Assembly (NCBI RefSeq): GCF_031769215.1
Contig: NW_026782953.1
Span: 62,001 to 126,000, forward strand
DNA: 64,000 bases
From: Ylistrum balloti
Taxonomy: Eukaryota
Direction of reading: 5' to 3'
Below, piece by piece: positions 1-64,000 of this stretch. The notes beneath the pieces are model-generated. The model ran no database searches. It saw nothing but the letters and a program-made list of their open reading frames with translations, and had not been told where the DNA came from. Made by a program: the position numbers and the translations under genes. Within the stretch, counting starts at the first letter, position 1. Every line of letters begins with the position of its first letter.

Positions 1-832
1 GCTATTAGAGTTTGAGAAGGGGTCAAGGATATCCATTATTTTGTATCCACTTAAATTGCTATTCCAGTTTGAGAAGGGGTCAAGGATATCCATTATTTTG
101 TATCCACATAAATTGCTATTCGAGTTTGAGAAGGGGTCAAGGATATCCATTATTTTGTATCCACATAAATTGCTATTCGAGTTTTAGAAGGGTTCAAGGA
201 TATCTATTATTTTGTATCCACATTAATTGCTATTCGAGTTTGAGAAGGGGTCAAGGATATCCATTATTTTGTATCCACATAAATTGCTATTCGAGTTTTA
301 GAAGGGTTCAAGGATATCCATATTTTTGTATTCACATAAATTGCTATTCGAGTTTTAGAAAGGGTCAAGTATATCCATTGTTTTGTATCCACATAAATTG
401 CTATTCGAGTTTTAGAAAGGGTCAAGGATATCCATTGTTTTGTATCCACATAAATTGCTATTCGAGTTTGAGAAGGGGTCAAGGATATCCATTATTTTGT
501 ATCCATTTAAATTGCTATTCCAGTTTGAGAAGGGGTCAAGGATATCCATTATTTTGTATCCACATAAATTGCTATTCGAGTTTGAGAAGGGGTCAAGGAT
601 ATCCATTATTTTGTATCCACATAAATTGCTATTCGAGTTTTAGAAGGGTTCAAGGATATCCATATTTTTGTATTCACATAAATTGCTATTCGAGTTTTAG
701 AAAGGGTCAAGTATATCCATTGTTTTGTATCCACATAAATTGCTATTCGAGTTTTAGAAAGGGTCAAGGATATCCATTGTTTTGTATCCACATAAATTGC
801 TATTCGAGTTTGAGAAGGGGTCAAGGATATCC
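1..832. repeat. 57-bp tandem satellite, ~14.6 units, truncated by the window start
   Basis: Unit GCTATTCGAGTTTGAGAAGGGGTCAAGGATATCCATTATTTTGTATCCACATAAATT recurs at 1, 58, 115 ... 799. It generates the 19-aa periodic ORF 12..956. Confidence 0.97.
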
Positions 833-921
833 TTGTCTAAGTTTTGTCTCCTCATTCATTGTTATTAAGTTTGTTTGGAGGTCACATTTCTCGGGACATT
901 TTCTTCATGTTGGTAATGTCG

Positions 922-1146
922 ATAGAATGAAAAAGTTCCTACAACACAGCCAGTAGAAAATTCGATTGTGACATTTCTATGACTACATGGTCACCTTCAT
1001 CAGAAAAATGACCAGTGTGAAGCGTACTAGCACTGACTTACGTACTTTACGCGATGGAAAGGTTTCTGATAAAGGTGACCGCGTGGTCATCGAAACTAAC
1101 ATCATACTCAAATCTTCTACTGGTTGTGTTCCAAGAATCATTCTAT
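922..1146. mobile_element. Degenerate fold-back / MITE-like inverted repeat element
   Basis: Arms ~922-1006 and ~1063-1146 are reverse complements; the inner 28 bp (979-1006 vs 1063-1090) match at 24/28. The same arm sequence occurs at ~62590-62700 (+) and ~63041-63131 (-). Confidence 0.6.
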
Positions 1147-3318
1147 ACCGTCCACGAGATCTTTCCCTATTGTTTCGTCTCGTCATTCATAGCCACATTA
1201 TGGGTTGTGTATTACTGGACTTTTGACACAACGTACATATAGCAGGAAATCGTTAAGAATCTATAAATATATAACTGCGCCTCCAAAGTAGGATATTAGA
1301 AATATGTATGGAATTAAATAGCACAAAAACACAAAATATCTTAATTGTCAACCCTTTAATATTTCGCCATAAGCAGAATATTCGAGTACAACAGTAGAAC
1401 AATACCGAAGGTTACGTCCAAAGACAGTGTCTAGGAGACAACAGCCAGGGCCGTAAAGTACAGAAAAGGGGATTCACCGTCCAAGAGGACAAGTTCGTGG
1501 AGTGAAAATGACTGGTTGTTTAATGATTTTCCTTAATGTGGAATATTTTCACATAAGAAAATTGACCAAAATCAGGAAAAATTTTCACTTTACAAAAATC
1601 CATTGTGTACAGTGTGTGACGAACAGACAGCTCGGTTACAACATGTGAATTATAGTTATTCCACACAAATACCTAAAACAATACACGTATGATACTCATA
1701 AAAATATATTGCCTCAAAAAGAGGTACTAATTACTGTTCACCTAACTGGTGACTTGACATGACACTGTATTTGTATCAAACATTTGACGACGTATCAAAA
1801 CCTTTTGATGACGTTCAATTTTAAAACCTTATTACAATTCTTCAGATTCACTTCAACGTTTCACATACCTTTCTACAGACATTAAAAGCTGTCAAACGTT
1901 GAGGAGATTTAGAAGAATTCTCGTACCATGTGGTACTACATTAATCAATATATCACTCCAGCTTACTGCTGAAGTAATGTGTATAACAACCACATGATAG
2001 AAAACAACGATCTTATTTGGTGTGGAAGTCATGTGATAAGGTTTTGTTTACCCCTAGAGTTAATCTTAGAATCATATTCCGTTCCCTATAATCGTATCTT
2101 CATCTTTTGGCACAACCTTCCATCATACTCTTTCTCACAACACTAACTCAAACGCACGTTGGCACTTCCATTAATCTAACGCAACAGTCAATGTACCTTA
2201 TTTTGACAAACGCGCTGCCTCAGCTACCCAAATAGTCCCCACTAGGTTCCGAAGACCCGAACTCTACCAATAGTGCTATATCACAATCAATTTTAAAGGA
2301 CTGTATTATTTAGTATAACGCTTCATTATCTGATGTCTTGCTTGAGAAAAACTAGTTTACAAAACATGATACAACGATTTGCCTATGTATAATAGTTTCA
2401 TAGTACTGGATGGAGAACACAATGATACAATTTGACGCCAGCAATGCGTTTAAGGGAAAATTAAAATTCTTAATATAAGAAATGCAGGAAATATAAAAGT
2501 GCATGTAATACTTAAAGGACCAACTTGGTCATACTTCAAGTGTGTCTCCCATGTCTCTTATTGATGGATGACGTCCCGAAGTTCTACCCAAGTTTGATGT
2601 TCGTACCTGTCTTCTATATGATGTCCCTAACTTCACGTAAGCATTACACTAGTTTCTGTCTCCCCTGATAGATCATCCTAAATTGCATTGATACTTTTGT
2701 AACTGTCGCTCTTGTAATACTGATTCCAGCATTGTGAAAGAACGTATTTCAACAATTAAAGACGTATTCTATTTCCTCCTAAGCATGCAATACATAGCTA
2801 CATAATCGCATAAGTATAACATGTTCATCAGTTACCCTACCGATTTGTCTGGTTTCTTAACGAGAACAATATGTTCGATGGAGTATTGATGTAGGGCGGA
2901 TGAGTTTTCCTGTCCTATCGCTAGGCTATAATGACTTCTGATTAAAGATTCTTTTGAATATTACATAACTGAAATATATTTGTATATAGAAGATGAAACT
3001 GTAGTTAATCGTAAATGTCCTTTGATAATGTTCGTAATTACAATCTTAAAATTAGAAATAAACTAAAAGCGCTTAATTAATTGAAAATAAACTCTTCACG
3101 TACCGCAAAATATTGTCCGAAAAAGACTAACTACTTCAATATAGTAAAGGATGTTCGTAACATTGTGTGATATTTACCACAATCAACGCATAACTGTTCA
3201 GCGATTTTCATACCATTTTCAATATCTGACTACACTCTCTCGTTACTCTCGCTGGTGTAAAAGCGTAATCTTTTCAGTCGCACCCACAAAAGCACTGTTA
3301 ATGGGTCGACATGTCCAC

Positions 3319-6300
3319 TCATTTCGCCCCGATGATGTAAGCACATAGTTCCTGCCCATCAGTCAGATCTGGGTGTTGGTTCATGACAGTCCTAACTTTC
3401 TGTTCTGGGAACAGTCCACAAAGGTGGAAGTATACGCTGTAACGGGAGTCACTATGAGGTATTGGTGCATCCTCGACAAACATTGGCGAAGACGTCCTAG
3501 ATGTTTCCGCCGCCGATTGACTATGGCAAGCGCTTTGACTATTCGCTGGCAGGTTAGATTGGCCAATGAGGCCTCGGTTTTGATTGGAAACTTGAGAGGC
3601 TATCCCTGACTGGCTTCTTGGAATGTCACCATAGCGATTTTCACCTGGAGTATAATTTTGAGAACAGAACCCTGTGGACGACGAAGTAGAAGAAACCACA
3701 GATGGTCCCCAGATGTCGTCTTCACGTTTTGTGAGGATTCCCGTACGAAAATTGGGATCTTGTTCCTTGGCTTGGGAAGGCCGAGGCTGCACCAATTGAA
3801 ACGAACGAGATTGCTGGTGTGGTGTATTTCGAAGAAATCCTGGAAAAAGTGCAGGTTGTTTAATTTGTCCAGGAGCAAAACCTCTGTCGCTGAAAGACCA
3901 AGTGGTGTTTCCAGCATGATGTTTTTGTGGCTGTGTGTAAGTCTGACTATGTGGATATGTCGGAGCACCGTGGGTATATCCTCGGTTGAATTGATGCGAT
4001 ACCGGCTGTTGATGAACTTCATATCCGGGGCCGCGTGCAACGTAACTAGAGGAAAACCCTTCTCCTTGCTGGAAGTCTGCTCTTGAACCTTGGAATTCGC
4101 AAAAATTATAGTCAGTTTGTTCCATATCCCCACCTATATTATGTAATTGTGTGTCTGAAATGCTGTTTTGACGAGCCATTTTCTCGATTGGTGCAGCTGC
4201 AGCTGCACTCCTAAGTTGAGGAACTTCCGGAGCGCTCTGCATTCTGGCTAGTGTAGCATGCTCAACATTTAAATGTCTCCCACTAATTCCAGAAAAGAAA
4301 GGTTCGTTACATCCTCTGGTGTCCTGCTGAATATTCTGCATATGGTGCATCATTCCAGAGTCAATGGCGCCTGCACCAACATTACCAAAATTTTCTGACC
4401 CACGTACATCGTAAAATCCTTGTTGTCTCCCTTGAATAGGTTGCTGTCGTCTCTGGTTCGCCTGTTGACTTGCGTATCGTGGGTCATACGACAACTGTTG
4501 ATGTAGATGGCGATGCGTTCGAGGATCAGTTGCTCCCTGGAACGACATTTGCCGGCTAAGTTTTTGATGACGAGGTTGTGGCTGCTGCTCAGCGGACAAC
4601 ATCTGGTGCGACAAAATTTGGTTTTGCGGTTGTGGCTGACTGTACTGGGCTAGAGGAGAGTTACACCGATGTAGAGCAGCACGTGACTGTTTTAATTCTG
4701 TGGGAGGTGTCCTGGTGAGGTCACGCTCCTCCGGAACTTTCTGTCGTGCTTTTTTGTCTGCGGCCTCGTCCGAAAGCTTCTTTGCCAAAAGGAGATGCCC
4801 ACTCAGAAACTGTTCTTGTGGTTTTATGGGTTGTGTAGGACTACCTCTTTGTAGCGGCGAAGACGACCGGGAATTGATTTGGTCACTGGTTGTTAATGAC
4901 GCATGTAAGGATTCGCTCGTCGGTGCCATCTTCATAGTAGACGACTCTGCGTCTGAAGAGACGCTTTCCTCTTGCTTCTGCTTTTCTTCTTGTTCTGCTT
5001 GTTCCATTTTTTTCCTATAACCCGTGAGCTTATCATCGTACGATTTCCATTTTTCAGTCTTTTCCGCGCTGTGACTTGTCTGTTCTACCTTCTGTGCTGG
5101 TGGATTATCCGCGGCCAAGTCCCTGAAGTCGGGGGGAGACCCGATACCTACAGGATCAACAGGAGCTAGAGAGCTTGTTCGCTGCAAAGACATCTTTTGC
5201 TTCAATTGCTGCTTTCGGACGAGCACTTTCTTTTTATCGCCTGAAAATATCAAAACATACCGTTTCAAATCTGCAGCTATATGATCAATGTAAAATTTAA
5301 AAAAAGCGTTGTGTCAAGTAAGAGTTAAAAAATTGCACAGTGTGCATGTTATTGGTCACCATTATGTGCAAGTCAAATATATTTCCTTTTGTTGTTGTAT
5401 AAAAAATAATGAAATTAAATAACGAAATATTAATTTTATACCTTCCGCGTTTTTGCTCCCTCTCTCCATCAGATCTTGCATCTTCTGTTTAGTCTGTTCA
5501 GCCATTATATCTGTGACAGATTTCTGAGGATTATTTCCTCGCTCTGGGTGGTAGAACTTGCACTTGTTGCCATATGTACACTTCTTAATGCCGTATGGAC
5601 AGACCGGTGGCAAAGACAGCGGGACCGTTGGTTCACGACTCAGGAAGTTGTCCAGACTAGGTCCGTGTCTACCAAGTGGATCATCTGGAGGCATGAACCT
5701 ATTACAGGATAGCGGCGGTAAATACACATCTTTAACAAACATATATGCTATAATATAGTGTATTTCTAATGAAATCTAAGAAAACGCAAGACAAGAAATG
5801 AGTATCAATGGAAGTTATATATTGTGTAAATTGCAATATGATTGGCTACCAGTATTCCAACATAGTACAAAAGCACTAAACCGCGTAATAGGGTAACTAT
5901 GTAGGATTATTTTCAAATTAACTGCGTGTGTTTTTGAAATATCCTATTTAAATTATCTGATCAATGTTTCCCAATGCCCTTTGAAACTGGGGTTACAGTG
6001 GTCTCCTAACAACCTATGTATATGGGAGAGTGCACGAAAACTGGTAGCACAAGCTGCGAATTTCAACAATTTGGGGTTGGGGAGGGGGCAGTTGTTGTAT
6101 GAGGAACACTGACGACATCAAGGAAGTGATCGATAACTTTCTTATACTTGAAGTGTTAGGGTATTTCATGATTTTCCTAAAATTGTAATTTATTAAAATT
6201 TCGAAGCTTTTCGGCGGTTGGCTTGATCTACAATGTTAATATTCACAATCAAAATCCATGCTGAAATTAATGTACGATCGCTGAAATTTCAATCAAATGT

Positions 6301-9300
6301 GTGGGAACGGTCTGGACATGCACATTCGGTTGTGTTTTTGGAAGCTGACTAGCTCAAAATAAAAATCTTGAGTGAATTCCGTACCTGTCATTGACGAAAG
6401 AGTACATGAGAAGTCGTTCCTCTACAACTTTTTTGTACTCTGGATTCTCGTTGAGAAGGTCCCTATAATTGTCATTGGAAACCACAATGCCTCCTGTTTC
6501 TGCAGCTAGTTTGAGAATGTAACGATCATCGTAGCAGACGACACGTTTCCCACCAATTCGTCTGGCCGGCGTGAACACCAACACCTTTTCTTTTTCCAGA
6601 TGAATAAGAATATCTTGATCTGTACAAAGTGAAATATCATGAAAATATTTATCCTTTCATTCTCTTCCCGAATTCATGGACGCCCTCATCATACAATAGT
6701 AAACATTATCTTGCTTTCTTAAAACCCCATACCCACCTATCCGACAGCACTGATGTCATCCAAACCCTACTATCAAGCACTTCTGGTCCTAGTAATTCTT
6801 TAATAGTTATTAATCGGAATTTGAAGAAAAAAAACACATATTATTTTATTGTATGTATGTTATGCTATCCACTATAATATACAGTACTCAGAGACATAAA
6901 CAAAATCTTTAAATAGAAAGAAATTCACACCGACAATTTATATTAAGTCTGATATTACATTTTCTTTAATATTGTAAATGAGAGTCGGATAATCAGAAGA
7001 CTTGTTCATACGTTAGTGATGATATATGGGAATTTTCCATCACAATAAGTGGGTTATTTACGGGGAAGTAAATAGTTACTCGGGATGTAGTGAAAGCATG
7101 GCTTGTCTGTAACTATATACAGAGATGTGAAAATCGTTCACACAATTATATTTAGACATATCGTGATGCAGAAAGATGATAAAGATGATCTAATGCTTAT
7201 ATTAAACCATAGCAAAGATCATTGTAAATGTAAAAACGCTCTGTTAATGGTATGGTAAAAAATACACAAGATTTTTTTTTATCTTAACACAATATGAGAA
7301 TACCAATAAGGATCGTTAATTTTGCACCATTTTTTCGTACAAGATATGTCAAAATGTATATCGTGTTCTAGTTTATATACGATGGAAAGGTAAGTGATCT
7401 CTTCCATGTTTGTTACTGGGCACACGTAGCCGATAAACGAGATACGCCCAACAACATCGGTTTGTACACCAGTGAGGAGAATCAAATATACGGTCAGTGG
7501 TGTTGCGGTGTTAGTCACGTCTGAATTCCGAGGTGGTTACATACCTGCTGTAATTGTTTAACATGAATTTAGACATGTTTTGATATTCAACACTTTGTCT
7601 CCAGTCATCAGGTCGAAACAGTTGTAAGATAAAGTTGATTTCTCGTTTGCCAATATATTATAATTATACCTGATTTGTGTTGAATGGTGTCATTCGATTG
7701 TGTCCTTTGTACAGTCTTTTCACAAATGTAGGGAGAGAAAAACTTAAGTCAATAGATAATCGCATGACACTGTACAAACACATGACTGTATCATATTGTC
7801 CCTGGAAATATTTCGCAAACACCGCCTCCTCAATAATGTATATCATACCGCATGTATGCAAATAAGTCATCTAAATACCAAATTATTTATCACGATAGGC
7901 ATTACCATACTATTTAGTGCAGTTTAACTAATTAAATCAGTCGAAGAAGAGTCACCTTGTATGGTTCAATAACCCTGTAAACTATGATCGACTGTAGAGG
8001 GAATATCTACCTCTGATTTTGGAGTCCGGTCGTGACGTTTCCTTGCGCCACTGTGGCACAAACACTGTGATATCTTTGTGCCCCCGCATTCGAAACCACT
8101 CCACTGCCAATTCAATACCTCGACATGAGAACACTTCCTTGTTTCCATGACTACAAAAAATAAAAAAAAAACTTTGTGATTATTACGCGCTCATCAGACG
8201 AGGGAATTATATTCTTGGAGTCTATTCTGCAACTGAAACTCCAAGACTGTAAAACGAAGTATATCTCTTTTGTTTCAGTGGATAGTCATATTTCACTTAC
8301 ATGTATGCATTTTGTTCGAAAATGTTTGTCTTCAAATTTATATTCATGATTAATTATTTGATATTTAAAATTCGTTTTATTGTTCGGACTAGTATACACT
8401 GTACTTTGCTTAAAACGGCATATGGAACACTTGCCAAAGAGACCGGGGAAACGTATCCCCTTTCGTTACGTTTTCAGAAGGGGTACGCCCATCACTTCGA
8501 TTCTTACACATCAAATGTATATTCCTACAATAGACTGAGACGGGCGTGCCAGCCTAATATCTGACAATTATTTCATCGATAATATTAAGATTATGTGGGG
8601 GTATTAGATGAATTGTAATCTAAGATGTGATTAAGCAAAACGCCCATGTAAACAAGCGAGGCCATAACGAAAAGGTAGGATACCATGCATTCAACCTTAC
8701 GTGTTTTAGTTGATTGTCACATTGGGCGTGGGCGTTGATCCAACAGGTTTACTACGTCAATAAGTGGGAGGTGTGAAAATTCGATCTGGTTTGATCATGA
8801 TCTAACCAGTGAATTTAAAGTGCGATATATAAGTCCTTTCTAATACTGCTTCTATCTTTATTTTGCTAGCTTCTCATTGGTTTAGTGGACATCCGATTGC
8901 CCACGAACAATGTCTGCTGGATTCAGCAGTGTTTCTAGAAGGCGATCAAATGTGGATCACCAGCAGAATCGTGGGTTTTCCTCTGTGTTTTTTACTAAGG
9001 GGAAAATTGAAGAGACCAAAATAGATCTTTGTTTCCATGGAACACTCGGGATCTTGATATTTTTCTTTTCCTCTCTTGGATCCATGACTATATTGAGGAT
9101 GTTAAACCCCGTAAAAATCTGAAGGGCATTTTTCCTCTTTCAGTGTAAAATTTCTACTTTTAATAAATCCACTTATCGCTGCATAACTATCATCAAAAAT
9201 GTTGTACGATGTTCTCCGAATAACTTCCTAAAGTGGTGTTTTTTAAAGGTTTCTATTCGAACTAGCTCCTATCATCCTGTACCTATCCATATGTACCTGC

Positions 9301-12300
9301 TCGAACCAAAGCTATCTTGTACCAACTACCAACTTTTACCTACTTCTACTGAAATCCTATTTTACTCCTATAAATCTACAACTGCTATCCATCTACACTA
9401 ACTCGGTTATCTTGTGGTATTGACACACGTGTAGCGATTCCGCTCGAACCAACTGTTGTGTATACGTGCAGTATAGTTGAACCAACGGTGAAAAGTTGGT
9501 GCTTGTATGGGCTAATAGCGATTATTTCTTGTAGTTTACAATTGTCCCCATGTCTAAGGGCATAGATGTTACACGTAATAATTTTGTAAATACGTGAACC
9601 TAATAATATTTCCATTTAAAACCTGTTACCCTGCAATTCAGGGTCGTACTTTAACTCATGTTTATTCTATAATTATATGACGTCAGTCCAGTTGTACTGT
9701 TCTAAGATCCATTTACAGTTGGAGACTGAGTTAAGTAAGCGTGTTCATCAAAAACGTTTTGTGTACCTATAAATATGGTCAAGACCGAGTATTCCTGAAA
9801 TGCACTTCAGTGTTGAATGCTGTTTATTCAAGAATAAACACTGTGTTTTTCTCTGGTGACAGGATGTAACAGGTACGACTCCTTCATAACAGCGACAAAC
9901 ACGTCTACACCTGACAAGCTGGAGTCGACTGGGCACACCTTATTACTCACAATATTTACATATTTCCGGTATATTTTAATTAAACGTTTTATCTAGTATT
10001 AGAGTAAACAAGAAATCTGGCGATACTAGATATCCCTAATATCGACATAAACATCCGACAGAACACGGAGACTCAGCATCCATAATCCAATTTTCCTTCA
10101 GGGTTATCAACATACCTAGTAACTACACTGGTTTGTACTACCTATTCGTAGGTTCGCCATGCATACCAATACACAACAAATTTATTCAAATACAACATTT
10201 ACCCTTTTTCCATATGAAGATGGATTTACTTCATCTCTTTAAAACTGGGACAATACGTCATTTACTACTATTTACTAGTGAACGAAAAGAAAATTACTTT
10301 GACCAACCGAAATAGATAAAAAAAAACATGCTATGCGCCTAATACAGTTAGTTGAAAAGGGCAATGCAATGGGGATCTAAATACCTGAAGTTTACAAAGA
10401 AACTTTCTCTACTTTACTGTCGGTTACGAAATGTTCGTCAAAACTACTACAAGCCATGGTGTTTAGCCCATGCCTACCGGTATTAATACCAACGATACCG
10501 TCCTAACCCATGACTACCTATAACAACAGTCCTATACCCTTGACTACCAAAAACAACGGTCCTAACTCCATGACAACCACAACTTTCATCGGTCCTTGCC
10601 CTTTAACAAATACCTAAGGTCCTAACCCCCAAGACTACCAATACAAACAATCTTTTCCCAGTGACAATAAATAAAAAAATGGTCCTTATCCAGTGAAAAG
10701 CGATACCAACGGTATCGTACTTACTCAATGGCCACCAGTACTTGGTGACCGTCTTTATTTGGACCTACCTCATGGCCACATTGCTGCCGTCAATGACAAC
10801 AGGTCTGAATTTGTCGACGAACTCCAATTCCCGTCCTATGTGATCGGGAGTGCTGTGGTGTGGAGACACAGGTGCTTTTAATCCAAAGTCACTATCTAAT
10901 GGATCAAGTCTAGATTCCTCATCCGGAATTACACATTTTCCCAATTTTATAAGTTCTAATAAAATTTCATTCTCACTTGCTTCATGGCCTAATTTTTTTA
11001 TCACAGTTTTCAATTGAATTTCTGTATAGCCCAACTTTAAGGCAAACTCCACCTTCCCGCCATATTCTACACCACTGTGGAGCTTTTCTACCTCTTCGTC
11101 AGAAGAGCTCTTGAGTTCGGTGTGAGGACTAGATAAATTGAGGTGCGTTAATTGTTTTTCGATGTGGTGTGCGTCTGATTGCGTTTTTAAGTCATCTTTT
11201 GATATTGTCGTATCGACAGTCAAATCACTAACATCGTCTAAATCACGTGTTGGAACGGAATCACAACCTCGTTTTAAGATACCATCAGAAAAATCCACAA
11301 AGGAATGACATGCTGGTTCGCTGTCAGTTTGCAAACTCGAATCATCTTCACTCGTAAGGATTTGCACATTTTCACAATACACATTTTCATCATCATCAGT
11401 GGAATCTTGCAATGTCTGCATTTCTGGTGTACACTGTGTCCTATTTTCTTCAGAATCCTTTTTCGCTAAAACATGGTCATTTTCATCATTTTCGTCGCAT
11501 TTCTCCCCTGTGTTTCTAAGGTTCAGTGAAGAATCGACTACACCTTTATTCAGCATCATGTTTATCATTAACTCGGCGGATCTGACATTGTCTACTTTTC
11601 CATAGACACGAAGTATATTGGTTTCTCGATCGAGCTCCAGTACGGCCTGGGAACACTGCTCTATCGAGTCCCGATTTTCTATCAACATTGTTAATTGAGA
11701 TCCAGTTAAACTAATCGTAAATGTGGCCCTCTCCTCTCCTTCAGAAGTCAGTGATGAAATATAGTTCTAAAATAAACAAAATTAATGACATTAAAAGTTC
11801 AAAGCACATATATATAAATTGACCATATCATTAAAAGTCCAAAAAAGTACCATGGATAGGCCCACACTCCGATTGTATATGCTTACATTATACATCTCAC
11901 TGGAAAAATCCAGTAAATCTACCACAGTATATCTATATAAATGTTACATCTGTCGACAACTCAAGACACAATACTAAATGGATAAAGGTTATGTCTGCAT
12001 GACGTGTAATACAGCGTGTAGTTCATCACGTATCTGCAAATATAATTTAATATGCAGTTCACATTAATGTAGACTCTTAACTTGTACACAGTTTGAAGTA
12101 AATTTGATTTTTAATCAAAGGAAATTCAGAAAATGTCAATTTAATTTGTGTACTGTTAGGCACGTCCAAAATTTAACGTACGCGTATCTATGATTAATTC
12201 TGATGACTGCTTATTTATCTCTGGGAACGAACATAAACAGTACTTGTGGTGTACTGATTCACGATCTATATTAAAACTTTTTTACCTAGAAAAGATACAT

Positions 12301-14817
12301 ACATTGCAATAAAACATTGAATTCTACACTATATATTTGTGTCATGTACTGTACTGATAGCAAATATTATAAATATACCTCGTAAAACGACAATTACCTG
12401 CTGGCGCCACGACAGCGTTGTAATGATTGATATGCATTATATAGCTTGGTTCTAAGTACGTGTAGGTACAACTGTGTCTACAGAGAGACAACGGCAAGTT
12501 CTAGCTCAATCCAGCTTTGAGGATATATATAAGTATACACTGATGGTTATTTCAACATGACCGGATTACTGCAACCTATTTGCACTGGTCAACCTTTGGA
12601 AACTACTGAATGATGGTGTATCTTTCTTATATATACGTTTTATCGGTACATTACAAATGTATACGTGTGTGTGTCAAACAGGGAAGTTCGAATAAAGTGA
12701 ATTCCCTTCAATAAATTAAGATACGTCGTGACTTATAATAGGACGTTTAAGTGTCGATAAAAATTGATACACAGCAGAGGGGCCCGCTTGGTCAACAGTT
12801 ACTGTCTTATCTTGATAAATAGTAGGGAAGGGCATCTAAAAGCAACATACATTCCTTGAACCTCGGTGTCATAAATATGTAGATATGGGACAAGACCAGG
12901 TGGTAGGGCTGATAAAATGTAGGAAGACTGATAACAAATCCAGCACAACATTACAGTCATTGCTCACATAAATGCGACTCGCAAGACTCATCAGTCTATC
13001 GTCACACTTAAATGTGAAACGATTTTAATCAAATCAGAGGAACTATTGGAACGCAAAGCCATAGCATAATGCGTCCATCATCACTTCTTGGGTTATTTCA
13101 TGGTTTTGTGTTCCTTTTAAAAGAACACGTTTCTGGCAGTCCTAGCCTCCTATATATTTGTGAAATAAGTCCATGACTCTCTTCCGAAAAACTTTTATAT
13201 GGGAAATATAGAAAGGTTCAATAACTCTATCTCTCTATTCGACCAGGAGACCAGTACATTACACAACTACATTGTACCTATATAGTTATATAGTTCACCG
13301 TCAATATGAACGAATTTTTTCACAACATGTCGACACGTCTGAGTTAAATTTTTAATAACAGTGACCATGTGTTCTTCAAATATACGTAGATGTTATATAC
13401 ACTGTACTTACCTATCAATATCCGTCTCAGCTATATTGAATTTAACGTACAGATACGGACCTAGAAAGGTCTTAGTTCGTAGTACAGGCCACCAAGTACA
13501 ACAGTGTAAAATCCTCAAAACTTAGTACTTCAAACAAACTTGATACGCAGTAAAGTAGCTTCCTCTCCCTTTACACGAAAGTATTACCCACGCGTTTCTC
13601 CGACATTGTGATCGTTATGACTGGGTACGAAATACTTGTCATCCACAATGTAGTACTTGTCTGTTGTTCATATTGACTGGTCATATAAATGATTACGAAT
13701 TTGAACCATGAATCAGGTGCACCCACACAATTTTAGTATAATACACACTAGGGGAGAACTCACTCAAGCAGAACGTCTATATTTACTGCTTATTCCTTCT
13801 TCGTCTTAAACAACCGACATTGTGACAGTATTACTAAGTTCAAGTACGTTGAAATAAATACACATTATGAGCAATCATAATAACTATATATAACATATTT
13901 TCTTTAAATCTGACAAATACGTCGAAACTGGGACGTGTGATGCAAGTCCTTTTTCGAAACGAAACTTTTTTGCGAACATGATAGCGTTTAAATATGTGCT
14001 ATATCAGGCCTCTATACGAACACATTAAATTGTTTTCAACTTACATAATTAATTCAATAATTTACTATAGTAACCTACTAACACGCAATATTGACACATC
14101 CGCGGACTCAGAATAGATCGTAACTGTTCCGAGATTGATATCTGGCTTGGGTTAATATTGCAAAACTGGAGATACACTGTACATTGCTTGATATTAACAA
14201 TACTTCAGAATTCTGTTATATAATGTTGACACCAGTTCAAAAACTGGAACGATAATACAGCGTCAACAGTGATATTACATTTTCCCCCTATTATGAGACT
14301 TCATGAAAGTCAACTTCCTGGTTGAATACATGATGTGTAGTAGTTAAACCATTCAACAGCTAAGAAAAAGAACATGTACAGATAATTATTGTATCCGTAT
14401 TGTAAAACATGTAAAATAGTCTTATCGTCGTGTTCGACGTAATGTTGTAATTAAGAACTCAATATAGTCTATCCGGATCATTTGTATCTCGTTTAGAATC
14501 GCCTTAGTGTGGAAATTACGTCCCCTCTTCCAAGATCTTCGCCCAAAGATATTTACAACTACAGCTTCTCCGTTAGTTGTTTCTTTACTTACTTTCGCCT
14601 TTTGAACATTTTCCGATGAAGTCTCTGACGACAAAAGAATTGTCGCACGGTAAGATTCCTCACAAACATCATTGTCGATGTTAGGCCTACCAATCAGGAA
14701 GTTCTCATGATTCGGTGGCAAGACCACACGCACCCCAAACAAGCATTCTATGTGCTCTTTAACGCCTAATAACAGGGATAATTTGGATCCTGCAATCTTC
14801 ACATCATCTGTGTTCAT
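3319..14817 (-). CDS. ZC3H12A: Regnase/MCPIP (ZC3H12)-family endoribonuclease with an N-terminal N4BP1-like di-KH region, ~1258 aa, 6 coding exons
   Basis: complement(join(3319..5240,5442..5698,6385..6619,8011..8150,10769..11766,14593..14817)); all junctions GT-AG and in phase (3777 nt). UBA-like [12 protein letters not shown]; PIN/NYN motifs [59 protein letters not shown]; [19 protein letters not shown]; [22 protein letters not shown]; C-terminal [18 protein letters not shown]. An alternative in-frame acceptor for the last exon lies at 5270. The paralog letter (A-D) cannot be assigned; this is probably a pro-ortholog. Confidence 0.93.
10495..10700. repeat. Degenerate ~30-bp minisatellite in ZC3H12 intron 2
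   Basis: About 6 diverged copies of GGTCCTAACCCATGACTACCAATAACAAC immediately inside the donor of exon 2. Confidence 0.65.
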
Positions 14818-16404
14818 TGTACAGCATACGAGAAATAAATTTATCTCTCATTCTGATCCGTAAACTCTCCATAAACACCGTACAATTCCAGGGTTTACTC
14901 CATTCAGAATGTGTATTTTCAGATTTAGGTCGCCAGACGGCGCTGTTATTTGACCTAAAAGGTCAGCTATTCAGCCGAGCGCAACGAAATAAACAAGACG
15001 CCCGGAATGCATGTCATTGAGACCCATTAACTCGATAGATCTCCAGAATATAGACATAGTGTTTACGTCACATCAGATAGATGAATCATTTCGACAAACT
15101 GATTATCATAATGTAATATATTCGCAAGACAATACAATTCACAGGTATATATATTATATAAATAACCTTACTCTTATCCAGAAATTTACGTAGATTTTTA
15201 CTTTAAACCATTTTTTTGGTTTATTTCGCAGTTTACTTTAATTACTCCAGTATTAATTTAAGAAGGTGTAACTAAGATAAAAAGGCTAGATTTTACAATG
15301 AACTCAGGCACGTTAAATTGAACGATGATTATGTAGTGGAACTATCCTTTCTCAGATTTGGAAACTTTTGAAAACCGTGACAAGAAATCAAGAACACTTC
15401 AAGGCGGGAACCGGGAGGAAGGGGGCAAGAACACTGAGTTGAATGTGTTACGCGTTTGTCAATAATGAGATTGGTAACCATTATTTTGACAAATAAAGTG
15501 AATTAGTAAGTACTCGAAATATACTTCCAATTTACCCACTCTTCGTGTTTAGTTTTCAGAATTATAAAAAACGAAGTACTTGATATTTTGTCAATACAAT
15601 CATGTCAACATGAAATTGATAAGAGAAGAGAAAAGTGGAGGTTACGTTATTCAAAGAACCAATACAGACCTTTCAATAGTGGACCGCAACATCCAACTTT
15701 GATTAAATTACCCGAAGGCTTATTATAGATGTATAACGAATATAACAGTAATTTTATTAGGACGTGATGTTAACGTTGTCAACTTAAAAAGACAAAAATC
15801 ACGTTTAGCACGTTCATCAGTTTTCTCATATGTCCAGAGTAGATTGAACATTTAACGATGGATGTCATATTATGAAAATGAATGTACATAAGATTATAAA
15901 TGTAAAACCGTTTATTTCCGGCACGCTGTTATATCCAGGTTTGTTTCAATTTGACTCCCCGTTAACAGCGAACTTTACCTTCGGGCCCTGCAACATATAC
16001 GACTGTCTTTATCAAATAAACAACCGGAAATTAGATAAATTAATTAGATAATATATATACATGTGTGACACTACGTACACATATTAAATTACAATATAAA
16101 AAGGACAGCATTGTTAGTTTTGTGTGTTTGCATACCATGTAATATAGGAGTATATTTTCCACCAGTGCAATATAATAATGTTGACCAATTTATTTTTGAT
16201 AGTCAATTTAAGAATTTAAGTGAATAAAGAAAAAGAAAACCCAACACTGAGCCATTAAACGAATCCAGAAGATGAATAATGCTGTATACGTCATGAAAAC
16301 TGCAGCTTATCATAAGCATTTCTCTGACATAACGAAAAGAAGCAGTAAGTCAACTTACAGCATTGGTAGCAAATGGTTTAATAAGAGTAAGTAATACACG
16401 TCTG

Positions 16405-17570
16405 ACCCCATATTGTGTCGCTCTCATCAATTCCTAACCCCCACCCCCTTCATTTAAATCCCTATATAATAAAGAAAGTTCCCTCTTCTGTAATGCAATG
16501 CAATCACCCATTTACACATTGTATTGCTCTCATCAATTCCTACCTATATTTTCCCTAATGGTCTATAAATCCCCGTACAATACAATCACTCAGCTACACG
16601 TTGTATCGCCCTCATAAATTTCTACCCCGTCATAGTTTTTCGCTACTGTCATAAAAATCCCCATACATTACAATAATTTCCCTCTTCTGTCATATATTCC
16701 CATACAGTACAATCACCCGACTTGACATTGTAACGCCCTCGTCAATCCCTACCGCATCATATTTCCCCCATCTACCATACTAATACCCATACAGTACAAT
16801 CACCCGACTTGACATGGTAACGCCCTCATCAATCCCTACCCCATCACATTTCCCCCATCTATCATATTAATACCAATCCGCACAATTACCCGACTTCACA
16901 TTTTATCGCCCTCATCGATTTTCACCTTTTGTAGCAAAAGGGCTTAATAATTCACTTTCGATTGTAATACATGTCGGATTCCACATTTTGTCGCCCTCAT
17001 CAATTCCTATCCCCGTTCTTTCATATAAATTCCATTACAATACAATCATTTCCCTCTTCTGTCATATTAATACCCATACAATACATTCACCCGACTACAG
17101 ACACATAATATCGCCCTCATCATACCTACCCCATCATATTTTCCTTTAATACCCATACATAACAAACACCCGACTACACATTGTATTGCCCTCATCAATC
17201 TCCACTCCATCATATTTTTCCTGTTCTTCATATAAAGCCCCCCAAAATACAATAATTTCCCTCTTCTGTCATATTTAATACCCATACATAACAAACACCA
17301 TCATCAATCCGTTCTCCATCACTTTCTCTACTATTACATGAATTCCCACACAATACAACAGTTATATAGTCCTTTCCTCTAGAGTCATTATAACCCTATA
17401 CAATACCATCATCTTACAGTACACTGTATTGCCCTCATCAATCCCCACTCCATCACTTTCTCTACTATTACATGAATTCCCACACAATACAACAGTTATA
17501 TAGTCCTTTCCTCTAGAGTCATTATAACCCTATACAATACCATCATCTTACAATACACTGTATTGCCCTC
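16405..17570. repeat. Degenerate ~75-87-bp minisatellite ending in a 134-bp tandem duplication
   Basis: Recurrent core ATTGTATyGCCCTCATCAATyCCTACCCC...CATACAATACAATCACCCGACT; near-identical 87-bp pair around 16698-16870; near-identical 134-bp-period pair starting at 17314 and 17448. Confidence 0.85.
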
Positions 17571-19040
17571 AACCCTTACAGTACAACTTCTTTCTATTAT
17601 CCAGCGATAACAGGAGTTAACACGAATACATGCCCACGTCGAATAAGTATTATTAAGCAACAGAGGTTGAGACGCAACTTCGTGATACGATTTCTATCAA
17701 TAACCATGTAATTCCGATGATATTTATCAAAGTTTGTTTACTGATGGTATAACCGGGTTATAGAAGCTGAAATCAAGACACCTTGATTCATTCATCGATC
17801 TATCAAATACAACCATGTTAAATAAAAGATAGCTAAAGACAAAATTCCCAAGGAAATAATCTTCCAAGAGAAACTTACCTATTGTGTGAAATTTCCAACC
17901 GAGTTCCACGTGTATCCAGTTTGACATAAATCGACACTGGCCATCTAGTACAAATATTCATTGATAAATTATACTGATCAGCTGATACAAACATCTTCTC
18001 CATGTGTGCATGTCTTGACGCACATCCATGGAGCCTAATTAACCATCTCGGTGATATCATTAACAATGAATTGTATAAGATATTGCTTTCGATATACCAT
18101 AATATACCTGTATACTATACTAGGTAGTAGAACATACGGTATAGTTTGGCGCTGTGTGTTACGCTCGACTGATTTCGCTCCAGGGCCAAGTCGTGACTTC
18201 ACGCGGATATTTTTGTCAGCCTTTCTGTCGGTCTGCACGTTTTGAATTTACCGAGAGTCACACTCCGTTGCTAAATATATCTACCTGGTTGTTTCAGACA
18301 GAACGTTGTGTATTTAAACCCATTAACGCACAGCTATATCGTGACGTGTCGGTCGGGTCGATATCGGACTGAGTTTACATAGCCTACTCTTTCTATATCA
18401 GTCAACTGAAATAGATATGTTTATTATAATAGTTTCATATTTTGACAACCAGAACAGAAATGTTTTGAAATCAGTTCACATTTTAACGTTTCATTAATCA
18501 ACTTTCACTGAGCAAGGAATTACAATGTAGGCAATGGTTGTACGAATGACGTCATTGTGACATGATGTCATCAGGATATCGGAAATTCGGATAGTCGGAA
18601 ATTTATTCGTTAAATAATTTGGGATCTGACTACAATTTCTTGCTTTTAATGGTTATATTTAGAACATGTTGGTATCCTACTGCATTCATATCACCGTAAA
18701 ACAACGAAAATGCGATAAATTCTGAAATTTACATTGAATTTGTGTAATTAACGTTAACTACAGAGTATTAATTGCTAAAGTTTTTATTCGTTCATTTTAT
18801 CCAAGTGAAGTTATGCTGTACTAAGAACAATTGAATTGTCCGACAGTAATCATATTGTTACAAAGATTACTGCTCCATGTTATCGAGATAGTGATAAGGC
18901 ATAGTTGAAAGTGTCGCCATGATGAATAAATTGCAGTCGCACTCATGGCCATATTAGACAGGGATAGACGTTGAAATAGTCTCTCTAGATAAGTTTACAT
19001 ATTTGTTTTAAACTACATGATATATAGATTATATAGATTG

Positions 19041-19592
19041 GAGTCAACCTCGAGGGTTATGTACACTGAGGTCATCCTCAGGGTCAACCACAGGGTCAGC
19101 CTCAACATCAAATACAGCTTGGTCAACCACAGGGTCATGTACATCTTGTTCAACTTCGGGGTCAACCTCAATACCATATCAACCTCAGTATCACATACAT
19201 CTGGGTCAACCCCAAGGTCAACCCCAAGGTCAACCTCAGTATCATATTCATCTGGGTCAACCTAAAAGTCAACCTCAGTATCATATACATATGGGTCAAT
19301 CTCAAAGTCAAACTCAGTATCATATACATCTTGGTCAACCTCAATATCATATCAACTATAGGGACATATACATCTGGGTCAACCTCAAGGTCAACCTCAG
19401 TATCATATACATCTGGGTCAAGATCAGTATCATATTCATCTGGGTCAACCTAAAGGTCAACCTCAGTATGATATACGCCTGGTCAACCTCAGTATCATAT
19501 ACATCTGGGTCAACCTCAAGGTCACCCTCAGTATCACATACATCTGGGTCAACCTCAAGGTCAACTTATGTATCCTTTACATCTGGTCAACC
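19041..19592. repeat. ~39-bp minisatellite built from GGTCAACCTCA subunits
   Basis: Consensus CATCTGGGTCAACCTCAAGGTCAACCTCAGTATCATATA; explains the periodic ORFs 19017..19265, 19168..19350 and 19291..19614. Confidence 0.9.
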
Positions 19593-22500
19593 ACATTTTT
19601 ATGTACAACTGTAAAATGGACCATACAATATCATGTTTTGAAGTTTTGTGGAATGTAGACTAGGGGAGACAATTATCATAAAAGTAAATTTCTTTTGATT
19701 AATATGTCACTTTTAAGCATTTGTATTGCTTTTCCCAACCCATAATAGATACATTCTACTAAAACCTGTATTTTTCCTAACTAGAAAAGGACAGAACATC
19801 AATGTTTCGTAATTGGTTCTCACAACCATATCGGTAATTCGTCTCTTCCTGAGGTAATCGTAAGTTTAACTGAAACACAATGTTTTTCTGTACTCAAAGC
19901 CAGGCCAACGGACGTGGTTGTATCCAGCTCCTGCACCGAATATCACATATTTACAGATTGAGTTGGATATTATTTTAGCACAATAGGGGTGGGGCACTTC
20001 TATCTATCTATACATTAATACCGTGAGATGCGTTCGTCATCAGATAAAACCTTCCCATACTCAGCGTACTATCATCCCTTATTTAAATGGGACTTAGATA
20101 TATATATCTTTATCTAAGCTCGTGATTTTAATTGTCCAATCTTGTTTTTATTTAGCTGACAATCCACTAACTAATACCTGTACTGAAAATTACTATCTTA
20201 TGTATTCATCATAGTTACATAGTTATTGTACAAATGTTTGTCCTACCATGAAAGATAAGTTATCACGTGGATAAATATAAACCCACGTGCTGACAATAAA
20301 TGTGATACTTTCTGCAAGATGGATAGGTATTACACATAACATATACAAGTAACTAAACATATTTCATATGAAAACTAGTAGCCCACCAAACGTAAATGAC
20401 AAATATATTGCAAAATGTTCCAAATAGATTGGACAAAAGTTATAGCAACTATGAATCGCCTTTTTCATAATACTTAGACATGTAAATACAAAACAAATTA
20501 CAGAAAATACACATCTTGAATTAACAAAAGCATATTTTAGAATACATGTAAAATTATCAATTTAAACGAAGGGAAGTAACTCTGGTACGTATACAGGATC
20601 AGGTATGCACTGATAAAAAGGTTTTTTTTCGGATCTTTAGCATTTTCGCACATCTTATAAATGTATTGTACGTTCTCATTTGTATTGTAGATTATGTCGG
20701 TCACGTATGGATATCATACCTCTAATAACACATTGAATGGACAAAGGCAGTCCAAAGATTATTCTAACGTTCTAAAGTCGATAGAACTTCAGAATAATTT
20801 AGACTACAGCTATACGAGTCCCATTGGAATAATATGTTAATGATCGTAGCAGCGACAGCACAACTGATCTGACACGCGGACATTGTACAAGGTGTACTTG
20901 GCGAAATGAAAGCTATAAAATTCCATTTAAAGCTTCTGGGGTTACCCCCATTAGATAACCATTTGTTTCACGTGGAAAACTATCAAATAACTGATGATGA
21001 GCTTACTTTGATTAAAAAAAATCAGTATTACTAGAATATAATGTTAATCATATAAAAATGATATTGACATTAATTATTGATGTTACAAGATGCTTCTTGA
21101 ACATAGAATAAATGGGCTAAGTATTGTAAGTATCCATTTGAATCATTACAACAACACAAAACAAAAATCTACTGATGTCTTGGAAACAGATGATAAAACG
21201 CCAGGGAGTTAGACATTAACGATACAGTGATATACAAATGCTTCTTACCAGTTAACTTGTAATAATAGCAATAATTAAAAAAACACAAACTTGGAACTAC
21301 CTCTCAAACGTGATCGAACTAATCAAATATCAGAAAAGAAAAACATCCAAAACGGTGTAACAACATGGTTAGGTAAAACGCTTTTTTCCAGTGAGAATAT
21401 AAAGGTGTATTTGGGGAAAAATACTTGAAAAGGTGATATCAGTACCTAATTTTGCTCCCTCCCCCTCTCCCCCAACCCCACCCACCTCACAAATTACAGA
21501 CAGGAACCGTTCTGTTATTGATGACTATAGATGTAAGCCGGTAATGAACCTAATCTTAATAGCTAGAATTCTGTTTAACCAAGCTGTGAAACGTGATCAG
21601 CCGGTAGATGTGATGACGTTATTGTAAGGAGAGTTGTGTGGATTCAAGTCCCTTAATGACATTTTAAGCCACAATGTATTGTCACGTTTCTGTATATCCG
21701 ATTACCACACCGTCATATGTCGTGACCAATAATAGATGAACTGCTTAATAATTCATAAACCGCAATTCTCTGTGTTGGACGCATTGAGCATTTTTGTCAT
21801 AAGGTTTCCGCAACGATTTGTGATATATCATATTGGCAAATGAAAATAATTTTTTTCTTGTATAATTGTTGACGGACAGAAAACATCGAACACAAACAAT
21901 TTTATTTCGTTTACCTTTTTTCGAAAGGGAAACATAACCGGGCTCGACCATGCGGTCATGTGGGTGACCATCGTCCTATCCCGAATGTCAGATTCAAGGA
22001 CGATTACGTCTAAAAAGTTTGAAAGATCGTAAAACTAATATTCCGACAAGAAAACGAAATTCTGCGATATCTTAAAGCTCTCAATGACGAATGAAATAAT
22101 CTAATCGTCGACAAAATAGTTTGAAAAACGTATATAAAAGTATGTCAAGCCTTGTCGTCACAATCACGAGATGGAGTTGATTTTAGAACTTGCCGCCACA
22201 GTTTCTATGTACAGAGGATATTGCTGATTGTGTTGGTACGTTGGAATATCATTTGTTTATGCTACCTTGAAATAGAAAATAAATATGTATACTACGGAAA
22301 ATAAGTATTTGGGAGGTTGGGAGGGTTAGGGTGAAGGGATGGGGTGAAGGGATGGGTTGGGGGGAATGTTTATTTGACAAGAAACAATGTATACTGGGCT
22401 TTGTTTTGTTTGTTGCACCTGCTTACAGAATCTGAATTTTAGAGTACCACTTACTACTTATATTATCACAACAATTGTAAATAATACGAGTTTTAACGCT

Positions 22501-22678
22501 ATTCCTACTTTTTGTTCTTCAAAAACTTCAAACTTCAACATTGTAAGATACCTTCCTAAATATCTTTTCGCTGGAAGCACATTGTGTGCATTTTGTCTCT
22601 TTTATTTTAAACAAGAAATTGTTTGACATTACAATCATGGTTATGAACCAACTGAATCAAGCAACAAGCCAAAAAAAA

Positions 22679-23892
22679 CCAACAAGCCTTTCTCCCGCTG
22701 TACCGCCCAACACCCAGCAAGCCATTTTCCCGCAGTACCACCCAACTACCAACAAGCGGTTATCCCGCGGTACCGCCCTACTACCAACAAGCGGTTATCC
22801 CGCGGTACCGCCCAACAAAAAACAGGTCATTCTCTCGCGGTACCGCCCAACACCCAGCAAGCCATTCTCCCGCGGTATCGCCCTACTACCAACAAGCGAT
22901 TCTCCCGCGGTACCCACCAATAAGCAACAAGCGATTCTCCCGCGGTACTGCCCAACTACCAACAAGCGATTCTCCCGCGGTACCGACCAACAACCAACAA
23001 GCGATTCTCCCGCGGTACCGACCAACAACCAACAAGCGATTCTCCCGCGGTACCGCCCAACAACCAACAAGCGATTCTCCCGCGCCCAACAAACAAGTCA
23101 CTGCCCAACAACCAGACTACCAAACAACAAGCGATTCTCCCAAAAAGAGATTCTCCCGGTACCGACCAACAACCAACAAGCGATACCGCCCACAATCAAC
23201 AAGCGATTCTCCTGCGGTACCGCCCAACAACCAACAAGCGATTCTCCCTCGATACCGCCCAACAACCAACAGCAGGGGCGTAGCTTCCATAGAAAGAAAA
23301 AGCCCGGGCTTACACATAAAAAAATCCATGCATAGAGTATGTCGGACAAAATTACAAAACTAAGGTTGAAAATAAATATCTTATATTTTTGATAAATAAA
23401 AAAAAAATAGAAATAGAAAACTTTAAAAACTAGGCCTAGTGCATTGCTTTCCGGAACTTTATACACGTCATACTATCCTACTTCTTACTATCATTTTAAC
23501 GTTTCCGATTAAAATGTTGTTAAAGAGCAAATTTTCAAACGAAATAAAGTCGAATCGAGTGACCACAATAAAAGTGACACATCAAAGACCGAAGGTACAT
23601 GTAACCAAGATAAGGAAATCGTCATGGACATTGCCCCCCCCCCTGCCTCCCCAACCCCCCGATCCCACACCAGGGCCCTGCTCTGGACCCTCTTGGGGCC
23701 TAGGCGGCCCCCAGACCCCTCGCCTGGGCTTACACATTTCTGCTTGGCTAGCTACGCCCCTGAACAGGCCATTCTCCCGCGGTTCTGCCCAACAACCAAC
23801 AAGCCATTCTCCTGCGGTACCGCCCAACATCCTATATGCGATTCTCCTGCTCTACCATCCAACAACCAACAAGCCATTCTCCCGCGGTATCG
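22679..23892. repeat. 35-bp CpG-rich minisatellite interrupted by a MITE
   Basis: Unit CAACAAGCGATTCTCCCGCGGTACCGCCCAACAAC, ~17 copies before 23272 and ~4 after 23763. Each unit holds the palindrome GCGGTACCGC. Confidence 0.95.
23273..23762. mobile_element. 490-bp non-autonomous DNA transposon (MITE) with 13-bp TIRs and a 5-bp TSD
   Basis: CAGGGGCGTAGCT at 23273 and AGCTACGCCCCTG ending at 23762, flanked on both sides by AACAG. Removing the element restores an intact 35-bp array unit. GGGCTTACACAT occurs near both ends. Confidence 0.88.
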
Positions 23893-25732
23893 CACAGCGG
23901 GACAAGCTATAAATACGATGTCGCCTTTATGAAATCGTGTTACTCTTTCCCGTACTAAGAATATGTTTCAATAGATAGTAACAATTTCTAGAAATATCGA
24001 GAAAGGAAAACTAGACTAGATTTCCCAGTATTCCGGAAAGGCTGTGGACTACGGTTGTGCGTGTTTGGTAGATTGCCTTGCATTCCGATGGTGGGAAGTA
24101 GTGACAGTTATACGTGTGTATTTCATTTGCAAGCGTGGGAATAAGATAATCAACATTGCTCTTAGAACAGTTTGTAAGCGAGAAATCGAAACAACATGAT
24201 TTGATCAAAACGATAGAGCGAATAAATTCACAATAAGATGTGTAAAGGACTACAGGTTATTTATAAAAACGAAGCGTTCTTTATTGCTGTAAAAAGTAAG
24301 ATGATCGAATATGTCTCTCTCACTACAATTGGGAACATAGTTCATATCCCCTTCACGTTTAACCACCTGGCAAGTTAACGTTGGTATACACCTGGAAAGA
24401 GTTGCTGATCGTACCCTGGACATGTTCATGTTCAAGCTAAAGAATTGGAACAGTTCATACGTGGATGTTTTATTATCTGTATACTACAGTTCGTAACACC
24501 TAACACGGACAAGGAGTGCGTGATACGGATACGTGGCAACATTTACAAATCAAACATTTGTTGATTTTTATACTGTAAGTAGAAAAGAAGACTAAAAGTT
24601 AAGTTATGAAACGTTAGTTAGTTTCTTCGTTGCTTTATCCTTTTTTTATTCGGAAAGCAAAGCACCAAAACTATGTTCTATCTTATTGGGTTTTAACACT
24701 TCGTTTGAGTTACTTTATTTGATATACAACACACGAGGAACATGGTAAGAGTGCTTCTAAACTCCAATTGTAATTTTATATTATTTTGCGACAAGGTTTA
24801 TCACACTTTAATTAAACAAATTATTGGAAATTCGATGTACACTTACCTATAGGTTTTTCCAACATTGGGAAGAGAAGTCTCTCCGATGTTGCTACAGCTA
24901 TTCCTGATGTTTGTTTCAGTTAGCGTTTTATATGATGTTACATGTGCTGATGTAACACTGGTCACAGAAACAACCAGCCAATCAGAAAACATAATTCCCA
25001 CGTCAATCTTGTGGTACACGCGCATGGATAAACTATGTGAACAGTTTCTGTGTAAAAAAAATGGTTTTGGTTTCTGTAACTATTTCTTCCTTTTTTTTCC
25101 ATTTGTTGGTGTAAATTAAATCACCGATGGACACGTTTGTCCATATCACAACGTCATAATGTCAGGATGATAAAAAACAGCTTTCGTGGTAAGGCGTTTA
25201 AAATGCCTCCAAGATTCAAAAATGCTTCCATATCCAAAAATGTTTCACGTATAACTCATAAATACAAAATGTTCAAGCCTTACTCCTACACTCGGGCAAT
25301 ATGTTTCAGTATCCCTGTACTGTGTAGACTTCAGTGACCTATATATACTTACACTTTTTGCATAATTCAGTACTTTGAATGAGTTCATTACAATTTCATA
25401 TTTGAGTGCTGTATTCGAGTTTTCATGTCCTGAAAAATGCAAATCGCCGATATAAACAGAGACGAATGTCCCTGATGTAAACATTTACAAGTATATTGAA
25501 AGAAAATTTGAAGTTTATTTAATTGTTTCTTTCTGAGAAATATAACATTTATTATAATCCTGGACTGGGTCGAAGCCAAGACCGGGTATGACATAACGAC
25601 AAAAATGAACAGAAACTAAAAAACGTTTCGAAAAGATGCAAGAAAGGTTCAGAATCAAAAGTCGTCAAGTTTTGTTAAAGTTGAAATTTCTTCGCATTAC
25701 ATCCCTGTATAATATCTAAATATGGAATTTCT

Positions 25733-26524
25733 ACAACGTACAAGACATAACGACATCCGTAGACACGTACAAGACATAACGACATCCGTAGACACGTACA
25801 AGACATAACGACATCCGTAGACAACGTACAAGACATAACGGCACCCGAGGACACATACAAGACATAACGACATCCGTAGACACGTACAAGACATAACGAC
25901 ACCCGAGGACACGTACAAGACATAACGACATCCGTAGACAACGTACAAGACATAACGACACCCGAGGACACGTACAAGACATAACGACATCCGTAGACAA
26001 CGTACAAGACATAACGACACCCGAGGACACATACAAGACATAACGACATCCGTAGACAACGTACAAGACATAACGACACCCGAGGACACGTACAAGACAT
26101 AACGACATCCGTAGACAACGTACAAGACATAACGACACCCGAGGACATATACAAGACATAACGACATCCGTAGACAACGTACAAGACATAACGACACCCG
26201 AGGACACGTACAAGACATAACGACATCCGTAGACAACGTACAAGACATAACGACATCCGTAGACACGTACAAGACATAACGACGTCCGTAAACACGTACA
26301 AGACATAACGACATCCGTAGACAACGTACAAGACATAACGACACCCGAGGACACGTACAAGACATAACGACACCCGAGGACACGTACAAGACATAACGAC
26401 ATCCGTAGACAACGTACAAGACATAACGACACCCGAGGACACGTACAAGACATAACGACACCCGAGGACACGTACAAGACATAACGACATCCGTAGACAC
26501 GTACAAGACATAACGACATCCGCA
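25733..26524. repeat. 29/30-bp minisatellite with a 59-bp dimeric higher-order period
   Basis: Alternating ACGTACAAGACATAACGACATCCGTAGAC(A) and ACGTACAAGACATAACGACACCCGAGGAC, ~27 units. Produces three overlapping spurious ~270-294 aa minus-strand ORFs. Confidence 0.97.
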
Positions 26525-27528
26525 GATTGTGCGATTCCAACAGTAACTAAGGTAGCCATTAGAAACGAGGGGACGTTTCAATAGGAAAAGGAAATGTCTA
26601 TCTAGCCATTTCTACACATATTTCTGAATTCATCAGGTCATATCTTGGTAAATACATAACCAATATTTTTATCAAACATCTTTTGGAAAAGATAAAAAGA
26701 ATTTGACACTTACCTGAGCATATATTTTTTGTTTGCCAAATGATAGTGAAATTAGAGTAATACAGAAGTAATGAAAATTAATTTCCTTTCTGTTATATAT
26801 ACTAAGACTGATCATGTATAAGGTGTATAAAGTGAAGATCTGCAGCATGTATCTAACATATATAGGTATATGGCTTAATTAGGAATTATACTTAGTTGTA
26901 CTCTGATATACATTGTATATTTGAAAATAAATAAACCCTACCCCACACATATATTATTCATTTCTGAATTTATATCAACCACGATAGATTCGCACATCTT
27001 TGCGATAGAAGCGCACAACGTGCGAACAGATGTGTTTTATCCGTGCGGACATCGTAGGCACATCGCAAATCGTGTAACGTTGTGCGATCCCAAAAATGTA
27101 TAAGGACCGTGGACCTCGAATTCATGCCAGGTCTTTCTTGTAAAAGTCTCCTTCGTTTACATTCCTTATTACGAGATACACAAGGTAATGGATTGCCATG
27201 ACATCCTTAAGCAAGAGGCCATATGGTCCTGCATCTGTAACTTGGTATTTGACGTTTTGAACACACTTAAAGTACTTATATTAAATTATTTAAAACACTG
27301 ACGTGTTATCTTCTGGAAGACAAAGAGGTATGGCACTTTACCTTGACAGGGCACCTAATTCAGTGCGTGACTAATGACGACAGATAAATATGAATTCGAG
27401 TCGTCGTGTCTAAATATAGAACATGTACATCAGGAAAGTGGTATGTACGATTACAGATAGGAAGTGTATAGGAAAATACACAACAAAAGATAAATACAAT
27501 GGTAGGATTATCCCTTCACATGTACATT

Positions 27529-28085
27529 TACCGAGGGTTAATTTATAAGTTGTAAGCCTCATATTTGAGGGTTTGACTTTTGGCGGACACATTGCATTAT
27601 TTTTTTCTGCATAATCTCCTCCAGTATCTATACACTTTTGCCAGTGATGTTTAAGGGTGTCAGTGCTCCACTGCATGTATGATGTCATCATCTGACCGAA
27701 AGTGGGTACCGGAAATGGCCCTTTTAAATTTTGGAAATAGGTGAAGTCTGGTGCTATTGTTCCACAAGGCTTTGCCTGCCACGGTTAAATTTCGACATCC
27801 ACCTTTTCACTGTAGCATATGAAAAAGCATCATGCCCTAGTGTTGCTACCATATCAGTATGGATATCCTTAGATGACAAACCTTTCATAGGCAAATATTG
27901 AATCACTGCTCTTTCAGCGATGATGTCCTTTTCGCAAAAGTCACTTGCCTTGTTTACTTTAGAATGCTACTTCTTCGACATAAACTGACCACATAACAAC
28001 AGTCTGGGAATAGAAGAGCTGAAAAAGGACATCGCTGCTTAACTTCTTCAATAAAATGCTCGCAACTGACCAATGAGCCCTCGTA
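27529..28085 (-). mobile_element. Internally deleted Tc1/mariner (mariner-like) transposon relic
   Basis: Minus strand gives the N-terminal HTH ERAVIQYLPMKGLSSKDIHTDMVATLGHDAFSYATVKRWMSKFNRGRQSL joined, with frameshifts, to the C-terminal LFPKFKRAISGTHFRSDDDIIHAVE and HWQKCIDTGGDYAEK. Degenerate TIRs TAC(C)GAGGG at 27529 and CCCTCGTA at 28085. Confidence 0.88.
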
Positions 28086-28879
28086 TAATCTTGAAGGTAC
28101 GAATGAAAGGACATTCTACCATGTCTCCAACACTATCAAGTAGAACTCTATGTCACTAAAAGGACACTAGCCACTAGAATTAGTTCATTAAAAATGTGTA
28201 TTTAAATCACAACAAAAAAGTAATTTCATGATTTCAGTAACTGAGATTGAACTTTGACCCCATGAATTCGACTAACGTGGGAATAATGTCTTACCGTCCG
28301 TGTTATAGACAATTGATGTAGGAATCATCGACATTTTAATCGTAAATTCGTTATCGAAAGCATAAACACATAACAGTTTTTTTTTATCTAATTTTATTTT
28401 TCAGTTTTTCGGTATCAGCGCAGGCTTGTACCAATTTTTAAGGCTGGGATTTAAGCTCCATCTCATCACACTGGATTAGGTTCAGTTGCCTAAAAGTTGG
28501 CACATGTGTGCAGTGTGTGTCAAAAGTGCACATGAAACCGGGGAAACCCATCAGGTTTTAGTACATATTGCTTCAGGAAGCAAATTTGACGATCTGTAAA
28601 AAAAAACCCGTTACCAATATCCAAGATATCTTTTCTGATAATTGGTATTTCGATACAGCTCATTGAGACTACCTATCCGAATTCATCGAAATTTAAAATC
28701 AATTTTTACCTCCATTTTATTGTTAATCACGTTAATGTCAAATCTGGCGGTAACTCGCCATACCAGTTAGACACCGGTGCTTTAATATGGCTCGTTTATA
28801 TTCTTTGTCCGACTTTATTCAAGGAGCCAACCACTAGATATCATGATTCAACGCATTTCAGATATTCAAAGGAATCCGT

Positions 28880-29580
28880 TCGAAGACAGTGACATTAGAT
28901 CTGGGTCAAGGAAATGTATTTTCTTTTGCAAATTTAGTCGGGCTTTATCTTGAATGTGTATCCGCCAATTATCATAATTCTGGGCCTATTGAAAGTATTC
29001 AAAAGAAGTCGTTCAAATGTTTTAAAAATACCACTAATCCTTGAATATGTGTCAAGGTAATTCGTAATCTGACAGATGAAATATGATTATAGGTCTTTTG
29101 TTGAACAAAAGAAGTCAATTGAAATTTTTTTACAACTTTGACCCCTGTGGATCGGGGGTCATTTCTTTCCGCAACTATTATTGTGAATCTACTCAAGAAC
29201 GCACCAGCCAAATACACGTTTCGAAGACTTTGGGTTAATGATGAGATGTTAGAAATTCTAACAAACTTGACCGCCGTGGCCTTGAATAGGAGTCAATTTC
29301 ACTTCTTTTCGCAAACTTTGGCGTGCATTTTCTCGGGAATATAAGACAAATACCGCGATTCGAGGTAATTTTGTTTATCAAAAGAAAGTGTTTGAAGGTT
29401 TTAACCAATTTAACTCGTGTCAGGCCTTGTATATGGATAACTTCTTTTCACAAACTATGTAGAGCTTTATCCCAGAAACCTACTAGTCAAATATGATTCC
29501 TGACCTTTAAATCATCAGAAGTTTGAAATTCTACCGCTGTGACCTTGAATATAGGTCAAGGTAATTTCCTCGTCGGGCTA
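28880..29580. repeat. Old interspersed repeat with recurring TGACCTTGA..GGTCAAGG motifs
   Basis: Diverged motif copies near 28895, 29040, 29275 and 29540; similar motifs at ~44500-44920. Family not identified. Confidence 0.45.
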
Positions 29581-29739
29581 TCATGACTCTCGGCCTCTTG
29601 TTAATTGAGATAACAGTAATATATTTCAAGGGAAATCAGGCAAAGGGAAAGATTATACAAAAATGCACGTAGATTCAATCGTCTATGCGACATTTTGAAA
29701 TTCAAGCAACAGTGTAACGGCATTATAGATAAGTTTGCC

Positions 29740-31025
29740 TTAAAGAATTCTAAATAATATTGGAAACTTAAATGTCGACTTATTGGTGATACAGCTAAAT
29801 CAGAATCAGTTCCCTCATTATATAACAGTGATAAAGGTGATTTAGTGTATGAAGATAAAGAAAAACAGATTTACTTAACTAGCCTTCTATCATCCAAGAT
29901 TTTCCTTTAATATGTCCTAATTCAATTGAAACTATTATTTCCTCTGAAACGGAAATAAAGGATATTTTTAACACTGAAGTCAAATAAAGCTACCGTAGAA
30001 GATAAAAATAGTCACGAAACCCCAAAAAATACCACAGAAAGTGTTTGTATACCTCGCTAATTGTTTGCTTTTCAATTGATCTCTAAGTCAGTGTAAGTTT
30101 CTAATTCAGTGGAAAATACCTATGGTCGTATCATTATTTAAAGAGGATGAACATTTGCTATCTTCTAATTATAGACCAATACCTCATTTCGGTAATTTCA
30201 ATTATTCTTATTTCCTTTATTTCCTTCCAATGATGGAGCGTTACAGAAATAGGGTGTTTGAACGAGTAATTAACAAACATCTGTATACCTTTGTCATCAG
30301 TAATAACCTTTGTATAAACATCAGTCAGGGTTCGTTCCGGGTCACTCTACTGTTACACAATTACTGGAAATTTATCATACAATTTGCCTACCATCATTAA
30401 AAAAAAACAAGCAAAAAACAGGTATTTTTTTTATATCTCAAAAGCCTTTGATAGAGTTTGATATATGACCTAATGAAAAAGCAAATGGTTTTAAAGGCAA
30501 TATTTTCTAATTGGTTGTGTGATTATTTGCGCGAAGCTTTTTCGTACACGGGAACATGCTAATGCTTGTTTACCACAAGGTTCTGTTTTATGAACATTTC
30601 TATTTTTGTTGGGTATTAATTATATTTGTGGAAACTTATTTTCACTTTCAAAAATGTTTGCTGACGTCACCTCGCTCTCATATTCTTCAAATGATGGAAT
30701 GGAATATTATATGAACCATGATTTAGCAGTGACTGATCACTGGGCGAAGGAATGGAATGTAACTTAATCCTAATAAAACAGACGTAATTGTTTCACTGGT
30801 TCGCAAGAAAGACGTGATATTCGGTTTACTTTAAACAACACGATGTTAACAAACAGTGCCGCACATCTTGGGAAAAATGTAAATGAAAGTGGCTAGTGGG
30901 AAACACATACCGCGAATATTGTCAAATCAGCCTCTAAACATTTATGAGAACTGAAATTTACGGTGAATAATGAAATTTTATCTAAACTATACATTGTATT
31001 CTTCAAGCCTATCTTGGAATATGTG
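29740..31025 (+). mobile_element. Decayed CR1/L2-clade LINE reverse-transcriptase fragment
   Basis: Frameshifted RT motifs in the correct order: WKIPMVVSLFK..SNYRPI, QSGF.PGHSTVTQLLEIY, SKAFDRV, PQGSVL, MFADVTSL (decayed FADD), NHDL..W.KEWNV, KPILEY; many stops. Confidence 0.85.
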
Positions 31026-31790
31026 AAGATATAATCAATAGTCAATAGTTTTTATATAATGAAACTGTACGGGAAAAACCTGAAAACAGAAGAAAACAGA
31101 AAAATTGTTATTATTGAACAAAACTGTTCTTACTTAATAGAAAACCATTTTCATTTTATTTTTCAGTATTATAAATACATTTGTCGTGATTTACAGAAAA
31201 TTGTCCAGATATGACATAGTTGTTTATCTAGATGTACTGTTGAACGACTCTCCTGATTTGAACCTGGCTGATAATGATAACATACGATTGTTTGTACGAA
31301 AGAATACATTGAAAATACGAATCGGTTTGCATAAATTTGCTTTAGTATCAAATCACCACTATTGGTTTACTGAAATAGCAAAATTCATGTTCAGAAACTG
31401 ATTACGAAACTTAATAATAAATATCTATTCATATGAATAGAAACACTAATATTTATGTCATATCAGGTAAATTATCTGAACTGATAAAGGGAAGATGCAT
31501 GCCTTCATCTGTATAATATTAAGTTTTTGTTTTCTTCCTTTCTATTTTATATACATATATAAGGATAGATTTTCTTTTATCGTTAAATGCTGCCATCATA
31601 TGTTTGCTACCATTGTATAATTGTTTACGAAAGAGGACGTTCCTAAGTGTTATTACTTGTGTCCAATTACTTGTGTCCAATCCAATTTAATTTTTCAAAT
31701 AAAATACATTTAAACTAAGGGAAAAGTTGATACCGGCAGGACGAAAGGGATAGTCCTTCGGACCAGTAGGACAGACATGATAACGAATGT

Positions 31791-31905
31791 GCTGTCCTCT
31801 AAGACGTGGCATCCTTGAAAAATGAATACGCTATCCTGTAAGACGTGACACCCTTAAAAAATGATTACGCTATCCTCTAAGCCGTGACATCATTGAAAAA
31901 TGATT
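31791..31905. repeat. Three copies of a 39-bp tandem repeat
   Basis: GCTATCCTCTAAGACGTGACATCCTTGAAAAATGAATAC-like units start at 31791, 31830 and 31869. Confidence 0.8.
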
Positions 31906-33898
31906 GGACCAACATCTCTGGAAAGACGGTGAGGTCTTTTCAAATACCAATCGTATTTTCTATTCACCGAAGTAATAACTTTCCTGTATACCAGATAATT
32001 TCTGTCAGGTTACCAATTAATTGTCAGTAAGATTGTTTTGAAGGCGCACGGTAGTATGGAAACTTTTGATATTTGTAAGTACCTCGATTATTCTCGCCGT
32101 TGTAAAAACATCATGCTCAACAAAATGAAACTCATTTACATTAAAAAAAAACTAGTACTAGACAAGCACATTTTATTTTGTATTTATTGATTACGGAGAG
32201 TCCCACTATTTGACCCGAACATGTCCCCTAGGTATGCAGAGTTTGTGAAATACTAAAGAAATGCAATGCTCGGTTTAGGAGGCGCGGTCATTTTCTTCAT
32301 TTTCTTGATGAACGCTTCCACTTTTCGAGTACATTCTTGTTCTTCCAGACGCTGAAAATTAAAGCATTATGTAATGGTTTACTTGTTGATTATATCACTT
32401 CAGCTGTGTTTCCATTGGAAAGTCAGCGGTCATGTGATCTATTTCTGTTTTGAACTCATACATGCCGGGCTATCTACAGTAACCATTGACCGGTCACTCT
32501 ATAATACACTAATGATGATATTTTCGTAGATTGCTTTTAAAACGCTTATGTGTTGAACTTTAAATTTGAAATTTGATAAAATATAACCAAATATTGAATA
32601 AACCTGAACTATACAGCTGTAAAGAATCATCAGTGATGCCAAAGACCCGAGTTGTAAAAAGCCTGGGAAGCGACCGAGGAAAGTCAAAATTGGTCCAAAT
32701 GAGCGTCAAAAGCCAGATGGAGTGATACACTAGTCCCCAATTCTATTTCAAGTATTAATTTCAGACGATTTCGAAGAATACGAAGTGCAAATATGATAAT
32801 GTACGTGTTTGTAAACTTAAACGTGACACGCAGTTTACGGCAAACTTAAACTAAATTCCACCAGCAGTGTCTACTACCTGCAATTGTACAAAAGACAAAA
32901 AAAGTAAAACTTTCAATGAAACATAGTATTGGAAACAGAACAGCAAAATACACCTTTTGTAAGGAAATGCACCATACAGCTGTTTTGTCCATCCGGAACT
33001 TGTCAGTGATTATACAGGCCTACATTGTGAATGGTTAACATTATTCTCTCCTTGTCGATATTTTCTGTGTAAATCTTATCTCATTATCAGTTACGGATAT
33101 GTGATATTTTTTAACATTAGCAGAGAAGATAAGTTATTTCTTCAATTGTTCATGTAAAAAAGATTGAAATATAAACCCATTATTGTTTTTGTTTTGTTGA
33201 CACAATAGCTGGCGTATTTAGTTTGAGTTATCCACTGTAGCATCAAGATCTTCTTCTGCAGTAATAGTTTTGACATTTTGACTCACACTCGTTAAATGTT
33301 AATTTTTGTGAAACCAGAATATGAAATGTTCACGCTGTAAAACTTTGTTTGTCGGTAAATAGTTTTGGTTACGACCAAACACAATTAAAGTTCAACGAGC
33401 GAATTGCGCTATCCAAACATCCTCCCCGTTTTAAGATACAGAGGATAGTAAAATGATACGAACGAAATATCTTGCTTGATCTAGACATAGATGAAAAGAA
33501 TGGAGTTTTAAATGAATGGCGATACGTACACCAGAGCTAAAAATCTAAATTTGAGTAAGAGTCCTACAGTAATAAACTTAAGTCACTCGAGTAACATTGT
33601 GTTGTTGATAACTTAAACAATCTTCCAAGCAATCCCTGACCGTGTTAAAAGCAATTGTTATTTATAGGTTGTATCCATGTTTTATAAGCAACAGAAAAAC
33701 AGTAAGAAACAAATAAACAAACAACTAAATACATATCTATTCAAGCTAACGACGAGGACACCATTGTAACAAAGATTGGTATATCAACATCCTACTAGAA
33801 TGGTTTTCATTAATTCTCTCTGGTGAAGACCAATGTTTTACTTCTGATATACACTGTATATGCTGTATAGTACAGAACCTCAATCATCAAAGTCTTTA

Positions 33899-35560
33899 CT
33901 ACGCTAAACACTGCTCACCAAACAGTACCGACTTGTGATCCTTATTTATCAAAAGTGTTGTCACTGTATTACACTTAAGTTTTAAACTTACCGCATCCTC
34001 TTTGAGGAATTCCATTCTAGATTGACGATCCCTTAAACAAGACGAAGGTCGGGCGAACAAAGCACTCTGAGCTCTTCTCTCAAGTACATCAATTTTCCTC
34101 TCGCTCATCGCACTCTTCGTATTTCTCAGGTGTTCTCTAGAACTAACTTGCTTTCGTACTGAAGTTTCGGGAGTGCTCTTTGCGGTCCGAAGTAGTGAAT
34201 CATTATTGCTAGACAGACTTTCTGTCCTAAACATCACCTGCGAAGATTTCTTGGTGTGTCTGGTCAGTGGATATTTTCCTTCCTCGTCCTTATGAGGAAC
34301 AGTAGTTTTCGAGGACCTAATGGGCGAAGCATTATCTGCTCGTGGAGAGCTGTTGTGATTTCTACGCAAAGCAACTGCTGAACAAGCGCGCTTATTTAGA
34401 AACGCTGTCGATAGAAATGTTGAGCTCTCATTCAGATTCCCGCGTGTCGAGCTATTCCATCGCTTTAGGACAAGTTTACTTACGTCTTTCCTCTTTTGGC
34501 TTAACGCGGCATTGTGGTCTTTGATTTTACACACACATGCCACACAGTTACCGTGGTTCCGGGTATTAATTTTCCTTTTATGCAGATCAGATTTAGAGCT
34601 CTTCGATTTTCGTAAAGGATCGCGAACATCAAACGTGGATGACCCGGGTGGTATTGCAAATCTATCGTTAGGTCTTGACCATTCTTGAGGTTCAACTAGT
34701 TGTTTAAGAGACACTTTGTCACCGCGAGCATGCGCTCTAAGGAATGCATAAACTTTACCTTTGGCACTGCCAGAATTTTCATGCAGATCAATATTATTTT
34801 TTTCCAAGTCCTCGTTGATTTCCTTTATGATGTTTTCGAGATTCTTAATTTCGTTTTCATAATCGATATTAATTGACGGTTCCTCCTTCTCAATCTTGGC
34901 AATAGTTATTCTTGATTCACCTGGAATGTATTTATCTGTTATCGCCGGTTGAAAGTCCGAATTTGTGGACGATAGGCTAACGTTACCGGATATATTTTCA
35001 ATAGCAGTTTTCGAAGCATCTTCAATATCTTTCTTGTACAGATGACGTCGAGGAGCACCTAGAGGTAACCCGAATGGCTCCTCGTCTCCTTCAGACTTTA
35101 ATTCTAACCAACTTTGTGATGGAGAATATTCAGAAAAGATATCTTGATCTTGAACAAGCGACAGTTTTGGGGCTCCATTAGAATGATATCGGAAGCCTGG
35201 AGGTGGAAGCTTCGCGTCTCGTAGATCGGAGGCAGAATCTAGACCTGTGACATGTTTAGAAAAAGTATACTTAGAACCCAATGTATGTAACAAAACTCTC
35301 TGATTTCTTCTGGTTTCTTCGATAATCTTGAATTTTTTCTTGTCTATCTCATCCCATTCTTGTATGAGCTTTGAAAGTTCCACTGCGTTTTGTGGACATT
35401 CTATTAATTTGGCATCAAAATAGACAGGTCCAAGTTTCTTCTTTGCATCCTGTAAAGCCTGCGAAGGTGCTAGGAAATCAACATTAGCCCTTTTAGGTAA
35501 AACGATGCTCATTGCATTATTTACGCCACCATCGGTCTGTCGGTTATGATGCGCTACCAT
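33899..35560 (-). CDS. Uncharacterised single-exon protein, 553 aa (coiled coil plus basic Ser/Arg-rich C-terminal half)
   Basis: 1662-nt non-repetitive ORF in AT-rich DNA; strong start context aaaATGg with an in-frame TGA 7 codons upstream; heptad stretch YENEIKNLENIIKEINEDLEKN. No domain recognised. Confidence 0.8.
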   Translation of the reverse strand: MVAHHNRQTDGGVNNAMSIVLPKRANVDFLAPSQALQDAKKKLGPVYFDAKLIECPQNAVELSKLIQEWDEIDKKKFKIIEETRRNQRVLLHTLGSKYTFSKHVTGLDSASDLRDAKLPPPGFRYHSNGAPKLSLVQDQDIFSEYSPSQSWLELKSEGDEEPFGLPLGAPRRHLYKKDIEDASKTAIENISGNVSLSSTNSDFQPAITDKYIPGESRITIAKIEKEEPSINIDYENEIKNLENIIKEINEDLEKNNIDLHENSGSAKGKVYAFLRAHARGDKVSLKQLVEPQEWSRPNDRFAIPPGSSTFDVRDPLRKSKSSKSDLHKRKINTRNHGNCVACVCKIKDHNAALSQKRKDVSKLVLKRWNSSTRGNLNESSTFLSTAFLNKRACSAVALRRNHNSSPRADNASPIRSSKTTVPHKDEEGKYPLTRHTKKSSQVMFRTESLSSNNDSLLRTAKSTPETSVRKQVSSREHLRNTKSAMSERKIDVLERRAQSALFARPSSCLRDRQSRMEFLKEDAVSLKLKCNTVTTLLINKDHKSVLFGEQCLA

Positions 35561-35612
35561 TTTTACACGAATATGATAACGTCATGAAAATAGCGGTAAA
35601 GTTTGCCTATTG

Positions 35613-35620
35613 TGACGTCA
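35613..35620. promoter_or_regulatory. Perfect CRE palindrome TGACGTCA 53 bp upstream of the orphan ATG
   Basis: Exact motif match; function is inferred only, since other copies occur at 9679, 18547 and within the LINE. Confidence 0.3.
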
Positions 35621-37808
35621 TCGATTGCAGAGTACTCGTGTAAATTTTCCACGAAAATAGAATCCGGGATAAAAGAAAGAGATGCAGAATTCAGTGTGCG
35701 TTCGTGCAAAGGGAAAGAATGGATAAATCTTCAACACTCATCTACTCTATTTCATTTAAGGGTCATCCTAATGATAACTACTAATAATACGTTACGGAGC
35801 GCCGTTTTACGTCACTGTGAGTTCTTGTTCTCAATAAACAAACGACAACATTGATCGTGCGTAACTTGGCTTTGAAGTAATCTAAAACTGTAGACTTTTT
35901 CTATATCTACTATTTTCCTTATGCTTGACACGAAAGTAAACACAAATAGCAACTTCCTATGTTTACAGGCATAAATCTACACAGAGACGTATATATACGT
36001 CTCTGATCTACAGTACAAGTATTGTACAGATAAAGCGCCCTTGCAGACCACCTCAACCAGAAGCTCGAGCAAGTACCATTAATTTTTTAATGGATAATCA
36101 GTTGTCCCATTTGTAACAATAACACGATTTTTGTTCAGCTTAAACCAGTGGTATTGTTCCTAGATTTCCCATAAAACACGCTGGTTCAGCCCTACTTATT
36201 GCAATGAATTCACTGCAATGCCCGTTTTTTCCATTTTTTTTTTCTTCGAAATATTCACAGATATATAGAATCCATTTTAAGACTTTTTCACTGTTGAACT
36301 TTTAAGAGGACAATGCTTCCCGGGCGACTTGGACGGTCATGAGCTATTTTTCAGTAAGTATCTTCGGTACATGAAAAACCCGGAAATACCGGGACCTTTC
36401 AATTTGTATAGTTATTGTGAAATTCGATAGTTGTAATATCGGTAGTTCATAAAATACAGAGCATTTTTTTCTATCCTGTTGACCACCAATAAATACCCAC
36501 CTTGGAGATTCGATATATTCCAGGCATAACATATATATGGTCTTGGTAAAGGGGCTGTACTTTTAAAAAAAACCTGACGAATTTATTTTCCGCTTTGTCC
36601 ACATTATTTCTCCTGAGGTGTCACGGCTGAGTGGTTCTCAGTACAACACAGAAAATATCAACAACTCATCAGAATTGCTTCGAAGTAAAATGAAATTATG
36701 ATCAATCGAGAGCAAAATGTGAAAAAAGAGAGGTTAACACCAAGACTCTTGAAAAAGTTATAAGTACTAGAATAAGGCCAGGTATTCAGTGATTCGTTCA
36801 CCTTGTCCACGGGCGTCAGTACAGTTTTTTGTTCATTAGATTATCCTATTATAAAGGGTTTACTTAAAATTTAAAATGATAATACTTGCTAAAATTGGTC
36901 TTGTCATGTTAAAGTGAACAATGTGAGGTTTCATTTTTTTCAGAATAATATTTTAGAATTGTATTTGAGATTACTATTAGGGCAGTCTCGAATCTGTGTC
37001 TACGCACCAAAAACTAGCTTTACAGGAAGTGAAAGTTTCATAGTGTTTACACGTGGTCATGTTATGAAGGATTTCAGAGTTGGAATTTGCTGAAATGTGA
37101 GTACTTTGTTACCATAACAGTGTTGTTGATTTAAAGATAGGTGTTTAGAAATATTTTTTTAGAAGGTTGCAGTGTTAGATTGGAATTAGCAGTATTTTTT
37201 TCATTTTCAGCATGTTTTCAGTTGGTAACCATGGCAATCACATGTCAGAAATCAGAGGATTTTTTTATTTACACAAATTTTATCTCTTTACTATTAATGT
37301 AATTGTTATGAAGTATATACATATATATATGTAATGATGTATTTTAAAACTTATCTGCTATACCTGTATATCTCAAACATGACCAATAATTTCGGGAAAA
37401 ATGCAAATTAACTGTTTTCTGCTACCGCGAGGTCGAGGGGGAGATAAATCCTCGTATATCTCTGCGCACGGTACGAAATAACACTTTATGCACACGACAC
37501 AACATGTAGGTTAATATAAAAATCCGAACATTATCAATGCGGAAATAAACTTATTTGTATGATGTGCTAAATGGTATTTTATGAAATAATCCTTCAAATA
37601 TGTAAGACGTCATGTTTTTAAAATAGACTTTACCATGTCGTCAAGTAGGATAGGTCTATTGGAACGAACGACGCCATGTTACGAGACATCACAATTCGGA
37701 ATCACTTCAGTTTCCGGCCTATATTCATTTTGATAAATGGTTGTATTGAGTGGTCTAAGTCGTGGTGAATGCCGCTAGTACATAGGTCATATTTGTATAA
37801 ATCTAAGC

Positions 37809-40800
37809 ATGTCTGTTAAAGCTGTTTGCGTGTTGAAGGGTGATTCGTCAGTTACTGGTGTTGTAAATTTCCTTCAACAGGTAAGCTTTAGAAACATACT
37901 GCATGTTACTTGTCCGTGACATACTCTCATTTTTTATAGAATGCATACATATTTTGACTAACAGATTGACCTCGATATCCACTGTTGGCTGCTTTTACAA
38001 CTTGAGTTATATAGTTAAGCTATTACCATCATATCATATTAGTATCCAATATGATGTCAACATAACCCTGTGACACAAGGTGGCTGTAACACTACATGTA
38101 GCAGCCTCGTCTGTGATACGCTCGCATACCAATACACAAGATTAATTTACAGGTAGTGGTACCTGGGTAAATGAACATATATACACAGGTACCTGTTCTT
38201 GCCTCACTTGTTGATACTCAACTGTTCAGCGATATATCTTTAATGGTTTACTGACAATCACCGGTTTCTCGAAATGAATTTAGCCACCTTGATTATTTAT
38301 CTATTGAATGTTAAGTTATTTACAGACGAGGCCAGTAGGAACCTACCGGATATGATAATACCTTGACAAAGGTTAATATTTAATGTGACTTGAGAATACA
38401 ATACTAGTCTATTTTTGGTAGCCACGCCTACTGAACATGATTGTATATATACGTGTATGCACTTAACTGTGGACATGACTTACTAATAGCCCAAAATGTC
38501 TTCATGTTTATTTTGAGTAATATTGGTGTTTCTGGAAATTTCTCAGGATGGCTCAGGCCCGGTCCACTTGACAGGAGAGCTGAAGGGACTGGCACCAGGG
38601 AAACATGGCTTCCATGTGCATGAGTATGGGGACAATACCAATGGTAAAATTAACTTTTAAATAGTTGTCAGTTTGTATTTATTCTTAATGAGAATGGTTG
38701 ACAAATAGTCAAGGGATTCATGCTATATGCCTGCCACTTCAATATTTGTCTTGGTCATAGTGTAAAGAACACATCTCTAATGCAAGGTTGTCTAGTAGGA
38801 TTTGTCATTATTAACCTATCGAACAGTGAAAACACTAATGAGAATGGCAGCCATTTTTCTCTTTAAACTGTGGTTGTCAGAAAAAATGAGCTGATCTATA
38901 AGTTAAATACTTACAGTGGCTTTATATTTATCATGTTCATCATAGCCGTCATAGTTCATCCAATGTTCTCCACCGTGTGTAAATTTTCCATTAAAATGAC
39001 TTTTCAATAACTAAACGCCCAGAGTTCTGATATTCAGCCTGTAGCATGATTGGATAAAGGGCTACCAAGTGTGTTAATATGAATGACCTTTGCCCACTTT
39101 CAAGGGGTCAAATCAATGACTTATCAGCAACCAGAAGGTCCAGGTTGCTGATATTGGGCCTCTAGCTTGCTAGATGTATGGCTTCCAAGTTACGTAAAAT
39201 GTCTTTATGAACCAACCAATGTCTTCTATGTAAGCTTTAGTGTATTTGAACAATTTATTTTAGGCCTATTTGGCCTCTTTCATATATAGGTCTTTATAAT
39301 AGGATGACTGTGGGCCTCTTGTATAAATTACAGAAACATTAATAAGCATTTTTGCAAATGATGTAAAACATTGCAGAGTTTCAACACATTCACTGACTTA
39401 GCTGCAAAAAAGAAAAACAAAACAAAAAAACCAAAAACCAAACAAAGTTAACTGGACACTTAGAGTGAAGTCATTTCAGGTATAATCAAACAAGTGTTAA
39501 TGTTTATATTAAAACTTTAGATGTTATTTTAAAGGGATACTCGGGAAAAATGAAGATTTTGTTAAATGCTGTTATATAAAAGATGTGCCTAAGTATCTGC
39601 TTATGTTCTATCAACACAAAAAATCAAGTTACAAAATGAAATTTGTGGAAACTCTATATAAATCTTGCTAGATTAATTTATGAATGGTCTTGTGTACTCT
39701 GATTGTATAACAACATGTTTACACATGTACAGCCACTGCAAACAAATCTGGCGACCTTATAGATTCAGTTCTTCTTATGCAGCTACACACAATTTTCAGT
39801 CTGCCATTGTCATACGATTGGCTGTTTAAATTGCCCTGCAGCTATCAGTCTGTTCATCTGTCTTTAAACAATTCTTGCTTAGAAGTACGGGATGGATCTT
39901 TTTCAAATTTCATATATAGATTCCTCTTTGTCCTTAGTTGTTCATTGTTTCTTTTAGGGGCTGATCCGAAAAACAAAAATAGCTGACATGCAGCAATTTG
40001 ATTTTGACAATAATGGTTTGTTTCGCTAGTGAAAAATAAAAGCTTTTTGTTATTTTTATGATCCCTGTAGGGAGAGCATAAAGTTGCCACTTCGTTCATC
40101 CGTTCATCATAATTTTGTCCGCAGCATAACACAAAAAACTATAAGAGGTGTCAACATGGAACTTTACAGGTAGATAAATCTCAATAGGAAGTGCAGTGCA
40201 CCAGAACCATCACTCTCTTTTGCGTACTTTAGAAGTTATTGCCCTTTATTTTTCATACTTAAATTTTGCATAACCAGTCTCTTGTTATTTTCAATGAAAA
40301 GAGAACACAAATCATCTTAAAAGATTGACAGATCATGAAGCCAGGTACAAAATTACGAAACCAGAAACCTGAAGAGGTTATTTACTAGTAACACAACGTT
40401 CAATTCCATGGTAATCTTTCATTTCCATGGAAGTCAGAAAACAATGCTAGCCAGTAACTCAAATGATCTTATCAGAGGTTAAAACCAATAACCAAACGAA
40501 TGTCTTTAAAGAAGAGCTGGACATTTAAAAGACGATTCATTTCATCAACAGTGGGAGCTTGGTTGCCACCATATTTTTAGCTACACAGTAACTTGTCACA
40601 GGTTTAACTCTCTCTGAATGTTTTATTGTATAATTTTTCTGTTCCTGAGATTAAACAAACAAATTGATATTAAAATTTATTTTTGTGTTAATGTATTTTT
40701 AATGATTTTTTAAAAAACAGACTATATTTTCGCATACTGTGAAGTTATAATGAGTGAATAGTGTCCACGAAAAGCAAAGTCAGCTTCAACTTTTTATATC

Positions 40801-42160
40801 ATATATAAATATGTCAGTAATTTGGCTATTTTGTGTGTGAAAATGTAATAGAGTATTCAACAGTAAACAAAAATGTCTCATTTGTGTGTCAAATATTTTT
40901 TGTATCTTTCTCTGGTGAAAGATACTAAAATATCAGACAAACTTATGAAATATATGTTATACTGAAAATGTATATATATATATATTGCCCACCTATGAAT
41001 TATCCCAATTAGGTGTCCACATTTCTCTCTCAAAAAAAGAAAAAATAAGAAAGAAATAAATTGTGGAATTCATGATATTGCTTTATGTTGTCAGGCTGTA
41101 CTAGTGCTGGTTCACATTTCAACCCCGAGGGTAAAACTCATGGTGCTCCAGAAGACCAGGAAAGACACTATGGTGATCTAGGAAATGTAGTTGCTGGGGA
41201 AGATGGAGTAGCTAAAATTGATATAAAAGACAGCTTGGTCTCATTGACTGGGAATCATTCCGTCATTGGCAGAACTATGGTGGTAAGTCAAAATGTAAAA
41301 AATAGCATTTCTTTAATTTTATATAGTAATTGTAGTCTTAATATAATGCAACCTAAGGTTTGATTCCGGTGTTGAATATTTGTGTTATAACGAGTATACA
41401 AGAACTCTATCCAACAATAAATTGATATTGCATTGTATGTTCTACATATTCAAGTACTGAATGGATCTTTCTCAGATTTCATATGATGATTCATCTTTTT
41501 CATTAGCTGTGCTTGTTTGATTTTTGGACTGATTTTAAAAAAATCAAAGTGGCTGAGAGGCAGCCATCTTGGAATTTGTCAATGAAAGTTTGTTATTGCT
41601 TTTTCTTGAGAAACACTTGGTGGACCTTTCTCAAATTTCATATGATGGCTCCCCTTGGTCACTAGATGGACTGGATAGAAAAAGAAAAAAGTTGATGGAC
41701 CAGTTTTGATTTGGCAGTTGGAGATCATCATCACTTTTTCTTGAGAAAAATTGTCAAATGTTATCTAATTGAGAACAAAAACAGAAGAAAGAATAAAATA
41801 AAACCCAAGTAATACAGGCCACAAGATCCCTGTGGGGTCTTCAGTTTATGTGAACTTATCCATCAGCCATTTCACACTTGTTGTCATGAAAGGTGTAATG
41901 AGAACAAGAATATACTATAGTGTCTATATATATATAAAACAGCAGAGTTTGACGATTGTTGTGATGTGAATTTCTTCTCAAGTTTTATTGTTGGAATTTG
42001 AATTTAAAGTGAAATTGCTAAAGGTCTAATTGTTTTTGTATTGTTTCAGGTCCATGCAGATGAAGATGATCTAGGAAAAGGTGGTCATGAACTCAGCAAA
42101 ACAACAGGGAATGCTGGAGGAAGACAGGCATGTGGCGTAATCGGCATCTCAAAGAATTAG
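37809..42160 (+). CDS. SOD1: Cytosolic Cu/Zn superoxide dismutase, 155 aa, 4 coding exons
   Basis: join(37809..37880,38547..38643,41095..41282,42050..42160). [80 protein letters not shown]; all Cu/Zn ligands, both disulfide cysteines and the active-site Arg are present. Confidence 0.98.
40051..40270 (+). mobile_element. Interspersed repeat in SOD1 intron 2, possibly Helentron/HINE-like
   Basis: TTTTTATGATCCC..., decayed (GTCC/ATCC)n stretch, then CATAAC...GAAGTTATTGCCCTTT, a layout I recall for mollusc non-autonomous rolling-circle elements. Classification is tentative. Confidence 0.35.
41465..41640 (+). repeat. Interspersed repeat shared with the MANEA intron (~63545-63670)
   Basis: Shared motifs CTTTCTCAAATwTCATATG and GGyrGCCATCTTGGAwTT...TGAAAGTTTGkTATTGCT occur in both places. 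Confidence 0.55.
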
Positions 42161-45100
42161 ATTGTCATTCCAAAGAAACAGACTGCATGTTTTGACAAGA
42201 AATGTGTACATACAAGTTGATACCAAGTATCTAGGGAAAGCAGAAAGTTTTAAGTCGGCAAAGTGAAGTTTTGTATTTGTTCAGTGTCAAAATCATAAAC
42301 ATCAAAGGAATTATTCTCATTGGGCACTGCCTTTGTACCTCTGTTGTTTTCACTATGCATTGAAAGAAATGGATCCTGAAGTCATGTAGCAGAAATGGAC
42401 AACCTATAATGGTAGATTCAGTGATGAAGTTGCTGCCTATAAGTCCCAGAATAATCACTACTAGTAGTCGATGTATAAAATTATATTGAAAATCATAACA
42501 ATAAGAGTTACAATACAACTTTTTATTTGCACAAATCATGATACAAATCATTGTTGGTATGCCCAGTGGTGCGGGTAAGATGCTATTAAAATGTATTTAA
42601 TCAGAAAGAAACATGCTTCTTTTTTGTGTCCATTCTTTTTTTGTGTCTTGCAGATTAAGTAGCAACACAAAATCCATTTTTTCTTTTTTGTATATGAGGG
42701 ACACATTTCTCATATTATATATACAAGAGCTCTACTCATGTATCATAAACAACTTTAGAGATAAATTCCAAGCAGTGATAGAATTGCCCCTCAGCTTTAA
42801 CACACAAATAATTTTTTGTAGCTAGGCCTGGACCTGTTCAAAAATTCCGTTTGAAGTTAATTTATTGTAAGCATCAGTAGTTGCAAGCAATTATAGGATT
42901 ATAAGCTTGATACTTATAAAAAAGAACATAGAAAAATTGACCTGAAACACCAGAACATTAGTATTGATTGTAAAATGAGTCGCTACATTTCAGAAAATTC
43001 ACAACATTGTTTTGAAAACTGTTCTTGCCAATTCTTCTGAATGCCATTGGTTTTAAATGTGTAGCGAGCCATTCTCCAGATAGTAAAAAGTATAAAATAA
43101 TTTTAATAAATGCTTTCAGCCACTCTGCAAGATATTGTCACTGCAGTTGATACAAACTTGTACACTTACCTTGTGTTCTGAAACATATGTTAGGTGCCAC
43201 AGATTAGGACATTTCTTCAGTTTGAATGAAGTGGTAGTACATGATGAAGCTTCTTTGAAGATTTTGTGAAGTTTTGTTGGAAATTCTATACAAACTACCA
43301 GTAAATGCAGTAATTAAAAAAAAGAAAAGCGTAATGTTTTCTAGGCTACTTTGACCCGTGTATAATTTATCTCGCCTCAAAAGTTTGATCATCAAGCAGC
43401 CACCATCACCTTTGGCAGCAGATTAATAATACTATCACCAAGTTTGGATTCTACATACCCTTCTGCAATACATATCGTATAAAGCATTCATAATGTGAAT
43501 GATTAAATCTTAAAATTCTACTTGCCTCCTGTTTTGTGTAATGATAAATTAAGACCCATTCCCAAATAAATCCCCTGATGTCACTAATTAAACACCACAC
43601 CTTTTCGAAAATCAACAAATTCAAATTTGTCCATGGACACCTTATAATTATCATATATGTTTGAAATGACAGCTTCTCAATAAACAGGACTGTGTTTGCA
43701 AACATTTTGAACCATATACCAGTATATATATTATGTTAAACCCATTAAAACAGAATTCAACACGTCTCACATTTCATTACTTTATTGGAGGTTTCTCCTT
43801 TTTGAGAGCACACCGATTCCACTTGCACAAGGACTCGTGCATCATGTTTTTTCACCAGTATAAACAATCATTATCAGCATACATTATATACCAAGGATGG
43901 TTTGAATTATACATTAACAGTATACACAAGGATGTCCATCTGAAATTTATACTCTCACAAACCCAACATTACATTCTGACATTAAATAAGTTAGCTAGTT
44001 GGAGGTACTTCTAGTATCTAGAGTACATGACTGGTTCAATATGAGCAAAATTTACCTAGAAGGTTAATTTGAGAGCAATTTACACCGGATAGGTGTTCAA
44101 AATTCCTAAATTATTGACATTGTGGGCACAATTCAAAAGGACAATTATTTATCAAAAGTTATTCCCATAAAATGTCTATCCCCTCCCACAGGACTGGGTT
44201 TTGTGATGTAATACTTGTAGAATTGAAGTAAAGTCTTTTTTAGAAGTGATAGGCAAATTATGAATAGACTTATTACAGAGAACTTTGGTCAAGCAATACT
44301 AGTCCTCAATTAGAAAGATATATATAGGAATATACTTAAAACATTCAGGAAAATAGGCATATCTGAACCAAGATAAATAAGGGACCACCCCCTCCAAAGG
44401 GATCTTGGCACCCACCTCAGGGTGATTAAGGTATAAATATTGATGGAGGAGCTTAAGCATTGTATGGATAACCTGCCAATCTAATTGTAAATTGTGCATG
44501 ATACGTGACCTTATCATGTTCCAAGACACTCCTGTTGCCCCCTACATCAAATTTGATAATCTTAAGTGAAACAGATTGCCGAAAATTTTTTGAACAAATT
44601 GAAGGTCATGTTACAGGTCATGGTGACCTTAATATGCCACACAGCACTCCATCTGCACAAGATGGATCCACTATGAAATAAAGAAGGAGATGTGATTAGG
44701 ACAAGTGTTTTTTTCGGCAGAAGCTTAAGCTCAAAATATAGGTTACAATTAAATTGTTCATGCACACATCACTTCCCCCGCCCCCAACCTCCTGTCAGGA
44801 TATTCCTATATATCATGCACAATCACCATACATGAAATAGAGTTAGCAATATGCTCAGAACAATATTTTTGTTTCATCAGGGTCAAAGATTAAAATACAG
44901 GTCCAAGTGACCTTGATGTCAATACAAACCTTCCGCTCAAGATGTTTTTTATATATCTTGTCTTGCAATTCCACAGGTTAGGCGATATAATCTTAACATG
45001 GCTTTTGTAAGAACAGGATTGAAGGTAAATATATTGATCAGACTGACCTACCTTTTAACCGTTGACACACTACTTATACATAGCAAAAGCAATATGGATA

Positions 45101-46297
45101 CCATGGTAGCCAGTTCATACTGAACATCACTAAAGTCCACTTAAATTTGAAATTATCGCCTCAGACAGTTTTGAAGAAGTAGTGAAGGTAAACTTTTCCT
45201 GCTATGGTATCTGATGGCCATTTTGTAAAATCAATAAGTCTTAAAAATCATTTAGGACCAACTAAGGACCAAGGAACATATGTACTGACAGAAGATTCCA
45301 TGTAAATTTCAGAGGAGTTGCAATTAGAAGAATTGTTTATGAACAACCAACCATGGACAAAGTGATTCAATCAGCCCATTTTGTGCGACATGGGCTCAAA
45401 AAGTGGACATATATCAAGCTATCTATAGAATCTGAATAGTCTATCATATAATTGATCAGTGTGCGTGTTCCTGTTAGGTCTTATGTAAATCTCAGTAGTT
45501 CTTCATGTTTAGTATGTTATGCATTACATTTAGTATTACTAAACCATGAACAATTCCATAAAATCAGGATAAATTAGTCTTTGTCAATGGTAAAACCACT
45601 GATAATTAAAAGTTTAAGTAGTGAGATAAAGTAGGAGTGATGTTCTAGGACTGGATTTAATGAAACTGCATTAAGAGATCTCCTTGCCACATATGGCCAA
45701 TATTGAACACTCATACTTAGGTATCCAGGCAACATTTCTAACCACAATTGGTATATGAAGTATACAATAAAGATGTTATGTTATACTAGAAAAAATACAA
45801 ATTTCAAAACAATTCATTTTCTCAGACATGCATACACCACACTCACTTCCTTTTCCTTGCATTCACAGGGCTCGGCACAGCATTAAAACCATATATTTAC
45901 AATTTCACATGATTTCTAAAAAAAATGAACACAAAGATGCAACTTACACTAAATTGCCATTCCTACCTTTATATACATATAATTTATGTTTTACATCACG
46001 GATGTTGAGTAACTGTGAAATAAAATTTAGCTGTTTCTGGTTATAAGCAGTTTACAGCTTAAAATACAAACACGATCCCTAAAATATCAACAGGCAACAG
46101 ATATTTTCTTACTAAAGTTCTGTTTTAATTTACAGAATTTCTGATAAGATTAAAGGATGAATCAAATTTCTGAAAACAACTTGTATCCTATCACATTCAT
46201 TTTGCCATCTGTGTTTACAACAGATGAACAGACCAAACATTATAGAAGATGCACAATACAAAGAAACAAATTTATCAGCCTAATATGATCATAACTT

Positions 46298-49200
46298 TCA
46301 TTCTATCTCGCCTTCCTCTAGTGTCTCTGGGTCTCGCGTGGGAGGTGCCTCAGGCTTGGGCTCACTTTCTCCATTTGTCACTGGTTTAACTACCGGCACT
46401 ATATTGTCTGAAGGAGGAACATGTTGGGCCTCCTTTTCAAGTTCTGGACCATTCACTTTAGTTACTTCACTGTCTGGTACATTAACTATGGCAGGTGGGG
46501 GAGGAGCAGGGGTATTTGTTACCTCTCCTTCCTCCCGAGGTCCAACAACCTCTCCACCTTTTGGACCTCCTACTTCACCCTCCTCAACCAGTTTATCGGG
46601 TAATACCCCTGTTAAGGGGGGTGCACTTTCTTGAAGTTCCACATCTGTCACATCACTCCATCTACTAGTTCTCCTGGACCCCCTGTCACGGTCCTGGTCA
46701 CGATTGTCACGTTCTCTTCTATCCCTACCCCTATCTCTGCTAAAGCCTCCTCCCTCTTGCTCACCATCACGATCACGTCCCCTATCTCTGAAACCTGGAC
46801 CTTCCTGTTCATTATCTCTTTCCCTACCTCTATCTCTGAATCCCCCTGTATCCTGCTCACTGTCCCTGTCACGGCCTCTATCCCTGAAGCCAGGAACATC
46901 TTGGTCTCTGTCACGTCTATCTCTTCCCCCTCTGTCCCTGTTTCCCCAGTCACCCCTGCCTCTGTCATCTCTATTATACCTGTCCTCACGCCTGTCTCTT
47001 CTATCAAAATCTCCCCTTCTATCATCTCTACCCCCAAAACTGTCTCTACCTCTTCCACGTCTACCACCTCGTCCTCCTCTATCCCTTCTATTGAAATCTC
47101 TTCTAAATCCACCCCCATCTTGAAAGTCATCCTCTTTGTCATCATTGTCTCCCCAATTCTGTCCTGGGGGACCACTTTCCTCTTTACCAAATGGAGGACG
47201 TCCTCTATCAAAGCTTTCTTCTTTACGGAAATTGTCTTCCTCTTCTTCATTACCCAATTCCCCATCATGAGCATTCATTCTACCTCCCATTTCAAATCTA
47301 GGTCTCATCATATCACCAGGAGGCCCTCGAAAGCCGGGTCTGGGTTGGAAATTACCAGGGAACCTTTGAAATGGCATCCCCGGCCTATTGCCCATAAATC
47401 CTGCTCTGGGCCCTCCTGGACCACCAGGCCCTGGAGGACCTCCTTGGAAACCCCTAGGTCCCATATTTCCTGGCATTGGTCCCCTGGGACTCATGAATCT
47501 GTTTGATCCATCTGGTGGTCCTCCCATTCTTGAACCTGGTCCCATGGGTCCATTCATGTCCATTAATGGTCTAGGTCCGCGGAAATTAGGGGGAGCCATG
47601 CCAACATTTGGTGGGTGTACAAGACTTTGACTCATACCTCTACCAGCCCCTTGGGGGTGACCAGATGGACTAATATTGTCTTGTGATGTAGCTGCCTGTA
47701 CTCCCTGAGATCCAAATGGTGGCAAACCACCAAATTCTTTTGACTGGGAACCATTACCAGCATTATCTCTAATATCACGATCATCTGTGTCTAGATCATC
47801 TGAGAAATCTGGTGGTGGCTGAGGTTTTGATTGTTGCTGCCAGTCACCAGGGGGACGACCTAGCAGAGATGGTTTTTCTTCCTTTTTGTCGGCAGGATTT
47901 GCATTGAACGGTGGTCTGATTCCCAACAGTGATGGCTTGGGTTGCAGTTGGGGTTGCTGGATGACTCCTTGTGTTGGATTAAAAAGGGGCATCCTAAAAC
48001 CTTGTCCTGGTGGCAGATTAATTCCAAAGCGCTGAGGAAATCCTGCACCAGCAGGGAATCCAGGCCGCAGAGCAGCATTGATGGCAGTATCTGATACATG
48101 GGGCAGTCCACCTGTGCTGGTAAACAGACTACCAACAGAGGAGGGAGGCACCCCTGTGGCTGATGTGATCTGTGTTAAGCCTCCAGCAGAGGATATTTGT
48201 CCAATCTGTAAGGAGAAAATGATACTTTAGACAGTATCTAAAAATCACAATAGTAAAGTGTGAACTTGTGTTGTGCAACTCATATTAAGATACTATTGAA
48301 TGCCATGGCTGTCACATTGCTTAAAGAGCTTTCATATAAATCTTTATATAGTACTCCTTTCTTATGTTTATTGTAAAATATTTCAAGTACACCATCAATG
48401 ATGTGTGGGTAGTTATTTTAGTGTGTTGTGGTGCAAATCTAAAAATGTGAATGTTTATGAAATATGGTAGATATATCCTAGTATATATACCGAATTCAAG
48501 CTACTAACAGCTTCCTTCAATCTTCTGGGGTCTGCTCGTATAATTCTTTAATCTTTAATTTTGATCTAAAGCTCTAAACATGAGGTCCATGGGCCTTGAC
48601 AGTTAGCTGAGTTACTATCAAGACTTATGTGATATAATATCAGTAGTAGTAGCAGGAACAGTTATTGATGATCAAAACAATTAGCAATATCTTGCAGTGA
48701 AGGCAAAAAGCATGTCATTATTCTCAACATTCCCAAAGTGGAACAGGGAAATTTTGAAATATATTTTCCAAGATGGCAACCTTATTTGGTTTCAGTTTGA
48801 CTTTTAAAAATAAGAATTGGTCAGGACCATCAATGGATCATTTAAGGCAAACTTCAATTGAATCCCATGGTTTAAAAGTTGAAAAGTTTGAAATAGGTGT
48901 TGTTCAGGAAAACCATGATTGAACAATCATGTTATGAAATAGATGCCACATCGAACTTTTGAGGAGACTGAAAAATAAAAATTTCTTTGCTCTTTTCCAT
49001 AACATTCCCACCTTTCAGCTTGACCTTACCAGTGAACATTCCATGATTGCACATTTGTTGCTGCCATATTATACATCTGAAATCGTTGGCTTCTCTTCCT
49101 TTAACATCCCTATCAATTTTCAGCTCAATGGCACAAGTAGAACTTGGGAAAAAGTGTGAAATATTTCCCCCTCCCCAAGATTGCAGCCATATTGGATTTC

Positions 49201-52200
49201 AAATCAGCCCAAAAAATAACAACACTTGGTCAGTACCATCTCAGGTAAGTTTCAACTAAATCCCACTGTTAGAACTTGAGAAGAAGAGAACAAACAAAAC
49301 ACCATTGCTATTAACTTAATATTTTCTATTGTATTGTCATCTACGGGTTTGGTTAACATACTTTGTGTTATCTTGTCTTTTAACAATTATCTCCATATCT
49401 AAAACCTGCTGACTGTAACAAAAGTATTTTATCTGTCTTGATATATTACCTGTGGCCTGACTGTTGGCATACCACTTGGAAGGGGTATCATGCCTGGCAC
49501 TGAGGGTACACCCTGACTTGACTGTAACTGTTGGGGCATGCCTGCCATGGTCATCTGTGGTGGCATTCCAGGCATCTGTCCAGGAAGTCCACCCTGTACC
49601 ATCATGTGCTGCATCACTCCCATGTGTTGCATCACAGAGGTAGGGGGCAACATACCTGTAACATCACATCAATAGTAACCCAGTAAATCTGGTTGCCTGA
49701 AACTTGACATCTGTTTAAATCACAAGGCAAGTACAATATTTAACTTTAAATATTGTTTTAACATCTTAATTGCTTGTCTATGTTTTCATTTCAATTAAAA
49801 AATGCACATGTGATCTAGACAATAATCTCTCATGTATTACATTGCCAATATCATTTTCAGCAAAATTCAGACTAGAACTTGAATTCTAAAATAGAATTTT
49901 GTAGATGGAAGAAGACTGTTTCAGCTGTATTGTATTTCAGCTAAGAATATTAAATCACCTGGAGGATAAACTTGGCATGATTTTCAACCAGCATTACAGT
50001 AACAAAAGAAAATCGAACTTGAATTTTAAATAGATCTTCATTCTCACCTAGTTGTCTGCCTGGTACAACTTATTCCAAAATATTTTATTTTTATGAATAT
50101 AAACAGTTGAAACTAGTCTCGAAACCACTTGAGTAGAAACAATTTCTTAGTCCTAATTTTTTCTCCTTCTATATCTTCTATAATTTTAGTTTGGATGAGT
50201 CAAAGTGATTTTTCAGTCACTTCTACTGTAAAGCCAGGGAAAAGTGATTTGTTGTCTCAAAATTGTTTTATGTCAGAATAGTCAAAATATTTTCCATGGT
50301 CCCTTGAATTCTGAGATAATGAGTTTCAACTATACATATAACTGCATTATTCATTCAACATATGCCAAGTTTGTTTTAAAACTTACCTGGGACTGGTGGT
50401 GGGAACTGGCCTCCAGGAGGCCCACTGGTTGGGGGTCCTGGTAGCCCCATAGGAGGTGGTGGTCCCTGGTTGTTGGGTAGGGGAGGATGTGGCGGGGGAG
50501 CCTGCTGGCTCTGTTCCTCAGCAACATCTGGCTTCTCCCTCCCAATCAGAGAACCTATATTAAAAATCAAAATACCTCATGAATAAATTGATGAAAGGAA
50601 ATATATCCCTTCTCAGGAACATTTTTCAATTTACTAACAACAGATGTTTCGTTTTCCTTCTGAATTTAAAATTTTAACAATTTATAACAAGGGTCATCAG
50701 CATTATTTTTCCAACTTACATTAAATTCCAACTTCTGTTTAAAACATTTTTGAATTTTTTAAAATTATCTATATCAATATAGATTGTCACTAAATTTGTT
50801 ATACCATCACTTAATAATGATCATATGGATTCGCTAATAATACAAGGATTCCTGCAATGTGAAGCTGTTGATTGTATAGTGAATATGAACTAGTCTTGCT
50901 CTGCAAATTTTGAATATGTGCCATCAAATTTCCTCTTTCACACTCCATGGAGAAAATTCATCACCTATCCATGATGAGACAATCTATATATACCTTTGAG
51001 ATGTTCTGGCAATGTTTCTTCATCAATGATTCCTCCCTCGATTAAGTTACTGAGATCATCTGGAAGTTTGCTCCAAGGGATGTAGGTTGTTCCTGCATCC
51101 ACATCCCATTTATCCCTAAACTCAGATTCTTTTACACCTATACCAGGGGCCCAAGCAACCTTGAAACAAACCACAAGATTGTAAGCAAACAAAGCATTTG
51201 CACTTCATCTAATATAAACAAATAAAGAGCAATTATTCAGTATTCTAACATGCATTTATTTTCATGAAATCAACAAAAAAAATCATGGTTAGCAAAAGGT
51301 TTGCAATTATGGCAACCAATCTCTTTATCCGTGATCAGTAAAATAAACCATCACTGTACACCCAGTTACTTTTGAGGATCAAAATTTCCGTAAATTTCAA
51401 AATGAAATTTTTGCATCTAGATTTAAAATGATACGTAATTTTTTCCAAATACTGCTCCCGATATCAACTTTCAAATACATGATTGTTGATTTATTAGACA
51501 AACAGTATCACAATTTTTAATAATGCCAATGACTAACAGTGTAAACACAAATATTCTGTACTAGGTAAAGAATCTAGTATCATGTTTATGCCTAGCAAAA
51601 GTGAAAAATATCATTCCCACAAAAATAATCATTGATAAGGTATCTAGAAATTTCACTTATTTTCTCCTGCAACAAGGATTATGCATACAATACTTACTCT
51701 CAGATCAGATCCATTGAGCTTGTATCCCTTTAGTCTGTCTAATGCTTTGTTTGCATCTTTCCTCCTCGACATACACACAAATGCACACCCTCGTGGAGGT
51801 ATAATCTGGAAAATTCAACAATAAAAACAAAATGAGAACAAGCTTACTACATATAACCCCATCTAGCATTGTTTTCTTCTGGTCAAAATCTATGACCTTG
51901 ATTGAAGTCAAACAGAATCTGAAGGTTACAAAAACTGAAATGCCATTCTTCATTCCTTCATGTTAACTAGTATCACTGTTTGACAGTTTTTTGAAAAACA
52001 ATGTTAACCAAATACCTAAAGAAAATAAGTTGCTTGAGTGATATTGTTCAAAGTTTGATCATTTTCTATTGAATATAGGGGTTTGTATTGCCTTGGCAGT
52101 ACTGATACAATCTGTATCAAGATACAATACCTATCATGATAGATGAAATAGGAAATAAGAATAAAAAGTTACTGGGTAAATTACTCAAAGCTACTGTACA

Positions 52201-55200
52201 AGTAGGAACATCTTTTACACATTTCTGCTACACACATGTATATGCCCTACATAGCAAGCCCGCAAATGACTTTACACATGCATTCTATCTGTGATAAGAT
52301 GTAAAGAAAAGTGTGCAGCACATGCTACATCAAACTTTACCTGTAAACAGACCTACTACACCAGCACAATTTAGCAGTAGTCTCTCAAACTGTTACTTTT
52401 GATATACCTGACAACCCAATCTGAAAATTTTGTGTTCTGTTAAATCCCCCTTCAAAAAATAATTAAGGCCCTAGAAAGGAATATAGTGTGCAAAATGTCT
52501 TCATCAATAGGCAAGTTGTGTTTGAACATTTCTTAATGGTATTAAGTGCATTCTAGCTTGAAATGTAAATAAATTTTCTTTTTCAATATTCAATAATTTT
52601 GTAAGTTAGTATTTATTTCTCTTTTTAACTCTCCCTCTAGGAATTCCCTTTATGAGAATTGCATCCTTAAACTTTCCGACATGGAGTTACTTACATGCAG
52701 TGTTTCCACAGTTCCGTATTTATCAAGTTCCTCTCGTAATTCTTCTTCAGTTGTACTTTTGGCCAAGTGTCCAATGAAAAGTGTTGTGGTACAGACTAAA
52801 ACAAAGACATGGATAAATCAAATCTACTTTTCCATAAATAATCTATAATGAAATTTTCTATTTGAATCAGAAACAAAGAGAAATGTCAATACCATAATAA
52901 TCCATCACTTTCTGTAATTAAATTCACTGAACATTAAAGATGACCACTTACTGCTGAGACATTCCTCTCTGATTGCTGGTAAACCTTTCTTCCTTCTTTC
53001 TCTTTCACGTTCCCTCTGCTTCTCCCTTTCCCTGTCGCGGGACCTAAAATATATATGTTTATGCAACAACTTTTTATATCCATGTTAAACATCAACTCCA
53101 CCATGGTCTCACAGGTTTTGTGTTAGAGAACCTCTCATAGAATCTAATTGATCATTTGCACAGAAGTAATTGGCAGGAGACTTAGCAATGGTTAGAAGTG
53201 ATTAATTTTGAGTTCTAGGGCCAAGCAGATGTTTTACTGGTACTGCCTTAGACATGACCAACTAGAATAAAGAAGTAACAGCAGTACTGTGACAGTGGCA
53301 TTTTATAGAAATCATATGAAAAAAAGAGATGACAATGGCAAATCTTATCATTTAAAAGTATTACATGTTACTGTCTCACTTGTCCGTCATTGTAAGTATG
53401 GTATTTTTATGCAAAGTACACTTAAAGTCTGTTTTATTCCCCACAAAAACTGAATTTTCATGTTAATTTCAATCAATAGCATGTAAGCACCATTAATATG
53501 TAGTCAGGTTTAAATATAGCTGCTCTGTATAACGGGACATGTTAAAGATATTTGGTTGGTTCAGATGTCTTATTTAATGTCACTATATTCCAGGTTTTAT
53601 TTGAAAAGCAGTTGTATCTAATGAGAATCTGAACATAATGCAAGACTTTAAAGTCTAATTTCTCAGCATGCCTTATTTTCAGAGTTGGATGATATTTTGT
53701 ATATGATAAGTATGCCAACTATATAATCTAATTGTATACCAAGTCTTGTTGACTGTGGACATATACTTTTTGAGTAACTGATCAAAAGAGACCCCTTTTA
53801 AAGTCAGCAGACACCACATAATAACCATAATCTCTGCAAAAAAGTCTAACATCAGGACTGGTGTATGTGCCATCATTCTTATAGCTGTGTTAATAAGTGC
53901 ATATATATTCAGATGTTGCTGACAATTAAAAAATTAAATATAATATTTCTTTATATCATTACCACTTTGATCTAAGCTGTTTAGTAACTGACCTTGACCT
54001 GCGATGCCTGTCTCGTGACCGTGATCGTCTGCGTCTGTCTCTAGATCGTGACCTTGTGCGCCTCCTTCTTTTAGGTGTTCTGAAAAATGAAAGATAACCA
54101 AACATGAAGCAATAGATAAATATTTTCGATCAAAGACATAAATTGATAATCAGGGCTTCCAGTGAAATGAATTTACACTTTTAAACAAGAGTTACATGGA
54201 GAACTTTTCTAACAAATTCAGAAGTAACCAGTAATATTTTGGCACCCATCAGAATTCAATGAAGTAGCTAGAAGTTAGTTGTAGTATGGTAATATGCCAT
54301 TCTTTTGTTACAGGTCTCCTGTATGTTGTTCAGTGAGGCAGCCACTAGCAACTACAAGGAGACCCAGTCTCAATATAATCCTGGCAGTTCATGAGGGTAT
54401 ACATTCAGCTAACAAACCATTTCAATAATAGGTAACCACAGACATTATTTAATGTTTAAAACTGCAATGGTTTCTGGAAAACAGAAATGAAATATCAGTT
54501 ATATTATGCGGATATAACTGGTGATATAAACATATTAAACTGATGCTTACCTAGAACGAGATCGATCTCTTGAAGATTGCTTTGATCTGCGATGTTTACG
54601 GTCCCGATCTCTATCGTCTCTGTGACGCTCCTCTTCCATGGGCTCCTGAGCTCGTTCATCTATGTCATGATAATCCTCTGGAGGTGGCTGATGATCAGGC
54701 ATCATTGGATACCCTGGCTGCATTGGAGGAGGGGGATGTGGTTCAGGGGGCATGAGGGAGGGCATCTGTGACATTGGAGGCTGGAAAAAACAAAAGAAAT
54801 ATTTTTAAAATTTTCTTTCAATGTCTAATTTTGAGAAATCCCTCACAACACATTTTCACCTTTTTATTTCTTGAACTAACGTTATTTTGTATGACACTTT
54901 TCCTGTGAACAAGAGTATCAGTGAAACCAGTGAATGCTCAACAGCTTCATCGGGCACAAAATCATAAGTAAGGGCTTTAACTCTGTAATTAAGGGGTTTC
55001 TGTTTTGAATTTGATATATCAGATTTCTCACCTGTCTAATTTGCTGGTCGAATTCAGCTTGTTGTTGTAAAAGCTTCTGCATGCTCAATTCATTTTGTAT
55101 CTGCTCGGTCTTCTGAATAGTTTGAGACATCTGTTGTATTTGTTGCAAGAAAGCTGGATCATTTAAAAGATTTGGCACTCTAAAAATATGAAACAACACA

Positions 55201-58200
55201 CTTTAATGAAATAATTGTAAAAAATATAAAAGTTTTTTTCAGCAACTCTTTTAGATCAAGTCAAAGATATATCATTTCTGAAAGACACTTAAAAGGAATA
55301 CAAATGATTTTTTTATTACTGTTCTAATCCTCACTTAACGATACACTATGATCATGCCACAATGCTGCAATATGATATCATAATCTTGAACATTATTTTA
55401 TTGAATTCAAATTACAAAAAAAAAAAAAGAAAGTAAAAACAAGCGACTTCACTATAATTTGCTAAAAAAGCAAACAACAAATCTTATCTTCAGTCTACAT
55501 GGTCTTCTGCTTTACTTTCCTTGACATTAAATCTAAACCGTAATAATTCTCTGTATACTTACCCGCCACCCCCTCCTCCACCGGGCATCCCATGCTCGTC
55601 TTCATCATCACTTTCACCATAGTCAAAATCTAGTAATTTCTGAAGGAGAAAATACAATGAAATACTGAAAAACACATACATTAAGACTGAAAGTATTACT
55701 ATTTTTCAGTTGAAATCTACGTTTGGAATATGATTGTACCTTCAGTGCTCCCCATTGCCTCTAAGTGTGGTTAAAAAAACCCTCAAAATGATGAAGTTCA
55801 AGACTTGTGCTTTAATTTTCAAGGATTTATCTATATGAGCACATTGCTAAGAATATTTAGCCCCAATTCAAAATACAAGGAGGAAACTGACCTTATTAAA
55901 GCCTCCCTCAGTGGACTTGTCAGTCTTGTTGAGAAGCTGGTTTGTAAGAGTCTGTATATGGGAGAGAAGATTACTATCAATAGCATGAGATGAGCCTTGT
56001 TGAGAAGGTGCCTGTTGCATTAATTGTGTTTGTTGTATCAGCTGTTGCTGAAGTAACTGAAGCTGTTGTAACTGTTGTTGTTGGGCACTGAGACTTGTGG
56101 CTCCCTGAGAACATAAAAAACACACATCATATTTAAAGAGTGTTCTTCAAATACCATCAAAAACAGGTATTATATAAACACACATATAATACATGTACTC
56201 CAAGGACCAGGACTGCTACATATGAATCTTTCATTTAACATTTCTTAATAAAATATATATAAATTATAGTTTTGTAGTTTTCTGGATTTAATTTCATATT
56301 TGCTTTCTGAAGGCAATATTTTTTTCATTACAGTGAATTTTTAATCATTGAGGAAAAAAAAATCATAGAATTTTATTGTATCTTTATCTTTCACGAATAT
56401 ATTCTTAAGATAACTTTTATAGTCGTTGAGATATGATATATAATTCATACCGAGTCATACCCTACCGTTTGGGTCTGCTGAAGGAGCTGCGTGACAGTGT
56501 TGAGCATGTCATTCTGTGAAGATATTTCCATACCATCACCACTTCCTTCAGCTGCGTTGGGCTGGGGTGGTGCAGACTGACCAGCAGCACTTGGTCCAGC
56601 CTTGCTTGCCGACAGATTGTCCACAGCTCTTTGAGCTACAAAATCATAATTCATTGCTAGACTAACACTGCATTAAACATACAAAACATATTTGCATCAA
56701 AAAGTCTATGGCTCATAAAGGTCAAATAATTACAAACTTAGATAAAATGGATAGGCTGTCATTGTTACAAATGCAGGTAAATGTGATAAAACATTGTCAC
56801 AGTGACTTAATCATTAAATGAGCTTCATATCAGGTAGATTGCAGAAGTCTTTTTAGGCATATATTTTCTATTCAATAGGTAAATGAACAGATACAAAGAG
56901 TAAAGATTGTCAATGTTGGAATTAATTTCCCACTAAAACACATCAAATCAATTCAGAATAAGCCATTTCATATCTTACTTTCCAATTAAATTTATTCACA
57001 AACTAATGTAAAGCATATATTTGGTATTTTGCCGAGACATAAATGTTGTATTACCAGCAGCTACAAGATTCATGTCATTTGAGTCCACAGCTAAGTCAAG
57101 TAAGGGCTGTACTATCTCACTTTGAAAAACACCATTTTTCTGCCACAAGTTTAGCACTCTGATAACTTTACTCTGAAACAAGAGAAGATAAAATGATCAA
57201 AAGTTAAAAAATTCAATGTGTTTACAAAAAAACACAGATGAATTGCAAGTAATGATCAAGTTCCAGATATCTTTGGTTTCAAATTTCACCAATGGAATAA
57301 TATAACATACTGACAGCCAATGAATAGTCAATAAAGTTGTTAGAAATTTCCTTGGTAAGGTATTACTGAAAAACAAATGATAAAATATTCTCTACCAGTC
57401 TCATTAACAAATGTCTCTGCTGTTGCGATATATGGTATTTTTTTCATAAACAAAAATATAATTACCTTTTCCTCATTTGGACATTTAAGTAGATTTTGGA
57501 AAGTTGCGACAACATTTTTTGTGAATCTTGGTGCAAATACATCTTTATCTGATCCAAATTGGTGACGAGATTGTCGAACTATGGAGTCTATCACATATAG
57601 CCCTGGAACTTTGTACTCTGGTTTACACTGCAAAAGTGAAACATTTTATCATAGAACAAATCCTTTGGTATATCAAAATACTGACAAAGATTAAAGTAAA
57701 AACCAACAGTTCATAACATAAAAGAAATGCATACAGACAAAAACACCCACCTTTTGAATGAATTTTTCTACACTCTGCACAACATGTTTGTAGAATTTTA
57801 TTGCTTTTATTGCACCTTTGGTGACATTGGCCATTTTTGCCCGAGATATGGGCGGCCGGGTCTCGTACAATGAAGAGAGCTGCAAATAAAGAAAAAAAAA
57901 TAATGCCATGATCAAGTTAAAGTTTGTATATACAAGTAAAGATGAAAGCATATCAAACATTGGTAAGCTGATCAAAAATTTGGGTCAAGAGTACTAAAAT
58001 ATTCAGAAAGAAATGGATAAATTCATCTCTTTGACCTATTCTTAGAATTCTGAACAATGTAAAGGTGAGCATTGAACATAAAACATTAATTGAAATGATG
58101 TCAAATTAAAACTGGTGCATAAAAATTGTGACTTATGGACTTGTTATTTATATAAAAAAACATGTCAAGATATTAATTTTACAAATTGGCAAATTTCTAT

Positions 58201-60530
58201 TGATACAATGTGAACCTGTATAAATAGCTATTTCCTTCAGCTATGGTACCAGCACCAGAAGTTCAGACATTTTGATGGACTGGTGTCTGTGTGATGACTG
58301 ACTGCATCACTGTCCAATGGTCACAATAGTGTGTTATTTGATAATTTATACATATAAACTATATCTGACATTATTTATCACGGTAGTAAAAGAAAAACAA
58401 ATAAACAAAAACATGAAAAACTAGAAAGAAACTACAGGTATCTTTCACTTGTACACCAAGTAAACATTTCCTTAACATCTTGAACTGGGTGTTTGGATAG
58501 TGCTGAGGTAACACAATCGTCTTTCACTAATGTGTCATCTGCTTGACCTTGTGTATTCACTCTCATACTTTGGTTTCCCTTCCCAAATAGAATGATTGAC
58601 ATTATCTGATTGACTGGTTTAGCAAAGGTTGTAAAACTGATTCAAATTATAGCCAATGCTAATTAGAAATATTTCCACATGCTGGACAGGCAGCCTACTG
58701 ACTTCAAGTGTAGCAGAAAAAAGCCATGTAGTATGTGTTCTCTTCTCATAATTTTGATGAGAATATATGACATATATTACCACACAATGCACCATTTGCT
58801 TAGTTATCTGGACTAAAAGTTTGAGATTATGCATTCATCAATAAGTGCTTATTTCTATTAGTCAATCAATGATTTCTAGAAGCAAAGCTGAAGGAAACCA
58901 GTAACCAGATATCAAGTTCATAGTTCGGTTGGTACCTTCTGATTGTGTTATCCAGTTTAACTTTTAAACAATCCAATAATTTAAAGTCCGTCCCCTGTTC
59001 ACATATCCTTATCCATGACTCATCTTGATGTCTTTATGCATACACATGTACTTTAAATTACAACTAACTGGTTTCAGATTTTTTTTCATAAAAAAATTGT
59101 AGCAGTCAAGAAAACATTATCAATCATGTTAATCATTGTTAATATTTTCATGATTTGGCAGAATCTGCCTCAGTTGAAAACAATGTCATCTTGCTTGTTT
59201 TACATATTACTTGAAGCATGTGAGTGAGCAAGACTTTGACCTCAAATTGTAAATGCACTAGTAGAATGTCCATTAGAACTATATGGAGGATAATATGCTA
59301 TGTTAGTATGTTTGTTACACTTGTTGACATATTGCGGTTCATGTTGTAGTTTTCTGAATGTACATGGTAAACCTGAATCGAACTATGACTAGCCATATCT
59401 CTCTCAGTGTAATATATATTGCTTGTATGATCAACTAATACATAATATCTTAAGCATCCTACAGCCAGTGCTCCAGATAACTTTTTGACATGTGGGGACT
59501 ACCATATCTCTCTCAAGTGTAATATATATTGAACTTGTAAACATTTTTGACAGCGCCATATTTGCTAACTGGTTTATAATCACGATCAAGAAAGCGCTTG
59601 TTAGTTTCGTTTACTTGATAAGTGTCTGTTTGACATCCTACAGAGTCCGGATTTCGCACGGGTTAAGCTGAAAACGCATTCACGCAGGCTATCTGGAGCA
59701 CTGTACAGCTGAGTCCAATGTTAAAACCAGAGACCAGTGATGCGGTTACATTATTTGTCTGAACCAGTTATCCGGTTGGTAGTTTGCAAACTGTTCCAGC
59801 ACTAACCTAAAACTGTCTTCATATCAACATCATGTCTAGAGAAATATAAGCGTATACATCTTGCTTCTGCCAAGAGTGGTTATTCCCTTTTAATAAATAA
59901 TTTATGATGTAAACTTTATGTAAATATTTGAACATAAAATCGATAAATTCATTTTGCCTTGACACAAGTTTTTACTCGTCTAACACAACTAATCAAACAC
60001 TATACCCATCAGGTTATTGTATGTCAACATACATTTCACCGACTTTTCATGCATACTTAGTTGTTACGACTAAAAGCCAAATAATGCACCTTCTTCAACA
60101 GGTGGATTACATTTTCAGGACATTTTTTCATCCTTTATGTTTACTTATGGAAATTTCAAAATTATGAGCGTAGCAAATGTTGAATGGCAGTGAATTGAAC
60201 AACATTTCACGGAGATGACATTATTAAGTGGAGTTTTGAATCACTTCCCAGTTTGGAAGGAACCGGAATTTCTAAGAAACGGAATGGTGTATCGGAGCCA
60301 ACACGGATAAGCAAAATCCTTAAAATTCCTGAAGACCGACAATTTTTCAAAAAACCATCATCGATATACTATATACGCGACGAGACGTTCTTGAACAATG
60401 TAACCACGCTTTCATGCCGGCTTTATCAGTACTCTGTATAGGCCACATGGTAATCACTCACGAGTACAGGCGTCGAACTTGTCAGTGTCTATATATTTAC
60501 CTCATTGTTGAAGGCTCTAACGGCCTCCAT
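46298..60530 (-). CDS. SCAF4: SR-related CTD-associated factor (SCAF4/SCAF8 pro-ortholog), ~1370 aa, 17 coding exons
   Basis: complement(join(46298..48205,49450..49655,50387..50554,50994..51159,51698..51805,52695..52795,52952..53043,53993..54079,54551..54780,55032..55179,55563..55639,55892..56104,56466..56635,57055..57172,57466..57627,57751..57879,60501..60530)); 4113 nt, all in phase. CID domain MEAVRAFNNELSSLYETRPPISRAKM...YVIDSIVRQSRHQF...VIRVLNLWQKN; KKLLDFDY; RS domain; RRM TTLFIGHL...IPPRGCAFV...VAWAPGIGVK; WDVDAGTTYIPW. Confidence 0.95.
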
Positions 60531-60929
60531 GTTGTCGATGTACTTGGATCAGCACGTCTAAAACTGTTTCTGTGGGAAGGAAACAGATATTTTTAACAGA
60601 TCTTACGCAGTCATAACGCTGGCGTGGTGTCCAATATGGCGGTCACACGCCAACCCATAATTTCCAAACCCTTAACTTGTTATATGTGTTTTGATTGGAC
60701 GCTTTCGACACAATGAACCAATCACGTAGTTCCTTTCTGCGAAAAATTTGTCATCAAGTGGAAACGAAAGTAAAATCATTAGGTGTACTTGTCATCTACC
60801 AACAAATATTCTCACGTAATGCTTTTTATCTATTTGTTTTTGACTTGTGTTAAACATTTCAGTGCGCACAATATTGTAAAAGCCAACCTGTAGGTACCTA
60901 AACGAGTAGATATTCCTGCTACCTGTCAG
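60531..60929. promoter_or_regulatory. Putative bidirectional promoter of SCAF4/8 and MANEA, with a probable non-coding first exon of MANEA
   Basis: Head-to-head geometry; YY1-like CAATATGGCGG at 60632-60642; opposed CCAAT boxes (ATTGG 60694-60698, CCAAT 60718-60722); candidate donor CAG|GTATGT at 60930 and acceptor TTTTTCAG| at 61836. Confidence 0.55.
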
Positions 60930-61938
60930 GTATGTGAGGTAGCCAGAGTTTCTGAGTATAACACTTAAGCAAAGAATAGCACAGATATTAGGCTACACTG
61001 TGCTTGGTATAGTATCTTGTACTAAGGCCAGACCTTATACACAATAACTTATAGGTGTCTGTTATGGAGTCTAGCACAAATACCAAGATATTTCATACAC
61101 TATATATAGATACATGTATATGTTGAATTTGCCTTAATTCCTAAACCTAAATGCCTCTACGACATACCAAGACCTCTGTCTAGAGTGTATAGTGTGGGGC
61201 ATGGTACCTTGATATAGGTCCAGGACTAGATGTCTACTGCCTACTGTAGAATCTGGTCCAAACAACAGACTGCCACACATATATTAGGGAATATTGATGC
61301 CCCCAAAATAAATATATTGATCGACTTTCAAACATTTGACAGATGGATGTCTTGTGTATATTTCTAAATGTGAATGTAAGATATATGCTCTAACTGAATG
61401 AATTCAACCCAGGTGTATGAAATTGTTTCAACTAAAGTGTTCATGGCCATGTTTATACAAATGTAATTCATCCTACAAAAGCTTTTTTTTCTGTTAAAAA
61501 AACATACGCTTTTCAATTTAGTATTTTTAGCACCTTTCTCATTTGTTTAAAACAATAGATTTTATATAGAATGAAGCAGTGCCCTGTTTATTATCAAATA
61601 TAGTTTACCTTTGAATTTTAATGCCTATTTTATTTTCTTGTGTATTATTTCATTTAACTTTTTTCTTGGTAGGTTGTTACTTTTCTTCCTGTTATCAGAA
61701 TATTCAGACTTTTCAGCTGTTGATCTACCATTTGGATATGGATAATTTCTTACTAAAAAAGATATTGCAGTTTTACTTTTTGTTAGTACTGACGCAATTA
61801 TATATACACATCTGAAGTTGTTTGTATTTTTTTCAGGAGCACACCTGACTTCATACACCAGTAAAAGGAAAATATTAGAACTGCATTAATTGAAATTAGA
61901 TAAATTTATCAAATACTGTTTGCAAATTTATATACAAC

Positions 61939-63878
61939 ATGGTAAATTTCTGGTCAAGAAAAGCTTTAATACGCATCACAGCAGCTGCTATCATAGTTTG
62001 CCTTTTATGGACTATGATGTTGATGTTTTACAATATTGGCAGCAAGGAAAAAAGAACACTGGGAAAACAACTAGAAAAAATCAAAATCCCTTTTGAAAAC
62101 AAGGACATACTGGCGGCATTAAGAAAAGAGGTTGATGAACAGTTAGAAAAAATCAAAGGGTCTGAATTGGAGAAAAACAAAACTTTGACTTTCCCAGGGA
62201 AAAAAAGTTATTCGAATTCGAGACAGAAAACAAATTTGAATAAACCAAAACAACACATTGATGTGATCAAGGATATTAACTATAATGTTCATATATTTTA
62301 TTATCCATGGTATGGAAATCCAATGATTGATGGGAAATATTTACACTGGAATCATCCATTTTTGCCTCATTGGAACCAAAATGAAGCCAAGAAATGGCCT
62401 TCTGGACGCCATTCTCCGCCAGATGACATTGGAGCAAACTTTTATCCACAACTTGGGCCCTACAGCTCTAAAGATCCAGAAGTTGTGAGGAAACATGTAC
62501 AGGACATGAAATATGCTGGTATAGGTAATGTAGATTCTGGTTCTTGTCTACTTTATCAGTTGTCAGTAAAATACTGTTTCACTTTTAGGATAGAAATTCT
62601 TATAACATGAGCAGTAGAAGATTTGAGTGTGACTTTTCCATGACTACATGGTTGCCTTTATCAGACAAATGACCAGTGTGAAGTGTACTACTACTGATGT
62701 GTGTATGAGATGGTAAGGAATCTACCAATTTTTTCAGCTTTACTATAATCCTTTGTACACAAAGGTCAAAAACAGTGTGACGAGATGGTAAACAGATTAC
62801 AGACCAGAAAATACACAAGATTATAACAATGTACTGAAGTTTAACATGTGGTCATACATGTGCAAGAGTCTTAAAAACAACCCTACCCAAAAGTTCAAAA
62901 AGTGCCACTGTGCCTGGTAACAATCTTATCAAAACTAGGGCAAGAAAATAAGATCACCAAATCACAATATGGACAAAAATTCACTCCAATGTCATGTCAT
63001 ACAATGTCATGTCATACAATGTCATGTCATACATGACATACGTCAGTCCTAATATGCTTAGCACTGGTCATTTTTCTGGTGAAGGTGACCTTGTAGTCAT
63101 TTTATTCTATTGGTGTTACCAACCTGAAGAAATTATTTAAAAAAAAAAAAAAAACAGTTTAACTTATATCTTGGAAATTTCAGAATTTGAAAAAGATATG
63201 CAAAGTTTGAAAGTGCTAAGTGAAAAGAAGGCAGTAAACTTTATAGCACCAAATAAATTGATGTTATGAAATGTCTTCTATATGGCTGATAGCCTCTCTT
63301 TAGTTGGAGGGTAATTTATAAGGTTTTTGAAACCTTTAGGTTATGCTGACACTAAGAAATATTAATTGCACATGAATACTTTCATTATAGAATATTTTTT
63401 GTACCATGTAAGTAGATGTATTTTTAGCCCTCTGTCATACATGATGAACTGTTCAAGTCATGTCTTTTTTAGTGTACTTTCACTGTCAGGTGCCTTTCAG
63501 TCTAGCTTCGAACAACTTATTTTATTGCTGATTTTTTTAGAAGTTCTGGATAGACTTTTCTCAAATATCATATGTAGGTTCCTTTTAGTTCTTAGAAGAA
63601 CCTTGTTTAATTTCCGGAAAAATGACTAACAGGTGGCCATCTTGGATTTCGACTGAAAGTTTGGTATTGCTGTATTGAAAATAAGTGGGCTGATGTTTCA
63701 TGCAGTCATCAATGTACCTTTCAATCCTTTTAAATCCTGTCCTTTTTTCTCCGTATGGTTATCTTTAGGTGTAATGGCTGTGTCATGGTACCCCCCAGGT
63801 GATGCAGATTCTGAGGGCGAGGAGCCTGATAATCTCATGCCAATGATCATGGATATAGCAGAAGAACAGGGCATTAAG
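61939..63878 (+). CDS. MANEA: Glycoprotein endo-alpha-1,2-mannosidase (GH99), 5' part; the gene continues beyond the window
   Basis: join(61939..62524,63769..63878). Type II TM anchor; HIFYYPWYGNP.DGKYLHWNH, HSPPDDIGANFYPQLGPYSSKDP, AGIG|VMAVSWYPP. MANEA versus MANEAL cannot be distinguished. Confidence 0.95.
62590..63131. mobile_element. Fold-back / long-TIR repeat in the MANEA intron
   Basis: 62640-62697 (ATGACTACATGGTTGCCTTTATCAGACAAATGACCAGTGTGAAG...) and 63041-63100 are reverse-complementary, and both match the arm at 979-1040. Confidence 0.6.
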
Positions 63879-64000
63879 GTAAGTCATGTACCTAAGTACA
63901 TATAAGTGTTTTCTACTTATTGTTAATATGCACTTATCTATAAAAATATCATATCAAGTGTTTATTTTAGCCCTGGGGCCATGCATTTACATAATGTACA

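What the first reader, a model, noticed from the sequence alone, without database searches (positions are those of the whole stretch)
11590..14817. Regnase with an N4BP1/KHNYN-type di-KH N-terminus: a possible ancestral KH-UBA-NYN-CCCH-CTD immune RNase
Seen: exon 1 ([33 protein letters not shown]...SENVQKAK) splices in phase 0 to NYISSL...[45 protein letters not shown], in frame with a complete Regnase (UBA-like, PIN/NYN, CCCH, C-terminal domain). Knowledge, from recall: human N4BP1 begins VLDEF..EKAELLEQSRGRIEGLFGVSLAV...AVHSAK|EYIKGIC, with GxxG-less KH folds and an intron at the AK|EYI position. N4BP1/KHNYN have KH domains but no CCCH; vertebrate ZC3H12A-D have CCCH but no KH. Inference: one protein unites both architectures and may represent the common ancestor of the two antiviral/anti-inflammatory RNase families, or a lineage-specific fusion.
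Basis: partly seen in the sequence, partly recalled or inferred. Interest (0 to 1): 0.82.

Follow-up and report, generated by a model that had tools for sequence, protein, structure and literature searches.

The report
Scallop Regnase with N4BP1-type di-KH head
This scallop gene encodes an ordinary Regnase (ZC3H12) RNA-cutting enzyme whose N-terminus is a real N4BP1/KHNYN-type double KH domain. That layout is not a scallop novelty: it is the widespread, ancient form of the family, also found in spiders, amphioxus and fish and amphibian ZC3H12B.

Summary
The window comes from the scallop Ylistrum balloti. A six-exon minus-strand gene (CDS 14817 to 3319) encodes 1,258 aa, identical to NCBI LOC132563974.

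- **Splice junction.** The exon 1|exon 2 junction (14593|11766, phase 0) is reproduced exactly by intronless full-length transcript contigs of a related scallop. Pecten maximus isoform X1 has it too.
- **N-terminus.** Residues 1-158 pass Pfam's KH_N4BP1_1st cutoff. A 39-sequence profile hits the N4BP1 di-KH crystal structure (E 1e-9, both modules). An AlphaFold model (pLDDT 88) superposes on KHNYN and N4BP1 at Z 14-15 across both KH modules, whereas other KH proteins match one module only.
- **Rest of the protein.** It is canonical Regnase: UBA_6, a NYN domain with all catalytic Asp residues, a CCCH finger and Regnase_1_C. The NYN tree places it inside the ZC3H12 clade.

The architecture is not special to scallops. 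At least 52 sampled proteins share it: bivalves, a gastropod, a chiton, spiders, a scorpion, a mite, amphioxus, and vertebrate ZC3H12B from gar, sturgeon, teleosts, coelacanth and amphibians. Public Pfam annotation already tags many of them.

A lineage-specific fusion is rejected, and an ancient bilaterian layout is supported. The papers I searched still confine this di-KH to KHNYN/N4BP1/NYNRIN, so interest is modest. The scan's notes hold no earlier record of it.

The parts
14818..14935 (-). 5' UTR part of exon 1 (minimum extent)
   Evidence: The related-scallop transcript contig L002, nt 1-118, aligns continuously upstream of the ATG up to 14935. The block is also conserved with Pecten.
14593..14817 (-). 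Exon 1 CDS, residues 1-75: KH1 strand 1, a long unbroken helix, strands 2 and 3, and the start of the last helix
   Evidence: Pfam KH_N4BP1_1st matches on this exon alone at E 2.4e-4. On the joined protein it scores 28.7 bits (whole protein) and 35.8 bits (residues 1-175), against a cutoff of 27.
11767..14592 (-). Intron 1 (GT..AG, phase 0), splitting KH1 at AK|NYI
   Evidence: It contains two blocks conserved with Pecten: 12938-12777 (88%) and 12469-12350 (81%).
11518..11766 (-). Start of exon 2, residues 76-158: end of KH1 and the whole of KH2 (beta-alpha-alpha-beta-beta-alpha, no GxxG)
   Evidence: AlphaFold model pLDDT is 93-98 here. The A1 profile aligns to N4BP1 6Q3V through chain residue 150. 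There are weak generic KH Pfam hits.
11059..11517 (-). Acidic D/S/E/T-rich linker, residues 159-311, predicted disordered
   Evidence: pLDDT is 43-58. Linker length varies from 40 to 150 aa among homologues.
10939..11058 (-). UBA_6 (Regnase N-terminal UBA-like domain), residues 312-351
   Evidence: Pfam E 1.9e-14. The profile hits Regnase-1 NTD 2N5J at E 1.7e-12.
5650..10806 (-). NYN/PIN nuclease domain, residues 396-549, spread over the end of exon 2 (to 10769), exon 3 (8150-8011), exon 4 (6619-6385) and the start of exon 5 (from 5698). Introns are included in this span.
   Evidence: Pfam RNase_Zc3h12a E 6.9e-67. It scores 339 bits to ZC3H12C 7NDJ against 177 bits to KHNYN. D401, N404, D485, D486, D504 and D508 are present.
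5542..5601 (-). CCCH zinc finger, residues 566-585 (C-x6-C-x5-C-x3-H)
3319..5240 (-). Exon 6: Q/S/P-rich region, Regnase_1_C domain (residues 1215-1256, window 3453-3328) and the TGA stop (3321-3319)
   Evidence: Pfam Regnase_1_C E 1.8e-11. Regnase-1 CTD 2N5L matches at E 8e-6.
1533..2006 (-). Conserved 3' UTR block
   Evidence: It aligns to the transcript L002 5552-6028 and to Pecten L001 20533-21036 at 74-79% identity. Small invariant hairpins are present.

Best explanation
This is the Ylistrum balloti orthologue of the Regnase/ZC3H12 endoribonucleases. It precedes the vertebrate ZC3H12B/C duplication and keeps the family's ancient full-length layout: di-KH, disordered acidic linker, UBA_6, NYN nuclease, CCCH finger, long Q/S/P-rich region, and a C-terminal UBA/CUE-like domain. 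Shown here: the gene model, the domain identities, an intact catalytic Asp set, the N4BP1/KHNYN-type orthogonal di-KH fold (predicted), and the wide taxonomic spread. Inferred mechanism: the NYN domain, helped by the adjacent CCCH finger, cleaves target mRNAs as in vertebrate Regnases. The di-KH lacks GxxG in both modules and has the unbroken KH1 helix seen in KHNYN. It therefore most likely does not bind RNA canonically and instead serves as a protein-docking or localisation module, as reported for KHNYN (inter-KH cleft) and N4BP1 (EDC4/P-body association). Evolutionary reading: Regnases and N4BP1/KHNYN are collinear paralogues (KH-KH, UBA, NYN, C-terminal UBA/CUE-like) that differ mainly by the CCCH finger. 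The di-KH was lost in vertebrate ZC3H12C but kept in fish and amphibian ZC3H12B. ZC3H12A/D and amniote ZC3H12B were not tested here.
For: Gene model: it is identical to the NCBI protein P0169. Exon ends are matched by intronless transcript contigs of a related scallop and by Pecten isoform X1. Domains: the Pfam scan of the joined protein gives KH_N4BP1_1st above its cutoff, plus UBA_6, RNase_Zc3h12a and Regnase_1_C, with a weak, sub-cutoff CCCH match; the CCCH finger itself is shown by its pattern and by its alignment to ZC3H12C. di-KH homology: the 39-sequence profile hits N4BP1 6Q3V at E 1.1e-9 over profile positions 3-155, and KHNYN 9CS9/9HTS at about 1e-5. Fold: the model has pLDDT 88 and pTM 0.78. 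Foldseek's top five hits are N4BP1/KHNYN at TM about 0.6, against about 0.3 for other di-KH proteins. VIA-align gives Z 14.9, 14.4 and 14.2 over 132-141 residues spanning both modules; the next hits, at Z 11.1 or less, cover one KH only. In the ESM Atlas the best match is a chordate ZC3H12B cluster (TM 0.73), followed by N4BP1 and KHNYN clusters. No G..G motif occurs in residues 1-175. Regnase identity: the NYN+CCCH region scores 339 bits to ZC3H12C against 177 to KHNYN. The tree follows the species phylogeny, with N4BP1-type NYN on a 2.46-substitution branch outside. Spread: 52 sampled proteins have a complete di-KH followed by UBA_6. Purifying selection on KH1/KH2 gives dN/dS about 0.22. Functional analogies come from PMC11997328 (KHNYN di-KH does not bind RNA; cleft arginines are needed) and PMC13586276 (N4BP1 KH domains are needed for EDC4 and P-body association). 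N4BP1 also has a divergent UBA between its KH and NYN domains (PMC11032371).
Against: No RNA data exist for this species, so use of exon 1 here is inferred from a sister species and from annotation. Pecten and Mizuhopecten also have annotated isoforms X2 that start at Met102 inside KH2, so a KH-less product may coexist. Pfam's KH_N4BP1_2nd model does not hit KH2; only generic KH families match it weakly. The C-terminal helical bundle that makes the KHNYN/N4BP1 domain 'extended' is not seen: alignments stop at chain residue about 148 and residues 159-300 are modelled as disordered. The GxxG-like motifs that N4BP1 needs for EDC4 binding (QSRG, GAES) are not conserved in sequence (alignment; PMC13586276), so the partner may differ. 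The protein-docking role and the nuclease activity are inferred, not tested. Whether CCCH was ancestral to both families is unresolved, because no non-bilaterian outgroup was sampled.
Confidence: 0.85

Rival explanations
1. A scallop- or mollusc-specific fusion, in which a Regnase gene captured an N4BP1-derived KH exon.
For: A 2.8-kb intron separates exon 1 from the rest of the gene. The published literature describes KH and CCCH as mutually exclusive in this superfamily (PMC7226360, PMC11997328).
Against: The same di-KH plus UBA_6, NYN and CCCH layout occurs in other bivalve orders, a gastropod, a chiton, spiders, a scorpion, a mite, amphioxus and vertebrate ZC3H12B. The NYN tree mirrors the species tree.
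Confidence: 0.02
2. Exon 1 is an annotation artefact or a minor isoform, and the main product starts at Met102 (ATG 11688) and lacks a functional di-KH.
For: Pecten maximus and Mizuhopecten yessoensis each have an annotated isoform X2 beginning MLIE... at the equivalent Met. Many ORF-style predictions begin there. Conserved blocks lie in intron 1, with a possible donor at 12398|12397. No RNA run exists for this species.
Against: Three independent run assemblies of a related scallop give the full-length exon 1-containing mRNA. Exon 1 is under purifying selection (dN/dS 0.28). It completes a high-confidence KH fold conserved across phyla. Starting at Met102 would cut KH2 in half. The 'ORF-style' starts are explained by gene callers that cannot splice.
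Confidence: 0.08
3. The gene is the mollusc N4BP1 orthologue (the 'N4BP1-like' protein of the literature) and has secondarily gained a CCCH finger and a UBA_6 domain.
For: It has KH_N4BP1_1st and a weak UBA_N4BP1_C match at the C-terminus (E 0.006). PMC9888277 reports one N4BP1-like protein in molluscs.
Against: The NYN+CCCH region is 72-76% identical to vertebrate ZC3H12B/C but 47-49% to N4BP1-type NYN. It scores 339 against 177 bits. Tree placement agrees. The C-terminus fits Regnase_1_C at 44 bits against 17 for the N4BP1 model. The gastropod N4BP1-like C-termini printed in the supplement of PMC9888277 differ clearly from gastropod Regnase C-termini.
Confidence: 0.03
4. The di-KH is a working RNA-binding module that adds a third RNA-recognition surface to NYN and CCCH.
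For: KH is classically an ssRNA/ssDNA-binding fold. KH2 superposes on RNA-bound PCBP and Nova KH domains at Z about 11 and rmsd 1.4-1.7 A.
Against: Neither module has GxxG, and this holds across the 39-sequence alignment. KH1 has the unbroken helix that replaces the GxxG loop in KHNYN (PMC11997328). KHNYN di-KH showed no RNA binding, and N4BP1 KH domains act through EDC4 (PMC11997328, PMC13586276).
Confidence: 0.15

Closest known systems
Vertebrate ZC3H12B (Regnase-2/MCPIP2) as found in gar, sturgeon, teleosts, coelacanth and amphibians
   Same: It has the same domain order: KH_N4BP1_1st (gar 46.6 bits), a second KH, UBA_6, NYN, CCCH and Regnase_1_C. The NYN+CCCH region is 72-74% identical. 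An ESM Atlas chordate ZC3H12B cluster is the best structural match to the scallop di-KH, at TM 0.73 and rmsd 2.5 A over 148 residues.
   Different: The scallop protein is about 300 aa longer, through a longer acidic linker (128 against 58-100 aa) and a longer Q/S/P-rich region. Its CCCH spacing is C-x6-C rather than C-x5-C. It predates the vertebrate B/C duplication.
Human/mouse Regnase-1 (ZC3H12A) and ZC3H12C, the studied members
   Same: They share the UBA-like NTD (2N5J), a NYN domain with the same Asp set, an adjacent CCCH finger and the C-terminal domain (2N5L).
   Different: No di-KH was detectable in any of about 70 vertebrate ZC3H12C proteins sampled. ZC3H12A/D and amniote ZC3H12B were not sampled here. 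Published domain schemes for these proteins show no KH (PMC7226360).
N4BP1 / KHNYN extended di-KH domain (PDB 6Q3V, 9CS9, 9HTS)
   Same: There are two type-I KH modules in the unusual orthogonal packing (Z 14-15 over both modules). KH1 has one continuous helix and no GxxG. Sequence-profile homology is E 1e-9. The whole proteins are collinear: KH-KH, UBA, NYN, C-terminal UBA/CUE-like (PMC11032371).
   Different: Those proteins have no CCCH finger, and their NYN is a distinct, long-branched type. The scallop protein lacks the C-terminal helical bundle after KH2. Its KH2 also lacks GxxG, which KHNYN keeps (GAQG). The QSRG/GAES motifs of N4BP1 are not conserved.

Membership tests
Regnase / ZC3H12 (MCPIP) endoribonucleases | NYN/PIN domain of the RNase_Zc3h12a type with the catalytic Asp set (human Regnase-1 D141, D225, D226, D244, D248) | tested here: met
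   Pfam E 6.9e-67. The motifs VVID401GSN, CYD485D486, SND504NYRD508 are present.
Regnase / ZC3H12 (MCPIP) endoribonucleases | A single CCCH zinc finger directly after the nuclease domain | tested here: met
   C566-H583, C-x6-C-x5-C-x3-H. It aligns to the ZC3H12C finger in 7NDJ and to 2N5K. The Pfam CCCH models hit below their cutoffs.
Regnase / ZC3H12 (MCPIP) endoribonucleases | UBA-like N-terminal domain (UBA_6) and Regnase_1_C C-terminal domain | tested here: met
   UBA_6 scores 53.8 bits and Regnase_1_C 44 bits, both above cutoff. PDB 2N5J matches at E 1.7e-12 and 2N5L at E 8e-6.
Regnase / ZC3H12 (MCPIP) endoribonucleases | NYN sequence groups with ZC3H12 rather than with N4BP1/KHNYN | tested here: met
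   Quick ML tree of 38 rows and 214 columns. The window sequence sits within the lophotrochozoan Regnases, chordate ZC3H12B/C form the sister group, and N4BP1-type NYN lies on a separate 100% SH-aLRT branch. ZC3H12A/D were not in the sample.
Regnase / ZC3H12 (MCPIP) endoribonucleases | Mg2+-dependent endonucleolytic cleavage of stem-loop mRNA targets | not testable with these tools
   This needs recombinant protein and an RNA cleavage assay.
N4BP1/KHNYN-type extended di-KH domain | First KH module of the N4BP1 type: no GxxG, and helices 1 and 2 merged into one helix | tested here: met
   PF23050 scores 28.7 bits (whole protein) and 35.8 bits (residues 1-175) against a cutoff of 27. The model shows helix 10-27 unbroken. 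No G..G motif occurs in residues 1-175.
N4BP1/KHNYN-type extended di-KH domain | Second type-I KH module homologous to N4BP1 KH2 | tested here: met
   The model has a beta-alpha-alpha-beta-beta-alpha fold at residues 88-158 with pLDDT 93-98. The profile alignment to 6Q3V runs through chain residue 150. Caveat: Pfam KH_N4BP1_2nd itself gives no hit.
N4BP1/KHNYN-type extended di-KH domain | Orthogonal KH1-KH2 packing, unlike other tandem KH domains | tested here: met
   In the predicted model only: Z 14.9 with rmsd 2.5 A over 132 residues to 9CS9, 14.4 to 9HTS and 14.2 to 6Q3V. Dim2p and IMP tandems reach both modules only at rmsd 10-14 A.
N4BP1/KHNYN-type extended di-KH domain | C-terminal helical bundle packed on KH2 (the 'extended' part) | tested here: not met
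   Structural alignments end at about residue 157 of the model and about residue 148 of the chains. Residues 159-300 have pLDDT 43-58 and no helices. The UBA_6 domain does not take the bundle's place, and its profile does not hit 6Q3V, 9CS9 or 9HTS.
N4BP1 / KHNYN gene family (as a member) | KH-NYN-CoCUN/CUBAN protein without a CCCH finger, and with an N4BP1-type NYN | tested here: not met
   A CCCH finger is present. The NYN domain scores 339 bits to ZC3H12C against 177 to KHNYN. UBA_N4BP1_C scores only 16.8 bits against a cutoff of 27. Tree placement agrees.

The most novel reading that the evidence does not exclude
[quoted passage not shown] N4BP1/KHNYN lost the finger, and ZC3H12C (untested here: ZC3H12A/D and mammalian ZC3H12B) lost the di-KH. 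On this reading, the di-KH's original job, still active in invertebrate Regnases and fish/amphibian Regnase-2, is to dock the nuclease onto the decapping/P-body machinery (an EDC4-like partner). The same module was later re-used by KHNYN for ZAP-dependent antiviral decay.
Probability: 0.25. Interest if true: 0.55.

Novelty: new member of a known kind. Interest (0 to 1): 0.35.

Why it matters
The gene itself is ordinary: an annotated orthologue with a layout shared by dozens of public sequences. The useful point is a correction of the textbook picture. [quoted passage not shown] Reviews contrast KH-bearing N4BP1/KHNYN with CCCH-bearing MCPIPs (PMC7226360). The data here show that the di-KH is also the default N-terminus of invertebrate Regnases and of fish and amphibian Regnase-2. 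This ties the two immune RNase families together domain by domain. It dates the di-KH to at least the bilaterian ancestor. It also offers tractable systems, such as zebrafish or gar zc3h12b and bivalves, to ask what the di-KH does when it sits next to a CCCH-guided nuclease.

Tried and rejected
1. Single-sequence searches of exon 1 and of KH2 against PDB sequences gave only noise: 7S globulin, and repeat-summed polyubiquitin. A profile was needed.
2. The ESM Atlas feature search with exon 1, and with residues 1-175, gave nothing usable.
3. RNA evidence in this species was unavailable. The one run found is genomic DNA and spans the intron.
4. I tested whether Regnase's UBA_6 corresponds to the C-terminal helical bundle of the KHNYN/N4BP1 ex-diKH. 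The UBA_6 profile hits only Regnase-1 NTD. In the 363-residue model the UBA does not extend the KHNYN/N4BP1 superposition. The idea is rejected.
5. I asked whether the conserved intron-1 blocks are an alternative first exon for the KH-less isoform. A CAG|GTAATT site exists in the window, but conservation is higher downstream of it than upstream, and Pecten has AC|GT there. This stays undecided.
6. The 3' UTR block was folded with three sequences. Its hairpins are invariant, so nothing can be concluded about structure.
7. Looking up taxon names for unnamed KH2-bearing fragments yielded mostly anonymous ENA/Logan records.
8. The scan's own notes have nothing on N4BP1, NYN or Regnase in this genome. 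The only nearby note concerns another gene.
9. Not done: a search of the Y. balloti genome for a separate N4BP1-like gene, sampling of non-bilaterians, sampling of amniote ZC3H12B and of ZC3H12A/D, and intron positions in N4BP1 genes.

Full report
**What is in the sequence.** The finding lies on the minus strand. Reading 15000 to 3000 and assembling the exons by script gives six exons, all with GT..AG introns:

| Exon | Window coordinates |
|---|---|
| 1 | 14817-14593 |
| 2 | 11766-10769 |
| 3 | 8150-8011 |
| 4 | 6619-6385 |
| 5 | 5698-5442 |
| 6 | 5240-3319 |

The CDS is 3,777 nt and encodes 1,258 aa. Exon 1 ends ...CAAAAGGCGAAA|GTAAGT and exon 2 begins TTTTAG|AACTATATT.

**Is the gene model real?** A word search with the Pecten maximus orthologue returned P0169, NCBI 'uncharacterized protein LOC132563974 [Ylistrum balloti]'. 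It is identical over all 1,258 residues to my hand-built protein, so the window is from the scallop Ylistrum balloti.
- Pecten maximus isoform X1 (P0151, 1,264 aa) aligns end to end at 79% identity. It has the same junction and the same GTAAGT donor.
- P0170 (1,254 aa) is encoded without interruption on about 6.1-kb contigs assembled from three runs (SRR19746226-8). Such contigs can only be mRNA, because the gene spans over 11 kb.
- Those contigs align to the window in blocks whose ends coincide with every exon end. In particular, contig positions 1-337 match 14935-14593 and positions 338-1350 match 11766-10769.
- The same alignment shows a 5' UTR reaching at least 14935 and a conserved 3' UTR block at 2006-1533.

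For Y. balloti itself no RNA run was on offer. The only run holding the stretch covers the intron and is genomic.

Selection supports coding. Against the transcript species, dN/dS values are:

| Region | dN/dS |
|---|---|
| KH1 | 0.23 |
| KH2 | 0.22 |
| Linker | 0.33 |
| UBA | 0.06 |
| NYN+CCCH | 0.02 |

**Is the N-terminus an N4BP1/KHNYN-type di-KH?**
- *Pfam.* Exon 1 alone matches KH_N4BP1_1st weakly (E 2.4e-4, 21.5 bits). The joined protein passes the curated cutoff of 27 bits, with 28.7 bits on the whole protein and 35.8 bits on residues 1-175. The second module gets only weak generic KH hits and none to KH_N4BP1_2nd.
- *Profile.* I aligned 39 N-termini of homologues (A1) and searched PDB sequences with the profile. 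The best hit is the human N4BP1 KH crystal structure 6Q3V (E 1.1e-9), aligned over profile positions 3-155 and chain residues 2-150, so both modules are covered. KHNYN 9CS9 and 9HTS follow at about 1e-5.
- *Model.* AlphaFold2 on A1 gave pLDDT 88 and pTM 0.78. The secondary structure is E2-9, H10-27, E30-32, E57-64, H68-82 | E88-94, H97-105, H107-114, E117-121, E126-132, H133-158. KH1 has a single unbroken helix where a GxxG loop would sit, as described for KHNYN (PMC11997328).
- *Fold searches.* Foldseek ranks 6Q3V, 9HTS and 9CS9 first at TM about 0.6, while other tandem-KH proteins score about 0.3. VIA-align gives Z 14.9 (rmsd 2.5 A, 132 residues), 14.4 and 14.2 for those three across both modules. 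Every other entry either matches one KH (Z 11.1 or less) or reaches both only at rmsd over 10 A. In the ESM Atlas the best shape match is a chordate 'ZC3H12B' cluster (TM 0.73), then N4BP1 and KHNYN clusters (0.72-0.69), then generic KH proteins (0.5 or less).
- *Differences from the KHNYN/N4BP1 'extended' di-KH.* No G..G motif exists anywhere in residues 1-175, so KH2 lacks it too. No helical bundle follows KH2. A 363-residue model shows residues 159-300 as disordered, and the UBA_6 domain does not substitute for the bundle.

**The rest of the protein.**
- Pfam gives UBA_6 (312-351), RNase_Zc3h12a (396-549, E 7e-67) and Regnase_1_C (1215-1256). CCCH models match around 565-585, below their cutoffs.
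- The catalytic residues D401, N404, D485, D486, D504 and D508 and the finger C566...H583 are all present.
- The NYN+CCCH segment scores 339 bits to ZC3H12C (7NDJ), 333 to ZC3H12A and 298 to ZC3H12B, but 177 to KHNYN.
- A quick ML tree of this segment (38 rows) follows the species tree. The window groups with Pecten inside the lophotrochozoans. Chelicerates and other arthropods branch separately. Amphioxus is sister to vertebrate ZC3H12B+C. The N4BP1-type NYN sits on a separate long branch.

The gene is thus a Regnase that predates the vertebrate B/C duplication, not an N4BP1.

**How widespread is the layout?** The exhaustive representative search with exon 2 and two word searches supplied about 330 proteins. 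The architecture appears as follows:
- Amphioxus 'probable ribonuclease ZC3H12C' (P0055) has KH_N4BP1_1st at 58.8 bits together with UBA_6, NYN, CCCH and Regnase_1_C.
- Precomputed public Pfam annotation lists PF23050+PF18039+PF11977+PF18561 for Solemya, Saccostrea, Pinctada, Mytilus ('MCPIP'), Mercenaria, the chiton Liolophura ('rege-1-like') and several transcript contigs.
- Local HMM searches add a gastropod (Nucella), spiders, a scorpion, a horseshoe crab (KH2 part) and Varroa mites.
- Spotted gar ZC3H12B scores 46.6 bits for KH_N4BP1_1st.
- A search with the gar N-terminus found the same four-domain annotation in sturgeon, tarpon, eels, salmonids, pike, characins, catfishes, milkfish, shad, coelacanth, a caecilian, axolotl and a frog.

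In all, 52 sampled proteins have a complete di-KH followed by UBA_6, with a 40-150 aa linker between them. By contrast, none of about 70 vertebrate ZC3H12C proteins has a detectable di-KH.

The architecture is therefore the ancient bilaterian state of the Regnase family. It was kept in ZC3H12B of fishes and amphibians and lost in ZC3H12C.

**Relation to N4BP1/KHNYN.** Amphioxus has a separate N4BP1-like gene with an ex-diKH (PMC11997328) in addition to P0055. The supplement of PMC9888277 prints the C-termini of gastropod 'N4BP1-like' proteins. These differ plainly from the C-termini of gastropod Regnases in my set. The two families had therefore probably already separated before protostomes and deuterostomes split, and both kept the di-KH.

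N4BP1 is also reported to have a divergent UBA between its KH and NYN domains and a CUE-like C-terminus (PMC11032371). Regnase_1_C and UBA_N4BP1_C cross-match weakly. The families thus look collinear domain by domain, apart from the CCCH finger. Whether the finger is ancestral cannot be decided without non-bilaterian outgroups. Whether Y. balloti itself has an N4BP1-like gene could not be tested.

**Likely mechanism.**
- *Shown:* an intact Regnase catalytic core with its CCCH finger, and a di-KH with the KHNYN/N4BP1 packing but no GxxG.
- *Inferred:* RNA is recognised and cut by NYN+CCCH as in vertebrate Regnases. The di-KH acts as a protein-docking or localisation module.

The inference about the di-KH rests on two published results. 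KHNYN's di-KH does not bind RNA and needs its inter-KH cleft (PMC11997328). N4BP1's KH domains are required for EDC4 association and P-body localisation (PMC13586276). The N4BP1 motifs implicated there (QSRG, GAES) are not conserved here, so the partner is open.

Annotated isoforms starting at Met102 in Pecten and Mizuhopecten suggest that a form without the di-KH may also be made.

**Novelty and score.** The gene is an annotated orthologue with a domain layout visible in public Pfam annotation, so I rate it a new member of a known kind. I found no paper noting a di-KH in any Regnase. Recent structural papers state that it is confined to KHNYN and its paralogues. The cross-family link is therefore a modest but real correction, and I set interest at 0.35.

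**Operators' rules.** No N stretches occur in the window.

Noticed in passing
window 1-832: A 57-bp tandem array (14.6 copies, 93% matches) lies beyond the conserved 3' UTR block of the gene. It reads as a long repetitive ORF on the + strand.
   Followed up: no
window 12777-12938 and 12350-12469 (intron 1): Two intronic blocks are conserved with Pecten maximus at 88% and 81%, the first higher than the coding exons (about 80%). A possible donor CAG|GTAATT lies at 12398|12397. They might relate to the KH-less isoform X2 (start Met102, ATG at 11688) annotated in Pecten and Mizuhopecten, or they might be regulatory.
   Followed up: partly
window 1533-2006 (3' UTR, minus strand): A roughly 470-nt 3' UTR block is conserved in three scallops, with several invariant small hairpins (for example TCACC-AGTTA-GGTGA and CCTC-TTTTT-GAGG). 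It is a candidate site for autoregulation, as known for Regnase-1's own 3' UTR. Three sequences are too few to test covariation.
   Followed up: partly
L001 11814-13510 (Pecten maximus intron 3): Pecten carries about 40 tandem copies (spacing mostly 42 bp) of a unit derived from the last 31 nt of exon 3 and its donor region (window 8034-8004). The array is absent from the Ylistrum window.
   Followed up: no
P0162 versus P0038 (Varroa destructor isoforms); P0156 (amphioxus isoform): The Varroa isoform has a 26-aa insert exactly between ...KNAQ and EFLLSV, the position equivalent to the AK|NYI intron. An amphioxus isoform starts at the same point. This suggests the phase-0 intron inside KH1 is old.
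   Followed up: partly
P0172, P0173 (Microtus ochrogaster, Chionomys nivalis 'N4BP1'): These vole entries contain four NYN domains and four N4BP1 C-terminal UBA domains in tandem. They are either a local amplification of the N4BP1 3' half or an assembly or annotation artefact.
   Followed up: no
P0094 / P0168 (Logan and JGI, 1,011-1,014 aa): A Regnase N-terminal half (UBA_6 + NYN) is joined to a Macoilin C-terminal half. It may be a read-through or a chimeric transcript in an unnamed organism.
   Followed up: no
window 10500-10579 (intron 2): A short 30-bp tandem repeat (2.7 copies) lies just downstream of the exon 2 donor.
   Followed up: no
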